NCBI GenBank assembly: GCA_041608535.1
Contig: JBFISM010000003.1
Coordinates: 892 to 64,891 of the forward strand
Reading direction: 5' to 3'
DNA: 64,000 nucleotides
Origin: Acidimicrobiia bacterium
GTDB lineage: Bacteria; Actinomycetota; Acidimicrobiia; Spongiisociales; UBA5794
Positions 1 through 64,000 of this stretch are shown here, in pieces; position 1 is the stretch's first letter, and each line of letters begins with the position of its first letter. Under the pieces are notes generated by a model. That model was given only the letters and a program-made list of their open reading frames with translations. It was not told where the DNA came from and made no database searches. A program made the position numbers and the translations under genes.

Positions 1-614
1 GCCTCGGCGGCGAGGATGTCGGCCGGGACACATCCTTGGAGCCCGATGAACTCTCGAAGCGCATCCTGGACAACGACGATCTCTCCCGCGCCGGGCAGTG
101 GCGCCTCGAGGTCGAGCAGCGCCAGACCGAGGTCGGCGCAGATTGCGGCGTCGGCGGTCGGGAAGACGGCGATGGCACCTGCGTCGTCCACACACGCGCT
201 CAGCGGCGGCACGGAGAACGGTTGGGCCACCAGGTCGTTGACCAGCGTCCCGCTCTGCCATACCTCGGCGCAAGCGGCTGGATCTCTGCCCTCGGGCTGG
301 ATACCCACGCGATCGCTCTCGAGACTGAGCCCTTCGTAACACGTCACGACTTCAGTGGTCTCGGCGGAGCGGGTGACCACGAATGCCGCCGCCGCCAGGA
401 CGGCCACGCTGGCCGCCACTGCGGCTATCCGCGGCCATCGCCGCGGTGAGATGACGGGCCCTGGGACGGTGATCACATCGCCGGTCGGCGGGAGCAGGCG
501 CGGCGAAGCCAGGATGCGCTGCTTCACCTCTGCTGCGTGAATTTGCACATAAGCATCGATTTCCGACTGGTCGACCGGGTCGTACGCACAAAGGATCTCG
601 AAAGGATCGTTCAT
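1..614 (-). CDS. Membrane-anchored protein with Cys-containing extracytoplasmic domain, probable anti-sigma factor (partial, runs off left edge)
   Basis: Manual translation MNDPFEILCAYDPVDQ...RRWPRIAAVAASVAVLAAAAFVVTRS...; one TM helix; directly downstream of an ECF sigma gene; absent from ORF track because no stop falls in the window. Confidence 0.7.
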   Translation of the reverse strand, partial: MNDPFEILCAYDPVDQSEIDAYVQIHAAEVKQRILASPRLLPPTGDVITVPGPVISPRRWPRIAAVAASVAVLAAAAFVVTRSAETTEVVTCYEGLSLESDRVGIQPEGRDPAACAEVWQSGTLVNDLVAQPFSVPPLSACVDDAGAIAVFPTADAAICADLGLALLDLEAPLPGAGEIVVVQDALREFIGLQGCVPADILAAE

Positions 615-666
615 CTCGACTCTCGTTCCGGTGCCTGGCTCGCTTGTTGTGTGTCCAGATGTCGAG

Positions 667-1182
667 TCATGTCGCGGGCCGCCTGCCGAATTCGCGGCGG
701 AGCCGCTGCCGGGCCCGATACAGGCGAGATCGCGCCTGACCGGGCGTTATGTCGAGAGTCACGGCGATCTCCTCGTGCCCCAGCGACTCGAAAGCGGCCA
801 GCCCAATTATTTCCTGATCGCTCTCGGGGAGTTTACGAAGCGCCGCCATCGCATTCTCGATCTCCGACGCGGACACGGCGATCTCGGCGGCATCCGGTGC
901 GAAGTTGGATGCGAGCCGCCCGATCTTGGCGTTCAGCTCACCCGAGCGGCGGTTGCTGCGTCGCTGATTCGCCATGGTGAGCCGAGCTACCTGGAAGAGC
1001 CAGGCACGCTGATACTCGACTCGGGAGAAGTCGTCGATGCGGCGCCAGGCAGTCATGAACGTGCCCGACGCCGCATCCGCTGCATCTTCCAGATTGGCCA
1101 GCCGGCGCCGGCAAAAGCGCAGCACTGCTGAGTAGTGCGCATCGAACGCTTCCGAGAACAGCCTTTCCTGGTCCTCGGTCAC
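667..1182 (-). CDS. ECF RNA polymerase sigma factor (sigma-70 family)
   Basis: Region 2 (DAADAASGTFMTAWRR, AWLFQVAR) and region 4 (LPESDQEIIGL...EEIAVTLDITPGQARSRLYRAR). Confidence 0.92.
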   Translation of the reverse strand: MTEDQERLFSEAFDAHYSAVLRFCRRRLANLEDAADAASGTFMTAWRRIDDFSRVEYQRAWLFQVARLTMANQRRSNRRSGELNAKIGRLASNFAPDAAEIAVSASEIENAMAALRKLPESDQEIIGLAAFESLGHEEIAVTLDITPGQARSRLYRARQRLRREFGRRPAT

Positions 1183-1208
1183 TCAGCCCACCACCGGCTG
1201 GTCCGGGT

Positions 1209-1835
1209 TCAGGTGATGAGCACCGACGAGACGTCGTTGTTCCAACCCGAGATCATGGACGACGAGACGTCCCATGCCTGGGTCAGGTATGTCGGGTACC
1301 ACGCACCACCGCCGTTCGAGTAGTCCGCGAAGTATGCACTGCACGCCCCGATCTTGTACGACGACGTCTTCTGGTTGAACCCGTAGTTCGCGAGGTTGTG
1401 CCATTGGAACCGGCTACGGATGTACAGAGTCGCCCCCGTGTAACTCGTACCGTCATACAACCTCAGGTAGTTGGAGCAGTTGGTGCCCGCCGCTGCCACA
1501 CTCGCCGTGAGAGCAGCTGCTCCCGTCGACATGGTCGAGGGAGCACCCAACGCCGCTTCGAGCGCGGCAACCCGGGCGTCCATCTCGGCCTCGGAGGCGA
1601 AGCACTCGACAGTTCCAGTTGCTTCGGGCCACACCATGCAGGCGACGGCGTCGCCCCACGATTCGGCCAGGTTGAGGGTCTCGCCCTCGAAGGTGGCTGT
1701 CGCCCCCGCCTTGGCGGGCCGATCCCCCCTCTCTGCGTCCTGCGAGCTGCCTGCCGCAGCTGCGGGGCTCGCGGTGAGCGCGACTAGTGAGAGCGTCGCG
1801 GCGAACAATGCCGGACGCCATGTGCGCGATGCCAT
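1209..1835 (-). CDS. Secreted protein with C-terminal beta/gamma-crystallin-like (peptidase inhibitor I36-like) domain
   Basis: SD GGAGGGAG before ATG 1835; signal peptide MASRTWRPALFAATLSLVALTASPAAAA; LRLYDGTSYTG...NQKTSSY...NNDVSSV pattern. Confidence 0.7.
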   Translation of the reverse strand: MASRTWRPALFAATLSLVALTASPAAAAGSSQDAERGDRPAKAGATATFEGETLNLAESWGDAVACMVWPEATGTVECFASEAEMDARVAALEAALGAPSTMSTGAAALTASVAAAGTNCSNYLRLYDGTSYTGATLYIRSRFQWHNLANYGFNQKTSSYKIGACSAYFADYSNGGGAWYPTYLTQAWDVSSSMISGWNNDVSSVLIT

Positions 1836-2017
1836 GTGTCTCTCCCTCCACGTTGCTTGAGAGCCCGGCCTCGTTGATTCCCCACTCGACTGGTATGTGT
1901 CCAAACCGGAAAAGATGTCGCGCGACGACTGCGCACAGCCGGACACACAAACGCGTTAGAGGGTCCCTCGCAGTCAATCCCTACCGGCAACCTCCACACG
2001 GCCCGGACTGCGAGCGA

Positions 2018-2074
2018 GCGGCTCATTCGGAGTCGACTACCTAGCGATTCCCCCACAGACCCCGAATGAGCCGC
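2018..2074. repeat. 13-bp perfect inverted repeat with 31-nt spacer
   Basis: GCGGCTCATTCGG (2018-2030) and CCGAATGAGCCGC (2062-2074) in an intergenic region. Confidence 0.75.
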
Positions 2075-2342
2075 ACCTCGACCCTGCGAGACGCTGGATC
2101 GGGACTTCCTCCAACGAGTCCCGAGAGTCCCAGGGGGAGACTGATGGTTGGATCGGTTCACCGGTACCAACCATCAGGACGAATGGGGGACCCGGCCGGG
2201 GTCATACGCGCCGATCCCGGCCGGGTTCTCCCCACCCGCGCTCGTGGCTGACCGGCGCCCGGGTTCCATGGGTCGATGACCAATGGGTCGATGACGTCTG
2301 CCGGTCTGGTGGATGAGGGGTGGGAGCGTCTATCCGCTTGCG

Positions 2343-3830
2343 TCACGTGAAGGCAGCGATGACCTCGGCGAAGACCTCGATCGGTTCGACCGTGTCGACG
2401 TCCGTCAGCGTGACGATGGCGTGGTCGACTCCGGCAGCGGCGAGGTCGTGGTAGCGCCCGATGTGATCTGTCACCGTTCCGGCAGCGTGTCGCTCGATGA
2501 TCATCTCGGCCGTGGTGTTGGGTGCCGCCACGGCATGGCGCTCCACCTGGAGAGCGAGGCGGTCGGGTGATCGGGCGACCAGCGCCGGACCGAGGTGGGT
2601 GATCGTCACCTCACTGGGATCACGCCCCACCGTCGCACAGTGCTCGTGGAGAACCCGAGTCTTGTGCTCGACCGTCGCGGCGTCGCCGAAGAAGTTCGCC
2701 ATGTCGGCATGCTCGGCGACGATGCGCAGCGTCCTCTTCTCCCCGGATCCGCCGATCAGGATCGGGACATGGTCCTGGAGAGGGCGGGGGTAACACGTGG
2801 TATCGGGAATCGTGAGGCGTCTCCCGCGGTACGGCTTGTTGCCCGACCCCCACATCTGGCGCAGCAACTCGACCGTGTCCTCGAGCAGCGCATAGCGTTC
2901 CGCCACCGGTGGGAAGTCCCACCCATAGGCGATGGCTTCGGCTTCGAACCAGCCGATACCGAGTCCGCACACAGCTCTTCCGCCGGAGAGAACGTCGAGC
3001 GTCGCCACGATCTTGCCGAGATGAGCCGGGTTGCGATACCCGATCCCGGTGACGAGCGCACCCAGGCGGACGCCGGTGGTGACACCGGCGAGGAAGCTCA
3101 GCGTCGTGTAGCTCTCCAACATGTCGTCCCACTCGCGGCCGATCTGCGGGATCTGCCGAAAATGGTCCATGACCCAGAGGCTGGAGAACCCGGCGTCCTC
3201 TGCGGCGGCGGCGATCGCAACGAGCGTGTCCCGGGTGGTGTCCGGGTGGCCTTCCCAGTTGAAGCTCGACAACTGCAGCCCGAAATCGAGCCGGCGGGGA
3301 GCGGTGCGCTGCTGCTCGCCGGCTCGGATTGCAGCGAGCATGTCGTCGCCGACGATGCGAACGTCGTCCGGTGTGAAGACCTCCGCAAAAGGCTCGGCTG
3401 CGATCTCGGGTCGTACCGCACGCCAGCGCCGGTGCTGGTCGGCCAGTACGCGCTGCGGCACCGGATCGCGCCGGGTGCGGTTCCGCTTCTTGCATTCCTC
3501 GAGGCTGGCGTCGAACAGCACCGCATAGACCGGCAGTGCATGACGCTCACCCACGTCCCGGAATCGGGCCCTGCGGTCCGCGTCCATGCCCAGCGTGTCC
3601 ACCACGGTGAGCAGACCACGCGCCGCGCGTTCCTCCACGATCGTGTGGAGCACCTCGAACGCAGCTTCGCTCGCCTTGATGTCCCGCTCTCCGGTCCCAA
3701 CGATGGCGCGCAGACGGTCCGAAGACACCACCTGGGCAGGCGAGAAGTTGCGATCGGCCCACTGTGTCTTGCCGGCGGCTGAGGGGCCGGCCAGGACGAC
3801 CAGACAGCGAGTGGGAAGACGGATGGGCAT
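2343..3830 (-). CDS. Fusion: Pnkp-like P-loop kinase (AAA_33) + LLM-class (probably F420-dependent) oxidoreductase
   Basis: N-term GPSAAGKT, SSDRLR, VVDT, RNRTR; C-term WVMDHF, ESYTTL, GIGYRNPAHLGK, PILIGGSGEKRTLR; start at MPIRLP behind a TACGCT -10 box. Confidence 0.85.
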   Translation of the reverse strand: MPIRLPTRCLVVLAGPSAAGKTQWADRNFSPAQVVSSDRLRAIVGTGERDIKASEAAFEVLHTIVEERAARGLLTVVDTLGMDADRRARFRDVGERHALPVYAVLFDASLEECKKRNRTRRDPVPQRVLADQHRRWRAVRPEIAAEPFAEVFTPDDVRIVGDDMLAAIRAGEQQRTAPRRLDFGLQLSSFNWEGHPDTTRDTLVAIAAAAEDAGFSSLWVMDHFRQIPQIGREWDDMLESYTTLSFLAGVTTGVRLGALVTGIGYRNPAHLGKIVATLDVLSGGRAVCGLGIGWFEAEAIAYGWDFPPVAERYALLEDTVELLRQMWGSGNKPYRGRRLTIPDTTCYPRPLQDHVPILIGGSGEKRTLRIVAEHADMANFFGDAATVEHKTRVLHEHCATVGRDPSEVTITHLGPALVARSPDRLALQVERHAVAAPNTTAEMIIERHAAGTVTDHIGRYHDLAAAGVDHAIVTLTDVDTVEPIEVFAEVIAAFT

Positions 3831-3875
3831 CGCCGGAGCGTACCGGCTGGTCGGCGCCCGCTCTATCTTGGGATG
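3831..3875. promoter_or_regulatory. Back-to-back leaderless promoters
   Basis: TACGCT (minus, 3837-3842) 6 nt from ATG 3830; TATCTT (plus, 3864-3869) 6 nt from ATG 3876; no SD on either side. Confidence 0.6.
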
Positions 3876-5708
3876 ATGTTCCGCTTCGGTATTTCGAAGC
3901 TGCCACCCGAAGATGCCGACCTCGACGTCTGGCTCGATGGGCTCGTCACTCGGGGTCATGATGCGGTGGAGCTGCCATTCGTCCATGGTTTTCCGTGGAA
4001 GGAGCGGCGGTGTGCCCGGTTCGGCGAGGCCGCTGCGGAGCGGGGGATCGCAGTGTCCGTGCACGCACCGTATTTCGCCGTGCTCACCGTGGATGATGAG
4101 GAGCGGAGGAAGAAAACGCTGGCGGCGCTCGAGCACACCATGAAACTGGGACGGGCCCTCGGCGCCCAGACGGTGGTGGCCCACACCGGTCACATCAAGG
4201 ACCGCAGCCCAGAGGAGCTGCACGAGCTCGTCGACGAGGGACTCGACCGCATCGCCCCCAAGGTCCGTCACCTCGGCGTGTCACTCGGTTTGGAGACCGC
4301 GGGCAACGACCGTAGCTTCGGCACGCTGGGCGACATCGCTCTCATCGCCCGCCGCTTCCCCTTCGTCCGACCGGTCGTGGACTGGGCCCACGTCCATGCC
4401 AGCTCGGGTGGTGCCCTGACGTCCAAGGAGGCCTTTGTGTCGGTCATCGAGTTCCTGCGGTCCGAGTTCCCCGGGTGGGCGATCGACCCGTTGCACACCC
4501 AGTTCACGGACAACGAGTTCGGGGCCCGTGGTGAGATCCGTCACCTCCCGTACGGCCAGGGCACGTTGCGCATCGGTCCGCTCATCGAGGCCGCCACGGC
4601 GGCGGGACTCCGCATGAATGTGATCTCCGAGGCACGAGAGGAGGAGAGTCACGACCTGATACTGGCCGAGATGCAGGCGACCCTGGCGGCAGTGCGGCCC
4701 GTCACCGCGGCGGCCGATGGCCGGCCAGTGGCTTCGGCGTCGATCGACTTCCCCGATCCGCTGCGCATCGTGCGGACCGGTGAAGCCTATGAGACGGTCG
4801 GCTTGGACCGCACCGTGCGGGTGACGAACCCGGACAAGCTGTTCTGGGATCCCGGCGATGGTGCGGTGGCGGCGTACACCAAGGGCGACCTCATCCAGTA
4901 CTACGCCTCGATCTCATCGGTGTTGCTGCCGCACCTGGCGGGGAGAGCGCTGTCGATGTCCCGCTATCCGGACGGTTTCGCCGGCCCGTCGTTCTACGAG
5001 AAGCAGTGCCCCGGCCACGCTCCCGACTGGATCACCACCGCCCCTATCCACTCCTCCCATCGCGGGGAGCCGATCGACTTCGTCACCGCTACGGACGCCA
5101 GCTCGCTTGTGTGGCTGGCGAACATGGGGTGCATCGAGATGCACCCATGGCTGAGCCAAGCGACGCAGCCCGACCGGCCCGACGTGGCCTTCTTCGATCT
5201 CGACCCTCAGGAGGGGGCGACGTGGGAACAGGTAGTGCACGTGGCGAAGCTCGTGAACGTGTTGCTGGAACGGCTCGGGCTGGCCGGCTACCTGAAGACT
5301 TCGGGCTCGAGCGGTCTCCACATCGAGGTTCCGATCGAGCCGGTCCACAGTTATGAGCGGACCCGGAAGTTCGTCGAGACCTTGGGCAGGATGATCGCTG
5401 ACGCCGACCCGGAGAACGCAACGATGGAGTGGGACATCCCCAAGCGCGGCCCGCGGGTGTTGATCGATCACAATCAAAACGTCGGTGGCAAGACGATGGC
5501 GTCGGTGTACTCGGTGCGACCCGTCGCGGCGGCGTCCGTGTCCACACCTCTGCTGTGGTCGGAGCTGGACGAGTTCGACCCGGCGACGTCGACCATCGCC
5601 ACCATCTGGGAGCGCTTGCGACGGTACGGCGATCTGCATGCTCCCGTCCTGCAAGGCGGTCAGCTGCTTCAAGGGGCGGAGCGGGCGCTGGGGCTGGTCT
5701 CGTCGTGA
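3873..5708 (+). CDS. Fusion: endonuclease IV-type TIM-barrel AP endonuclease + LigD-type primase-polymerase domain
   Basis: EndoIV metal ligands VHAPY, AHTG, LETAG, DWAH, HTQF, EIRH; Pol domain TNPDKLFW, TKGDLIQYY, RYPDG, FDLDP, KTSGSSGLH, IDHNQN, SVYSVR; no ligase or PE domain. Confidence 0.9.
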   Translation: MMFRFGISKLPPEDADLDVWLDGLVTRGHDAVELPFVHGFPWKERRCARFGEAAAERGIAVSVHAPYFAVLTVDDEERRKKTLAALEHTMKLGRALGAQTVVAHTGHIKDRSPEELHELVDEGLDRIAPKVRHLGVSLGLETAGNDRSFGTLGDIALIARRFPFVRPVVDWAHVHASSGGALTSKEAFVSVIEFLRSEFPGWAIDPLHTQFTDNEFGARGEIRHLPYGQGTLRIGPLIEAATAAGLRMNVISEAREEESHDLILAEMQATLAAVRPVTAAADGRPVASASIDFPDPLRIVRTGEAYETVGLDRTVRVTNPDKLFWDPGDGAVAAYTKGDLIQYYASISSVLLPHLAGRALSMSRYPDGFAGPSFYEKQCPGHAPDWITTAPIHSSHRGEPIDFVTATDASSLVWLANMGCIEMHPWLSQATQPDRPDVAFFDLDPQEGATWEQVVHVAKLVNVLLERLGLAGYLKTSGSSGLHIEVPIEPVHSYERTRKFVETLGRMIADADPENATMEWDIPKRGPRVLIDHNQNVGGKTMASVYSVRPVAAASVSTPLLWSELDEFDPATSTIATIWERLRRYGDLHAPVLQGGQLLQGAERALGLVSS

Positions 5709-5785
5709 GCGCGAGATCGCTGTGTAGAGACTCGCGAAAACCTCGCAGAACGCGAAAACCGTCTGTGGATTTCCAGTTCCAGGGG

Positions 5786-5967
5786 AGCGGTGGCGTGGTA
5801 GAGTGGAATACGGCTGAGAAGCCGTTCTTTGTGTGTGGTATTCAGGCTAGGTGACCTCGTCGGTTTACCTCCAGCAATACTCGCACTGGGGAAGCGGTCC
5901 ACGGCCTCTGGGGGAACGCCGTTTACGGTGCAGGGGACGCTAAGGGCCGCTTTCTCGCGCCGCCGCT
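5786..5967 (+). ncRNA. Candidate structured ncRNA, family unassigned
   Basis: Hand-folded: closing stem 5786-5796/5957-5967, 13-bp stem 5888-5900/5944-5956, inner stems 5905-5910/5931-5936 and 5917-5921/5926-5930, GAGA tetraloop hairpin 5810-5825; G-U pairs valid only on + strand. Confidence 0.5.
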
Positions 5968-5980
5968 GCGTCGGAACCGT

Positions 5981-6496
5981 TCAGGCTTCCTGGGTGCGCA
6001 GCCGCACCGGCACGAGACCGCGTGGCTCGTTGGCGGCTTCCCACGGACGCGCGATGACCTGCCATGCGAGCAGCACCGCCGGAATGGGGATGCCCATCGC
6101 ACTGTGCAGGTGGACCCGGTTGTAGGACAGCAGTGATCCGGTCAGGGTCCCGAGGGGTGCGTTGGCGATCATGATGTGCCAGCGTCTGGGTCGCGGATCG
6201 CTCACCAGTTCAAAGTTGAATCCAATGCCGGTGATGTCCCAACGCCGTCCCCACCACGAGCGGCGCGTGATCCTGGCAACCTCCTCTTCGTGACCGTCAA
6301 CGGCGTGGACAACGCCCGGTCCGGCGGGTTCGAGGACGAGTGAACCATGAGTGCCCAGGTCGACCACGCTCACCGAGAGGCGGCCGATCCTGCGAATCTG
6401 CGCGATCACCTGGTCGTTCTGGATGAGCGCCCACTCGTTCGACAACCAGTGGCTGTGCAGCCGGGCGTCGCCGCTGATGGTTGGAAGCCTCCGCAT
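5981..6496 (-). CDS. Hypothetical protein
   Basis: 171-aa ORF with normal composition and beta-rich pattern; no family recognised. Confidence 0.7.
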   Translation of the reverse strand: MRRLPTISGDARLHSHWLSNEWALIQNDQVIAQIRRIGRLSVSVVDLGTHGSLVLEPAGPGVVHAVDGHEEEVARITRRSWWGRRWDITGIGFNFELVSDPRPRRWHIMIANAPLGTLTGSLLSYNRVHLHSAMGIPIPAVLLAWQVIARPWEAANEPRGLVPVRLRTQEA

Positions 6497-6560
6497 GACG
6501 GGCGTAAACCTAGTGGCTCCCCAGGCGCTTCTAGCGCTGCGTCGGGTAACGTCGTGAGTC

Positions 6561-7433
6561 GTGAAGCTCCACCTGATCGATGGAACCTACGAGCTGTTCC
6601 GCTCCCACTTCGGAGTTCCCAGTCGCCAGGACCCGGCAGGGGAGGAGATCGGGGCCACCTACGGCATCATCGCATCGACGCTCGCCCTGCTCACCGAAGA
6701 CGGGGTGACCCATGTCGCCGCTGCATTCGACTCCGTCATCGAGTCGTTCCGCAACGACATCTACGCCGGATACAAGACGAGCGCCGGTATCGATCCCGCA
6801 TTGTTACGGCAGTTTCCCATCGCCGAGGAGGGGCTCCGCTCCATCGGGGTGACGGTCTGGTCCAACTACGAGTTCGAGACCGACGATGCCATCGCCACGG
6901 CCGCATTGCGGTGGGCGGACGACGTGGAGCAAGTCGTCGTGCTCAGCCCGGACAAGGACATGGCCCAGCTCTACGGGCACCCCAACATCGTCGGATACAA
7001 CCGCCGGGAGCAAGCGTTCATCACCGAGGCGACCGTCATCGAGAAGTACGGGGTCGTGCCGGAATCGATTCCGGACTATCTCGCCCTCGTCGGCGACTCG
7101 GCTGATGGCTTCCCCGGTCTGGCGGGCTGGGGAGCGAAGTCGGCGGGCGCCGTTCTCGGCCGTTACGGCCACCTCGAGGACATACCGCTCGATCACGAAC
7201 GCTGGGACGTCACGGTGCGGGGCGCAGCCAAGCTCGCCGCCACGCTGCGCACACACATGGGCGATGCGCTGCTGTATCGCTTCATCGCTCAGCTGCGCCG
7301 TGACGTTCCGATCCCCGACGAGCTCGGTGATCTCGAGTGGCGCGGCGCTCACCGCACCGACTTCGAGGCTTTCTGCACCAAACACGGCCTGGAAACGCTC
7401 TTCGATCGCCCGCACCGATGGAGCGACGACTGA
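6561..7433 (+). CDS. 5'-3' exonuclease / flap endonuclease (PolI N-terminal-like, standalone)
   Basis: LIDGTYELFRSHF, FRNDIYAGYK, FETDDAIAT, SPDKD, LALVGDSADGFPGLAGWGAKSA (H3TH). Confidence 0.92.
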   Translation: MKLHLIDGTYELFRSHFGVPSRQDPAGEEIGATYGIIASTLALLTEDGVTHVAAAFDSVIESFRNDIYAGYKTSAGIDPALLRQFPIAEEGLRSIGVTVWSNYEFETDDAIATAALRWADDVEQVVVLSPDKDMAQLYGHPNIVGYNRREQAFITEATVIEKYGVVPESIPDYLALVGDSADGFPGLAGWGAKSAGAVLGRYGHLEDIPLDHERWDVTVRGAAKLAATLRTHMGDALLYRFIAQLRRDVPIPDELGDLEWRGAHRTDFEAFCTKHGLETLFDRPHRWSDD

Positions 7434-7445
7434 TCGAGGGCCGGG

Positions 7446-8267
7446 TCATCGCATGGGGCTGCGCCGCAACCCGCTGCGCAGGTCGGCCCACCGTGCCGGC
7501 ACGATGGTCCGGAGCCGGTAGGGCACCACGGGGAGCAGCGCACGCACCGCAGTCAGGTTTGCGTCCAAGATCCTCTGCTGGAGAGGGCTCCACGACAGTC
7601 GGTAGAGGTGGCGCAGACGGGGGTCGAGGGTGCCAACGGCCGCAAAGGCCACGAACGCCCACAGCGGTTTGATCCGTGCCGGTACGGCATACCCCACGAT
7701 GAGATCCGCCACTTCCTGGGCAACGTCGGTGTGGACGAGACGGCCACTGCCGATCATGTCGTCCACATAGGCCTCCATGTGCCGGTAGGTGACAGGAACG
7801 AAATCTCTGGGCAGCAGCAACAGCTCCGCACTCAGCTTGTTCTCCTGGTGATACCGATCGGCGTCGGCGTCGCTGAGCGCACCCACGGTGAGCCGGTAGA
7901 ACTGGATCGTGCTCACTTCGAGGGCGGCATGCACCCACAGCAGCTGCTCGTGATCGAGGGCGTCGTACCACTCACCGGTCACCGGGTCGACACCGTGGAT
8001 CACCTTGTGCAGCTTGTTGATCCGATCTGCAGCCTCTTGGGCCGCGATCTTCGGCCCGAACGTGACGAGGTTCTGCAGCTGGAGGGTGCGGATGAGCCGC
8101 AGCCACGGGTCGCGGCGGTACCCGCCGGTTTGTCTGGCACCGGCTGCGACCAACGGATGGGCTGCATGCATGAGCAGCGCGCGGGCTCCACCAAACAGCG
8201 TGGTCACCTCGCGGTTGATCCGCCACATCATCGAGTCGGGTCCGAAGAAGCCCGGGTCGTCGGCCAT
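7446..8267 (-). CDS. Oxygenase MpaB/DUF2236 family protein
   Basis: GFFGPDSMMWRINRE, ALLMHAAHPLVAAG, RINKLHKVIHG, LLWVHA. Confidence 0.85.
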   Translation of the reverse strand: MADDPGFFGPDSMMWRINREVTTLFGGARALLMHAAHPLVAAGARQTGGYRRDPWLRLIRTLQLQNLVTFGPKIAAQEAADRINKLHKVIHGVDPVTGEWYDALDHEQLLWVHAALEVSTIQFYRLTVGALSDADADRYHQENKLSAELLLLPRDFVPVTYRHMEAYVDDMIGSGRLVHTDVAQEVADLIVGYAVPARIKPLWAFVAFAAVGTLDPRLRHLYRLSWSPLQQRILDANLTAVRALLPVVPYRLRTIVPARWADLRSGLRRSPMR

Positions 8268-8346
8268 CGGAGGCAACGTAGCGTGCAGCCTCGCGCTAGC
8301 GGACACTGCCACCGTCCCCGGTAGGCTCCGCGCAGAGGAGGATGGT

Positions 8347-9245
<899 letters not shown>

Positions 9246-9249
<4 letters not shown>

Positions 9250-10094
9250 GCCCGAAGACGGCCGCCGCACAGCTGTTGGCGCAGATCAGATACCAGAACA
9301 CGATCTTCTGGCGGACACCGGTCGCAGCCTTCTTCACCATCGTGTTTCCACTGATGTTCCTGATCGTGTTCACTCTGGTCTTCGGCAATGACGAGATCGG
9401 CGGGCTCGGGGTGACGACGGCACAGTTCTACGCCCCGGCGCTGGCCGTGTTCGGGGCTGTCTCCGCGACGTACACCAACCTCTCGGTGAGCACGGCCATC
9501 GCCAGAGACGAGGGCATCCTCAAACGGATGCGGGGAACACCGCTCCCACCATGGATCTACATCGCCGGGCGCGTCGGCTCGGGCGCCTACCTCGCGGTCA
9601 TCTCGGCGGGGTTGATGTTGGTGGTCGGCGTGGTGCTGTACGGGCTGCAGATCTTCGCCGAGTCGGTGCCTGCGCTCATCGTCACCTTTCTCGTCGGGAT
9701 CGCGTGTTTTGCGGCCCTGGGGATGCTGGTTGCGGCGCTCGTCGACTCGGGTGACTCGGCACCTGCCGTGGCGAATGCCACGCTGCTACCCCTGGCCTTC
9801 ATTTCTGACATCTTCATCCCCCCGGGCGACAACGCCCCGGCGTGGCTCGACACCGTGGCGAGCATCTTCCCACTCAAGCACTTCGCCGTGGCCTTCCAGG
9901 ACGGCTTCAATCCGGCGGTGGTCGCCGAGCAGTCGAGCTGGCTCGGCCACTTCAACTGGACGAGTCTGGCCGTCATGGCGGTATGGGGGATCGGCGCCAC
10001 GGTGCTGGCGCTCCGCTGGTTCAGGTGGGAGCCCCGCCCCGGAGGCACGACTCGCCGTCGCAAACGACGTTCGCGACCGGCAGTTGCGCCGTAG
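9246..10094 (+). CDS. ABC-2 type permease
   Basis: Six TM segments, RDEGILKRMRGTPLP; ATGA overlap with the ATPase gene. Confidence 0.9.
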
Positions 10095-10174
10095 CCGGCT
10101 CGGACCCGGCGGATCGCCAGCCAATCGCCGGCTCGCTGATCAGCATCGGCGACGGCCGGCGTCGCGGTCGAGAG

Positions 10175-11020
10175 CTAGCCCTCGTCGCCGAGACCGAGCA
10201 GGACGTCCCGCTGAAATGCGCGGCGGCCGCGGATGAGGGCGTAGGCAGCACCCACCCACGCGATGGCACCGATGAAAACCGCGGCCCGGGTCGGATCGAG
10301 GACGGCACCACCGGCGATGCCGTAGGCGATGATGATCACGGGCAGCGAGACCAGGCTGGCCACCTGCTGGGCGGCTGCGGTGCTTCGTACCTTGGCCGAG
10401 AGTCGCACGATGATGGCGACGGCGATGGCGAGGAACGGTGGCAGCACCCACAGGACGAGCGCCCACCAGCCGGGTGTTGGGAAGAACCAGCGTCCGACGG
10501 TGTCGCCGGCCATCACGTTGACCACCAGCGAATAGAGACCGAACCCACCGAGCGTCGCCAGGTATCCGGGGATGAGGCTGGCCAGCAGTTTGCCGAGGTA
10601 GATCTGCCCGACCGTCAGCGGTGAGTGGGCCAGGAACTCGCCGGTGCCCCGTTCCCGCTCTCCAACGATGGATTGGGCGCCCACCGCCGAGGACACGGTC
10701 AGCGGGACCACCACTGCGATCGGGGCGAGGAGGAACACGGCAAGCGCAAACGCAGTACGACCCTGCGCCGGAAGTGCCTGAGTGCGATCGTCGAGACGTG
10801 TGGTCAGTCCGTCGAGCACCTCACCCACTTGCATCAGCAGCGGTGAGGCTTCGATGCGGGTGACGGTCATCAGCGCCACGGCAGGGATGGCGACGAAGAA
10901 CACCATGCCCACGATGAGGAGCGGGCCCCAGTAGTCACGGCTCTTGAAGAGACGCAGCAGATCGACCCTGGCTACCGTCCAGGCGAGACGGAGTGAGCCG
11001 ACGGTGGTGGCGTCATTCAC
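10175..11020 (-). CDS. ABC-2 type permease
   Basis: Multi-TM, SIVGERERGTGEFLAHSPL, LGKLLAS. Confidence 0.88.
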   Translation of the reverse strand: MNDATTVGSLRLAWTVARVDLLRLFKSRDYWGPLLIVGMVFFVAIPAVALMTVTRIEASPLLMQVGEVLDGLTTRLDDRTQALPAQGRTAFALAVFLLAPIAVVVPLTVSSAVGAQSIVGERERGTGEFLAHSPLTVGQIYLGKLLASLIPGYLATLGGFGLYSLVVNVMAGDTVGRWFFPTPGWWALVLWVLPPFLAIAVAIIVRLSAKVRSTAAAQQVASLVSLPVIIIAYGIAGGAVLDPTRAAVFIGAIAWVGAAYALIRGRRAFQRDVLLGLGDEG

Positions 11021-11939
11021 CGGTCCACGCCCTCGTTTGGCGTTGTGCCTCGAAGTACACGTCCTCGAGCGTGGCGCCGAGCGGCTCCACCCGCCGTACC
11101 CTGGCGCCGGAGGCGACCAGCCTGTCGACGATGTCGGGGATGAGCTCCAGCGACTCGAGGCGCAGCGTCATGCGGCCGCGGCCGTTGTCGGCCTCGACCT
11201 CGAAGCCATTCATCTTGGTGAAACCGTTGAGGTTGTGTGGTTCCGCCACATCGATGACCACCCGCGGGGTACCGATGAATCGTGCGGCCAGCTCGTCGGG
11301 GCTGCCCATGATCCGCACCTGTCCGGCCGCCATCATGGCGACGAGATCGGCAACGCCCTCGGCTTCGTGGAGGAGGTGGGTGCACAGCACCACGGTGCGC
11401 CCTTCGGTGGCGAGACGCATGATGAGCGAGAGCACGGTACGTGCCGATTCGGGATCGAGTCCTGCCGTCGGCTCGTCGAGAAGAAGAATCTCTGGATCGT
11501 GGAGAAAGGCCCTGGTCAAGGCCAAACGGGTACGCATCCCGGTGGAGTAGCCCCCGACCTTGTCGTCGAGCGCATGGGCGATGCCGAACTTCTCGGCGGT
11601 GGCCTCGATCCTCGTTCGTCCGGTGCGGAACACGTCGGCCGCAAAGCGCAGGTTCTCCCGTCCGGTGAGGCGGTCGTACATCGCCGGTTTCGGGGGCACG
11701 ACCCCACAACGCTTGCGGACCTCCCCACCCTCTGCGGAGGCATCGAAGCCCGCAACGCGAATCGTGCCGGTATCCGGACGGAGCGCTCCGGTGATGAGGC
11801 GGACCGTCGTGGTCTTGCCCGCACCATTGGGCCCGAGCAGCACCGCGACCGACCCCTCGCCGACTTCGAGCGATAATTCGTCGACGGCGAGCTTGGGTCC
11901 GAATGTCTTCGAGACGCGATCGAGGGAGATTGCAGGCAC
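11013..11939 (-). CDS. ABC transporter ATP-binding protein
   Basis: GPNGAGKTT, YSTGMRTR, LLLDEPTAG, CTH. Confidence 0.92.
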   Translation of the reverse strand: MPAISLDRVSKTFGPKLAVDELSLEVGEGSVAVLLGPNGAGKTTTVRLITGALRPDTGTIRVAGFDASAEGGEVRKRCGVVPPKPAMYDRLTGRENLRFAADVFRTGRTRIEATAEKFGIAHALDDKVGGYSTGMRTRLALTRAFLHDPEILLLDEPTAGLDPESARTVLSLIMRLATEGRTVVLCTHLLHEAEGVADLVAMMAAGQVRIMGSPDELAARFIGTPRVVIDVAEPHNLNGFTKMNGFEVEADNGRGRMTLRLESLELIPDIVDRLVASGARVRRVEPLGATLEDVYFEAQRQTRAWTGE

Positions 11940-12147
11940 CTGGGCGAAAGCTAGCCGATGCTGCGAACAAATGACATAGGGCTAGCGCCATGGAAATAAC
12001 TGGGGGATGGAGGCGAACAATGAGCCGTTCGGAGCTGGGGCCACCGGCCGGGCAAGCGGGCTGGGTCCGCGCATCGGCGCACCGGAGAGAGACCTTCTTG
12101 TGTGGTGGTCCGCCGCTGGGTCTTCTCGCGGCGCGGAGGTGTGGCTG

Positions 12148-12846
12148 ATGTGCGGCCGGTTCGTGCAGTCGGCGGAGCCGGAGACCTATGCCGAGCTCTT
12201 CGACGTGGATCGCATCGTCGCCGACCGGCTGCCCCCCTCGTACAACGTGGCCCCGACCGACCCGGTCTACGCCGTCGCCGAACACGACGGAGAGCGGCTG
12301 CTCGGGTCATTTCGTTGGGGCTTGATCCCGTTCTGGGCCAAGGACCGACGAATCGCCGCCAAGAACATCAACGCCCGCAGCGAAACCGCAGCAACGAAGA
12401 GCACGTTTCGTGAGTCATTCGCCAAACGACGTTGCCTGATCCCGGCGGAGGGATTCTACGAGTGGCAACCACGGCCCAAGGGCAAGCTGCCCCACTACGT
12501 GCATGGGGTGGAGCAGCCGCTGGCCCTCGCCGGGCTGTGGGCGACGTGGCGAGATCCCGAAACTGACGAGCGAGTGCGCAGCTGCTCGATCCTCACCGGA
12601 GCCCCCAACGCCAAGGTCCGGTCCATCCACGACCGCATGCCGGTGATCCTCCCGGCAACCGCGTGGTCGATGTGGCTCGACCGAGACATGCAGGATCCCG
12701 CGAGGGCACAAGCCCTCTTACGTCCCGCCGATCCTGAGATCATGGACGTGCACCCGGTCTCGACGCTCGTGAACAAAGTGGCCAACAACGTCCCGGAGCT
12801 CATCGAGCCACTCACCACCGGTGCGGTCGATCAAGAGCTCGGCTGA
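12148..12846 (+). CDS. SOS response-associated peptidase (SRAP/YedK/HMCES family, abasic-site binding)
   Basis: N-terminal MCGRF (Cys2), YNVAPT, WGLIP, INARSET, RCLIPAEGFYEW, IHDRMP; SD GGAGGT. Confidence 0.93.
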   Translation: MCGRFVQSAEPETYAELFDVDRIVADRLPPSYNVAPTDPVYAVAEHDGERLLGSFRWGLIPFWAKDRRIAAKNINARSETAATKSTFRESFAKRRCLIPAEGFYEWQPRPKGKLPHYVHGVEQPLALAGLWATWRDPETDERVRSCSILTGAPNAKVRSIHDRMPVILPATAWSMWLDRDMQDPARAQALLRPADPEIMDVHPVSTLVNKVANNVPELIEPLTTGAVDQELG

Positions 12847-13193
12847 CCCCGCTCCACGGACACGAGCACTCCGAGGGCCGCGCCGCCGAGCCCGAGCACG
12901 ATCGCCTGGCCCACGGGACCCAGCGCGGGCAGGAGTCGGGCACTGCCGAGACCGCCGAAGAGGTTGAGGACGAGCGCGATCACCGCGGTGTTGATCGCAC
13001 CTGCGGCTCCAGCTCCTGTCGCCACCGGCCGTGGCAGAGGGCCGCCGGCCAACCGGTAGGCGACCGGTACCGAGAAGGCGATCAGCACGGGGAACAGCAC
13101 GAAATCGCTGTCGGGACGGAAGTAATTGGCCGTGACCCAGGCCGCAGCGAAGATGCCCGAGATGTAGATGTACGGATTGCGCCTCCGGTCCAC
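12831..13193 (-). CDS. Small membrane protein
   Basis: Four hydrophobic segments. Confidence 0.65.
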   Translation of the reverse strand: MDRRRNPYIYISGIFAAAWVTANYFRPDSDFVLFPVLIAFSVPVAYRLAGGPLPRPVATGAGAAGAINTAVIALVLNLFGGLGSARLLPALGPVGQAIVLGLGGAALGVLVSVERGQPSS

Positions 13194-13232
13194 GGCTGCG
13201 CATCGTAAAGAGCCATGGCGGCGTCATGGCGA

Positions 13233-13409
13233 TCAATGCAGGGCGCGCAACCCGATTGCTCCGTACCCGACGAGCCACAGACCCACGACGACCGTACGCC
13301 ACTCCGGTTGGCGACGCAGTACGACGAGCGCGGTGATCGCCGCCGCGGCGATGACAAGGAGCTGCGCCAGCACTCCGGAGTCGGTGGCAGGGAACAGGAG
13401 ATCGTGCAT
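13233..13409 (-). CDS. Small two-TM membrane protein (58 aa)
   Basis: MHDLLFPATDSGVLAQLLVIAAAAITALVVLRRQPEWRTVVVGLWLVGYGAIGLRALH. Confidence 0.65.
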   Translation of the reverse strand: MHDLLFPATDSGVLAQLLVIAAAAITALVVLRRQPEWRTVVVGLWLVGYGAIGLRALH

Positions 13410-13473
13410 GGTTGCGATTGTTGTTTCGCACGCCCGACTGCCCGTCGGGCCAGTTGGTCGATAGTCTGACGCC

Positions 13474-13908
13474 ATGGTGGACCAAGCTCAGGTGTCCGAC
13501 AAGCGATCCGTCCGGGTCCTCTTCTCGGTGCTCGGCTTCATCTTCCTGGCGTTGGGCATCGCCGGCATCTTCATCCCTGTTCTCCCCACCACCATCAACA
13601 TCATCATCGCCGCGTACTTCTTCTTCAGGTCGAACGATCGGATGTACCGCTGGTTGATCGAGCATCCCCGCTTTGGCCCCGCACTACGCGATTACCGGGC
13701 CGGGCTCGGCGTACCCCGCAAGGCCAAGATCTACGCCATCGCCACCATTGCAGTCACGTTTGCCGTCACGATGACCATCGCCGTGACCTCGTTGTGGGGA
13801 CGCATGATCATGGCCGCAACGGCCGCCGCCATCTCCGCATACATCCTCTCCCGCCCCACCAAGGAGAAGGTGGTCGCCGCCCGCAGCGGGCAGCTGGTGA
13901 GCGAGTGA
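13474..13908 (+). CDS. YbaN/DUF454 family membrane protein
   Basis: LGIAGIFIPVLPTT, WLIEHPRFGPALRDY, KAKIYA. Confidence 0.88.
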   Translation: MVDQAQVSDKRSVRVLFSVLGFIFLALGIAGIFIPVLPTTINIIIAAYFFFRSNDRMYRWLIEHPRFGPALRDYRAGLGVPRKAKIYAIATIAVTFAVTMTIAVTSLWGRMIMAATAAAISAYILSRPTKEKVVAARSGQLVSE

Positions 13909-14105
13909 TCGGTCGTTCCCCGGCAGAGCCCTCGCCTCTTGCCCTAAGCTCCGGACGGCTTTAGTAGCGGGCGGAGAAGCCGGTGCTACCGGCACCCGGT
14001 ACGGGGCCGAGATCGAGGGTCGTTCGCAAGAGCGGCCCTCGTTGGCGTGGTGATCCTGGTTCGCCGTCCTTGCCGAACCCGTCTCCGAGTCATAGCCTGC
14101 TGGGT

Positions 14106-14345
14106 ATGGAGCGCATCCGCGTCGAGTTGGACAAGGAATGGTTGTCGGTTCCCGACATCTGCGAGTACATGGACGTGTCGGCCTTCGTGGTGACCAGCCA
14201 GCTGCGTTCGGGAACCCTGCCCGGGGTGAAGTTCGGGCGTGAGTGGCGGATCTCGCGACGCGACTTCGAGGACTGGATCAACATGCAGCGCTTTGCCGCT
14301 GCCTCCCGCACAGAAGGTTCCGGCGACGGCGCCCCGTCCCCCTGA
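14106..14345 (+). CDS. Excisionase-like helix-turn-helix (HTH_17) protein
   Basis: WLSVPDICEYMDVS...LRSGTLPGVKFGREWRISRRDF. Confidence 0.85.
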   Translation: MERIRVELDKEWLSVPDICEYMDVSAFVVTSQLRSGTLPGVKFGREWRISRRDFEDWINMQRFAAASRTEGSGDGAPSP

Positions 14346-14428
14346 GCGGCTACGTTGAAGCCGACGGCGAAGGGCACGGCGACGCAACGGATGGCACAGC
14401 CGCACCCACGAGACACGGAGCAGGCTTG

Positions 14429-14923
14429 ATGGATCACGAACCAGTGGGCGGCGAGCCGCTCGAGCCGATTCCGGTCGATGCCGCCGACACCACTTTGCCG
14501 AAGCGCAAGCGGGATGCCACCGGCGTGCTCAACATCGCCATGGTGGTGTACATCTTCATCAACCTGTTGTTCGCACTGCCATTGGTGATCTTCCCAGCCA
14601 CCTTCTTCGACGTCATCGGTCTGAGTGACGAAACGTCATCGCAGCTCGGCGGACTGCGCTGGGTGGGGGCGGTGTTGCTGGCGTGGGCCATATCCGGAAT
14701 CCTCGTGCTGGCCCGCCCGGGCGGCCGTGCCATCTTCGTCACCACCGGTGCACTGCAGCTCACGCTGGCCGCTCTCGCTTTCCTCTACAGCTGGTCGATC
14801 CGGGAGTTCGAGTGGGACACCTGGTACCACCTGCTGGCCACGGCGGTGCTCGTGGCCGGCTCGCTCGTGTTGTGGTGGGCGCGGCTGGTCGGCCGGCGTG
14901 TCTTCAAGCCCGCCGACGTCTGA
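14429..14923 (+). CDS. Membrane protein (4 TM)
   Basis: Four hydrophobic segments; SD-like GGAG upstream. Confidence 0.7.
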   Translation: MDHEPVGGEPLEPIPVDAADTTLPKRKRDATGVLNIAMVVYIFINLLFALPLVIFPATFFDVIGLSDETSSQLGGLRWVGAVLLAWAISGILVLARPGGRAIFVTTGALQLTLAALAFLYSWSIREFEWDTWYHLLATAVLVAGSLVLWWARLVGRRVFKPADV

Positions 14924-14924
14924 C

Positions 14925-15521
14925 ATGGCGGACGGGGTGCGGCCGGTCGTCGTGGCGACCGAGCCGGGAAGGGGGTTTCCCGATGGCCGCTGGCTGGCGA
15001 GGTGGGGTGGCACCACGTTGCTCGACCATGTCTTGACACAGGTGCGGGGCTGGGAGCTGGGTGAGGGTCTCCTGATCCTCGGAGAGGGTGCGGAAACGAT
15101 CGTCGATCGGATCGACTACTCCGGTTTCACGGTCATCATCGATCCGGAGTGGCGCGAGGGCACGGCCTCCTCGCTGCGCACCGGGTTCGATCTGCTGCAG
15201 CGGGAGAGCGAGACCGAGGCGGCGCTCGTCGTCAATGCCGCCCGTCCCGGGGTGTCATCCAGTGTGGTCGATACGCTCCTGCAGGCGGCGGCCACGACGG
15301 ACCGCCCCGCCGTGGTACCGAAGTATCGCTATGCCCTCGGCGAGCCGGTCGTGCTGGCTCGGTGGTTGTGGCCCCGGCTCGTCGGCGTCGAGCGCACCGC
15401 TTCGCTGACGAACGCTCTGGAGTCACACCGGGAATGGATCCACGAGGTGTGGATCGACCAGGTGCCGCCTCCCATCGTGGACACTCCGGAGGCCCTGGCG
15501 GCGGTGGCGCCGCGCCGTTGA
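14925..15521 (+). CDS. MocA/MobA-like NTP-transferase fold protein with degenerate motifs
   Basis: GGTTLLDHVL, NPxW-like DPEWREGTASSLRTG, PKYR...GEPV, IVDTPEAL; canonical LAAG-SRMG motif absent. Confidence 0.7.
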   Translation: MADGVRPVVVATEPGRGFPDGRWLARWGGTTLLDHVLTQVRGWELGEGLLILGEGAETIVDRIDYSGFTVIIDPEWREGTASSLRTGFDLLQRESETEAALVVNAARPGVSSSVVDTLLQAAATTDRPAVVPKYRYALGEPVVLARWLWPRLVGVERTASLTNALESHREWIHEVWIDQVPPPIVDTPEALAAVAPRR

Positions 15522-15648
15522 GAAGGCAAACCCAGAACGGGTGGGCGGCGCCGGGGTCTCTTGGCGGGGCCGCCGGGGCCGCGGGTATGCTCGCTTGGCC
15601 AACCTACGGGGGGCGCCGACGCCACCAGCTCGACGGGAAGGACGGACG

Positions 15649-16053
15649 ATGGCCTCAATCGATGCGATCGAGGGAATCGGGCACGCTCAGGCGACCAAGC
15701 TTCGCAAGGCACGCATCAGGACCACGGAAGCGTTGCTGAGAGCTGCGGCCACCCGAGCCGGCCGCAGATCCGTCGCTGAGGCAACCGGACTCTCCGAGCA
15801 GCAGGTACTGGCGTGGGTGAATCGTGCCGACCTCATGCGGGTGAAGGGGGTTGGCGAGGAATACTCCGATCTGCTCGAAGCTGCCGGAGTGGACACCGTA
15901 CGCGAGCTGCGACGACGCAACGCCGCCAACCTGCTCACCACGATGATCGAGGTCAACGCCAAGAAGCGTCTCGTGCGGAGGCTGCCCACGCTGGGGATGG
16001 TGGAGCGCTGGGTCGATCACGCCAAGGACTTGGATCCGGTCGTCGCCCACTGA
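15649..16053 (+). CDS. DUF4332 domain protein
   Basis: IDAIEGIG, WVNRADLMRVKGVGEEYSDLLEAAGVDTVRELRRRN, VRRLP. Confidence 0.85.
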   Translation: MASIDAIEGIGHAQATKLRKARIRTTEALLRAAATRAGRRSVAEATGLSEQQVLAWVNRADLMRVKGVGEEYSDLLEAAGVDTVRELRRRNAANLLTTMIEVNAKKRLVRRLPTLGMVERWVDHAKDLDPVVAH

Positions 16054-16202
16054 TCCCGGCTGCGGCGGCGATCGTCTCGGTGTGCGGCGAACACTTTGGT
16101 GCGCCGTGATCGTCGGGTGTACACCGTCGCCGCTCCAACACGATCGCGGGCCCCGGCAGTGCTGCCGGGGCCCGTTGCGACGGTTCGTGTTCGGGTGAGC
16201 CG

Positions 16203-16829
16203 CTACTTCTTGGCGGCCGCAGGCTTGCGTGCCGTGGTCTTCTTGGCAGCCGGCGTCTTCTTGGTTGCGGAAGACTTCGACGCCGCCGTCTCGGACGAGG
16301 TGCTCTTGGCGCCACTCGTCGTGGTTGCCGCCGACTTGGCTGTCGTCCGCTTCGCCGCGGTCGTCCTGGCGGCGGTCGTCTTGGTCGCGGTCGTCTTCTT
16401 CGCCGGGGTCTTCTTGGCTGACGTCTTCGTGGCCGGCTTGTTGGCAGGCGTCTTCTTGCCGACCGTCTTCGGGCCCTCGACGGCCACCTTCTCCGGCGCC
16501 GGCTTCCCCTCGCTCGGCGTGAAGTTCTCTCGCCAGCTGTCCAGTGCAGCGTCGAGCTGGTCGCGCAGCTTGCCGACTCGGTCCTGGACCTTGTCCATGT
16601 CGACCCGGTGCTGGATCTCCTCGACCACGGTGCCGTTCTGGAACCGCTTGGCGATCTTGGCGCCCTCCTTTGCCGATTCGTCGTACCGGCTCTGCGCCTG
16701 CTCGACGATGCGGTCGGCGATCTCCGAGACCTTGGACATGTACTCCTCGGCCATGCGGCGCGCCACGACCGGGGCGCCGAGGCTGGAGTGAACGGCCTTG
16801 ATCACGATCTTCTTTTGGGTATCGAACAT
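16203..16829 (-). CDS. HbhA-like protein: coiled-coil N-terminus, Lys/Ala/Thr-rich tail
   Basis: Helical N-terminal half; tail KKTPANKPATKTSAKKTPAKK...KPAAAKK; follows an Rv0474-like regulator. Confidence 0.7.
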   Translation of the reverse strand: MFDTQKKIVIKAVHSSLGAPVVARRMAEEYMSKVSEIADRIVEQAQSRYDESAKEGAKIAKRFQNGTVVEEIQHRVDMDKVQDRVGKLRDQLDAALDSWRENFTPSEGKPAPEKVAVEGPKTVGKKTPANKPATKTSAKKTPAKKTTATKTTAARTTAAKRTTAKSAATTTSGAKSTSSETAASKSSATKKTPAAKKTTARKPAAAKK

Positions 16830-17189
16830 CTAGGTGCTCTCCTCTGCTGTGTCGCCGACGAAGCTCAGGTAGATCTGCGTCAGCGCCTGTTTTTGCGATG
16901 AACTCAATATGGTGTCGGCGCCGATCGCCTCGAGAACGTCCGGCTGCTCCAAGCCCTCGATGAGACCTGCTTTCTCATACAGCGCTTCGGCGCGTATCGA
17001 CAGGGCACGTGCGATCGACTTGAGGATCTCGGCGGACGGGTTGCGCAGTCCACGCTCGATCTGGCTCAGATACGGGTTGGAGATTCCTGCGGTCTCGGCG
17101 AGCTTGCGCAGCGACATGGCACTGCGCTGTCGATGATCCCGGATGAACTCCCCCAACTCCGACAACGATTGTTTCACGCTTGCAATCAT
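16830..17189 (-). CDS. XRE-family HTH regulator (Rv0474-like)
   Basis: LGEFIRDHR...SLRKLAETAGISNPYLSQIERGLRNPSAEILKSIARAL. Confidence 0.9.
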   Translation of the reverse strand: MIASVKQSLSELGEFIRDHRQRSAMSLRKLAETAGISNPYLSQIERGLRNPSAEILKSIARALSIRAEALYEKAGLIEGLEQPDVLEAIGADTILSSSQKQALTQIYLSFVGDTAEEST

Positions 17190-17233
17190 ACAACACAGTG
17201 CTAACTACAGCAAGCGTTAGCTGCCAGCTAGCA
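17178..17233. promoter_or_regulatory. Candidate operator with clustered GC(T/A)A(A/G)C-type hexamers
   Basis: GCTTGC 17178, GCTAAC 17200, GCAAGC 17210, GTTAGC 17216, GCTAGC 17227 between the divergent XRE and aroF genes. Confidence 0.45.
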
Positions 17234-17306
17234 CCCGTTCCGATGGTGGGCTGGTGGCAGCCACAGCTAGGTCGCAGCGACCTACCATGCTGCGCCGGAG
17301 GTAGCC

Positions 17307-18347
17307 GTGACGAGCCCCATGGGAGACGAGTCGTTGATCATCGTCATGCATGCATCGGCCACCGCAGACGACGTTGCTCACGTGGTCGAGCGTCTCGAAG
17401 CCGTCGGCGGCGCAGCTCACGTCTCGCAAGGCAAGGAACGCACTGTCATCGGTGCGATCGGCGACCGGACACTCATCCAGCAGATTCCGTGGGAGGCGAT
17501 GTCCGGGGTCGAGCGAGCGGTGCCCGTGCTCAAGCCGTTCAAATTCGTCAGCCGGGACTTCCAGGCCGAGGACACCGTCGTCGACGTCAGCGGCGTGCCC
17601 GTCGGTGGCGACCACTTTGCGGTCATTGCCGGTCCGTGCGCGGTCGAGAGCCGCGACCAGCTCTTCACCGCCGCCGCAGCCGTGGCCGCCGCCGGTGCCA
17701 CCATTCTTCGCGGCGACGCTTTCAAGCCACGTACGTCACCGTATTCCTTCCAGGGACTCGAAGAGGAAGGGCTGAAGCTGCTGGCAGAGGCGCGGGAGGA
17801 GTTCGGGCTTCCCTTCGTCGCCGAGGTGGTCGATCCGAGGCATGTCGAGCTGGTTGCCGGGTACGCCGATCTCATCCGCGTCGGCACCCGCAACATGGCC
17901 AATTTCACGTTGCTGAGCGAGCTGGGCAAACAGCAGCGTCCGGTGCTGCTCAAGCGCGGGTTCACTGCCACGATCGAGGAATGGCTCAACGCTGCGGAGT
18001 ACATCTACAAGGAGGGCAACCACAACGTCATCATGTGCGAGCGGGGCATCCGCACCTTCGAGACTGCCACCCGCAACACGCTCGACATCTCCGCCGCACC
18101 GGTGCTGCGGGAGCTCTCCCACCTCCCGGTGATCATCGATCCGTCGCACTCCGGCGGGCACCGGCACCTCGTGGCGCCCCTCACCAGAGCCGCAGTGGTC
18201 AGCGGGGCCAACGGTTTCATGGTCGACGTGCACCCGTCGCCGGAGACCGCGCTCGTCGACGGCGCTCAAGCCATCTTGCCGCGCGAGTTCGCTGTCCTCA
18301 TGGACCAAGTGCGTCAGCTCGCCGCCGTGATGCACCTCGATCTGTAA
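17307..18347 (+). CDS. aroF: 3-deoxy-7-phosphoheptulonate (DAHP) synthase, class I-beta with N-terminal regulatory domain
   Basis: IAGPCAVES, FKPRTSPYSFQGL, PVLLKRG, CERGIRTFE, DPSHSGG; SD GGAGGT. Confidence 0.95.
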   Translation: MTSPMGDESLIIVMHASATADDVAHVVERLEAVGGAAHVSQGKERTVIGAIGDRTLIQQIPWEAMSGVERAVPVLKPFKFVSRDFQAEDTVVDVSGVPVGGDHFAVIAGPCAVESRDQLFTAAAAVAAAGATILRGDAFKPRTSPYSFQGLEEEGLKLLAEAREEFGLPFVAEVVDPRHVELVAGYADLIRVGTRNMANFTLLSELGKQQRPVLLKRGFTATIEEWLNAAEYIYKEGNHNVIMCERGIRTFETATRNTLDISAAPVLRELSHLPVIIDPSHSGGHRHLVAPLTRAAVVSGANGFMVDVHPSPETALVDGAQAILPREFAVLMDQVRQLAAVMHLDL

Positions 18348-18359
18348 CCGCACACAGCC

Positions 18360-19394
18360 ATGACACGCAGCTCGGGGCGCATCGGGATCGCCGGGACCGG
18401 TCTCATCGGAGCCTCGATTGGTTTGGCGCTCGATCATCGCAGGCCCCTCGGCTGGGATCCCGATCCCGCGGCGCTCGGAGCCGCCGCCGCAGCCGGCGCC
18501 GTCGAGCCGGTGGCAGGGTATGGGGATCTGCTGACCGCCGCCGTAGACGTTCTCGTCCTCGCCGGGCCACCGCGTGCGATCCTGGCGCAAGTCACCGATG
18601 CGCAAGCGGCCGACCACATCGGGCTCGTCATCGACGTCGCAGGGGTCAAGGCCCCCATCCTCGCCGTCAACCGCTTTCCCCGGTTTGTTGGTACACATCC
18701 CATGGCCGGGCGGGAGACCTCCGGACCTGCTGCCGCCTCGGGGTCGCTCTTTCGGGGTGGGGCTTGGGTCGTGGTGCCGGACGGCGCAGCAGCAGCCGAC
18801 GTCGCCACGGTGGAGTCGATCGTCGCCGAGACCGGTGCGCGGCCGATACGGATGCGCGGAGCCGACCACGACAGCGCCGTAGCGGCGATCTCCCATGTCC
18901 CGCAGCTGCTCGCCTCTACGCTGATGAACGAGGCGATGGCGCGCACCCAGGCCCTCGACCTCGTAGCCGGAAGCTTCCGAGATCTCACCAGAGTCGCCGC
19001 CTCGGAGCCGGGATTGTGGCTGGAGGTGCTCGATGCCAATCGCAGCGAGGTGGTCTCGGTTCTCCGCGAGTACGTCGACCGGTTGGACCACGTCGCCTCG
19101 GCTCTCGACGGTCGCAGGATCGATGATGTGGCCCGGGTGCTCGACACGGCCCGTGCCGCCCGGCGTACGCTGGCGGCTCCGACGGCGGCGGTGCAGGTGG
19201 CACTCGCCGACCGGCCGGGTGAGCTGGCGCGAGTGGGTCGGGCGTTCGAGGCGAGCGGGGTCGACGTTCGCGACCTCCAGCTGCGTCACGCCCCCCACGG
19301 CGGCGGGGGCGTGCTCACCGTCTCGGTCCGCACCGATGACAAGGAAGCGATGCTCGCGGCCATGGAAGCCGAGGGGCTGCTGGTGCTCGACTGA
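18360..19394 (+). CDS. tyrA: Prephenate dehydrogenase with C-terminal ACT domain
   Basis: GTGLIGAS, GTHPMAGRE, HDSAVAAISHVPQL, FRDLTRVA, DRPGELA. Confidence 0.9.
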   Translation: MTRSSGRIGIAGTGLIGASIGLALDHRRPLGWDPDPAALGAAAAAGAVEPVAGYGDLLTAAVDVLVLAGPPRAILAQVTDAQAADHIGLVIDVAGVKAPILAVNRFPRFVGTHPMAGRETSGPAAASGSLFRGGAWVVVPDGAAAADVATVESIVAETGARPIRMRGADHDSAVAAISHVPQLLASTLMNEAMARTQALDLVAGSFRDLTRVAASEPGLWLEVLDANRSEVVSVLREYVDRLDHVASALDGRRIDDVARVLDTARAARRTLAAPTAAVQVALADRPGELARVGRAFEASGVDVRDLQLRHAPHGGGGVLTVSVRTDDKEAMLAAMEAEGLLVLD

Positions 19395-19418
19395 GTCGCC
19401 GGCTGATCCGATGCTGCT

Positions 19419-20600
19419 CTAGCGTTCCAGGGCGCCGACCTGCATCAGCTCCAAGATCGCACCAGCGCCTATGGCGATGCCGGGCTCGATGCACTGCTCG
19501 TCGGCGTCGAATGTCGGCGAGTGGAGGTCCACGGTGGGACCGTCGACGGCACAACCCAACCGGATCAGAGCGCCGCGCGCCGATTCGAGGAACCAGGAAA
19601 AGTCCTCAGAACCCAGGCTCTGATGCGAGGGACGCACGGCGTCGCGACCGAGAATGGCGCGCCCGGCGACGGCGAAAGCATCGATGACGGCGGGGTGGTT
19701 GACCACCGGAGGGGACCCTCGGAGATACTCCACTTCGACCTGCGCTCCGTGCGTGGCGGCGACATCGACGATCACCTCTTCAATGCGCTTTGGCATGTCA
19801 CGCCACACGTCGAGATTGAACAAACGTATCGTGCCGCCCATCTCGATCTCGCTGGGGACGACGTTGTCGGCGCGGCCTCCGGTGATGCGGCCGAACACGA
19901 TGGCGAGCGGTTCGCGGGGATCGATCGTGCGACGCAGCAGCTCGGGCACCGTGAGGACGATGTGTGCCGCTACTGCCACCAGGTCGACTGTCTGATGAGG
20001 GCGCGAGGTGTGACCACCGGGACCGAAGAGCCGCACGACCACCCGGTCGGCGGCACCGGTGATGGGGCCGCTGCGCAGGCCGATCGTGCCGGGGGGCATG
20101 GTGGGATCGACGTGGAATGCGGCGATGGTATCGATGCCGCTCGCCAAACCCTCGTTGACCATGGTGAGAGCGCCACCGGGAATGTGCTCCTCTGCGGGCT
20201 GAAAGAGCATGCGGACCGCTCCCGGCAGCGGGTCCATGCGGTGCAGTGCGATCGCGATGCCGACGCCCACTGCGGTGTGGACATCGTGCCCGCAGGCGTG
20301 CATCACACCGGGGTTGACCGAGCTGAACTCGAGGCCCGTCGCCTCGTGCAGCGGCAGGGCATCGAGGTCGCTGCGAAAAGCAATTTTGGGATCACCGGTA
20401 CCCACGTCGACCCAGAGCCCGATGCCGTCGTCCCGGATCCGGGGCTCGAGGCCGGAAGCTCGCAGCGCCTCGGCTGCCAGACGAGTCGTATTCGTCTCAT
20501 CCCAAGCTGTTTCCGGGTGACGGTGGATCTCGCGACGCAGGTCGATGGCTCCCGGCGCCACGGCAGCAGCCAGATCGAGGAGGGTTGCGGTGCGGCCCAT
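19419..20600 (-). CDS. M20 family amidohydrolase
   Basis: RREIHRHPE, RSDLDALP, MHACGHDVH, FQPAEE, SEDF, LHSP. Confidence 0.92.
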   Translation of the reverse strand: MGRTATLLDLAAAVAPGAIDLRREIHRHPETAWDETNTTRLAAEALRASGLEPRIRDDGIGLWVDVGTGDPKIAFRSDLDALPLHEATGLEFSSVNPGVMHACGHDVHTAVGVGIAIALHRMDPLPGAVRMLFQPAEEHIPGGALTMVNEGLASGIDTIAAFHVDPTMPPGTIGLRSGPITGAADRVVVRLFGPGGHTSRPHQTVDLVAVAAHIVLTVPELLRRTIDPREPLAIVFGRITGGRADNVVPSEIEMGGTIRLFNLDVWRDMPKRIEEVIVDVAATHGAQVEVEYLRGSPPVVNHPAVIDAFAVAGRAILGRDAVRPSHQSLGSEDFSWFLESARGALIRLGCAVDGPTVDLHSPTFDADEQCIEPGIAIGAGAILELMQVGALER

Positions 20601-20709
20601 GAGCGGCGCATTGTAGCTACCGGGAGCTTCGTGCTCGTGAGTCGATCGCATCAAGTAACACGGGTGCGGTAGGTTGACAACCGCACACCGATTCAACGAG
20701 GAGGCCAGG

Positions 20710-21867
20710 ATGGATCGTCCATCCTTCACCATCGGTATCGAAGAAGAGCTGATGATCGTCGACGTCGAGACCCGGGATCTCGTCCGGGACCTCCCTGGAT
20801 CGTTTATGAGCCAGATTGCAGACGTGGTCGAAGGTCAGGTCGGACCCGAGTTCATGCGCTCCCAAGTCGAGGTGGGCACCCCCGTGGCCGCAACGGTGAA
20901 GGAAGCCGGCAGCGAGCTCGCTGCGATGCGAGTGGCCGTGGCCGACATCGCCGCCGAATACGGATTGGCGCCGATCGCGGCCTCGACTCACCCATTCTCC
21001 GCGTGGTGGGAACAGCTCAACACCGACAAGGAGCGGTACAACGCTCTTGCGGAGGCGATGGGAGGCGTGGCCCGGCGGCTGCTCATCTCGGGGATGCACG
21101 TTCACGCCGGTATCGAGGACGAGGACCTCCGTATCGATCTCATGAACCAGGTGACGTACTTCCTTCCTCACTTCCTCGCGATCTCCACCTCCTCGCCCTT
21201 CTGGGGTGGCGTGGCCACCGGCCTGCACAGCTACCGCACCTCGGTGTTCCGGGCGCTGCCCCGCACCGGCATGCCCGACGAGTTCGACAGCTGGGCGGAC
21301 TACCGACGTCATGTCGCCGTGCTCGTCGATGCCGGCGTCATCGAGGATGCCACCAAGCTGTGGTGGGACGTTCGACCGAGCGATCGGTACCCGACGCTGG
21401 AGATGCGGATAGCGGACGTCTGCACCAGCATCGACGACGCCGCAACCGTTGCGGCCATGTATCTGGGTCTTCTCAGCATGCTGTTCAGGATGCGCCAGGC
21501 CAATCAGCGGTGGCGCATCTACTCGAGGATGTTGCTCAGCGAGAACCGGTGGCGGGCGCAGCGCTATGGGATCTCCGAGGGGCTGGTCGACTTCGGCTGT
21601 CACGAGGTCGTGTCCTATGCCGATCTCTACAAGGAGATCCAGGAGCTCGTTGCAGAGGACGCTGTGGCGATGGGTATCGCGGAGGAAATCGAGCACGGCA
21701 CGAACATTCTCGAGCGTGGCACCAGCGCCGACCGGCAGCTCGCCATCTACAACGAGAGTCTCGCCGCGGGCGCCAGCCAGGAGGAAGCGTTGCAGCGCGT
21801 GGTCGATTTCCTCATCGCAGAGACGATGGCCGGGTGTGATCGCCTGCGTGCGCGCCAAGCCGGATGA
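20710..21867 (+). CDS. ybdK: Carboxylate-amine ligase (YbdK / GCS2 family)
   Basis: TIGIEEE, SQVEVGTP, STHPF, GMHVHAG, SSPFW, WWDVRP, TLEMRIADV. Confidence 0.9.
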   Translation: MDRPSFTIGIEEELMIVDVETRDLVRDLPGSFMSQIADVVEGQVGPEFMRSQVEVGTPVAATVKEAGSELAAMRVAVADIAAEYGLAPIAASTHPFSAWWEQLNTDKERYNALAEAMGGVARRLLISGMHVHAGIEDEDLRIDLMNQVTYFLPHFLAISTSSPFWGGVATGLHSYRTSVFRALPRTGMPDEFDSWADYRRHVAVLVDAGVIEDATKLWWDVRPSDRYPTLEMRIADVCTSIDDAATVAAMYLGLLSMLFRMRQANQRWRIYSRMLLSENRWRAQRYGISEGLVDFGCHEVVSYADLYKEIQELVAEDAVAMGIAEEIEHGTNILERGTSADRQLAIYNESLAAGASQEEALQRVVDFLIAETMAGCDRLRARQAG

Positions 21868-21910
21868 CTGCGATTCGTCCCGGCCACCGGCGCATCTAGG
21901 CTGACCACCG

Positions 21911-23620
21911 ATGAGCCAGCTCCGGGTTGCGTGCGCCCAGATCGACACGCGGGTCGGTGATTTCGAGTGGAACACGGCCAAGATCCTCGAGTCCATGGCG
22001 TACGCCGACGGGGTGGACGCCGACGTGCTCCTTCTCCCCGAGCTCGCCATCTGTGGCTACCCACCCGAGGACCTGCTGCTTCGCGGGTCATTCACCGAGG
22101 CGAACCGCGAGGCTCTCGAGCGCATCGCGGCACAGTCCGGGCAGGTCGCGGTGGTGGTGGGGTTCGTCGATCGGGTCGCCGGCGCGACCAGCGACGATGC
22201 GGTGTCGCGACGTATCGCCAACGCTGCGGCCGTCGTCGCCGGCGGCTCTGTGGTCGGGGTGTATCACAAGGTGCTCCTCCCCAACTATGGAGTCTTCGAC
22301 GAGGCCCGCTACTTTGCGGTCGGTCGGCAACGCACCACGCTGTGGTCCATTGCCGGTGTCACCGCTGGTGTGTCGGTGTGCGAGGACATCTGGTCACCCA
22401 CCGGCCCGCCCGCCCACCAGGCGGCTGCGGGTGCGCAGATCCTGCTGAACATCAACGGGTCGCCCTATCACGTGGGCAAGGCCGGCGAGCGAGCCGGCTT
22501 GCTCTCCGCCGAGGCTCGCCGCTCCGGCGTACCCGTCGTCTACCTGAACATGGTTGGGGGGCAGGACGAGCTCGTCTTCGATGGTGACTCCATGGTGATC
22601 GACAGCAGCGGCGATCTCATCCATCGCGCACCGCAATTCGCAGTGGATCACTTCGTGGTCGACGTGCCGGTGCCACCGGGACGGGCGGGGGAGCCCGCAG
22701 AGCTGGTTTCTGTCACCCCGTCTCGTTCCGAGGCGAAGGTGAGCATCCCAGCGCCGGTGATCGTTCCCACGATGAACATGGAGGAGGAGGTCTACACGGC
22801 CCTGGTGACCGGGCTCCGTGATTACGTGGAGAAGAACGGATTCTCCGACGTCGTGATCGGGCTGAGCGGGGGTATCGACAGCGCTCTCACAGCGGCGATC
22901 GCAACCGACGCCCTCGGACCGGGCGCAGTGTGGGGCATCACGATGCCGACACGGTACAGCTCGGAGGGGTCGATCACCGATTCCGAGGACCTGGCGAAGC
23001 GGTTGGGCATACGCTTCGACATCATCCCCATCGACCCGGTGTTCGCTGAGTTCCTCGAGGCGCTCGAGGTCGCCTTTGCCGGAACCGACATGGGTGTGGC
23101 TGAGGAGAATCTCCAGGCGCGCATCCGCGGGGCGATACTGATGGCGATCTCCAACAAGTTCGGGGGCATGGTGGTCGCCACCGGCAACAAGTCGGAGATG
23201 GCCGTCGGCTACGCCACGCTGTACGGCGACATGGCAGGTGGCTTTGCCGTTCTGAAGGATGTGTTCAAGACGCTCGTCTACCGGCTTGCCGAGTGGCGTA
23301 ACCAACAAGACGAGGTGATCCCGCGCACCATCATCGACAAGCCGCCGTCGGCCGAGCTGCGTCCCGATCAGAAAGACACCGACTCGCTGCCGGAATACGA
23401 GGTACTCGATGCCGTGCTGCGTCGTTACATCGAGCTGGACATGGCCGTCGGTGAGATCGTCGCCGAGGGATTGGGTGCGGAGCTGGTGCGACGGGTGGCG
23501 GCCATGGTGGACAGGAACGAGTACAAGCGTCGACAGGCCGCCCCGGGAGTACGGATCACACGGAAAGCCTTCGGTAGGGATCGGCGGCTTCCCATCACCA
23601 ACGCGTATCGCACACCGTGA
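21911..23620 (+). CDS. nadE: Glutamine-dependent NAD+ synthetase
   Basis: Nitrilase domain (PEL..GYPPEDL, KVLLPNYGVFDE, CEDIW) + GLSGGIDS, ENLQARIRG, TGNKSE, YATLYGD, KPPSAEL. Confidence 0.96.
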   Translation: MSQLRVACAQIDTRVGDFEWNTAKILESMAYADGVDADVLLLPELAICGYPPEDLLLRGSFTEANREALERIAAQSGQVAVVVGFVDRVAGATSDDAVSRRIANAAAVVAGGSVVGVYHKVLLPNYGVFDEARYFAVGRQRTTLWSIAGVTAGVSVCEDIWSPTGPPAHQAAAGAQILLNINGSPYHVGKAGERAGLLSAEARRSGVPVVYLNMVGGQDELVFDGDSMVIDSSGDLIHRAPQFAVDHFVVDVPVPPGRAGEPAELVSVTPSRSEAKVSIPAPVIVPTMNMEEEVYTALVTGLRDYVEKNGFSDVVIGLSGGIDSALTAAIATDALGPGAVWGITMPTRYSSEGSITDSEDLAKRLGIRFDIIPIDPVFAEFLEALEVAFAGTDMGVAEENLQARIRGAILMAISNKFGGMVVATGNKSEMAVGYATLYGDMAGGFAVLKDVFKTLVYRLAEWRNQQDEVIPRTIIDKPPSAELRPDQKDTDSLPEYEVLDAVLRRYIELDMAVGEIVAEGLGAELVRRVAAMVDRNEYKRRQAAPGVRITRKAFGRDRRLPITNAYRTP

Positions 23621-24456
23621 GCGGGTCCGTGGGCCCCGTGCTCGTCGACGGGGAGCCGGTCGATCCGGCGGGGGCCGCCGTCTCGGTGTTCGACATCGGC
23701 TTCCAGCGAGGGTACGGGTGTTTCGAGACATTACGGTCGTACGGCGGTGTCCCATTCCGCATGTCCCAGCACCTGGACCGGCTCGAACACAGCGCCAACC
23801 TGCTGCGGATGCCGCTTCCGGATCGAGACGATCTGGAGCGCTGGGTGACCAAGGTGGCCACTGCCGGTGACGTGGCCGTGAAGCTGTACGTCACCGGTGG
23901 ACGGGATGCGGCCGATCCTGGGGTGAAGTCGACAACGGTCGTCTTTGCGGAGGAGCTCCCGGATCTGTCGGCACCCGCGCGGTTGCTCCCCGTTCGGGCG
24001 CCCTGGCATCCCGGGGGCCGGTGGTCGGAGCTGACCGGCGCCAAGACACTGTCATATGCGCCCAACATGGCAGCTCGGCTCACGGCGACCGCCGCCGGGT
24101 ATGACGACGCCTTGCTCCTGGGCGCCGACGAGCACGTGCTGGAGGGCCCCACGTACAGCATTGCCTGGATGAGCGGTGTGGCGCTGCATCACCCCCACCC
24201 GGATCTCGGGGTCCTGGCCAGCGTCACTGCCGGCGCCGTGCTCGACATCGCCCCGAAAGTGGGGCTCGAGCCGCACCCGGGCCGATTCCGGCTCGCTGAT
24301 GTACTCGCCGCGGACGAGGTGATCGTGATGTCGACACTGTCGGAGGTGCGTCCGGTTGGTGCGATTGGGGATGCGGCCAAGCAGCCCGGGCCGCTGACGG
24401 CCGCACTCGCCGGTGCGCTGGCACAGCTCGTCGCTCGGGAAACCGCGACACCGTGA
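23617..24456 (+). CDS. Class IV PLP-dependent aminotransferase/lyase (IlvE/PabC-like)
   Basis: DIGFQRGYGCFETLR, HLDRLEHSA, GAKTLSY, EGPT, LASVT. Confidence 0.88.
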   Translation: MSGSVGPVLVDGEPVDPAGAAVSVFDIGFQRGYGCFETLRSYGGVPFRMSQHLDRLEHSANLLRMPLPDRDDLERWVTKVATAGDVAVKLYVTGGRDAADPGVKSTTVVFAEELPDLSAPARLLPVRAPWHPGGRWSELTGAKTLSYAPNMAARLTATAAGYDDALLLGADEHVLEGPTYSIAWMSGVALHHPHPDLGVLASVTAGAVLDIAPKVGLEPHPGRFRLADVLAADEVIVMSTLSEVRPVGAIGDAAKQPGPLTAALAGALAQLVARETATP

Positions 24457-24875
24457 CGTCCACCCTGCGACTGCTGGCCGCCATCGACGAGCTATACGCC
24501 AGGACAGTCACCGAACCCGACCGCTGGCACGAGCAGGCGTTCCACGATTGGGCGGGGGATCTCAACGCAGATGGTTTGACGAAGGAGCAAGCGAGGGCAG
24601 TGCGTCGGGCGTTGGGGATGGCACGCAAGCTGCGAGACTTCTGGGCAGACCCGGCCAGGATCGTCGACGCCGACGACTGGCGGAGCCGCATCGATGTCGC
24701 GTTTGGCGCTCGGGCGTGGCGGCCCACCTTGGAGCTGGCCATCGCGGGTCTCGATGCCGAACCATCCCCCGAGCTGTTCGACGAGGTGAGAACGCGGTTT
24801 CGGGTGGTCAACAACGAGCTGTGGCTGGAGGGAGTCGAGTATGCAGATTGGGCCGCGCGGCGTACAGACCGCTAA
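24453..24875 (+). CDS. Hypothetical protein
   Basis: GTGA overlap with upstream gene; GC-typical codon usage. Confidence 0.75.
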   Translation: MTSTLRLLAAIDELYARTVTEPDRWHEQAFHDWAGDLNADGLTKEQARAVRRALGMARKLRDFWADPARIVDADDWRSRIDVAFGARAWRPTLELAIAGLDAEPSPELFDEVRTRFRVVNNELWLEGVEYADWAARRTDR

Positions 24876-24901
24876 ACCTCACCCCAGTTAGACTCGCCTC
24901 C

Positions 24902-25456
24902 ATGGGGCGTGTGATCCGGATCGCGGGGTGGCTGATTGCTGGGATGGTGGTCGTCACCGGGTGCTCTGGTGACGACGGATCCGAATCGACCACCACGACG
25001 AGTTCGTCCGGTCCCGCCGGCGGCGCAACCACGGTGGTGGGTGCGGACGACACGGATGCCACCGCTGCGACGACGCCAGAGGCCGCAACCTCGACGACCA
25101 CCCAGCTCCCGGCCACGACCGCTCCGTTCGAAGTTCCCGGATTCACCATCGTGAGTCGCACGCCCGGGGAAGAAGGCGATACGGTGGTCGTGCTGCTCGA
25201 CACCGACTCCTATGAGTCTCTCACCGACATCGACTTACAGAACGTGATTGCAGATGTCGTCGACGAGTTTCCCCCGGTATACGAGGCGCACGTCGTCGAC
25301 AGCCCGGTGGTCGTCGACTTCGTCACCGCCGAGGAGCTGGACGACGAGCAGCAGCAGCTCCTCAACGTCCACTACCTGGTTCGCCTCGAGGAGGGCTTCC
25401 GGATCCGCTATCTGGGTGCCTTCGAGGCGAATGGCGTGACCATCCTCGGCTCCTGA
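24902..25456 (+). CDS. Lipoprotein with Thr-rich linker
   Basis: Lipobox VVTGC after MGRVIRIAGWLIAG; TAGACT -10 box 7 nt upstream. Confidence 0.78.
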   Translation: MGRVIRIAGWLIAGMVVVTGCSGDDGSESTTTTSSSGPAGGATTVVGADDTDATAATTPEAATSTTTQLPATTAPFEVPGFTIVSRTPGEEGDTVVVLLDTDSYESLTDIDLQNVIADVVDEFPPVYEAHVVDSPVVVDFVTAEELDDEQQQLLNVHYLVRLEEGFRIRYLGAFEANGVTILGS

Positions 25457-25485
25457 ACAGGCCGGTACAGATCAGACGTAGTCGC

Positions 25486-26853
25486 TCACAACAGCAGGAG
25501 GGCGATGAGCAGGAAGCCGCCAAACCCGACCAGGTCGATGGCCACCGTGAGGATGATGTTCGAGGCGAGGGCCGGGTCCAGCCCGGCACGGCGCAGCACC
25601 ACCGGGATGGCGGCCCCGGAGAATCCTCCGATGACGAGGGCGAAGAACACAGCGATGCCCATCACCACGGCGACCCGGTCGTTGCCCGAAGCAACGACCA
25701 CGACTGCGGCGGAGACGATCGACATCACCAGAGCGAGCAGCAGGGCCACGGCGACTTCCCGGCGGATGGCGCGCACCGCCCGGCCCTGGGGAAGGTCGCC
25801 GACTGCCATGGAGCGGATCATCACGGCAAGACTCTGCGCCCCGGTGTTGCCACCGAGCTGGGCGACCATCGGCATGAGCGCCGCCAGCAAGACCTCGGTC
25901 TCGATGACTCGCTCGAAACGACTGATGACGAATGCGATCAGACCGGCTCCTGCCAGGTTGATGAGAATCCACGGAAGCCGCCGGCGCAGAGACAGCAGCA
26001 CCGGCGAGTAGACCGACTCTTCGACACCGGCCCCCACCATCGCTGCGATGTCCTCGGTGGCCTCAGCTTGCACCGCCTGGATCGCCTCGTCCACCTTGAC
26101 CATTCCGACGAGCACGCCTTCATGGTCGATCACAGGGATCGCCAGCAGGTGATAGCGCTGGATGAGCTCGCCGACGATCTCGCGGTCGGTGTCGACGGTG
26201 ACGGCGATCGGATCAGCGATCATCACCTCATCGAGACCGGTGCCGGGGCGGGCGAACACGAGGTCGCGGAACGAGACGACCCCGAGCAAGTGGTTCATCT
26301 CATCGACGACATAGACGTACATGAGGTTCGACCGCAGCTCGTCGTGCAGCCGGCGGAGCGCCTCGATGGCCTCACCGGCGGTGGTGCCGACGGGGAGCAC
26401 GGCGACGTCGGTCCGCATCAGACCACCGGCGCTGTCGGACGGATAGTCGAGCAGCGCCGTGACCTCGGCGGCTGTGGCGTCGTCGATGGCATCGAGCAGA
26501 TCGCTCGCCACGGACTCGTCGAGTGCACTGAGCAGGTCGGCCGCCTGGTCGGTATCCATCTCAGCGACGACGGAGGCGGCGCGCCCCATCTCCAGCACCT
26601 CGACGACGTCGGCCGCGGCCTCCGGGTTCATCTCGTCGAAGACCTCGCCGACGTCGATTGCCCCGAACTTCTCGAGCAACTCGGCGGCCGTCTCCGGTTC
26701 CAGGGCCTCGAGGATGTCGGCGGCCGAATGCGGATCCTCGACGACGAGGTTTCTCCACTCATCGTCGTGCGCTCCGATATAGATCTCGGCCTCGTTGGGC
26801 CGGCGCCGCGCCAGATCACGCAGACCTTCTGCAATGATGCGCGGTCGTATCAT
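25486..26853 (-). CDS. mgtE: Magnesium transporter MgtE
   Basis: N-domain, CBS pair (YPSDSAGGLM), GGNTGAQS, DPALAS...TVAID; start 26853 or 26865. Confidence 0.94.
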   Translation of the reverse strand: MIRPRIIAEGLRDLARRRPNEAEIYIGAHDDEWRNLVVEDPHSAADILEALEPETAAELLEKFGAIDVGEVFDEMNPEAAADVVEVLEMGRAASVVAEMDTDQAADLLSALDESVASDLLDAIDDATAAEVTALLDYPSDSAGGLMRTDVAVLPVGTTAGEAIEALRRLHDELRSNLMYVYVVDEMNHLLGVVSFRDLVFARPGTGLDEVMIADPIAVTVDTDREIVGELIQRYHLLAIPVIDHEGVLVGMVKVDEAIQAVQAEATEDIAAMVGAGVEESVYSPVLLSLRRRLPWILINLAGAGLIAFVISRFERVIETEVLLAALMPMVAQLGGNTGAQSLAVMIRSMAVGDLPQGRAVRAIRREVAVALLLALVMSIVSAAVVVVASGNDRVAVVMGIAVFFALVIGGFSGAAIPVVLRRAGLDPALASNIILTVAIDLVGFGGFLLIALLLL

Positions 26854-26924
26854 GCGGAGTTTCACACTGGCCTCGCGTGTCGGCGGTTTGCGGCGACCAT
26901 CGTACGGTCGTCGTCACCACCTGC

Positions 26925-27090
26925 GAGCCGGGAAATGGCCCCCGTGCCGGGGGGAACGCCAAGCCCCGTGTCGCCGGGACACGACGCGATCGGGACGGCG
27001 GCACCACATGGACGGGATCGGGGGGTCACTACAGGCCCCCCAGGGGGGACGAGGGGGCCTGCTCGTCCGGGGTCAACCCGAACGACCGGC
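26925..27090 (-). ncRNA. Possible 6C-like RNA or structured mgtE leader
   Basis: Three CCCCCC runs on the minus strand, hairpin CAGGCCCCC/GGGGGCCTG around one of them, TAAGAT -10 box at 27091-27096. Confidence 0.3.
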
Positions 27091-27203
27091 ATCTTACGCT
27101 GCGACGACCCGACGTCGAGTCGGGCATCGCGCCGATCGAGCCACGAGATCCGGCCCGTACACTCGCCGAGAACCGCCCTGGCTGGCGGCTGGAAGGAGGT
27201 GAC

Positions 27204-28253
27204 ATGAGGCTCACGGAGTTCTCGCACGGGGCCGGTTGAGCGTGCAAGCTCAGCCCTGACGAGCTGGCGCAGGTCTTGCGCCGATTGAACAGCACATTGC
27301 CCACCGCTCCCGAGGTCGTGGTCGGCATCGCCGAGTCGGACGACGCCGGGGTGTACCGCCTCCGCGACGATCTCTATCTCGTGCAAACGGTGGATTTCTT
27401 CACCCCCATCGTGGACGATGCGGCTACCTGGGGGCGGATCAGCGCGACCAATGCGCTGTCGGATGTGTATGCGATGGGGGCCCAGCCGCTCACCGCACTC
27501 TCCATCGTGGGATGGCCCCGGGAGACGCTGTCGCTCGAGCTGCTCGGTGATGTGCTTGCGGGTGGCAGCGAGGTGCTCGCCGCAGCCGGCTGTGTGCTCC
27601 TCGGCGGACACACCGTCGACGACCCCGAGCCGAAGTACGGCCTCGCCGTCACCGGTCTGGTACATCCCGACGACCTCATCACCAACGACGCTGCCAAACC
27701 CGGGGACGTGCTGGTGCTCACCAAACCGATAGGTACCGGGATCGTGGCGACGGCGATCAAACGTGGGGACGTGGATCCGTCCGTAGCGGCGGCGGCGATT
27801 GCGGTGATGACCACTCTCAACGCAGGAGCCGCCAGGGCGATGCAGCGCATTGGGGTGAGAGCCGCCACGGACGTGACGGGCTTTGGTCTGCTCGGTCACC
27901 TCGGCGAGCTGATTCGCGCCTCACGGGTGAGCGCCGAGATCACCGCCGCGGCCATCCCGCTCCTCGATGGTGTGGAGGAACTCATCGCCGCCGGCGTGGT
28001 ACCCGGTGGCACGCTCCGCAATCTGGAAGCTGTGCGCCGGTTCACCACCTTTGGCGATCTCCCCGAGAGCATCCGCATCGCCCTGGCGGATGCGCAGACC
28101 GCCGGTGGGCTTCTCATCGCGGTCGAGGCGCCGCTCGCCGATGCCCTGCTCCAAGCGCTGGCAGAGGAAGGTGCCGGCGGGGTGCGTATCGGTAGGCTCG
28201 TTGCCCGCGAGTTCTCCGATGGACCGGCGGGGAGAATCAGGGTGGCGGCGTGA
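27204..28253 (+). CDS. selD: Selenide, water dikinase, selenocysteine-containing (UGA at 27237-27239)
   Basis: SD GGAGGT then MRLTEFSHGAG-UGA-ACKL (U-x-x-K catalytic motif), continuing in frame to DDAGVY, TVDFFTPIVDD, NALSDVYAMG, GGHT, TDVTGFGLLGHL, DAQTAGGLL. Confidence 0.96.
27266..27282 (+). promoter_or_regulatory. Candidate SECIS hairpin of selD
   Basis: GGCGCA-GGTCT-TGCGCC starting 26 nt after the UGA; loop begins with GG. Confidence 0.7.
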
Positions 28254-29170
28254 GACGTATCGCACGCACCCTCGGTGCCGGGCTCGCCGCCTGGCTGGCG
28301 TGGCGCATTCTCGGTCCCGAGGTGCCCATCGACTACCCCGCACCACAACAACGTCCGCTGCGTATCCCCGGACGCACCGTCATCGTGGGGGAGCGTGAGT
28401 TCTTCGTCAGGGAGACCGGACCCGTTGCGAGGCATCCGGTCGTGCTGATCCACGGATGGAGCCTCGATGGGGAGCAGACCTTCCACCGCATCATTCCGCC
28501 CTTGGGAGACCGGTACCGGGTGATCGTGCCGGATCTTCGCAACCACGGGAAGTCCGACTGGATCCGGGGTCGCTTCGAGGTTGCTGATCTCGCTGAGGAG
28601 GTTGCGGGGGTGCTCGATGCGCTCGACGTGACCGAGGCGACCGTGGTGGGATATTCCCTCGGCGGCATGGTGGCTCAGGAGCTGGCCCGCCGCCGGAGTG
28701 GACTCGTTGGCTCCCTCGTGCTCGCGGCAACTGCGGCCACGCCGATCCCGCGTTTTCGTTCGATCGTGGATGTGGGTTTCTGGCTGGGGCGATCGCTGGC
28801 GAGGATCACCACCACCGAAGCCGCCAGGTTGACGACTCGCATCGTTGCGGCATCAGGCGGGCTCGACGCACGGCACCGTCGCTGGTTCTACGAGGGGCTG
28901 CGCCGCCGGGACGCCACGTTGTTCTATGCATCCGGATCGGCGGCAGTACGGTTCGACTCGACCGGATGGATCGGGTCGCTCGGCATACCGATCACCGTGG
29001 TGATCCCGGAGCGCGACCAGCTCGTCCGGGTCGCCCAGCAACGGTCGCTTGCCACCTTGTCGGGCGGCGACGTCGTCACGATTCCCGATGGGAGGCACGA
29101 AGCGGTCTTGACCCACCCTGAGATCTTCGTGGACGTCGTGCATCAGGTGGTCAAGCGAGCCACCGAGTGA
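28250..29170 (+). CDS. Alpha/beta hydrolase
   Basis: IHGWS, DLRNHG, GYSLGG nucleophile elbow, D and H downstream; N-terminal hydrophobic anchor. Confidence 0.88.
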   Translation: MRRIARTLGAGLAAWLAWRILGPEVPIDYPAPQQRPLRIPGRTVIVGEREFFVRETGPVARHPVVLIHGWSLDGEQTFHRIIPPLGDRYRVIVPDLRNHGKSDWIRGRFEVADLAEEVAGVLDALDVTEATVVGYSLGGMVAQELARRRSGLVGSLVLAATAATPIPRFRSIVDVGFWLGRSLARITTTEAARLTTRIVAASGGLDARHRRWFYEGLRRRDATLFYASGSAAVRFDSTGWIGSLGIPITVVIPERDQLVRVAQQRSLATLSGGDVVTIPDGRHEAVLTHPEIFVDVVHQVVKRATE

Positions 29171-29172
29171 GA

Positions 29173-29991
29173 TCAATCTGCGAGATCGCGCATCGCACCG
29201 TCCGTCCAGTCGACGATGGCGCCGGCGACCGCCTGCGGATTCTCCAGCACGAGGTTGTGCCCACCGGCCACCGTCACGAACTGCCCGCCGGCGGCAGTGG
29301 CATCCTTCTCGAGCCGGCTGCGGTACCTCTCGTCATCGTTTCCGGCGATCCACAGCGATGGAACCGGGATTGCGCTGGGATCGACACGGGGCACCGCACC
29401 CTGACCGAGACCGCGTAGCGCCGCTGCCAGACCTGCTGCGGTATTGCCCACCCGGAGCATGCGATCGGGCACGGCAACGTGGCGGGGGAGATGGCGGGTG
29501 CCGGTGAGGGACGCTCCCAGCCAGCCGTCGATGAACGCCTCGACACCGATCCGCTCGATCTCGTCCGCTCGGCGGGCATCGCGAATGGCCCGCGACGCCC
29601 GTTCGGTCGCCGCCAGCCCGGTGGAGGCCGAGACCATCACCAGGCCGGACAGCAGATCTGGATAGCGAATGGCGATGTGAACGCCGACCCTCCCGCCTTG
29701 CGAGTAGCCGATGAGGACCGGTGGCGGTGTCTGGGCCGCCAGCAGCGCGGAGAGTGCCGTGATCGACGCGCCCAGATCGATCGGGGCGACATCGGTCGCA
29801 CCATGACCCGGGAGATCGGGTGCCAGGGTTGCTCCCGGCAGGTGGCGAGCGACCGAGCCCAGGCTCGGCCCACCCAGCGTGAACCCGTGGAGCGCAACCC
29901 AACGCACCGGATCCGCACCAAAGCGGTGGACTGCGAGCCGCCCGACCGGAGTGGTGAAACCCTCGGTGTGGGTCGTTCCGTCAGGGTTCAT
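29173..29991 (-). CDS. Alpha/beta hydrolase, MenH-like
   Basis: LHGFT, DLPGHG, GYSQGGR, RAIRD..RA, GHNLVLE. Confidence 0.82.
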   Translation of the reverse strand: MNPDGTTHTEGFTTPVGRLAVHRFGADPVRWVALHGFTLGGPSLGSVARHLPGATLAPDLPGHGATDVAPIDLGASITALSALLAAQTPPPVLIGYSQGGRVGVHIAIRYPDLLSGLVMVSASTGLAATERASRAIRDARRADEIERIGVEAFIDGWLGASLTGTRHLPRHVAVPDRMLRVGNTAAGLAAALRGLGQGAVPRVDPSAIPVPSLWIAGNDDERYRSRLEKDATAAGGQFVTVAGGHNLVLENPQAVAGAIVDWTDGAMRDLAD

Positions 29992-31245
29992 CGTCCGGCT
30001 TTGCGGTGGGATCGGGAATCGTCCATCTCGTGAAATCTTCGAAGACCGCAGCGATGACGAAGGCTCCGATCACACTGGCGAGACCGCCGGACCAGGCCGC
30101 AACCCGCGGGTTGAAGAGGGCGGCGACGGCACCGGCCTCGGCGTCCCCCACCCTGGGTCCCCCCGCAACCACTGCGATCTGGACCGCCGACAGCCGCCCG
30201 CGCAGCCGGTCGGGTGTCGTCACTTGGAGGATCGTCTGCCGGAACACTGCCGAGGCCGCATCGGCCGCCCCGGCGAAACCGAGAGCGATGAGGGCAGCCA
30301 CCAGGCTCGTGGTGAGACCGAAGACGGTGATCGCAAGACCCCAGGCGATCACGGCGACGATGGTGGCCAACCCCGCGCGACGGATACGAGACACCCATCC
30401 AGAGAAGAGCCCGGCAAGGAGCGCCCCGACACCGGGCGCCGTGTAGAGGAGGCCCACGGTGGCCTCGGTGCCGCCCAGGGTCTGCAGCCCCCATGCGGGG
30501 AAGAGCGCCCGCGGCATGCCGAACACCATGGCGTTGACATCGATGAGAAACGTGCCCTGCAGCGCCTGGGACCGGCGCAGGAAGCGCAATCCCTCACCGA
30601 TGGAGCGGAAACCGGGCCTGGTGCCACCGCCCTCGGGGCGGAGAGGCGCCATCAGCCACAGCGTCGCGAGGGCGACGCCAAAGGTGGCCGTGTCGAGCCA
30701 GTACGCCGCCGCGATGCCGACTTGGGAGATGATCAGGCCACCGAGCGCTGGTCCGACGGCGAGCGCCGATTGGAACATGAGCACCTGGAGCGCATATGCG
30801 GCCGGGAGACGCTCCGTGCTCACGAGGTTGGGGACGCTGGCGGTACGGGCCGGCGAGTCGATCGCCGAGCCAAAGGCGTTCACCGCGGTCAAGGCGAAGA
30901 TGAGCCAGGCGCGAGGTGCGGCGACCATGGCGTTCGCAGCCAGACCGGCGGTGGTAGCCGCCATGAACACCTGCGTGGCCATGAGCAAGCGGCGCCGGTC
31001 CATCGCATCGGCCAGAGTGCCGCCGAGGAACGACCCCACCACGAGGGCCGGGAACTGGGAGAGACCGAGCAGCCCCACCGCCAGCGTCGAGCCGGTGAGG
31101 TCGAACACCTGGATCGATACCGCAACGATCGTGAGCTGGCGACCGAACAGCGACACCACCTGCCCGATGTAGAGCAGGCGGTACTGGCGAGACTCCGCCA
31201 GCGGTGACAGGTCGACGAGCAGCGATCTGAAGATGGCAACCCCAC
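29981..31245 (-). CDS. MFS transporter (EntS-like); 5' end apparently frameshifted
   Basis: 12-TM pattern, GGTLADAMDRRRLL; conserved-looking N-terminus FRSLLVDLSPL...YRLLY lies in frame upstream of GTG 31159 without an in-frame start. Confidence 0.85.
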
Positions 31246-31303
31246 AGCGGTCGAGCGAGCGCTCAGTATGGCAACGGGCGGGCCCGCCGGGTGCCTCCCC
31301 GAG

Positions 31304-32047
31304 TCAGATGCTGCCCGGCTCGGGAAGGGTGGAGCGGAGCAGCCGCATCACCTGCTCGAGGGTGATCACGGAATAGCGACTCGCCGGTGGATCAGATGCT
31401 TGCGGCTGGATCCTCCAGTAGCCCGCGGCACCACCGTCCAGCACCGCAGCATGCCGGACGTGGTGTCCGCCGCCGGTGTCCGTCCACACGCTCGAGATCG
31501 TCCACCGGCTGCGCATGTGCTCGTGAGCGATGAGCAGCCGGTCCGCCCAGGTGCGGTCGAGCCCGGCGGCGACCAGAACATCGATGGCGGCGTCGCTTGC
31601 ATCGGCGGCGCGTTCCAGCGCCAGAGTGAGCGCCGCGTCGGCGAGGACGCCCGCACCGAAGAACGGCGGTTCGGGGCGCCGGCCCACATCCACCAGGCTG
31701 GCGAGAACCAGGGGTAGCGAGCGCGGGCGTACCGACGTGAGCTCGCAGGTGTCACCGTCGAGCTGTCTACCCAAGGTGGCGCCCCCGGCGGTGGCCCAGA
31801 TGGTGGAAGAGTGCGTCGTCCCTCCGCTCTGAACGTCGACCGATGAGACCAGCGAGGCCTCGGTCATGGTCGAGACGAGCCCCGCGGCTCCCTCCGTCAG
31901 CAGGCCCCCCGGGGTGACCAGACCACACCGGCGAAGCTCGGACCGCACGCCGGCGTGCATGGTTTCCCACCGTTGCGGGGCCTGTCCGAGCAACATCACC
32001 GGTGGGAGCAGCCGGCGGGGGATGAGGTACCGGTCGCGGATCAGCAT
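31304..32047 (-). CDS. Hypothetical protein
   Basis: ORF with normal composition; start uncertain (32047 or 32083). Confidence 0.7.
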   Translation of the reverse strand: MLIRDRYLIPRRLLPPVMLLGQAPQRWETMHAGVRSELRRCGLVTPGGLLTEGAAGLVSTMTEASLVSSVDVQSGGTTHSSTIWATAGGATLGRQLDGDTCELTSVRPRSLPLVLASLVDVGRRPEPPFFGAGVLADAALTLALERAADASDAAIDVLVAAGLDRTWADRLLIAHEHMRSRWTISSVWTDTGGGHHVRHAAVLDGGAAGYWRIQPQASDPPASRYSVITLEQVMRLLRSTLPEPGSI

Positions 32048-32086
32048 GCTGGCGACCCTACACATCTTAACTCGGTGAGTCAATCG

Positions 32087-33523
32087 TTAAACATCGTCAA
32101 GCGCCGTTGAGATGGCATGGGATTGCACGCCGGCATCCGCGGCCAGGCTGGCGAGCCACGTTGTCAGGGGCACCGAGGCCACCAGCCCGATGCTGCCCAC
32201 CAGCGTGCGCACGATCTCGACGGCGACGACTTCGGAGTTGGCAATCGCGCCCAGCGATTGCTCCGAGAGGACGAACAGGACGAGCAGGGGCAGTGCGGCG
32301 CCGGCATAGGCGAGCAGCAGGGTGTTCACCGTCGATGCGATGTGGTCTCTACCGATGCGCAGCGCACGCGACAACAGCAGCTTCTGCGACTGGGTGACGT
32401 CTGCTGCCTTGAGTGCCCACACCGCCGAGGCCTGGGTGACGGTCACGTCGTCGAGCGCACCCGCCGCGCCGAGCACGATCCCCGCCAGCAGCAGACCGCT
32501 CACGTCGATGCCTTCGAACAGAGCGAGCAAGGTCGCTTCCTCGCTGGCGAAGCCGCTGAACTGGGCGAGCTCCACGGTGATCGCCGACAACACAGCGGTG
32601 AGCCCGAGTGCGGCCACCATGCCCAGCATGGCGACGGTGGTCATGCGGTTGAAGCCGTGCGCCAGGTACAACGTGATGATGGCGATGGCTGCGCTGCCCA
32701 CGATGGCAACGAGCACGGGGCTGCGCCCGGAGAGGATCGCCGGAAGCACGAACAGGAGCAGGATGCTCAAGCTGCCGGCGAGACCGGCCAGGGCAGCAAC
32801 ACCTCGCAACTGTCCGAGCGCAATGACGACGGCGGCAAAGAGGATCGCAACGATCCACAGCAGCGGGCGCCGCTGGAAGTCGCCGCTGAATTGATAGCTG
32901 AGCTGGACCGTCGGGGCTGTCAGGCTGAAGACCTCCGGCTCCGTCTCGGCGCCGGGGAAGAACTGGGCGAGAGCATCCTCACCCGGGAACACGTTTGCGG
33001 CCACCTCGACGAGGTCCTCGAAGGTCAGGGCGCTTTCCTCCTCGCCGGAGCGAACGGTGAGACCGAACACGACGCACTCGAGTGACGGATCGAACGAGCA
33101 CGGTCCGGTGGTGCGCTCGGTGACCGTGGCGTTTGGAGATCGCCGCGCCAGGATCGCGGTGTTCCCAAGTTCGAATTGCGGGTTGAGACCGCCCTCGGGA
33201 AACGATTGCTCGTAGCGCTCCCCGGCGTCGGGGCCATCTTGCAGCTCGAATACCACGTTGGTGCAGATCACCGCTTCGGCGCCGGGGCAACCACCCACCT
33301 CGGCCGATTCGATAGTGGCGGCGTACTGCTCCGACGGGACGGCGAGAGCCTCGAGGGCCACCGTGTCGATGGGTGTGTCCCCCGGCCACAGAGCCACCAA
33401 TCCCACGACGGTGAGCACGGCAACGCACACGGCGGCGATACCGAATCCGTCGAGCGAGCGGCGTTTCGGTTCCGGCTGGGCGCCGTCGGCCCACTCCTGC
33501 CAGGCTTGGTCGTCCACGTCCAC
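32087..33523 (-). CDS. YibE/F family membrane protein
   Basis: DFQRR..L, GALDDVTVTQAS, GRDHIASTVNTLLLAYAGAALP, EIVRTLVGSIGL. Confidence 0.9.
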   Translation of the reverse strand: MDVDDQAWQEWADGAQPEPKRRSLDGFGIAAVCVAVLTVVGLVALWPGDTPIDTVALEALAVPSEQYAATIESAEVGGCPGAEAVICTNVVFELQDGPDAGERYEQSFPEGGLNPQFELGNTAILARRSPNATVTERTTGPCSFDPSLECVVFGLTVRSGEEESALTFEDLVEVAANVFPGEDALAQFFPGAETEPEVFSLTAPTVQLSYQFSGDFQRRPLLWIVAILFAAVVIALGQLRGVAALAGLAGSLSILLLFVLPAILSGRSPVLVAIVGSAAIAIITLYLAHGFNRMTTVAMLGMVAALGLTAVLSAITVELAQFSGFASEEATLLALFEGIDVSGLLLAGIVLGAAGALDDVTVTQASAVWALKAADVTQSQKLLLSRALRIGRDHIASTVNTLLLAYAGAALPLLVLFVLSEQSLGAIANSEVVAVEIVRTLVGSIGLVASVPLTTWLASLAADAGVQSHAISTALDDV

Positions 33524-33600
33524 GACGGGATGATGACACAGGCGGGGTGCGATATCGCGCCTTGGCCCAGGTCGTCACTCGGGTTTCTATCATCGCTGCG

Positions 33601-34428
33601 GTGAAGTCACCCACGAAGTCCTCGGTGGCGATCCTCGGCGCCGGTGCGATGGGCTCGACCATCGCTCGCGGCCTGCTGCGGGTCGGATGGGACGTCGAGC
33701 GGATCACACTGGCCGAGCCCGACGGCGATCGTCGTCGCACCCTGGCAGGCGAGACCGGGCTGGTCGTCGTGCCGACCGCCGCGGAGGCAGTGACCGGTGC
33801 GGACGTGGTGGTGGTGGCGGTGAAGCCGAATGTCGTGCCGGCGCTCCTCGATGAGATCGCTCCAGCAGTGGCACCTTCCCAACTCGTGGTGACACTCGCC
33901 GCCGGGGTGCCACTCGCCGTCTTCGAGCGAGCGCTGCCCGGTGTTCCCGTGGTGCGCACGATGCCGAACACTCCGGCCGCGGTGGAGCAGGCGATGACGG
34001 CGTATGCGGCCGGCTCCCAGGTCGGGGATCAGCACCTCGTGATCACGCGGGAGATCCTCTCCAGCGTCGGCGAAGTGGTCGAAGTGCCGGAGGAAGCACT
34101 CGATGCGGTAACCGCCGTCTCGGGCTCGGGTCCCGCCTATCTGTTCCTGCTGGCCGAGGCGATGATCGATGCCGGGGTCGCGCGAGGTCTCCAACTGGAG
34201 ATCGCCACCCAGCTGGTGCACCAGACGATGCGGGGAGCCGGCCTGCTGCTGCACAGCTCGGGCCGGAGCGCTGCGGAGCTGCGTGTACAAGTGACGTCGC
34301 CCAACGGGACGACGGCCGCGGCGTTGGACCGCTTCGAACAAGGAGGCTTCCGCCAGTTGGTCGCCGAGGCGATCACCGCCGCAGCCCTCCGGTCGGAGGA
34401 GCTGGGGCGGGAGGCCGCACAGGCCTGA
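33601..34428 (+). CDS. proC: Pyrroline-5-carboxylate reductase
   Basis: GAGAMG, AVKP, RTMPNTP, TAVSGSGPAY, VTSPNGTT. Confidence 0.95.
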   Translation: MKSPTKSSVAILGAGAMGSTIARGLLRVGWDVERITLAEPDGDRRRTLAGETGLVVVPTAAEAVTGADVVVVAVKPNVVPALLDEIAPAVAPSQLVVTLAAGVPLAVFERALPGVPVVRTMPNTPAAVEQAMTAYAAGSQVGDQHLVITREILSSVGEVVEVPEEALDAVTAVSGSGPAYLFLLAEAMIDAGVARGLQLEIATQLVHQTMRGAGLLLHSSGRSAAELRVQVTSPNGTTAAALDRFEQGGFRQLVAEAITAAALRSEELGREAAQA

Positions 34429-34524
34429 TCCTGAGTACCGGTTTCATGAGTACCGGCCCCGCGGGGGAGGGACCGCGAGGCCGGTGGGAGGGTGAGACCT
34501 GTGGAACGGTCGGGCGGGTGCCCG

Positions 34525-34686
34525 TCAGAGCAAGCCGCGAACCTGGGCGATGCTCGCCCGCAGCCCCTGCAGCCTGCTCAGCGCCTCGGCGCGCGCGGCA
34601 AGATCCTGTCCGGAAGAACGGAGCGTCTCGTAGCGTGAGCGGGTGACGGCGAGCTCGCGGAGCAAGGTGTCAAACGTGCTGTCCAT
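34525..34686 (-). CDS. Small coiled-coil protein (53 aa), not in ORF track
   Basis: MDSTFDTLLRELAVTRSRYETLRSSGQDLAARAEALSRLQGLRASIAQVRGLL; SD GAGAGG; heptad pattern. Confidence 0.65.
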   Translation of the reverse strand: MDSTFDTLLRELAVTRSRYETLRSSGQDLAARAEALSRLQGLRASIAQVRGLL

Positions 34687-34734
34687 CGTCGGGCCTCTCG
34701 TCGGGTGTCATGTGGTGAACGTCGTTTTCGATGT

Positions 34735-34766
34735 TGTAAGCGCTGATTGTTTGTTCGATACTTACA
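34735..34766. promoter_or_regulatory. Candidate operator TGTAAG-N20-CTTACA
   Basis: Inverted hexamers in the AT-rich gap between the small gene and the CGNR regulator. Confidence 0.45.
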
Positions 34767-34794
34767 GTATACGGATGATGCGGTAAGGACTCAA

Positions 34795-35370
34795 GTGGAT
34801 TTCTCCCATTACACCGATTATCCGGTGCAGCTGGCGATGGAGTTGGTCAACACGCAGAGCCCGGTGCGTGGTGAGGACCGATTGACGACCGTCGCCGATC
34901 TCTCAGATTTCGTCATCCGCATGGCGGAGAGTTGGGTGCACCCCGACTGGAGACTCACCGATGGCGACGTCACCGCGGTGCTCGACCTTCGAGACAGGTT
35001 GCGCCGTCTGTTCGAGATCTCCGACGACGTCACGGCCGCAGCGGTGCTCAACGAGGTGCTCGCCGAATCCGGAGCCGCTCCCAGGGTCAGCCTGCATACC
35101 GGTCGACCCCATCTGCACTTCGAACCCGTGGGAGGCACGGTGGCAGACTGGCTCGGTGCGCTGAGCGCCACCGGGCTGAGCTTCGTGCTGGCCGAGCATG
35201 GCATCGACCGGCTGGGGACGTGCGCATCGTCGCGCTGCGGTCATGTCTTCATCGATGCGTCGCGCAACCGCTCGCGACGCTACTGCTCGGACACCTGCGC
35301 CAACCGGGAGAACGTCGCGGCTCACCGCCGCCGCACGAGCGCACGCCTGTCGGCAGACATCGCCGATTGA
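34795..35370 (+). CDS. CGNR zinc-finger / ABATE domain regulator
   Basis: LAMELVNT; RLGTCASSRCGHVFIDASRNRSRRYCSDTCANRENVAAHR. Confidence 0.9.
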   Translation: MDFSHYTDYPVQLAMELVNTQSPVRGEDRLTTVADLSDFVIRMAESWVHPDWRLTDGDVTAVLDLRDRLRRLFEISDDVTAAAVLNEVLAESGAAPRVSLHTGRPHLHFEPVGGTVADWLGALSATGLSFVLAEHGIDRLGTCASSRCGHVFIDASRNRSRRYCSDTCANRENVAAHRRRTSARLSADIAD

Positions 35371-35424
35371 ACTGGTTCGTCGGGGCAGCCGGGGTTGGCG
35401 GCGCCGGCGGTACACTCCCGCGCC

Positions 35425-36714
35425 ATGCGATCACCCCGGCTGTTTGCGCTGCTCGTCGCCCTCTTCGTTGCGTCGGTTGCGGTCGGTCCGGCTGCGCTTG
35501 CCCAGGATCCCGGTGAGGTGGCGGATGCGGTCCGCACCGACGGGGTGTACGTGGACGATGGTTTGGGACTCACCGAAGCCGAGATCGGTGAGTACGTAGC
35601 CGCCGTACGCAACGCCGGAGAGGCGCTGTCGATCGTCGTGCTGCTCGACGAGCCGGTGGGTGGGGCCACCACCTTCGCCGATGCGGTGTTCGACCAGCTC
35701 GGCAGCGGAGTCGTCCTCGTCATCGGGGCCGAGTCCGACGGGTATGCAGGCATCCTCGAAGAGTTCACCGAGGCGGAGTTCGAGGCGGCGCTGCAAGCGG
35801 CAGCCGATGTCGCCGAATCGGACACCGAGTTCCTCGACGTGTTCGTCACCGACCTGACCGGTGCGGCCGCACCGGCAGCGGCCACCGACGGGCCCGCCCC
35901 AGCCCCCGAACCGGCTGCCTCGTCTGAAGGTGGCGGCCTCGGGTTGCTGTTCTGGCTCATCCTCATCGGCGGCGGCGTTCTCCTCTTCTTCTGGTGGCGA
36001 CGCCGCCGGGAGACCGCGGCGGGGCCCAAGCTGTCGCCACAGATGATCGAGGCAAAGGACAAGATCCAAGACCAGATCAATGCGGTAGCGAACGACATCA
36101 TCGATCTCGAAGACGAGGTCCGCCTCGCCGATGACCCGCAAGCCGACGAGTTCTACCAAACGGCGGGGGCAACGTACACCGACGTCGTCGAGTCCTTCCC
36201 CGCCGCCAACGCCCCCGAAGCGTTGCTCGACCTGTCCAACCGCCTCGATGAAGCCATCTGGCAGCTCGACTCCGCCGAAGCCGTGCTCGACGGCAAGCCG
36301 CTACCGCCCAAACCGGCTCCGCAACAGCTCCCCATCCCCGAGCCCGCAACGGATGCGGCGCCGCCCACGCCGGTTCCGGGGGACCGATCTCTACCCCCAC
36401 GCCCGCAGTACGACCGCCGTCCGTCGCGACGCTCCAGGTACGGCGGAGGCGGGGGTTTGATGGATCTGCTCATCGGGATGGCCGGGTCGATGATGGCGGG
36501 GCGCATGCGTACCGGCGCCCGGCCGTCACCACGCCAGCGACGCGTGCAGAATCCGGTGTTCCCACCGGTCCCCACCAAGTCATCTCCGATCCCCACCCCG
36601 GCGAACCCACGCGGCGGGCGTCGTTCGTCCCCGTCGGGGAGTACGAGCCGCGGCAGGACCATGAGGAGCCGGTCCCGGGGTGGGGTTCGCCGCGGTCGCC
36701 GGCGTCGTCGCTGA
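35425..36714 (+). CDS. Membrane protein: signal peptide, TPM-like domain, TM, helical domain, Pro/Arg-rich tail
   Basis: MRSPRLFALLVALFV; TM LLFWLILIGGGVLLFFWW; C-terminal GGVRRGRRRRR; upstream of pspA. Confidence 0.72.
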   Translation: MRSPRLFALLVALFVASVAVGPAALAQDPGEVADAVRTDGVYVDDGLGLTEAEIGEYVAAVRNAGEALSIVVLLDEPVGGATTFADAVFDQLGSGVVLVIGAESDGYAGILEEFTEAEFEAALQAAADVAESDTEFLDVFVTDLTGAAAPAAATDGPAPAPEPAASSEGGGLGLLFWLILIGGGVLLFFWWRRRRETAAGPKLSPQMIEAKDKIQDQINAVANDIIDLEDEVRLADDPQADEFYQTAGATYTDVVESFPAANAPEALLDLSNRLDEAIWQLDSAEAVLDGKPLPPKPAPQQLPIPEPATDAAPPTPVPGDRSLPPRPQYDRRPSRRSRYGGGGGLMDLLIGMAGSMMAGRMRTGARPSPRQRRVQNPVFPPVPTKSSPIPTPANPRGGRRSSPSGSTSRGRTMRSRSRGGVRRGRRRRR

Positions 36715-36818
36715 CATCGCAGTGCGGCGGAGCGAGTCGCCACCGGCTTCCTGGCTCCCGCTCCGGCCCGATCACCTAGACTCATCGGGTCCGTTGTGAA
36801 GTATCGGAAGGACGTCGT

Positions 36819-37541
36819 ATGGGTTTCTTGAGACGGCTGTGGGGCTACATCACCACGCTGTTCAGGACAACGGCCGAGAGTGCCATGAGGCCAGAGGTCG
36901 AGATCGAGCAGGCCATCGCCACTGCCCGGAGGCGTGACCAGGAACTGCGCAATCAGGCCGCCAAAGTGGTGGCACATCGCACGCAGCTCGAGAGCAAGAT
37001 GGAATCCGCCGCCGACCAGGTCGGCGAGACCCGGGAGATGGCCAAACAGGCGCTGCTCAAAGCCGAAGAAGCCAAGGCCGCCGGTGATGCCGAGTCCGTC
37101 GAGAAGTGGACTCGGACCGCCCAGTCGTTTGCGATGAAGCTCCAAGCCAGTGAGAACAACTTGAACACGTTGAAGTCGCAGTACGAGAACGCCGCAACGC
37201 AGGCCGATCAGGCGAAGCAGGCCGTGCAGCAGAACGCGATGCGCGTCGAGGAGCTGGCTGCCAAACGCATGGAGCTACTCGGATCGCTCGAAGCGGCGAA
37301 GATGCAGGAGTCGGTCAACAAGGCCGTCGAGTCGCTGTCCGACACGATGGACTATGAGATGCCCTCCTTGGAGAAGGTGGAGGAGAAGATCGAATTACGC
37401 AAGGCCGAAGCCACGGCCAAGGCAGAGCTGCGTGAGGCCACCCCCCAGGGCGCAGAGGCGGAGCTCCGGGAGGCCATTGGCATGGTCCAAGCCGAAGCCA
37501 AGCTCGATGAGCTCAAGGCGGAGCTCGGTCTGAGCACCTGA
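36819..37541 (+). CDS. pspA: PspA/IM30 family protein
   Basis: PEVEIEQAI, LRNQAAKVVAHRTQLE, long coiled coil, AKMQESVNKA, PSLEKVEEKIE. Confidence 0.88.
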   Translation: MGFLRRLWGYITTLFRTTAESAMRPEVEIEQAIATARRRDQELRNQAAKVVAHRTQLESKMESAADQVGETREMAKQALLKAEEAKAAGDAESVEKWTRTAQSFAMKLQASENNLNTLKSQYENAATQADQAKQAVQQNAMRVEELAAKRMELLGSLEAAKMQESVNKAVESLSDTMDYEMPSLEKVEEKIELRKAEATAKAELREATPQGAEAELREAIGMVQAEAKLDELKAELGLST

Positions 37542-37555
37542 CATCGATCGCAAGA

Positions 37556-37606
37556 GACCCATCACAAGGAGCCCCTTCCTCCGGGAGGGGCTCCTTGTGA
37601 TGGGTC
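37556..37606. terminator. 21-bp perfect inverted repeat after pspA
   Basis: GACCCATCACAAGGAGCCCCT / AGGGGCTCCTTGTGATGGGTC, 9-nt loop; no U-tract. Confidence 0.7.
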
Positions 37607-37645
37607 CCGTTGTGGCAGCATCGGTCTCTGGAGTAGGGAGAACTC

Positions 37646-38377
37646 ATGACGTTCCAGCCATACACACGATCCGCCGATGTCTACGACGTGATCTACCAGA
37701 TGGTCGATTACCCGGGTGATGCCGCCACCATCGTCGCCGCCATCCGATCGCATCGACCGGAGGCGGCCTCACTGCTCGAGATCGGTTGTGGCACCGGTGC
37801 GTATCTCGCCGAGTTCGCCGAGCATTTCGACGTGTTGGGCATCGATGTCTCCTTGGAGATGCTCGAGGTGTCGCGCGCCCAGCACCCCCACCTGGAGGTG
37901 GTCGAGGCCGACATGCGCGCCATGGACCTGGGAAGGCGGTTCGACGCCGTGGTGTGTCTGTTCAGCTCGATCGGCTACATGACCACCCGCGGTGAGTTGA
38001 GGGAGGCGCTGCAGCGGATGTACGCCCATCTCGAACCCGGCGGCGTCATGGTCATCGATCCCTGGTTCGACCCGGAGACGTACGAGCCCGGGCACATCTC
38101 GGCCGACGTGTTTCGCGGCGACGGCATCATCGTGTCCCGATCGACCTACGGCGACGTCGAGGACGGTGTGTCGGTGCTCGAGATGGATCACGTGGTCGTT
38201 CAGGCGAACATCGGCAGGGCCCATTTCGTCGAGCAGCACCGGATGGGACTGTTCACAGAGCTGGAGTACCGGGACATACTCGAGTCGTTGGGATTGGTGG
38301 TGGAACGCACCGAGCCGCCCTGGCAGGGGCGGTACCGGCTGGTCTGCTGCGACCAACGATCCGGCGACGAGAGCTGA
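37646..38377 (+). CDS. Class I SAM-dependent methyltransferase (TylM1/DesVI-like)
   Basis: ADVYDVIY, LLEIGCGTG, EADMRAMDLGRRFDAVVCLFSSIGY, HLEPGG. Confidence 0.88.
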   Translation: MTFQPYTRSADVYDVIYQMVDYPGDAATIVAAIRSHRPEAASLLEIGCGTGAYLAEFAEHFDVLGIDVSLEMLEVSRAQHPHLEVVEADMRAMDLGRRFDAVVCLFSSIGYMTTRGELREALQRMYAHLEPGGVMVIDPWFDPETYEPGHISADVFRGDGIIVSRSTYGDVEDGVSVLEMDHVVVQANIGRAHFVEQHRMGLFTELEYRDILESLGLVVERTEPPWQGRYRLVCCDQRSGDES

Positions 38378-38396
38378 CGGAAGGTCGAGGGGCCTG

Positions 38397-39398
38397 TCAG
38401 CTCGACGTGATGGTGACGGTGGTGGTGAGGTTGGTAGCACCGTCCCACCGCCAGGTGCCTATCAGCGTGTGCACCCCCGGTGTCAGCTTGATCGGCGTCG
38501 AGGTCCACGTTCGCTCGGTGCGGTCCGAGAAGCTGTCGGTGGTGAGAGTGGTCGTCACGGCGTTGCCGTCGAAGGTCAACCTGAAGTCGGTCGTTGCCGA
38601 CTCGAACTCATCGAGCTCCGCATCCGTCGCCGGCAGCGCTTGATACCACCCCTCGCGTACCAGGAAGCTGCGCCCGGCCGGTATCGAGATGGTGGAGCTG
38701 CACACGGTCAGCTCCTCGTTGCAGCTCACGCTCTCGCGAATGGCGAGCCGGTTGAGCACGGCGGGAAGGTCGAGCGCCCGCTTCAAGAAGGTGGCCATCT
38801 CGGCGCGAGTCACGGGTTGGAACGGGCAGAAGCGATCGTTGTCCGGGGGGTTGCAGCCTTTGGTGATATCTGCGGCGGCGATGGCGTTGATCGACGTGCG
38901 GTGGACGGTGAAGGCGGTGTCGACGAAGGGTCCCGTGTCGAGCGGACTGAGCTCCAGGATGCGGATGAGGAACGTCGCCATCTCGCCCCGCGACACGGGG
39001 TCGTCCGGGCAGTACGTCATCGCCTCCGGTGGACCACAGCCAACCGTTATCTGATTGGCGGCGAGCTTGGCGATGTCCGCGGCGAACAGGTGCCCGGTCG
39101 TGTCGACGAAGGCCGAGTCATTCGGTCCGGTCAGCTCGAATGCCCGGACGAGAAAAGCCGCCATCTCACCGCGGGTCACCGAGCGATCCGGGCAGAACCG
39201 ATCGTTGTCCGGAGGGTTGCAACCTTTGGTGATCCCCGCAGCGGCGATGGCGTTGATCGCCGGCTCGTGGATCGACCAGTCGTCGTCCCAGAAGGCCGAG
39301 TCCACCTCGACGGCATCAGCCACTTGAACTCCGGCAAGGGCAAAGACCAACGTGGCCGCCAGGACGACGGAGCCGAGCAGCTTGGCACGTGCCGTCAC
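38397..39398 (-). CDS. Secreted S-layer homology (SLH) domain protein
   Basis: Signal peptide; three repeats such as GITKGCNPPDNDRFCPDRSVTRGEMAAFL; C-terminal beta domain. Confidence 0.87.
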   Translation of the reverse strand: MTARAKLLGSVVLAATLVFALAGVQVADAVEVDSAFWDDDWSIHEPAINAIAAAGITKGCNPPDNDRFCPDRSVTRGEMAAFLVRAFELTGPNDSAFVDTTGHLFAADIAKLAANQITVGCGPPEAMTYCPDDPVSRGEMATFLIRILELSPLDTGPFVDTAFTVHRTSINAIAAADITKGCNPPDNDRFCPFQPVTRAEMATFLKRALDLPAVLNRLAIRESVSCNEELTVCSSTISIPAGRSFLVREGWYQALPATDAELDEFESATTDFRLTFDGNAVTTTLTTDSFSDRTERTWTSTPIKLTPGVHTLIGTWRWDGATNLTTTVTITSS

Positions 39399-39886
39399 GT
39401 CGCCTCGATGCTGGCGAGCACCGCATTCACCACCGGGATCTCGTCGGCTCGGTCCACGTGACTCCCCAGTACGACGTACAGCGAGAAGGGGCGCCCGGCG
39501 ATGGTGAAGAACCGCTGGGCACCGGTGGCGCCGAACCGGGGAACGTGGACCGCATCGGGATCGAAGTCGGTAGCACGCAGCGCCGGAACCCCGGTGGCGG
39601 CGAACAGAGGTTGTGTCGCCGACTCCGGGTCGAATTCGACGAGCGTGATCAGTGCGTCCCCGCTGCGCATCGTCTCGATGGCGCCATCGCCGTAGTCACC
39701 GCGCACCGGTGGAAGGGGAAAGTTGGCGAAATGCGCCACCACCCGACGAATCGAGCCGTCGGGGCGCATCACCGGCTCGGCGGGCTTGCTGGTATCGAGC
39801 GCTCGCCAGGCACCGTCACCGGAATCGATGGAAGCCTCCCACCCCGGCGGAAGATCGACGGCGATGCCCCGACCCGATACCTGCAT
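39395..39886 (-). CDS. Hypothetical protein of the Mau-like operon
   Basis: TGATG overlap with upstream gene; MQVSGRGIAVDLPPGWEA...HFANFPLPP...QRFFTIAGRPFSLYVVLGS. Confidence 0.75.
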   Translation of the reverse strand: MQVSGRGIAVDLPPGWEASIDSGDGAWRALDTSKPAEPVMRPDGSIRRVVAHFANFPLPPVRGDYGDGAIETMRSGDALITLVEFDPESATQPLFAATGVPALRATDFDPDAVHVPRFGATGAQRFFTIAGRPFSLYVVLGSHVDRADEIPVVNAVLASIEAT

Positions 39887-40539
39887 CAGATCACTCGACT
39901 CAGGGCAGAGAGAGCAACGGCGACGGCGGCCAGCGGTGTCAGCAGGCGAACTCGAGGCCCGAGCTGCGCCATGGTGCGGTGGAACCTCCCCAGACGGCTG
40001 GGACGGTCGATCCATCGTGCAGCTACCAAAGGAGCCGCTCGGAGGGAACCGAATCCGGCGCCGACCACCGTGCCACCCGTGATCGATCCGGTCAGTATGG
40101 CGGCGGCTGCGCTGGCATACAGGAGCCAGGTCACGATGTAGGTGGCGCCACCGGCGCCGAGCTGGGCCCCAAAACCGGCGCCGTACACCCAACCGCGCAG
40201 CGAGCCGATCCAGCGTTCATCGACCTGGCGCTGCGGACCCGGTGGCGACACACCGGACAGGTCGAGTGCGGCGGCGACAACGACTGTGGCGCCGAGCACT
40301 CCGAGCCGAGGGGCGGCGGGCATCGCCAGCATCGTGCCCACCGCACCGAGCAACGCTCCAGCGACGGCGCCCGCCGCGATCGCAGCGAGAAGGAAGGCGC
40401 CGACCGTGAGACCCCAGCGGTTGTGCCGTGCCCGCTCGCCGAGCGGGTGGATGCTGGAGAGCATCGACTCTCCTCAAGGAGACCACTGGCTGCGAGCTGC
40501 CGCTGCCATTGCGATCGCCACCCCCAAGGCGATGATCAT
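39886..40539 (-). CDS. MauF/DsbD-like membrane protein with predicted selenocysteine (U22, UGA at 40474-40476)
   Basis: ATG overlaps upstream stop (ATGA); MIIALGVAIAMAAAARSQWSP-UGA-GESMLSSIHP continues in frame into a multi-TM body with RQVDERW, GFGAQLG; SPCG-like motif with U in place of C. Confidence 0.8.
40431..40447 (-). promoter_or_regulatory. Candidate SECIS hairpin of the MauF-like gene
   Basis: CCCGCTC-GGC-GAGCGGG starting 26 nt after the UGA, same spacing as in selD; GGAGAG/CTCTCC stem directly after the UGA. Confidence 0.65.
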
Positions 40540-41270
40540 GGTGCGGGATCCTGTACCGGATCGGTCCACAGGCTGGGATCGGCCGGAGTGATGCCATGTT
40601 TGCGCAGCACGTCGTCTGTGTGTCGGATCCGTTCGGCGGTGGTCGAGCGCGATCCCGGTGGAGCGTCGAAATCTGCTGCGACACTCTCGTCCCCGACGGC
40701 GTCGGCGAGCATCCGGCTCACCCGGCGCCACGAGGGACCGCTCCCTTCGCCGATGACCGCGCCGGTGCCGGCATCGACGAGCACGAAGAACGGTGAGGCG
40801 GGAACGCCGAAGTCATCCCAGGCCCGAGACGACATCACGACGCTGCAACGGGACCCGGCGAGATCGGCGATGGCGCTGGGGCTTTCCTCGCTCGGGTCTC
40901 GGGTCACGATGACGAGACGCATGTCGCCTTGCGGAAGGTCCACCCCTTCGCGGAACGAACGCCAGAACGGCTGACAGGCGGTGCAGGTCGACGACATGAA
41001 CGCGATCACGGTGAGCCCGCGCGTTGCCGTGAGAGCGATGGTTACGGTGCCACCGGCGGGGGTGACGCCGATGATCGCTTCGGCTGGTGGCATGGCGGCG
41101 GGACGCAGAGTGAAAACGCCGCCCGCAATTGTCCGGCTTCCCGCGGTCTCCTCGCCGCCGTCGAGAGCATGTAAACGACGGAGGATCTCGGCATGGCTGC
41201 GGAGCAGACCGGCCACGAGCACCACGAGCAGTGCGATCACCACCGCCTCGATGATCACCAGGACCGTCAC
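40536..41270 (-). CDS. MauD-like membrane-anchored thioredoxin-fold protein
   Basis: TM then LLRSHAEILRRL; FMSSTCTAC (CxxC); VPASPFFVLVD. Confidence 0.82.
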   Translation of the reverse strand: MTVLVIIEAVVIALLVVLVAGLLRSHAEILRRLHALDGGEETAGSRTIAGGVFTLRPAAMPPAEAIIGVTPAGGTVTIALTATRGLTVIAFMSSTCTACQPFWRSFREGVDLPQGDMRLVIVTRDPSEESPSAIADLAGSRCSVVMSSRAWDDFGVPASPFFVLVDAGTGAVIGEGSGPSWRRVSRMLADAVGDESVAADFDAPPGSRSTTAERIRHTDDVLRKHGITPADPSLWTDPVQDPAP

Positions 41271-42586
41271 GGCTCCACTCCCCAGACCACCGGAATGTCT
41301 CCGGGCCCACCGAACTCGAAGCTGATGTCGGGCGGTCCCGCCGCCAGCGATGTGCGCAAGTCCCACGTGCCGTTGTCGAACCTGCCCGGCAGATCGCGAC
41401 CCTGTGCGTCCCAGTCACCCACGACGGGCGCGGCTGCGGCGGCACCGAAGTCGAACTCCACCGTGGGTCCCGTCGCCTCGAATGTGTTGAGCAGAATCCA
41501 ACGAGATCCCCGGACCACGCCCGGTGTGTCGACACCGTCGCCGTTCCAATCGCCGACGACGGGCACATCGCCAGTCTCGCCGAACTCGACCTCAGTCACC
41601 GAACCACCGGTGAGGCTACTGCGGAGCAGCCAGGTCCCGTTGCGGTACACACCGGGTGTGTCGACACCGTCGCCGTTCCAATCGCCGGCGAGTGGGACGT
41701 CTCCGTGCCGGCCGAACTCGAACACGATGTCGGGAGTGCCTCCACCGGCGATCTGTCGTACCAGCCACGTCAGCGGACCGGCGGGCAGCACCCCGTGGCG
41801 AGAGCCGCGGACGACCGCAATGGTTTCGAGACCGGACCCCGACCAATCGGCCATCAGGGGCAGATCACCGGCGAGCCCGTAGCTGAACACATCGGTAGAT
41901 GCATCGGCGGATAGCTCGTCGGCAACGGTGAACACGTTCCCGGTGACCACCGCGGGTTTCGCCCGACGGACCACGGAGGGATGGAGACATGGTGCATCGT
42001 GGAACGCGGTCGCGTCGTTACGCGCATCGGCGGTGGTGCAGGTCGAGTCGAACTCCCACGGCGGCAGGCAGCTGACCACCCGACATTCGATGGGGCCGAG
42101 ACAGGCGTATTGCTGGTTGCATTGGCCATAGCGGAACCGGGTGCAGCAAGCTTTGCGTAAGTTGCAGTCGTCGTTGGCGCAACCACAGCTGCAGTCGACA
42201 CACGTGTGGGCACACGTTCCCGACGAGCCACAGCCGCATCCGCCGCAATCGAGGGCGTTGCAGTCCATGTAGTAGCGCGACGCCCCTCCACAGAAGCCGG
42301 AGCCTTCGGCGCGCCACCAGCCGGCGACCACCGTGCCCGGTGGGCACGTGTTTGCACCGTGGATCTCGCAACAAAAGGCGGTGAATCCACTGCAGCACAG
42401 CGATCCCGGGGGGCAGTCCGAGCACCCGACGACGATGCGCGAGTACGCCGTGCCCGGTCGCAGCGCATACGTGACAGGGGCAGTTGCCAGTGCCGAACCC
42501 ACGATGGCGGCCCTGCGCAGAAAACCACGTCGCGTGGTGCGCTGTTCGAGGAACGTCGCCGCAGCATCGACGAGGCGGGTGCTCAC
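41267..42586 (-). CDS. Tat-exported Cys-rich protein with C-terminal GDWNGDG (FG-GAP-like) repeats
   Basis: TRRGFLRR twin-arginine signal; 26 Cys in about 150 aa; four full and one partial GDxPxxGDWxGDG repeats. Confidence 0.85.
   Translation of the reverse strand: MSTRLVDAAATFLEQRTTRRGFLRRAAIVGSALATAPVTYALRPGTAYSRIVVGCSDCPPGSLCCSGFTAFCCEIHGANTCPPGTVVAGWWRAEGSGFCGGASRYYMDCNALDCGGCGCGSSGTCAHTCVDCSCGCANDDCNLRKACCTRFRYGQCNQQYACLGPIECRVVSCLPPWEFDSTCTTADARNDATAFHDAPCLHPSVVRRAKPAVVTGNVFTVADELSADASTDVFSYGLAGDLPLMADWSGSGLETIAVVRGSRHGVLPAGPLTWLVRQIAGGGTPDIVFEFGRHGDVPLAGDWNGDGVDTPGVYRNGTWLLRSSLTGGSVTEVEFGETGDVPVVGDWNGDGVDTPGVVRGSRWILLNTFEATGPTVEFDFGAAAAAPVVGDWDAQGRDLPGRFDNGTWDLRTSLAAGPPDISFEFGGPGDIPVVWGVEP
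41523..41687. repeat. 33-bp exact direct repeat inside the Cys-rich gene
   Basis: GGTGTGTCGACACCGTCGCCGTTCCAATCGCCG at 41523-41555 and 41655-41687 (encodes GDWNGDGVDTP). Confidence 0.85.
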
Positions 42587-43110
42587 CGCACCCCACCTGA
42601 AGGGAGACGAGCCGCTGCGTGGAGCCGGGGCAGGCGATCGACGATCAGGAACAGGGTGGTTGCCCCGGCGCCGAGCAGGATGAGGTAAGGCACACCCCAG
42701 ATCGGCTGGTCGGCGACGGTGGTGGGTAGCGAAGGCGGTCCGCTAGCGGCCATGGCGGCCGCCGCAACTGCAATCGCTGCATTCATGACCACATGGAGCC
42801 TCGAGGGCGGCGCATCGGGCACCCCAAAGCACCCGCATCGTGCCGCATCACCCTGCCGCCACAGCGCCACCGCCACGAAGCCGGTGAAGCTCGCATAGAG
42901 CAACGCCAGGGAGAGGGCCGCCGCACTACCCCCGGCGACGCATACCGCAACACCACTGGCGATCTCGGCGACGCCGATCGTGATGACGTGTCCGGTGCGG
43001 ACGCTGCTCCACACTCCGGCGAGCGCTGCCACCGTTGGCGCCGGGTTTCGCACTTTGAGGGCACCAGCGACCACGAGGCTGATGGCGGCGATGTGCAGGA
43101 GCCCAACCAC
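42583..43110 (-). CDS. MauE/DoxX family redox-associated membrane protein
   Basis: AGALKVRNP, GVAEIASG, RCGCFG, HVVMN; leaderless start with TAACCT 6 nt upstream. Confidence 0.85.
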   Translation of the reverse strand: MVGLLHIAAISLVVAGALKVRNPAPTVAALAGVWSSVRTGHVITIGVAEIASGVAVCVAGGSAAALSLALLYASFTGFVAVALWRQGDAARCGCFGVPDAPPSRLHVVMNAAIAVAAAAMAASGPPSLPTTVADQPIWGVPYLILLGAGATTLFLIVDRLPRLHAAARLPSGGVR

Positions 43111-43172
43111 GTGCAGAGGTTAGAGCAGGCGGCCATCACCAGAAAGACTCTCGACACGAGCCGACGGCCGCA

Positions 43173-43212
43173 ACGCTCGTTGACCGCTCCAGGGGGAGCG
43201 GTCAACGAGCGT
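43173..43212. repeat. 18-bp perfect palindrome in a divergent promoter region
   Basis: ACGCTCGTTGACCGCTCC-AGGG-GGAGCGGTCAACGAGCGT. Confidence 0.85.
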
Positions 43213-43246
43213 GGCTAGGCTTGCGGCTCCTCGTTGTTGCTCCGGC

Positions 43247-44692
43247 ATGGGGGGTGGTGAGAACCATGGAGCATCCCGGCAGGAGAGAGCCGAACCGCCC
43301 GGAAGTAACGCAGCGGGGTCGGCTCGGCACACTCGCCGATCACAGCCGGTTGCGCCGGTGGTTCCCCTGGTGAGACTTCGGGTTCGTCGTGAGCACGACG
43401 CCGAGCCATTCCAGCCGGCCCGGGTCACGGTCGTCGATGTCGCTCAGCCGATACCCGCCGTTGTTGGTGACGACGGCCCCCGGTACGCCCGCGGTGTCAC
43501 GTTCGTCCATTGGACCGGAACACCCGTCGGTGCGGTTTGGATCGATCTTTCTCCGGGCCGACTCGATGCGACGAGCCACGCGGCCGCCATCTGGGAGCAG
43601 CTCGGAGACGACCTGCGCATGCATGCCGCAAACCGCGGGTTGGGGGCGGTCGATCCCCTGACGGCGAGCGGTTTCGGGTCGCGACGCGACGTCACTCCCC
43701 ACGCTGCCACCACACCGTCGGTGACGGTGATCGTCGCCACGCACGACCGTCCCAAGCTCCTCGACCGATGTCTCCGCTCCCTGCTTGCCGTCGACTATCC
43801 GGCTTTCGATGTGGTCGTGGTGGACAACGCACCATCAAGCGATGCGACTGCACGGCTCATCGCTGCTGCATACGCCGACGCACCGGTGACATACGTCGTC
43901 GAACCAGAGCGGGGACTGGCCATCGCCCACAACCGCGGTCTCGACTTCGTCTCCGGTGAGGTCGTGGCGTTCACCGACGATGACGTGATCGTCGACCCCG
44001 GATGGTTGCGCTCGCTCGCCGTCGATTTCGCCGACGACGACGTGGCGTGCGTCACCGGTTTGATCCTGCCCATCCGGCTCGATACGCAGGCGCAATTCTG
44101 GCTGGAGGGATATGCCGGGTACGCCAAGGGAATGGAGCGGCGCTCCTTCGATCTCGGGTGCAACAGGCCCGAGGACCGGCTCTTCCCGTACACGGCGGGA
44201 CGGCTCGGCTCGGGGGCCAACATGGCGTTCCGCACTGAGTTTCTACGAAGTATCGGCGGTTTCGACCCAGCGCTGGGTGCCGGCAGCCCGGCGTTTGGCG
44301 GTGATGATCTCGCAGCGTTCTTCGAGGTCATCACCAGGGGACACACCCTCGTGTATGAACCCGCCGCCATCGTCCACCACGATCACCCGGAGACCGAGGA
44401 CGCGCTGTGGAGACAGGTGTTTGGCTATGGCGCCGGTCTGACGGCGTACCTCACCAAGACGCTGCTCGACCATCCTGCGCAGCTCATGAGGGTGCTCGCG
44501 CGGGCTCCACAGGCAGTGTGGTACGTGCTGTCGTCACGCTCGGTTCGCAACGCTGGCAGAGCGGCCGACTTCCCCGCCACCCTACGTCTGCGCGAGCTCG
44601 CCGGCATGGCGGTGGGCCCGGTGGCGTATCTGCGCAGTCGGCGACGCGTGAGGAGGCTTGCGTCCCGGCCACACCGCAGCGACGCAACCTGA
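43247..44692 (+). CDS. Family 2 glycosyltransferase (start uncertain)
   Basis: VIVATHDRP, VVVVDNAP, GLAIAHNRG, FTDDD, GANMAFR, GGDDL. Confidence 0.9.
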   Translation: MGGGENHGASRQERAEPPGSNAAGSARHTRRSQPVAPVVPLVRLRVRREHDAEPFQPARVTVVDVAQPIPAVVGDDGPRYARGVTFVHWTGTPVGAVWIDLSPGRLDATSHAAAIWEQLGDDLRMHAANRGLGAVDPLTASGFGSRRDVTPHAATTPSVTVIVATHDRPKLLDRCLRSLLAVDYPAFDVVVVDNAPSSDATARLIAAAYADAPVTYVVEPERGLAIAHNRGLDFVSGEVVAFTDDDVIVDPGWLRSLAVDFADDDVACVTGLILPIRLDTQAQFWLEGYAGYAKGMERRSFDLGCNRPEDRLFPYTAGRLGSGANMAFRTEFLRSIGGFDPALGAGSPAFGGDDLAAFFEVITRGHTLVYEPAAIVHHDHPETEDALWRQVFGYGAGLTAYLTKTLLDHPAQLMRVLARAPQAVWYVLSSRSVRNAGRAADFPATLRLRELAGMAVGPVAYLRSRRRVRRLASRPHRSDAT

Positions 44693-44694
44693 CC

Positions 44695-45510
44695 ATGTCG
44701 CGATCTGTGCCGCTGCTGTTGTATCACTCGATCTCGGATCGCACCGGGCCCCGGTTCCGGCGATGGACGGTTCCGCCCGCCCACTTCACCCAGCACGCTG
44801 CGTTGTTGGTCGACGAGGGATATGAAGCGCTCACGGTGGCCGAGTACCTGGAGTGTCGTCTCGGCATCCGGTCGTTCCCAGCACGCCCGGTGGTGCTCAC
44901 CTTCGATGACGGCTTCGCCGACTTCGCCACCGCTGCCCTGCCCGTTCTCCACCGGTACGGGCTGAAAGCCACGCTGTACGTCACCTCCGGGTACATCGGT
45001 GGCACCAGCCGGTGGCTGATCCGGGAGGGCGAGGTGGACCGGCGGATGCTGTCGTGGGATGAGCTCGCTGCGTTTCCTGCGGAGCTGGTGGAGCTCGGTG
45101 GGCACGGCTACAGCCATCGCCAGCTCGACACGCTGCCCGCAGCGGAGGCTCTGGCCGATGTCGTTCGCGGTATCTCCGTGCTGGAGGAGAGGACCGGCCG
45201 CAAGGTCGGTACGTTTGCCTACCCTCACGGCTACAGCACACCGGCGCTGCGCAGGGGTCTCGTCGATCTCGGATTGGCCGGTGCCTGTGGTGTCGTCGAT
45301 GCTCCGAGCACGCCGGATGACCCGACGTACTGCCTGGCACGGCTCATCGTCGATGCCGATATGGACGCCATGAGATTGCACCGCCTCCTCGAGCACTCCG
45401 CCGGTGTCACCGAGAGCAGCAGCTCGCACGGCTGGAGGCAGCGTCTGTGGCGCAGGTGGAGGAAGGCACGACTGCAGCTGGGAATCGACAGCGCCCACGT
45501 CCCCGACTGA
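44695..45510 (+). CDS. Polysaccharide deacetylase (CE4)
   Basis: PLLLYHSI, LTFDDG, GGHGYSHRQL, FAYPHG. Confidence 0.9.
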   Translation: MSRSVPLLLYHSISDRTGPRFRRWTVPPAHFTQHAALLVDEGYEALTVAEYLECRLGIRSFPARPVVLTFDDGFADFATAALPVLHRYGLKATLYVTSGYIGGTSRWLIREGEVDRRMLSWDELAAFPAELVELGGHGYSHRQLDTLPAAEALADVVRGISVLEERTGRKVGTFAYPHGYSTPALRRGLVDLGLAGACGVVDAPSTPDDPTYCLARLIVDADMDAMRLHRLLEHSAGVTESSSSHGWRQRLWRRWRKARLQLGIDSAHVPD

Positions 45511-45532
45511 CCGACGGCCCCGCCACGCCGCC

Positions 45533-46579
45533 ATGATCCCTCGGCTCGCCGCACCAGTCTCCCGCACACTGTGGCAACAGCTACTCGACGACGATCCCCA
45601 CGCCCTCCCCTCGCAGAGCCCGCAGTGGGTCGACGCCATGGTGGCGACCGGGGGTTGGGAGGATGCCACCATTGCAATGGAGACCGCACCGGAGCGGACC
45701 GTGGTGCTGCCGTTGGTTCGGCGCCGACTCGGCGGCCGGTGGGCTCCCCACTCGTCGTTCATCGAGGGTTGGGGCGTCGGCGGTGTGCTTGCGCCTAGCG
45801 GTGTGCGCTCGGCCGACCTGAGCATCGTCTTGGCGCACATCGAGACACTGGGCGCCGTGCGCACCACGGTTCGGCCCAATCCGTTGCTGGCTGGCGTGTG
45901 GGCGGCGGCCGCGACGGACACAACCGCAACCCCTCGGCCGGCGCGCGCCCACGTGCTCGACTTGAGTGGCGGGTGCGACGTCGTCTGGGAGCAACGAGTG
46001 ACCAGACGAGGCCGCCGCGACGTCCGCACTGCGCAGCGCCGCGGTGTCGTCGTTCGTTCCGATGCGACCGGAGCATTCGTTCCCGTGTTCCACGACATGC
46101 TGGTGCGGTCGTTCGCGCGCTGGGCAGGGCGATCCGGAGAGCCGGCGTGGCTGGCGCGCTATCGGGGCTTGCGACGAGATCCGGAGGCGAAGTTCGTCGA
46201 GATGGCCGCGCGGCTCGGCCCGCTGCTGCGGATCTACATAGCCGAGGTCGATGACCGCCCGGCGGCCAGCGCACTCGTGCTCCTGGGGACCAATGCGCAT
46301 TATTCCCGGGGAGCGCTCGATCCGGTTGTCGCCGGGAACAGCAACGCCGCAGCCCTCATTCAGTGGACGGCCATCAGTGATGCCATCGCTGCCGGATGTC
46401 GCAGCTACCACATGGGGGAGACGGCGGCGGGCGCTCCGCTGGCTGCGTTCAAAGAGAAGTTCGGCGCAGTTGCCCACGACTACGCCCGCTACACGGTCGA
46501 GCGGTTGCCGCTGACCACCGCCGAGCGTGCGGTGCGCCAGGTGGTGAAATGCGCCGTTGGTTTTCGGGAGCCGGGTTGA
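45533..46579 (+). CDS. GNAT/FemAB-like (CelD/BcsL-type) acyltransferase
   Basis: SQSPQW, HVLDLSGG, RRDVRTAQRRGV, YHMGET, AFKEKFGA. Confidence 0.8.
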   Translation: MIPRLAAPVSRTLWQQLLDDDPHALPSQSPQWVDAMVATGGWEDATIAMETAPERTVVLPLVRRRLGGRWAPHSSFIEGWGVGGVLAPSGVRSADLSIVLAHIETLGAVRTTVRPNPLLAGVWAAAATDTTATPRPARAHVLDLSGGCDVVWEQRVTRRGRRDVRTAQRRGVVVRSDATGAFVPVFHDMLVRSFARWAGRSGEPAWLARYRGLRRDPEAKFVEMAARLGPLLRIYIAEVDDRPAASALVLLGTNAHYSRGALDPVVAGNSNAAALIQWTAISDAIAAGCRSYHMGETAAGAPLAAFKEKFGAVAHDYARYTVERLPLTTAERAVRQVVKCAVGFREPG

Positions 46580-47424
46580 TGTACGGAGCCGGACCACAGC
46601 GCATCCTCAAGGTGCTCATCGCGGCAGCGACCTTGGTCGTGACCATGGGACCGGCGGCGGGCGCCAAGCTGTGGAATGAGGGTATGGCTGACGACTGGGA
46701 GCTGGTGTTTGCGGACGAGTTCTCCGGAACAGCACTCGACACCACCAAGTGGGTCACCTGCTACTGGTGGGCGATCGACGGGTGCGCCATCGGCACCAAC
46801 GGTGAACGGCAGTGGTACCTGCCGGACAACGTCGGCGTCGATGACGGTGAGCTGCGCCTGACGGCGAGACTCGAGCAAACGACCACCCCCGATGGCGAGC
46901 TGCGCCCGTACACCTCGGGGATGGTCTCGACCGGTAGGGCCGGCTCGGATCTCGAAGAGGAACCTCGCTTCGCCTTCACCTACGGACGAGCCGAGGTCCG
47001 AGCTCGTCTCCCGTTCGGGCAGGGTCTGTGGCCGGCGTTCTGGCTGCTGCCGATCGATCACGAGTCGCGCCCCGAGATCGACGTGATGGAGGTGCTGGGT
47101 CACGACACGGCAACGTTGCGGATGCACTACCACTACACCGACGACGGGGACCGCAGCAGCCTGGGCAGGAACGTCACGACCACGGATCTGGCGGTGGGAT
47201 GGCACACGTATGCGGTGGAATGGGGGCCCGACGCCATCATCTGGTATCTCGATGGTCACGAGCGGTGGCGAATCGAGGACCGCACCATCATTCCCGATGA
47301 ACCCATGTATCTGATCGTCAACCTCGCGGTGGGTGGTGAGTTCCCCGGTGAGCCCGACGCTGCCACGCCGTTTCCGAGCGTGTACGGCGTCGATCACGTA
47401 CGCGTGTGGCAGCGGGTCCAGTGA
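46579..47424 (+). CDS. Glycoside hydrolase family 16, secreted
   Basis: LVFADEFSG, YTSG, GLWPAFWLLP, EIDVME catalytic motif, WHTYAVEW. Confidence 0.92.
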   Translation: MYGAGPQRILKVLIAAATLVVTMGPAAGAKLWNEGMADDWELVFADEFSGTALDTTKWVTCYWWAIDGCAIGTNGERQWYLPDNVGVDDGELRLTARLEQTTTPDGELRPYTSGMVSTGRAGSDLEEEPRFAFTYGRAEVRARLPFGQGLWPAFWLLPIDHESRPEIDVMEVLGHDTATLRMHYHYTDDGDRSSLGRNVTTTDLAVGWHTYAVEWGPDAIIWYLDGHERWRIEDRTIIPDEPMYLIVNLAVGGEFPGEPDAATPFPSVYGVDHVRVWQRVQ

Positions 47425-49748
47425 CGTTCCCCCGTCTTGTCCGGCATCTGCGGGTTCCGCTATTCCGCAGCGGCTATGCGCTCGTCGCCAACACGGCCGC
47501 CACGTCGCTCCTCGGTGCGGTGTATTGGGTGGCGGCTGCGCGCCTCTACGGAGCGGACGAGATCGGAGTGGCCTCTGCCTTGATTGCGGCGATGACGCTC
47601 CTGTCATCGCTGGCCGCACTCAACCTGAACAGCGCACTCAACCGCTTCCTCCCCGCCGCCGGAGACCGCGCAGCTCGCCTCGTGTGGTCGTCGTATGCGA
47701 TCACCGTTCCGCTCTCGGCCATTGCCGCCGCGGTGTTCCTCGCCGGGCTCGAATGGTGGACTCCGGGGTTGCGCATCATCCGCTCTTCGCCGCCGGCAAC
47801 GCTCGGCTTCGTAGCCGCCACGATGCTGTGGACCATCTTCGTGCTACAGGATGCAGCTCTCGCCGGGCTGCGCAAGGCAGGGTGGATACTCACCGAAAAC
47901 ACGGTCTACGGAGTGGTGAAGATCCTCTTGCTCGTGGGGTTCGCCGGTGCGGCCACCGCACTCGGGCTCTTCGCTTCTTGGACGCTGCCGCTGCTGGCGC
48001 TGGTGATCCCGGTGAACCTGGCACTGTTCCGCAGAGCCATCCCGGAGCACCACCGTGCCACCTTCGAGGCGCAGACCGGGTGGACATCGGCGGCGGTGAG
48101 CAGGTTTGCCGCAACCGACTACGTGGCCACGCTGTTGTGGAGGGCCAGTGTGAGCTTGCTGCCGATCGTCGTGCTCGAGGTGGCCGGAGCGGCGGCCAAC
48201 GCCTATTTCTATCTGGCCTGGACGATCGCATACACGTTGTACCTGGTGAGCCGCAGCACCGGGATCGCGCTGGTGACCGAAGGCGCGCTCGAGCCGGGAA
48301 AGCTCGTGGCGTATGCGCGCCGGGTGCTCGCGCAAACCGCGGGGCTCGTGATTCCAGCGGTGGTGGTGATCGTCGTCGGAGCGCCCTGGCTGCTGCGGGT
48401 CTTTGGCCCCGAGTACGCCGCCGAGGGCTCCACGGTGCTGCGGCTTTTGGTGCTCTCGGCGATTCCGCACATCGTGGTGAGCCTGTACGTGTCCATCGCC
48501 AGAGTGGAGCAGTCGTTGCGCTCGATCGTCGTCCTCAATGGGGCGGTGGGTGTGGCGGTGGTCGCAACGACGTTGGCGTTGCTTCCGACCCTCGGGCTCG
48601 CTGGTGTCGGGTGGGCTTGGCTACTCACCCAGACAGCGGCTGCGTTGATCTTGCTGGCCACCAGGCTTCGCTCGCTGTGGATCCCGCCGGCGGCCGACCT
48701 GTCCGTGATGAAGAGGCTGGCTGCGTTCTTCGGTCCGCAGCGGCGCCTGGATCGGGAGAGTGCGGCGGCACGGGCTCGGCTCCCCGAGGTCATCGACCGG
48801 TTGGAGCAGCTCGATGGCCTCGACGCCTGCCGACCGTGGAGAATCGAAGAGTCTCTGCCCACCGAGCTCGATCTGGCGGTCGCTTCGTTGCGCTGTGGTG
48901 GCGACGATGGGCCGGCGGCGGTGGTCAAGCTCGCGGCAACTGCAGGGGCGTCCGCCGGCGTGCTCGCCGAGGCAGCAGTGCTCCAGGAGCTGCGCACCCT
49001 CGATGGGAACTCCGGGTGGCTCCACGGCGTTCCCGCCCTGATCCTCACGGGCGATCTGGACGGCCTTGCCTTCTTCGTGGAGGAGCATCTCGAAGGGTCC
49101 GACGCGCGCCGTCTGGCAAGGTCCCCCGGTGCCCCGCAGCAGCTCGTGACTGTTGCGGCGGAGTGGATCGGTGCGTTCCACGAAGCAACTCGACGGCCCG
49201 TCATCGTCGACGAAGAGTTTGTCGATCGCCTGGTGGACCGGCCGCTGCGAGATCTATCCGACCTGCTCGACACCGGCAATCGGACCCGGCGTCGCCACCA
49301 GCTGGCAGCGGCCGGTCGCAGGTTGCGCGGCGATCTCCTTGGGAAGCGCACGGTGGAGTGTTGGATTCACGGCGATTTCTGGTTCGGCAACCTGCTGGCG
49401 TCGCCCGAGCTCGAAGTGGTCGGAGTCGTCGATTGGGCGCAGAGCGAGCGGCGTGGTCTACCCGCGCTGGACGTCCTCCATCTCGTGCTCACCGCTCGGG
49501 CGCTCGAGCGCGGTGTGTCGCTCGGTACCGTCGCCGTGGAGACGATTGTTGATCAGTCGTGGACACCATGGGAGGAGAGGGCGCTCGCCGTAGCGCTCCA
49601 CGACGATGCGGTACCGCTGAGCACGCTCATCATGCTCACGTGGCTACGTCACGTCGCCTCCAATGTGCGCAAGTCGTACCGGTATCGACGCAGCCTGGTG
49701 TGGGCCACCGAGAACGTCGACCAGGTGCTGGGTGCGGTCGGTGGGTGA
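47421..49748 (+). CDS. Fusion: Wzx-like polysaccharide flippase + APH/choline-kinase-like phosphotransferase
   Basis: 12-14 TM N-terminal half (SGYALVANT, LNRFLP); C-terminal VVKL, WIHGDFWFGNLL, VVDW. Confidence 0.82.
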   Translation: MTFPRLVRHLRVPLFRSGYALVANTAATSLLGAVYWVAAARLYGADEIGVASALIAAMTLLSSLAALNLNSALNRFLPAAGDRAARLVWSSYAITVPLSAIAAAVFLAGLEWWTPGLRIIRSSPPATLGFVAATMLWTIFVLQDAALAGLRKAGWILTENTVYGVVKILLLVGFAGAATALGLFASWTLPLLALVIPVNLALFRRAIPEHHRATFEAQTGWTSAAVSRFAATDYVATLLWRASVSLLPIVVLEVAGAAANAYFYLAWTIAYTLYLVSRSTGIALVTEGALEPGKLVAYARRVLAQTAGLVIPAVVVIVVGAPWLLRVFGPEYAAEGSTVLRLLVLSAIPHIVVSLYVSIARVEQSLRSIVVLNGAVGVAVVATTLALLPTLGLAGVGWAWLLTQTAAALILLATRLRSLWIPPAADLSVMKRLAAFFGPQRRLDRESAAARARLPEVIDRLEQLDGLDACRPWRIEESLPTELDLAVASLRCGGDDGPAAVVKLAATAGASAGVLAEAAVLQELRTLDGNSGWLHGVPALILTGDLDGLAFFVEEHLEGSDARRLARSPGAPQQLVTVAAEWIGAFHEATRRPVIVDEEFVDRLVDRPLRDLSDLLDTGNRTRRRHQLAAAGRRLRGDLLGKRTVECWIHGDFWFGNLLASPELEVVGVVDWAQSERRGLPALDVLHLVLTARALERGVSLGTVAVETIVDQSWTPWEERALAVALHDDAVPLSTLIMLTWLRHVASNVRKSYRYRRSLVWATENVDQVLGAVGG

Positions 49749-49835
49749 GCCTGCAGCGAACACCGGGGGTGGGGGGCGCCGGGGGTACGAAGGCGGCTTC
49801 GGTAGATTGGCCGTTCATCGTCGGGGCGGTTATCG

Positions 49836-51650
49836 ATGACTCCATCGCCACAGGTCGCTGAGCGGCCACCGGTGGCCATCGCTGCCGGTGGATCCGACGG
49901 AGCAGCCGCTGCCAGTGTGTTGCGCCACGGGCTGGTCATCGCCGCCGCATCCGGTGTCTATCTGTGGTCGATAACCAGAGTCGACGCCGCCCACATGACC
50001 GACATGGGCATCATCTCCGTGCTCCCCATCGCCGTCTATGCCGCCCTCATCGTCATGATCGCCGGCTTCGCCACGGCGGCCCGGGTCGACCTCACGGGTC
50101 GAGTGCAGGGCGCATATGTCCTCGGTCTCACGGTGATGCTGCACGGCATGCCACCGCTGGCGTACGAGTTCCTGCGCTTCTCATGGGCGTGGAAGCACGT
50201 GGGCATCGTCGACTACATCCAGCGCTTCGGCGACGTCGATCCGGGAATCGCCAGCCTTCCCGTTTATCACAACTGGCCCGGCTTCTTCGGGCTCAACGCG
50301 TGGATCACCGAGTCGAGCCGGCTCGAGTCGGCCCTGTCGTATGCGTCCTGGTCCCCGATCCTCTTCAACCTGCTCTTCGTCGGCGCGCTGTACGTGATGT
50401 TCCGCGGGTTTACGACGGATCGCCGGCTCATCTGGACATCGCTGCTGCTCTTCGTCCTCGGCAACTGGGTGGGACAGGACTACTTCGCTCCACAGGCGTT
50501 GGCGTTCTTTCTCTACCTGTTGGTGCTGGCGATCTTGTTGCGCTGGTACCCGCAGGATCCGGGCTACCTCGACGACGGTGCGGTGCGTCCCGCCGGTGAC
50601 GTCGTCGCACCAGGGAGCGTCGCCTCGGTGGCGCTCAGCGGCGTGGTGGTGGCCGGACTGTTCGTCATCGCCTCGTCGCATCCGCTGACGCCGGTGATGA
50701 CCGTTGTGGCTCTGGCCGCCCTCGTCGTCTCCCGGGTGATCAGGGTGAGATGGCCCGTGGTGGTGATCGCCGTGCTGACCACCGTGTGGGCGCTGGGTCC
50801 TGCACGAGAGTTCGTGTTTGCCAACCTCATAGAGGCGGCACGTGAGGCCGGGGGCTTCCAGGTCAACGTCGACAGCAACCTCGTGGATTTCGAGATCGTC
50901 AGCCCGGCGCAGGAGATCATCTCGCTGGTGGCCCGGGGGCTGTCGGCGGCGCTGCTGGGGCTCGGTGCGCTCGGCTGGCTACGGCGTCGCCGTCGCGGAG
51001 TGCGTTCCGGGTGGGTGTCGCTGCTCGCTGCGGTGCCGGCGCTTCTCGTCATGCTCTCGTCGTACGGCGGCGAGGTGATATTCCGTGCCTATCTCTTCGC
51101 CCTGCCTTTCGTTGCCTATCTCGCGGCTTCTCTGTGGTTCGCCGACGAGACCGTGGGGCGGCGACTCCTCGCGCGATGGACGTTGGGTGCCACGATCGTG
51201 GTGCTCACCGCGGCGCTGCTCATCGCAGATTTCGGGGCAGATCGCCGCCAGGTTTTCAGTGCAGACGAAGTGGCGGCGGCGAACTTCGTCTTCGAGAACG
51301 CCAGTGAAGGGGCGTTGATCATCGAGGGGACGCGAGACTATCCGCGGCAGCACCGCAATTACGAGAAGTTCGTGTTCCTCCCGCTCGATCGCTCCACACC
51401 CGACACGTTGCGTGGCCTGATGGCCGACCCGGCGGAGAGACTCGCCTCGTGGCTGTCCGACGACGACCGCTACAACGGCGGGTACGTGATCATCACCGAG
51501 TCACAGCGGAACACCGTGTCCGATCTCGGGACGCTGCTCGAGCCGACCTTGGATGCGATCGAGGAGTCCCTCTTGACATCGGAGCTGTTCGAGGTTGTCT
51601 ACGAGTCGGGGACGGCTCGGGTCTTTGCGTTGACCGAGGAGGTGTCGTGA
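49836..51650 (+). CDS. Polytopic membrane protein, putative GT-C / polysaccharide polymerase
   Basis: WAWKHVGIVDYI, YHNWPGFF, WVGQDYFAPQA, SHPLTP; many TM segments. Confidence 0.7.
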   Translation: MTPSPQVAERPPVAIAAGGSDGAAAASVLRHGLVIAAASGVYLWSITRVDAAHMTDMGIISVLPIAVYAALIVMIAGFATAARVDLTGRVQGAYVLGLTVMLHGMPPLAYEFLRFSWAWKHVGIVDYIQRFGDVDPGIASLPVYHNWPGFFGLNAWITESSRLESALSYASWSPILFNLLFVGALYVMFRGFTTDRRLIWTSLLLFVLGNWVGQDYFAPQALAFFLYLLVLAILLRWYPQDPGYLDDGAVRPAGDVVAPGSVASVALSGVVVAGLFVIASSHPLTPVMTVVALAALVVSRVIRVRWPVVVIAVLTTVWALGPAREFVFANLIEAAREAGGFQVNVDSNLVDFEIVSPAQEIISLVARGLSAALLGLGALGWLRRRRRGVRSGWVSLLAAVPALLVMLSSYGGEVIFRAYLFALPFVAYLAASLWFADETVGRRLLARWTLGATIVVLTAALLIADFGADRRQVFSADEVAAANFVFENASEGALIIEGTRDYPRQHRNYEKFVFLPLDRSTPDTLRGLMADPAERLASWLSDDDRYNGGYVIITESQRNTVSDLGTLLEPTLDAIEESLLTSELFEVVYESGTARVFALTEEVS

Positions 51651-52051
51651 GCAGTCCCGGTCTGCACGCGGTGCACACTCCCGACACGAATGCGGGGCGG
51701 CGGCGTCATGGGCTGATGGCGGTTGCCGCCATCGGGGCCGCCCAAGCACTGGCAATCGGTCTGCAGATCGGGACGCCGCTCCAGCCGTTCCTGTCGATCG
51801 TCTTCGTGCTCACCTGCCCTGGGCTCCTCCTGCTCGACCTGGAGCAGCCGACCGACTGGTCGGCTCGTATGGTCATCGGTATCGGCGCCAGCCTGGCGGT
51901 GAACACGGCGATTGCCACCGTGGTTCTGGTGGCCGAGGCGCAATGGACCGCACCACTTGTCGCTCTGGCGCTCGTGGCGATCGCGGCACTGCCCCGGCAC
52001 CGGCTGCAGGGCATCGCCGATCGTGTGGGCGCGGTACTCTGGCCGCGCTGA
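51647..52051 (+). CDS. Small membrane protein of the polysaccharide cluster
   Basis: GTGA overlap; FVLTCPG; four TM segments. Confidence 0.7.
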   Translation: MSSPGLHAVHTPDTNAGRRRHGLMAVAAIGAAQALAIGLQIGTPLQPFLSIVFVLTCPGLLLLDLEQPTDWSARMVIGIGASLAVNTAIATVVLVAEAQWTAPLVALALVAIAALPRHRLQGIADRVGAVLWPR

Positions 52052-52058
52052 CCGGCCC

Positions 52059-52265
52059 TCAGCCGGAGCCCTCGTTCTGCTCGGCGTCGTCGTTCGGATC
52101 CCGGTTGCGCTCCAACCAGCGCCGCACCCACCACATCGGGTCGTACGGCCGACCGGCGTCGGGTAGCGGCTCGCCCCGTCCGGGAAGATCGTCGAACTCT
52201 CCGCGTTCCATCGCCTTGCGGATCTCGCGATCGGCCAGGCTCTCGAAGTGTTCCAAATCAGCCAC
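52059..52265 (-). CDS. DUF1992 domain protein
   Basis: ESLADREIRKAMERGEFDDLPGRGEPL...WWVRRWLERN. Confidence 0.85.
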   Translation of the reverse strand: MADLEHFESLADREIRKAMERGEFDDLPGRGEPLPDAGRPYDPMWWVRRWLERNRDPNDDAEQNEGSG

Positions 52266-52379
52266 GGGACAATGGTGGCAACCAACCGGTAGTGACCCAA
52301 ATCACAGCGCTTTGTACTGAGCGCCCCGACGATGCGCCGCTGGACGACAGAGGTGGAGATCGTGGCCTGGGGGTTCGTA

Positions 52380-52680
52380 CCGAGGCGGCCGGTGGCATCA
52401 CCAACTGCGCCGGGGCCGGCCGATGTGGCTACACCACCCGCCCCGAGCTGGCCTACGCCTATACGCGGCTCCTCACCCAAGACCAGCACAACGGCCGCAC
52501 CTACAACCTGCACGGAGAGGCCATCACTCAATACGAGCTCGCGGAGTGCCTCAACAGAGCATTCGGCACCGATCTGACCTACCCCGATGAACGTCGAGGA
52601 CTACCGCCAGGATCGGATCGCCGATCTCGGCGAATTCATCGGGACCGTGATCGCCGGGGAACACGATGCCTTGGTCGGTC
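52380..52680 (+). pseudogene. C-terminal fragment of an NmrA/QorB-like NAD(P)H oxidoreductase, frameshifted
   Basis: AGAGRCGYTTRPELAYAY...YNLHGEAITQYELA..LNRAFGTDLTY, continuing in another frame as PMNVEDYRQDRIADLGEFIGTVIAG; no Rossmann N-terminus; boundaries approximate. Confidence 0.7.
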
Positions 52681-53186
52681 AGGCGCAGGACGGGCACTCC
52701 GTCAGGTACCCGATCTTGAAGCTCGGACAGGGCGACCACGGAGCCGGTAGCGAGCCCGGTGCAGTCCCCGATGTCGACCTCAGAGGTCGAAGACGCCTTG
52801 TGGCTACCGACTTCGGTGGTACCAGCGGCGCTGGGGCCAGGGCTGCGATCAGGACCGCTGTGACAACAACGTCACTCGACGAAAGCGGGGCACGGGGAGA
52901 TCCTCTCGGTCGGGTCCGTGAACTTGCCCGGCATCGTTGGCCAGAGCGCTCGTTGCGGCAAGGTGCCAACTGGACACGGGCTGGTTGACAAGCGACAACT
53001 CGACACCGCTGTCGTGTTCCGACCATGGACGGTCCACTCTTGACCAGAAGGTCGATCCGACAGAGCCACGGTGGGCTCGATGTGGTGCTGGCCCTACTTG
53101 CGGAGCGGACCGGGTTCGCCCGGTCTCGAACGATGCGACTCTCTCCTTGTCTGGTCATGCCCGGCCGAAAGTGGGCGGATGGGTGA

Positions 53187-54308
53187 TCAGCGCAGCGCCC
53201 GCACGATGCCTCGCAGGCTGAGCCCGAACGTCCGATACAAGCGCTTGCTCACCAGCACCGACAGTGGGAGCAGGCCGACGTGGTCGAGACCCGCGTCCGC
53301 CAGCGCTCGGATCTTGTTGACCAGTGTCGGAGGGGAGCCCCACAGCATCATGTGCTCGACCACCTCCGCCGGCACTGCCTTCAGCGCGGCAGCTAAGTCG
53401 CCCTCGGGGATCGACTCGGGAAGGGCGTCGATGAATCCGCGCCACTCCGGACCGAAGGGATGTTGGGCGCCGACCTCGGCCCACGTGTCGGCCGAGCCGA
53501 CCATCACCGCGATGCAGCGGGTGGCGAGTGATTTGTGGAGAACGCTGCGTGCCTCGGCGTCTGAGCGGGCCAGCACCACGATGCCGAGCAGTGACCAGGT
53601 GAAGTCGTCGAGCTCTCGGCCGATTGCGGCTGCGGCACGCTCGATCGTCTGCCGTCCCTTTTCGTATGTGGCCGGATCGGGTGCGAACGTCGGGAACCAT
53701 CCGTCGGCATAGGTTCCGGCCAGTCGAAGCATGCGCGGCCCGTGAGCGCCGAGCCAGATGCGCGGCTTTCGATCGGCCGGAACGGGCAGATCCAGAATGG
53801 CATGGTCGAGCTGAAAGAAGCGGCCCGCAAAGGTGATCGGTTTCGATGAGTCGAAGCCGGCGCGGATGATCTGCAGGCCCTCCTGCAGGCGGCCAACCGG
53901 CTGGTCGAGGGCCAGGCCATAGGGCTCGGTGTTCTCCTTTTCGCCGGCGCCGAGGCCGAGGATCGGAGGCCGCTTCGCCAGGTGAGCCAGCGTCACCGCC
54001 CATTGTGCAAGTGCAATCGGATGGCGCCGCAGGATGTCGGTGACGCCAGTTCCGAGCTGCATGGAGCCGGCTCGGCTCGCCAGGTGGCCCAGGACCGTGA
54101 ACGGATCGAGGAACTGATGAGGGCTCGGGATGTCCTTGGCGGCCCACGTGTACTCCCGGTTCCAGAGATGGCGGGGAACGAAGTCCTGCCAGTGGTCCCA
54201 CACCTGGAGAGAGCTCACTCCGGCCATCCGGGCTAGACGCGTCACTTGTATGAGCGAGCGGTGTCCCTGATTGGTGGGAACGACCAATCCAACGGCGATG
54301 GGCCGCAT
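53187..54308 (-). CDS. LLM-class (probably F420-dependent) oxidoreductase, Rv2951c-like
   Basis: VWDHW, LDPFTVL, GTGVTDILRRHP, GAGEKENTEPYG, GAHGPRML; SD GGAGG. Confidence 0.88.
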   Translation of the reverse strand: MRPIAVGLVVPTNQGHRSLIQVTRLARMAGVSSLQVWDHWQDFVPRHLWNREYTWAAKDIPSPHQFLDPFTVLGHLASRAGSMQLGTGVTDILRRHPIALAQWAVTLAHLAKRPPILGLGAGEKENTEPYGLALDQPVGRLQEGLQIIRAGFDSSKPITFAGRFFQLDHAILDLPVPADRKPRIWLGAHGPRMLRLAGTYADGWFPTFAPDPATYEKGRQTIERAAAAIGRELDDFTWSLLGIVVLARSDAEARSVLHKSLATRCIAVMVGSADTWAEVGAQHPFGPEWRGFIDALPESIPEGDLAAALKAVPAEVVEHMMLWGSPPTLVNKIRALADAGLDHVGLLPLSVLVSKRLYRTFGLSLRGIVRALR

Positions 54309-54692
54309 CGTGTGCCTCCTTCTGGAGGTCTACTCCGATTGTCCGGATAGCCGTCGCCGTGTGAAGGGTCGAACGGCTGGACATGCGCGTCCGTGCCCTC
54401 AGTTGCAGAACACGGCACCGGCTCCTGAGGCGCGGTTCGCCCTCGCCGCTGAAGATCTGTGGCAAGGCCCCGAGGTTGCTCATACCCGAGCCGGGTCAGG
54501 TTGGACATCGCGGTATGGAGGGCTTCAGCGTCCCTATACGAAGTTCACCGCGATTCAGCTCAGGCTTGCGGTCGTGCTCTAGGTGACCGGCCGCCCATCG
54601 CCAGCCCTGGTCACAGTGGGCGGAGTGCGGCAACCGGCTCCCACGGATGCTACGCGCCCACTACCCGCGACATGGCTTGTTCCTTCTGTGCC

Positions 54693-55934
54693 CTAGCGAT
54701 TCGGAAGGGCCGAGTACACGTAGACGGCTCCAGCGTCTAGGGCGCCCTCGTCGTCGTACCAGGCGCCGACTGCGATTGTGCCATTGTCGATCGCTAGTGC
54801 ACTCCGCCCGAATGCCACGTAATCCGAAACGTCAGTTGGTGAGAGTCTGGCGGCCTCGACCCATGCGCCTCGCTCGTTCTTGTACACGTAGAGTGCGCCT
54901 TCGTGCGCAGTGAACCCGCCGCCTGCGATAACTCCCAATGTTTCGCCGTCGAGCGTCACCCTGCCGAAGAAGTCACCGGCTGCGCCGTCCGAGGCGTTCA
55001 GCTTCGCCGTTGGATGCCAGCCGCGGCGGGAACGCTTGAAGATATAGACCGATCCGGATGCGTCGCCAAGATCATCGTCACCTGCTGCCCCCACCGCGAC
55101 CACGTTCCCTGACACTGCCATGGATCCACCAAAACCGTCACCGTCGGTGCCGTCTGGCGCCGCGATCTTGACCGGATCGTTCCAACCAAAGCGGGACCGG
55201 GTGTAGATGTAGCCGGCGCCTGCATTGGTACCGATCTCGTCGTCGCGGGCGTCGCCCACAACGATCGTCTCACCGTCGAAGTCCAGCTCCCAGGCGAAAT
55301 TCTGGATCCCATCATCAGGAGCGGTGAGCTTCCCGGACTCGACCCACCCGGCGCGCACCCTGGTCCAGATATATACAGAACCGCCGCCGAGGACGTCTGG
55401 GTTCGGTGCACCAGCCACGATGGTGTCCCCAGCAATCCTCACTGACGTACCAAGGAACTCGTCATCCTGAATCCCAGCTGGCACCAGCTTGGCGGACTCG
55501 ACCCAGCCCGACACGGTTCGCGTGAAGACGTACACCGCGCCCTGACGAGCACTGAACACCCCGCCATTGTCTTGATCCGAAGCACCAACCACGATCGTGT
55601 CACCCTCGATGTCAACCGAGTCGCCGAAATGATCGGAATCCTGGGCGTCCGAGGCAATCAACTCAGCGACCTCGGTCCACCCCGACCGCTCCCGCTCGAA
55701 GACAATTACCGAACCCGAGAACATCGTATAGAGATCGAAGCCCGTCTTCGACGCAACCAATGTGTCACCATCAATCGCAGCCGCCTCACCAAAGTAGTCC
55801 CCCGATGCAGCGTCGGAGGCAGTGAGCTTCACCTCGAACCAGCGATCCCCATCCAAACCGAGCGCCGGAACAGACGTTGCCGTCGCAACCATCGCGGTCG
55901 CCAACACCGCAGCCACTGCCACCCGACGCGACAT
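54693..55934 (-). CDS. Secreted FG-GAP (integrin-alpha-like) beta-propeller protein
   Basis: Signal peptide; about seven KLTASD...DxFGxxVxIDGDTIVVGA...GAVYVF repeats. Confidence 0.9.
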   Translation of the reverse strand: MSRRVAVAAVLATAMVATATSVPALGLDGDRWFEVKLTASDAASGDYFGEAAAIDGDTLVASKTGFDLYTMFSGSVIVFERERSGWTEVAELIASDAQDSDHFGDSVDIEGDTIVVGASDQDNGGVFSARQGAVYVFTRTVSGWVESAKLVPAGIQDDEFLGTSVRIAGDTIVAGAPNPDVLGGGSVYIWTRVRAGWVESGKLTAPDDGIQNFAWELDFDGETIVVGDARDDEIGTNAGAGYIYTRSRFGWNDPVKIAAPDGTDGDGFGGSMAVSGNVVAVGAAGDDDLGDASGSVYIFKRSRRGWHPTAKLNASDGAAGDFFGRVTLDGETLGVIAGGGFTAHEGALYVYKNERGAWVEAARLSPTDVSDYVAFGRSALAIDNGTIAVGAWYDDEGALDAGAVYVYSALPNR

Positions 55935-56577
55935 CAAGCTTCGCCCCTCCATACTGATCCCCTCCGCAGGCCGACACCATCTAACCCAAACATACTCACC
56001 GCAAACCAAGGCGAAGATCGCTCTTCCGCTCGCGTGGCTCCGACGGGACAACGTGCCGTCCGATGCGAGCCGACGCACCGAACCTGGCAGAAGTTCCGTC
56101 AGCAACGCCTCGGCCTTCCTTATCGAGGTTCACCGCGGTTGGTTTTGACCTCGAGGCGGCTGTCTAGGGTTGTCGGCGCCGCTCTGAAATGCCGGGCACC
56201 CGGACGAGCGACGGCCCGTCGGCGCGCCGGCGTTGTGGAGCGCCCCGAACCGACGGTCTGCGACGCTTCGAGCGGTCACTCAGCGCCGTCTCGTCGCGCA
56301 GCTTCGCCATCGCTTTCATGACCTTGTCCAGGTCCAGCAGATTCGACTCGTTCACGAGGCTGACGACTGTCACGCATCTCTGCCCGTCGCCGCCCAACAT
56401 CGACCAGGCAGCCGTTGCAAGACCGCTGCCCGATCCCCCTATTGAAGCCCAGGACACAGCACCGAGTTGCGCTGCGTCGTCAACCCAGCTAGCTGAAGGG
56501 AACCCTCCGCCGGAGCAGGGGGTTCCCATACTGATGCGCCTGATTGAGCCTCTTCCGTCACCGCCGGTGGCGTGAAG

Positions 56578-56994
56578 TTACTTGCCAGTCCAGAACACTT
56601 CAGCAGTGGCCGAGAACTCGAGGAGTCCGGTACCGAAATCGGGGTCATCCACGAATTGCACCTCGCCCTCGAACGTGCACACACCGTGGTCGTGGGAGTC
56701 GGTGTTCTTGGGTGCCTTCTTTGTGAACTCGTCAGGTGGCAACACCACCGGTTCTCCCCCTTCCGGTGTGAACGTGGCGTTGAAGACAAAGCTGTACGGG
56801 ATGTACACGCCCGTGCTTGCGGTCGCGAATCCCGGTGTCCAAATCCCGTTGCCGCTGTTGGCCGTGATGGTTCCGCTCGGAACGCCTTCACACACCAGCT
56901 CAAACGTCTCCGCCTTCGGGTCCGCCCCAGCAGGCAGCGCTGCCGCCACCACCAACACGGCCACCAAGGCAAAGACGAGCGAAAGCCTTCTCAT
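56578..56994 (-). CDS. Secreted hypothetical protein
   Basis: SD GGGAG; signal peptide MRRLSLVFALVAVLVVAAALPAGA; two Cys. Confidence 0.8.
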   Translation of the reverse strand: MRRLSLVFALVAVLVVAAALPAGADPKAETFELVCEGVPSGTITANSGNGIWTPGFATASTGVYIPYSFVFNATFTPEGGEPVVLPPDEFTKKAPKNTDSHDHGVCTFEGEVQFVDDPDFGTGLLEFSATAEVFWTGK

Positions 56995-57867
56995 GAATTC
57001 CTCCCTCTGGGACGTGAGGCTTCAGCACGTGGCTGCGTACCTCATATCCACTGCCCTCCATCGCTGATCGGGCCTCCGCCACCCTTGTGAGCTCACCCCC
57101 TCCCCGGGGCATGCAGGCACAGGCCCTACCGCCTTGGTTAGCCGCCGGATACGGCCCGCGGTAGGGTCGAAAGACCATGAGCGAGAGCCATCGACAAGAG
57201 CGCACGCGCCGCACGCTATCGATGTCTCCATCGTCCCCCCCGACTTCGAGAATCCGTCGAGTCATGCTCCCGTTCGACCGTCGAGCGTCGCCGACGAGAA
57301 CGCAGACGAACGAAGACGTCGAGGCGCAATCTGAGCACCTCCCACCGGTCGATGTAGCCGCAGCTCAGGGTGGTCTCGGACTCGCGACGATTCCTTCCGA
57401 ACCGTAAGCCGACCGGACGATCAATGCCAATCGTGTAGCCGTTCGAGATCTACAACAAGGACCATTCGTCCAGGAGACTCCCGTTCAGTAAGGTAGCTGA
57501 GTTGCCTTGTCCGTTCCTCCGAGCTCCGATCACCAGATCGGATACTCGAACGCCCATCTGCTGAGTGCGCTGGATCGGAACATCCAGGTGCGGTTCAGTC
57601 AGCAGCGCCTCAGCGTCCCTATCGAAGTTCGCCGCGGTTGGGTTTGGCCTCGAGGTCGCTGTTTAAGGGAACCTGCGCGCTCGGTAGTGCCGGATAGCGC
57701 GCGGTCAAGGTTGCCCAGATCGCGCGTCGGCCTGAGTGAGCGGGGGGCGTCTATGTATGGCCACCGTCAACACGAGCGAAGCTCCGGAGGCTCGACCGGG
57801 CTTGGTAATCATGGACCCCGATGCGCTTCGTGAAGGATCGGGGATCGGGTTCCGAGTCGGGGGCGTG

Positions 57868-58521
57868 TCAGCATGTGGGGCCCACCAGGCCGGTGAGCAG
57901 CTTGTAGGCGGCAGCTTTGGTTGGGCAGTCGAACTCGACCACTTCCCGGGGCCGGTAACGGCCGTCGCCGATTCCCCAAACGAGGATCTCTGCGGCGTTC
58001 TCCTTGCCGAGCTCTCCCCAATTGCCTTCGTCCCAGTCGGCGAGGCCCAGCAGGTGGAGAAGTGCAGTCTCGGTGTCATGATCGATCCTCGGTTCGATAT
58101 AGGCGTGGGCCAGCTCGTGCCAAAGGGTGCGGGCTCGGGGAATGTGGCGCACATCCGGATCTTGCCGCGGGTAGCAGACGTCGATGGTGGCGGTACCGTC
58201 GACGTACAGCAGGTAGTAGCCGTCGTGGCCAAGGCAGTTGGCGCTGTCCTCGTGGAAGCGGATGGCGACATCCGGGAATTCGAGTCCGGCGTCGGCATAG
58301 GACTCTCGGGCCGCATCGACGGCGGCGGTCTCTTCGGCCGCTACCTCCGGGTCGGCGGCGCTCGATGGCTTTGCCTTGGTTGATTGATCGATGTGAGCAT
58401 GCGCTGCTGTGTCGCTTTGCGCCACTGAGGGGACGATGAGCAGGGCCGGCACAACGGCTAGTGCCACGAGGCGGCCTCGCAATGCCTGCGTGCCACGTGG
58501 TTGTGGGGGGTGGTTTTCCAT
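57868..58521 (-). CDS. Secreted protein with HEXXH zinc-metallopeptidase motif
   Basis: Signal-like LVALAVVPALLIVPSVAQS; RTLWHELAHAY; distal E in KENAAE. Confidence 0.72.
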   Translation of the reverse strand: MENHPPQPRGTQALRGRLVALAVVPALLIVPSVAQSDTAAHAHIDQSTKAKPSSAADPEVAAEETAAVDAARESYADAGLEFPDVAIRFHEDSANCLGHDGYYLLYVDGTATIDVCYPRQDPDVRHIPRARTLWHELAHAYIEPRIDHDTETALLHLLGLADWDEGNWGELGKENAAEILVWGIGDGRYRPREVVEFDCPTKAAAYKLLTGLVGPTC

Positions 58522-58781
58522 GACCTCGGCGCTCCTTCTGTGCGGTTGCCAGATGGGCGCAAGGTCCGTTGTGGCGGTTCAGTACCTGCCAAGCGGGCGG
58601 ATCGGGATCCTGATATCGAGAGTGGCGCGGATGGTGGGGATCCTCCGGTCGTCGAGAAACCCACTCGTACCATCGTTTTCGAGGGGTCGGCGGCGACTTT
58701 GCAGGTTCTTGACAGGTTCAGCCGAAGGTGTTGGGCATGGAGCGAATGACCGGCGCACACGCACGGACGTATGGTTCAGAT

Positions 58782-61700
58782 GTGGATATCCGCGTACTCG
58801 GCCCCGTGTCGGTGGTTGTCGACGGACGGCCGCTGGCGCTGGGTGGGCAGAAGCAGCGGACGGTTCTGGCCCTCGTCATTGCCGGCGCTGGGCGCTCGGT
58901 ATCGGCCGATGCGCTGATCGCAGGCGTCTACGGCGACGACGCATCGGACGGCGCAAAGCGCACGATCCACACCTACGTCTCCAATCTGCGAAGAGAACTG
59001 GGTGACGTGATTGCGCCGTCTGGTGGCGGCTACGAGCTGCGTGGTGACCCAGCGTCGATCGACGCAGTGCGATTCGAGAAACTGTATCGAGACGGCAGCG
59101 AGCTCGTCGAGGATGCTCCCGAACAAGCGGCGACGCTGCTCAAGGACGCACTTGGGCTGTGGCGGGGTCATGCGTATGCGGACGTGGAGGCGCACACGGT
59201 GCTGGAGGCTGAGATGGCGCGCCTCGATGAGCTGCGCCTGTCTGCTCTCGAGGCGCGTCTCGGTGCCGACCTTGCGCTTGGTTTCCATCGCGATCTCGTC
59301 GGCGAGTTGGAAGCTGTGACCTCCGAATACCCGCTCAGGGAGCGACTCCGCGAGCACCAGATGCTGGCGCTGTACAGGGCGGGCCGCCAGAGCGAGGCCT
59401 TGCGGGTCTTCACACGGGCCCGGCAGTTCCTTGCTGATGAGCTTGGGATCGATCCATCCCGCGAACTGCAGGAGTTGGAGCAGAAGATCCTGATGCAGGA
59501 CCCCTCTCTCGATCTGAGACCGAGGGCTGTGATCCATCGTCGGGCGATCCTGGCCGCTGAGCTGGACGAGCGATCGCGATTCGTCCCGGTTCATGAATTG
59601 GACGCGGCGCTGGTGCGTCGCAATGACACACTCGAGGCGATGGCAGCTGCGTCGGGTGGTTCCGTGCTCGATGTGCGTGGTACCGCCGTGTATGCGCAGT
59701 TCCCGTCCGTCGGCGACGCAATCGAGGCGGCCCGGGCTCTCGTCGATTCGACTATCCAATCAGCGGTTGACTTCGGCGATATCGAGTTGGGTGATGACAG
59801 CGCCTCAGGACCGCCGGTCACGCGAGCACTGCGATTGGCTGCCGTCGCTCACCCAGCTCAGGTTCTCGTTGCTGAAGAAGCTCATGCCAAGCTGGCCACC
59901 GAGGGAACCGGTGGCTGGAGCGTTTCGGCGCTTGGTTTACAGACGATTCGGGGTCTGGATCGGCCGATCCAGGTCTTCCAGCTCGTCGGGGACGGTCTGA
60001 CGAACGACTTCCCTGCCCTTCGTCTCGATCGGTTGCCGCCACCATTGCCCGGCGGTTCGCCGGGATCAGTCGCCGGCTACGAGCTGAGAGAACAGCTTGG
60101 CGGCGGGGTGACCGGTGTTGTGCATCGTGCATACCAGCCGTCGGTCGGTCGCGAGGTGGCTGTCCGAGTCATCCGCCCCGAGCTTGTGGACGATCCGCGG
60201 TTCGTTCGTCGTTTCGAGGCTGAGGCGCAGCGGATCGCCGCCGTTGACCATCCGCACCTCGTGCCGCTGATCGACTACTGGCGAGAGCCAGACGGCGCGT
60301 TTCTGGTGCACAGGCTCATGCGGGGCCCCACGCTGCGGACCGAGATGTCTCGGCGGTCCCTGACACCTTCCGAGGTCCTTCCGTTGCTCGACCAGATCGG
60401 GGCCGCAGTGGCGGCAGGGCATGCACGAGGCGTCGCTCATGGTCGCATCCGACCCGAGAACGTGTTCTTTGATGAAAACGGATATGCCTACGTGGCCGAC
60501 CTTGGTCTTGCCGCGATGTTCGAAGCGATGGTGAGTGCACCGGTGGATGCCTACACCTCACCCGAGGCGATCGGCGGCGCACCATCGGTAAGTGGCGACA
60601 TCTACAGCCTGGCGGTCATCGCCGTCGAGCTGCTCGCCGGCGAGGAGCTGCCGATTGAGCGGGGTCTCCCGACATTGGGTTCCCCTGCCGACGGCGTGAT
60701 CAGCCGTGCCACCCACGCACAGCAGGTTCAGCGGCCATCATCGGTACGCCGATTGCTCGACGACCTCGCAGCTGCGCTCGGGTCTACAGAACCGTTGCGT
60801 GGGTCGGATCATCGGACCGATGTTCGCAATCCGTACAAGGGTCTGGAGGCCTTCCAGGAGGCCGACGCCGCTGACTTCCATGGACGAAGCGATCTGGTTG
60901 ACGAGCTCGTCGCCGCCGCGGAGACCCAGTCGTTCACGCTCGTTGCGGGTCCATTGGGTGTCGGGAAGTCGTCGGTGGTCCGTGCAGGACTCATCCCACG
61001 TATGCGCACTGGCGACACTGCGGGGTCGAGCGACTGGCTTGTCACAGATATGTTCCCCGGTGCTCGCCCCTTCGACGAACTCGAGGCTGCGATTGCTCGA
61101 GTTGCGATCCGAGCAACGGGACACTCCATCGAGGCCGTTCGGTCGGGCACGCGCACCCTTGCCGACATCGTCGCACAACTTCTCCCAGACGCGACGCGGC
61201 TGCTTCTCGTGATCGATCAGTTCGAGGAGCTGTTCACCCACAACTGCGACGAATCCACCCGGCGGCGGTTTCTGGAGAGCCTCATGTCGGTTGCCAACGA
61301 TCAGGCCGCACCGGTGCACGTTGTCGCCACGATGCGCGCCGACTTTCTCGACAAACCACTCGGGTACGCCGACTTTGGGCGCCTCCTGGCGTCTTCGACA
61401 CTGATGGTGCCGGCTCTCGGCAAAGGTGATCTGGCCGAAGTTGTGCGCCTCCCCGCCGAAAACGTCGGCGTTGCGATGGACGACGCCCTCGTGGAGGCGC
61501 TCAGTGCCGACGCTGACGACGAACCCGGGGGACTTCCGTTGCTACAGCACACATTGACCGAACTCTTTGAAGACCGACCAACGGACGAGCTCTCGATAGG
61601 CGACTACCGAGCTGCAGGCGGATTGGCCGGAGCCATCGGCCGGCGCGCTGAGTCGATCTACGACGACATCGACCCGACCGACCAGGCGACTGCACGGGAG

Positions 61701-64000
61701 GTCTTCCTCCGACTTGTCGTTGTCAACCCGGACAGCGAGGACACCAGGCGCCGTGTGAGGCGCACCGAGCTCGACCGCATCCCGGCTCCTTCGGAATCCA
61801 TCGGCCGAGTAATCGAGGCGTTCGGTCGTCACCGTCTCCTGGTGTTCGATCGCGACCCGACGACTCGCGCACCGACCGTGGAGGTTGCGCATGAAGCCCT
61901 CCTGAGGCAGTGGGACCGATTGGCCGCTTGGATCGATGGTGCCAGAGAAGACCTGCTGACTTCTCGTCGTCTCGAGACGGCAACCGCAGAGTGGGACCGT
62001 TCGGGCCGCGATCCCGGTTACCTCCTCAAAGGACCCCGCCTCGAACAAGCCGCGTCGTGGCGAACCGGGACTGTGCTCGAGCCCTCGGCAGCCGTGGGCG
62101 AATACATCGATGCCTCCATTGAACACGACGCACGAGAGCTCGAGGATCGTCAGTCGCGGCGGCGAGCCGTCCTTCGCGGCTTCGCAGTGGCAGCCGTCGT
62201 GTCGCTGGTCCTTGCGACGGTTGCGTGGGTGCAGCGGGGAAACGCACAGCGAGAAGCGCAGGTTGCAGAGGCTCGTGAGCTCGTGTCTTCGGCGGTGCAG
62301 AACTTGGAGGTCGATCCGGAACTCAGTGTGCTGCTGGCGCTCGAGGCGATTGAGAGGTTCAGAGCCGTAGGCGAACAATCTCAGGCGGCGCTGGTTGCAC
62401 TTCGCAATGGGATTGCCGGCCTGAAGACCGTCGCCGCACTTCCCGGAGGGGGATTCGTGGCCGTGAACGGCGATGGGTCGAGGCTGGTGACCCAGGCCGA
62501 GGGAGGTGGCATGGCGGTGTGGGACATCGCCGACGCCGAGGCTCCCCGGTACGTCGAGACGATCACCGGGATCGAAGGGATGGCAGCCGTCGATGGCGCT
62601 TTCCTCTCGACGAACGAGGTTTTCGTGTTCCTTGCTGCCGATTCCGAGAACATCAGTCAGATGGGACTCCTCGACCTGGAAACCATGTCATGGGATGAGC
62701 GACATACGCACGAGATCCCAGCCGTTCCGGAGAGCCCATGGTCCTTCGATGTCACTCCTGACGGTGGTCTTTACCTTCTTTCGGTCGGTGACCACCTGCA
62801 AGTGTTCGATGGAGACACCGGGGCGGAGCTGTATGAGCAGGAGCAGTGGCGCTTCTTCAATCCCGCGTTTTCGGAGGACTCGAGGCTTGTCTACATGCCG
62901 TTCGACGCTGCCGATCCCATCGGTGTCGTGATCGCGGATGCGCAGACGGGGGACGAGCTGCAGGCGATTCCGAGGTGTGAGCAGGAGGGACTCCTCCGCG
63001 AATTTGGGGGATGCCTTTCATTCGTCCCTGTTGAGGCTGCGTTCTCCCCTGACGGCGTACTCCTCGCCTACACGAGCGCCACGGGAGCGGCTGTCATGGA
63101 TCTGCGCACGGAGACAGAGAACTGGACCACTCGAGTCCAACGACCAAGGGGGAAGCCGGCGTGGGTCCTAGACCCCCCAAGCTCCTATTGCTACGACTCC
63201 TACGATCCGTTGACGGGAGATTGCGGGTCGATATATGTATTCCCGCAGGGAAGACTCCTGATCGGGGGCGACGCTGGTCTGGACGTGATCGACGCTGCGA
63301 CCGGCGCCGTCATCGGGACCGTAGCCAGCCACCGGGGTCCGGCTTGGGATTACGAGCTCATCCCAAAACGATCGCTCGTCGCGACCGTCGGCGTGGTAGA
63401 TAACGCGATCCGGCTCATTGACGTCACCCAGCAGCCACGAGGCGAGGTGGCGCGTTTCGGATCTCCCATCGTGTCTCCGTCGTCGATGCGGGCCAGCCCA
63501 TCAGGCGGGACGATCTTTGTACAGGATGAGAACGAATATGGGCTCGTTGACACTGCTACCGGTGACGAGCTCTTCTTCGTCACGAGAACCACCTTCGGGC
63601 ATGCGATCACCGAGTTCGAGTTTGCAGTCGCAAGCCGAGACGGTGCGTTCGTGGCGGGGGTGCAACAAGGCAGAGCGGCGGAGTATCACCGAGTGCTGGC
63701 CATCGATAGCTACTGGGAGGGCCTCTATGCCGCTCCCCCGGGTTGGACGATTCGGGGGATCAGCAGCGATGGCTCACTGGTGGTCATCACCAACGACTCC
63801 GCAGGCACCCGGTTGTTCCTGACTGCGGACGACTCCGATGTGGGCGTTCTCGACGTTGGAGGCAATCTGGTGGAGGCGTTCTTCTCGCCGGACGACGCCT
63901 ACGTCGTCACCAAGAGTGAGCGCGACGTTCGCTTGTGGAGTACCGAATCTGGGACACGTCTCAACGACCTGGGCGAGTTTGATGGCGTGAAGGTCGGGTT
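58782..64000 (+). CDS. Giant SARP/BTAD - cyclase-like - kinase-like - nSTAND1 NTPase - TM - WD40 protein (partial, runs off right edge)
   Basis: One frame from VDIRVLGP; read codon by codon without a stop to about 63300, remainder assumed open; YPLRERL..MLALYRAGRQSEAL; NPYKGLEAF, GPLGVGKSS, LLVIDQFEELFT, VEVAHEALLRQW; WD-like repeats. Confidence 0.9.
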   Translation, partial: MDIRVLGPVSVVVDGRPLALGGQKQRTVLALVIAGAGRSVSADALIAGVYGDDASDGAKRTIHTYVSNLRRELGDVIAPSGGGYELRGDPASIDAVRFEKLYRDGSELVEDAPEQAATLLKDALGLWRGHAYADVEAHTVLEAEMARLDELRLSALEARLGADLALGFHRDLVGELEAVTSEYPLRERLREHQMLALYRAGRQSEALRVFTRARQFLADELGIDPSRELQELEQKILMQDPSLDLRPRAVIHRRAILAAELDERSRFVPVHELDAALVRRNDTLEAMAAASGGSVLDVRGTAVYAQFPSVGDAIEAARALVDSTIQSAVDFGDIELGDDSASGPPVTRALRLAAVAHPAQVLVAEEAHAKLATEGTGGWSVSALGLQTIRGLDRPIQVFQLVGDGLTNDFPALRLDRLPPPLPGGSPGSVAGYELREQLGGGVTGVVHRAYQPSVGREVAVRVIRPELVDDPRFVRRFEAEAQRIAAVDHPHLVPLIDYWREPDGAFLVHRLMRGPTLRTEMSRRSLTPSEVLPLLDQIGAAVAAGHARGVAHGRIRPENVFFDENGYAYVADLGLAAMFEAMVSAPVDAYTSPEAIGGAPSVSGDIYSLAVIAVELLAGEELPIERGLPTLGSPADGVISRATHAQQVQRPSSVRRLLDDLAAALGSTEPLRGSDHRTDVRNPYKGLEAFQEADAADFHGRSDLVDELVAAAETQSFTLVAGPLGVGKSSVVRAGLIPRMRTGDTAGSSDWLVTDMFPGARPFDELEAAIARVAIRATGHSIEAVRSGTRTLADIVAQLLPDATRLLLVIDQFEELFTHNCDESTRRRFLESLMSVANDQAAPVHVVATMRADFLDKPLGYADFGRLLASSTLMVPALGKGDLAEVVRLPAENVGVAMDDALVEALSADADDEPGGLPLLQHTLTELFEDRPTDELSIGDYRAAGGLAGAIGRRAESIYDDIDPTDQATAREVFLRLVVVNPDSEDTRRRVRRTELDRIPAPSESIGRVIEAFGRHRLLVFDRDPTTRAPTVEVAHEALLRQWDRLAAWIDGAREDLLTSRRLETATAEWDRSGRDPGYLLKGPRLEQAASWRTGTVLEPSAAVGEYIDASIEHDARELEDRQSRRRAVLRGFAVAAVVSLVLATVAWVQRGNAQREAQVAEARELVSSAVQNLEVDPELSVLLALEAIERFRAVGEQSQAALVALRNGIAGLKTVAALPGGGFVAVNGDGSRLVTQAEGGGMAVWDIADAEAPRYVETITGIEGMAAVDGAFLSTNEVFVFLAADSENISQMGLLDLETMSWDERHTHEIPAVPESPWSFDVTPDGGLYLLSVGDHLQVFDGDTGAELYEQEQWRFFNPAFSEDSRLVYMPFDAADPIGVVIADAQTGDELQAIPRCEQEGLLREFGGCLSFVPVEAAFSPDGVLLAYTSATGAAVMDLRTETENWTTRVQRPRGKPAWVLDPPSSYCYDSYDPLTGDCGSIYVFPQGRLLIGGDAGLDVIDAATGAVIGTVASHRGPAWDYELIPKRSLVATVGVVDNAIRLIDVTQQPRGEVARFGSPIVSPSSMRASPSGGTIFVQDENEYGLVDTATGDELFFVTRTTFGHAITEFEFAVASRDGAFVAGVQQGRAAEYHRVLAIDSYWEGLYAAPPGWTIRGISSDGSLVVITNDSAGTRLFLTADDSDVGVLDVGGNLVEAFFSPDDAYVVTKSERDVRLWSTESGTRLNDLGEFDGVKVG

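Follow-up and report, generated by a model that had tools for sequence, protein, structure and literature searches.

What do homologues of the mau accessory genes do in a genome in which no amine dehydrogenase heavy chain was detected, and why is one of them crossed by an in-frame UGA? The window analyzed, a stretch of 64,000 nucleotides, belongs to an uncultured Acidimicrobiia bacterium, a Gram-positive-type actinobacterium. A preliminary description had placed six genes with overlapping stop/start codons at 38397-43110. An ORF check found all six on the minus strand, and the overlaps were confirmed at all five junctions (GTGA, GTGA, ATGA, TGATG, and GTGA, from gene A to gene F). The features discussed below are as follows.

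42583..43110, minus strand: gene A, MauE homologue, polytopic membrane protein of 175 aa
41267..42586, minus strand: gene B, Tat-exported client with 26 Cys and a lectin-like beta-propeller
42446..42586, minus strand: Tat leader of the client, residues 1-47 (TIGR01409, hhalign)
41972..42445, minus strand: Cys-rich head domain of the client, approximately residues 48-205 (family alignments)
41267..41971 (stop codon included), minus strand: C-terminal beta-propeller of the client, as modeled (AF2 and Foldseek)
40536..41270, minus strand: gene C, MauD homologue of 244 aa, GTG start
39886..40539, minus strand: gene D, MauF homologue of 217 aa, predicted selenoprotein
40474..40476, minus strand: UGA codon, almost certainly Sec, codon 22 of the MauF homologue (Sec/Cys alternation and Sec machinery)
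40431..40465, minus strand: two conserved hairpins 3' of the UGA (RNAalifold consensus)
39395..39886, minus strand: gene E, conserved protein of 163 aa, part of the cassette core
38397..39398, minus strand: gene F, SLH protein of 333 aa

Homologues of MauE, MauD, and MauF

The product of gene A matched the Pfam MauE family PF07291 (E 3e-12; 47.4 bits, cut-off 27), and its CGC region aligned with canonical MauE in BLASTP. A profile search of the genome found one MauE above the cut-off, the cassette's own. The protein carries the motif C92-G-C94-F-G (CGCFG), with Lys19 in its first hydrophobic segment and Glu49 in the second. The published MauEs have the same arrangement and are likewise paired with a thioredoxin-superfamily protein; they are DsbB-like disulfide generators with a CXC-F-G active site and a conserved Lys and Glu, and they complement E. 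coli dsbB (bioRxiv 10.64898/2026.03.05.709764). The case made there is that MauE acts as a generalist oxidase, with MauA present in only ~10% of MauE-bearing species; MauF is not mentioned. In contrast, the MauE studied here is tied into a cassette with MauF and a single client, within which its role would lie.

The MauD homologue has an N-terminal membrane anchor, a thioredoxin fold with the CxxC motif C96-T-A-C99, and a conserved C-terminal tail (AGI-PGDPSLY). In hhalign, its family profile matched canonical MauD at 96.3% (E 1.5e-9, 104 columns), and weak profile matches to TlpA/DsbC-type PDB chains and Thioredoxin_2 were also obtained. The threshold of the MauD equivalog TIGR02661 was not reached in the NCBIfam search. 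The MauF family matched canonical MauF at 98.1% (E 9e-14, 154 columns), with WSPCG aligned on WSP-U-G, and a tblastn search of the genome with a MauF query matched gene D across the UGA at E 1.5e-7. Judged by these comparisons, genes A, C, and D are truly homologous to mauE, mauD, and mauF, which encode little-understood helpers of methylamine dehydrogenase; this agrees with the names given in the preliminary description.

Conservation of the cassette and absence of MauB and MauG

Eighty loci of other species were compared, and most of them keep the same gene order, which is more than chance. The cassette occurred in only 21 of 61 related genomes, the MauF homologue was missing from the other 40, and the flanking genes were not conserved together with the cassette. 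The five-gene core is conserved and patchily distributed, and it moves independently of its flanking genes.

Neither MauB nor MauG was found in the window or in the whole genome, which is a metagenome-assembled genome of 88% completeness, so that absences from it are not absolute. A MauB profile search of the genome, run without a positive control, returned no match, and neither did tblastn with a real MauB. No canonical MauA and no PF02975 light chain was detected in the genome, and MauB and MauG were not found in five relatives that carry the cassette. These results bear out the earlier designation of the operon as an orphan. On the lack of MauB, MauG, and PF02975 from the genome, the cassette does not appear to be an ordinary amine dehydrogenase system.

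The comparison with the mau clusters of Methylorubrum and Paracoccus (mauFBEDACJGLMN, L097) shows both likenesses and differences. MauF, MauE, and MauD all have homologues here, the accessory genes stand beside a gene for a Tat-exported, disulfide-dense protein at the position of mauA, and the cysteine of the MauF motif WSPCG corresponds to the Sec position. In contrast to those clusters, the cassette has no heavy chain MauB, MauG, amicyanin, MauJ, or MauL; its client is not a PF02975 light chain, its MauF uses Sec and has no N-terminal extension, its MauD is too diverged for TIGR02661, it has an additional conserved gene of 163 aa, and it occurs in a Gram-positive-type actinobacterial host with a wall-anchored client.

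Selenocysteine in the MauF homologue

The MauF homologue belongs to the DsbD_2 superfamily and is a polytopic membrane protein; its Sec22 lies in WSP-U-GES, and it contains no Cys elsewhere. It is carried in databases in a form shortened to 192 aa. Across 76 related loci, codon 22 of the MauF-like gene (window 40476-40474) was TGA in 65 and Cys (TGC or TGT) in 11, and the residues on both sides were conserved; P0119 is a full-length Cys form. Both downstream hairpins (GAUGCU-N4-AGCAUC, 40465-40450, and CCCGCUC-GGC-GAGCGGG, 40447-40431) were present in the RNAalifold consensus of 63 unique UGA-form sequences. The hairpins were kept only in the UGA forms, in which 98.4% of the cells had canonical pairs versus 46.9% in the Cys forms, and two sequences showed a compensatory C-G to U-A change. 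The 7-bp stem of the second hairpin and its offset from the UGA equal those of the hairpin that follows the UGA of Sec-selD in this window, and both loops start with GG. The second hairpin is probably a bacterial SECIS element. The genome also encodes selA, selB, selC (tRNA-Sec), and selD (Sec-SelD). The UGA is almost certainly read as selenocysteine, in agreement with the preliminary description.

Were the UGA a true stop instead, ribosomes would finish an upstream ORF of 21 codons and restart at an ATG three codons on, yielding a Cys-free membrane protein of 192 aa. Gene callers do annotate proteins of ~190 aa starting with MLSSIHPLGER in hundreds of genomes, and a Shine-Dalgarno-like GGAG lies in the window after the UGA, 5 nt before that ATG. 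However, the GGAG is accounted for by Gly-Glu codons that vary as GGN GAR. The 21 codons before the UGA show conservation at the protein level and match the first helix and WSPCG of MauF in the alignment, and the 11 Cys loci have an unbroken frame in which Leu replaces the Met encoded by that ATG. With the hairpin and a complete Sec machinery also present, a true stop is highly improbable.

UGA/Cys alternation, a downstream hairpin, and Sec machinery, the usual computational marks of a selenoprotein, are all present here. Catalogued prokaryotic selenoproteins include membrane examples (YeeE/YedE, SaoP, and the TsoB rhodanese/DsbD fusion), but a MauF or DsbD_2 family with a single Sec is not among the 119 families in Table 1 of Zhang et al. 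2026 (PMC13188914). An uncharacterized deep-Sep group of Actinomarina, listed as "matching K07090" (bioRxiv 10.64898/2026.04.03.716425), may be the same family.

No NCBIfam model matched the MauF homologue, and no relative with a solved structure was detectable by sequence. Weak matches to PF13386 (DsbD_2), found for 12 of 20 family members, place it in the same superfamily as DsbD/CcdA, which also have a thioredoxin-fold partner outside the membrane. The SP-C/U at the end of the first MauF helix resembles the SPC motif of CcdA. However, DsbD and CcdA carry one cysteine in helix 1 and another in helix 4, whereas MauF has a single redox residue. From the arginine count in the loops alone, Sec is predicted to lie at the cytoplasmic end of the first helix.

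The Cys-rich client and TTQ light chains

All 26 Cys of the client lie within residues 55-200. Its Tat signal matched TIGR01409 (17.4 bits against a cut-off of 16.7), and the long leader comprises a helix, the twin arginines (RTTRRGFL), a hydrophobic core, and an AYS/AYA-type cleavage region. In hhalign, the leader of the client family matched MauA-precursor leaders with 97% probability, compared with 50-75% for generic Tat leaders from the same genome. The head domain formed 485 clusters at 50% identity, always directly after the Tat leader, and has the invariants GWW, RYY-DC, FRYGQCN, and CRVVTC-PPW (family alignments A2 to A4). It had no Pfam or PDB sequence match. The AF2 model of the head had a pLDDT of 86, and Foldseek found no significant structural match to the head fold; the best was the aromatic amine dehydrogenase light chain 2agw_H (E 4.9).

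The client resembles TTQ light chains (MauA and the aromatic amine dehydrogenase small subunit) in several respects. It is exported by Tat with a leader of unusual length, its core is dense in disulfides and has similar early Cys spacing, a G-x-N-x-CPPGT...W motif places the invariant GWW opposite TTQ Trp57, and the top Foldseek match covers 115 of 119 residues. Homology to the MauA light chain is hinted at by these likenesses, but the signals are not significant (Foldseek E 4.9, TM 0.22-0.28, hhalign probability 3-4%). The client also differs in having about twice as many Cys, in lacking a conserved second TTQ Trp in a greedy alignment, and in occurring in a cassette without MauB and MauG.

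The propeller has FG-GAP-like repeats with GDWNGDG and a pLDDT of >90 across the domain in AF2. Foldseek matched it to 9oee_A, the UmbA4 propeller of a teichuronic-acid-bound complex (E 2e-6), and to fungal PVL/AAL lectins. This likeness to teichuronic-acid-binding and GlcNAc-binding lectins suggests that the modeled propeller is probably a wall-glycan-binding lectin module. Clients of relatives have CWB2, LGFP, or DUF4214 in its place. The earlier expectation of a different, Cys-rich client is upheld by this conserved exported protein, which is co-inherited with the accessory genes.

Proposed function and alternatives

The cassette, which is self-contained and horizontally patchy, is likely to be a folding kit that matures one particular exported protein: it would be dedicated to the oxidative folding of the Cys-rich, wall-anchored client outside the cytoplasm. 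From the genes we infer who would oxidize or reduce whom, the membrane topology, and the role of the client as follows. The client would be made with its long Tat leader, exported, and held on the wall by the lectin-like propeller, and its head domain would have to gain about 13 disulfides. MauE would act as a quinone-linked, DsbB-like disulfide generator through its CGC loop, and the membrane-anchored MauD-like thioredoxin (CTAC) would bring disulfides to the client or shuffle them there. MauF, a DsbD_2-type membrane protein whose sole redox residue is Cys in methylotrophs and Sec here, decoded through the hairpin 27 nt downstream of the UGA, would form a second arm, probably reducing or proof-reading through transient Se-S bonds. 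Because Sec occupies its place in this MauF, the sole conserved Cys of MauF would be the working residue.

Two features do not fit easily. DsbD/CcdA conduits need two redox residues and MauF has one, so a simple CcdA-like mechanism would misfit unless MauF forms a dimer or has another partner. An oxidizing and a reducing arm would also compete for the single thioredoxin-fold gene of the cassette, which counts against the folding-kit model. The trans-membrane thiol/selenol relay proposed earlier would need a change: since MauE is now known as a DsbB-like disulfide generator (bioRxiv 10.64898/2026.03.05.709764), the system would consist of an oxidase, a partner, and MauF rather than of a single linear relay.

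Alternatively, these accessory genes could be general envelope disulfide machinery, with the Cys-rich protein a neighbor or one client of many. Candidate clients would be abundant, as the genome encodes over 25 SLH paralogues that carry Cys pairs and many exported proteins with paired Cys; no VKOR was found in the genome, and the generalist view of MauE, with its ~10% of species having MauA, points the same way. However, the cassette accompanies the Cys-rich gene, and that alone, in nearly all loci, and P0246 is a fusion of MauE to the head domain. A separate DsbB is encoded in the genome, and 40 of the 61 related genomes manage without the MauF homologue. With the kept gene order, the patchy spread, and the unconserved flanks, these findings favor a dedicated role, and general machinery is quite unlikely. 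Somewhat less so, but still doubtful, is a MauF homologue that acts as a LysE/TauE/DsbD_2-superfamily transporter rather than in a relay, supplying a small molecule for client maturation (a thiol, a sulfur or selenium compound, or a metal) along a path lined by Sec/Cys and the invariant His31 and Glu35. The single redox residue, the invariant IHPLGE after Sec, the weak HupE_UreJ_2 match of one family member, the JGI label of homologues ("sulfite exporter TauE/SafE"), and the catalogued selenoprotein form of the YeeE/YedE thiosulfate transporter (PMC13188914) are consistent with transport. By contrast, the cassette pairs MauF with a disulfide generator and a thioredoxin, DsbD_2 is the family that it matches best, and in canonical MauF the Cys is retained whereas Arg stands at the positions of His31 and Glu35.

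The fifth gene and the SLH protein

The fifth gene had been listed simply as hypothetical. It is present, but its membership in the core had been missed: in 76 of the 80 loci it lies next to the gene for the MauF homologue. Its product has no signal peptide and no Cys, had no match in Pfam, NCBIfam, or PDB, and was not related to MauJ or MauL by sequence comparison. In the proposed folding kit it would assist in the cytoplasm, as a modifier or as a chaperone that binds the leader.

The SLH protein (PF00395, E 1.4e-12) has a signal peptide and 8 Cys, with one pair in each of three SLH-type repeats (GC...FCP) and a fourth in the C-terminal domain. Its gene lies downstream in propeller-client loci and is missing from more distant cassettes. 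Display of the client via this protein, as suggested previously, is unlikely, since the client has its own wall-binding module (the propeller, or CWB2/LGFP in relatives) and many cassette versions have no SLH gene. With its four Cys pairs, the SLH protein would more likely be a lineage-specific partner or second client than a display device.

Operon structure

Genes A to F follow one another in the same orientation (minus strand), and all five junctions between them overlap (GTGA, GTGA, ATGA, TGATG and GTGA).

43110-42583, minus strand: gene A, 175 aa; Pfam MauE, motif R-C-G-C-F-G
42586-41267, minus strand: gene B (the client), 439 aa; Tat signal, 26 Cys, all within residues 55-200
41270-40536, minus strand: gene C (MauD homologue), 244 aa, GTG start; motif C-T-A-C
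40539-39886, minus strand: gene D (MauF homologue), 217 aa with read-through of UGA-22; codon 22 is TGA, zero Cys
39886-39395, minus strand: gene E, 163 aa
39398-38397, minus strand: gene F, 333 aa; SLH domain, four Cys pairs

Upstream, the operon is flanked by a plus-strand gene that diverges from it; the gene on its downstream side is convergent and methyltransferase-like. The preliminary description of six overlapping genes, with their motifs and cysteine counts, was accurate wherever it could be checked. The feature is real, a Mau accessory trio with a predicted selenocysteine MauF that serves a new wall-anchored client; the function itself is what we infer.

Predicted selenocysteine in the MauF homologue

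A query with the read-through form of gene D retrieved more than 1,400 database relatives, nearly all annotated as proteins of 187-198 aa that start with MLSSIHPLGER directly after the UGA. One relative, the 218-aa database protein P0119, reads NWSP-C-GES. The UGA frame was read upstream in 80 loci fetched from other species. TGA was present in 65 of these loci, in the context ...A-A-[IV]-R-S-x-W-S-P-TGA-G-E-S-M-L-S-S-I-H-P-L-G-E-R, which follows a conserved hydrophobic helix. A further 11 loci had TGC or TGT at this codon. P0119 and canonical MauF also have Cys at the UGA position.

Two hairpins downstream of the UGA are common to the 63 unique UGA-form sequences, GAUGCU-N4-AGCAUC at +9 to +24 and CCCGCUC-GGN-GAGCGGG, with a 7-bp stem, at +27 to +43. 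Canonical pairs occupied 98.4% of the pair cells in the UGA forms versus 46.9% in the Cys forms, and a compensatory change from C-G to U-A was found in two sequences. The following genes for selenocysteine synthesis and insertion were detected.

27204-28253, plus strand: selD, a Sec enzyme (MRLTEFSHGAG-U-ACKLSP); ORF split at the UGA by gene callers
Contig C87, 492-2761, minus strand: adjacent selA and selB; SelA 409 bits, SelB 271 bits
Contig C220, 398-489, minus strand: tRNA-Sec, 71 bits; anticodon TCA

Together, selD of the window and the selA, selB and tRNA-Sec genes elsewhere in the genome make up a full set of Sec machinery. The 7-bp hairpin of selD has a GGUCU loop, beginning with GG like that of gene D, and starts 27 nt after the UGA, the same offset as in gene D.

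A true stop at the UGA with a restart of translation at Met26 would account for gene D without selenocysteine, but this is contradicted by the conservation of the peptide upstream of the UGA and by the Cys forms, which carry Leu at the Met26 position. The upstream region is, moreover, homologous to canonical MauF, whose WSPCG falls on WSP-U-G. The selenocysteine reading that had been proposed for this codon is borne out by the alternation of UGA and Cys, the hairpins and the complete Sec machinery, and codon 22 is assigned to selenocysteine on this sequence evidence.

Homology of gene D to MauF

A canonical mau cluster (locus L097; mauF-B-E-D-A-C-J-G-L) was fetched for profile comparison. The gene D family matched MauF with a probability of 98.1% (hhalign; E 9e-14, 154 columns, 32% identity), and the MauF motif S-T-W-S-P-C-G was aligned on S-Q-W-S-P-U-G of gene D. 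The cysteine site of this motif, where the first core helix ends, is UGA (Sec) in gene D and Cys in the 11 relatives and canonical MauF. In a tblastn search with canonical MauF, gene D was the sole match in the genome, and the match spanned the UGA (E 1.5e-7). NCBIfam has no model for MauF, and the MauF family profile had no match in the PDB.

A weak Pfam DsbD_2 match was obtained for 12 of 20 gene D relatives. The DsbD/CcdA conduits have two redox Cys, in helices 1 and 4, whereas gene D has one Sec and lacks Cys. A second invariant Cys is absent from the gene D family alignment, and gene D does not show the two-cysteine pattern of the DsbD/CcdA type.

In the roughly thirty years since the sequencing of the mau clusters, no function has to our knowledge been assigned to MauF. 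The repeated exchange of Cys for Sec at its one conserved cysteine is strong natural evidence of redox or nucleophilic chemistry, and this site is the exact residue to mutate in MauF. The predicted Sec-MauF is a membrane selenoprotein family that is truncated in public databases (well over a thousand entries). The 119 families of prokaryotic selenoproteins catalogued in 2026 include no MauF or DsbD_2 single-Sec family (PMC13188914). An uncharacterized deep-Sep selenoprotein group of Actinomarina that matches K07090, reported from 49 genomes (bioRxiv 10.64898/2026.04.03.716425), may be the same family. An initial literature search for MauE together with a selenoprotein returned nothing relevant.

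MauE and MauD homologues

Gene A matched PF07291 with 47.4 bits (cut-off 27, E 3e-12; 49.2 bits in the genome search), and its active-site motif is R-C92-G-C94-F-G. Lys19 (GALKVRN) and Glu49 (GVAEIAS) are candidates for the conserved Lys of helix 1 and Glu of helix 2 close to the predicted quinone site; by eye, they correspond to AALPKLR and LPLVELA of canonical MauE. MauE proteins complement E. coli dsbB; their active site is a CXC with F-G after it, and quinone and a partner of the thioredoxin fold are probably involved (bioRxiv 10.64898/2026.03.05.709764, March 2026). The MauE of the window has this active-site motif and may share the other features described in that preprint. A second tblastn match to MauE in the window (22425-22721) lies inside the NAD synthetase gene and is spurious. 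VKOR was not found in the genome, and a separate DsbB-family domain was detected.

Contig C249, 1136-1498, plus strand: DsbB-family domain, 53.8 bits, within a 391-aa open frame

This frame is far longer than plain DsbB and may encode a fusion protein.

The gene C family matched MauD with a probability of 96.3% (hhalign; E 1.5e-9, 104 columns). The family shows no variation at C96 and C99 and keeps the hydrophobic N-terminus. Gene C gave no NCBIfam match at E<=1, and canonical MauD scored 373 bits on TIGR02661, indicating a sequence too diverged for the MauD equivalog model. The MauD homologue (40536-41270, minus strand) also has a conserved C-terminal tail, L-x-x-A-G-I-x-P-G-D-P-S-L-Y, after the thioredoxin domain. 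The local alignment with canonical MauD did not show this tail, which may serve in docking.

The client protein

The AF2 model of the whole client (pLDDT 86.5) has a beta-propeller as its C-terminal half. Structurally, the propeller was closest to that of Streptomyces griseus UmbA4, modelled in a complex with bound teichuronic acid (E 2e-6), and to fungal lectins that bind GlcNAc. When the propeller was considered as a MauB heavy chain fused to the client, it showed no similarity to MauB, and wall-binding repeats stand in its place in relatives.

The profile of the cysteine-rich head retrieved 485 clusters at 50% identity, in which the head always directly follows the Tat leader and the tails are variable. 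In a sample of long clients the tails consisted of three CWB2 domains, LGFP repeats or DUF4214. The constant position of the head behind the Tat leader and the variability of the tails indicate a conserved, functional head and exchangeable tails that anchor the client to the wall. No sequence match to the head was found in Pfam, NCBIfam or the PDB. In P0246, a 624-aa protein of the representative library, a MauE domain (residues 7-112) is fused to a Cys-rich head (residues 222-388); this protein is a "Rosetta stone" that ties the oxidase to the client.

Relationship to methylamine dehydrogenase

The cluster had been described as an orphan, and the genome agrees with this: profile searches for MauB, MauG and PF02975 found none in the genome, and neither MauB nor MauG was found in five cassette-bearing relatives. 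A tblastn search of the genome with real MauB, MauG, MauA, MauJ and MauL sequences also gave no match. The association with mauB/mauA and the role in methylamine dehydrogenase synthesis that go with membership in MauF do not apply to gene D, since the genome has no MauB, MauA or MauG. A canonical MauC query brought up an open frame on contig C129 (7711-9324, plus strand) with five tandem cupredoxin (amicyanin-like) domains.

Whether the head itself is a relative of the small subunit MauA was approached in several ways. PF02975 did not match the window client or 62 family members at E<=10, and phmmer and profile searches of the head against the PDB found nothing. For the isolated head (pLDDT 85.9), the top Foldseek match was the light chain of aromatic amine dehydrogenase, covering 115 of 119 residues with an E of 4.9 and a TM of 0.22-0.28. 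Comparison of the head with MauA alone and with a 26-sequence MauA profile (hhalign) aligned the CPPGT motif only, and the mature part gave 3-4% against the MauA profile. Greedy alignment of a 211-sequence profile gave a P of 0.012 and a probability of 3.7%; it placed the invariant GWW opposite TTQ Trp57, and the second TTQ Trp is not conserved. The client-family leader matched MauA-precursor leaders at 97% versus 50-75% for generic Tat leaders encoded elsewhere in this genome, so that its similarity is only modestly above theirs, and the client ranked 18th among the ORFs of the genome with the MauA-leader HMM.

After seven tests, homology of the head to MauA is a hint only, and descent from MauA is possible at somewhat less than an even chance. 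Because the MauA comparisons lacked significance, the head was not filed in the PF02975 family. A TTQ light chain has two Trp that form TTQ, MauG to make the cofactor and a MauB heavy chain; MauG and MauB are absent here. It is nevertheless conceivable, if improbable, that the head is a very distant TTQ light-chain descendant that works without a heavy chain, is anchored to the wall and bears a protein-derived redox cofactor. The cofactor would then be located on the invariant GWW Trp, for example as a quinone or a Cys-Trp cross-link. MauG would have no part in making it; the cytoplasmic 163-aa protein would assist before Tat export, and Sec-MauF would assist as well. If so, MauF, MauE and MauD would be an ancient portable maturase, of which methylamine dehydrogenase is one late client.

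Proposed pathway of client maturation

The combination of MauE, MauD and MauF suggests a portable, client-dedicated oxidative-folding kit, which would serve a large, uncharacterized family of wall-anchored, cysteine-packed proteins in Actinomycetota. In the most economical model of such a kit, MauE would make disulfides, the anchored MauD-like thioredoxin would pass them to the client or shuffle them after Tat export, and MauF would add a second redox function via its single Sec/Cys. The loops of the MauF homologue contain 4, 1, 3, 0 and 7 Arg plus Lys, which predicts an outside N-terminus and puts Sec22 where helix 1 ends on the cytoplasmic side. This predicted placement presumably resembles that of Cys163 of DsbD, making it plausible that MauF supplies reducing power for isomerizing the 13 disulfides. 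One redox residue is too few for a CcdA-type cycle, so dimerization, a partner cysteine or a transport function are the options.

The gene E product has neither a signal peptide nor Cys. It had no family or PDB match and is unrelated to MauJ or MauL; conceivably, it could act as a cytoplasmic chaperone or modifier of the client before export.

Distribution of the cassette and the SLH protein

Conservation of the operon was surveyed by tblastn with the six proteins as queries. The order MauE-client-MauD-MauF-gene E recurs in most of the 80 loci from other species, gene E being found in 76. Among these loci, a downstream SLH gene is restricted to cassettes with a propeller client; in more distant cassettes the client is short or bears another tail, and the SLH gene is missing. 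The genes flanking the operon in the window are not conserved together with the cassette. A cluster of "conserved neighbors" from 51 loci was discarded, as it merely represented common SLH repeats. The MauF homologue was present in only 21 of 61 related genomes and is single-copy in its own genome. The MauE query had no match in the plasmid collection.

In seven loci with a Cys-form MauF (L044, L055, L058, L059, L061, L066 and L072), the client is short (about 200 aa, head only) and the SLH gene is missing. A full-length propeller client is encoded at L067, one of the remaining four Cys-form loci; no client was found on the other three, L051, L077 and L079. Sec-form loci are mostly paired with longer, anchored clients. 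MauE, the client and MauD are on the strand opposite the MauF homologue in several Cys-form loci (L044, L058 and L059).

The SLH protein had been proposed to display the client. This is unlikely. The protein is one of more than 25 SLH paralogues in the genome, and with its four Cys pairs a partner or second client is the more likely role. Triple SLH-type repeat proteins, with a GC...FCP Cys pair in each repeat, are encoded on more than 25 contigs (e.g., C12, 25130-30935, and C66, C73 and C178). The Cys pairs of the SLH paralogues suggest a disulfide-dependent, SLH-anchored surface layer.
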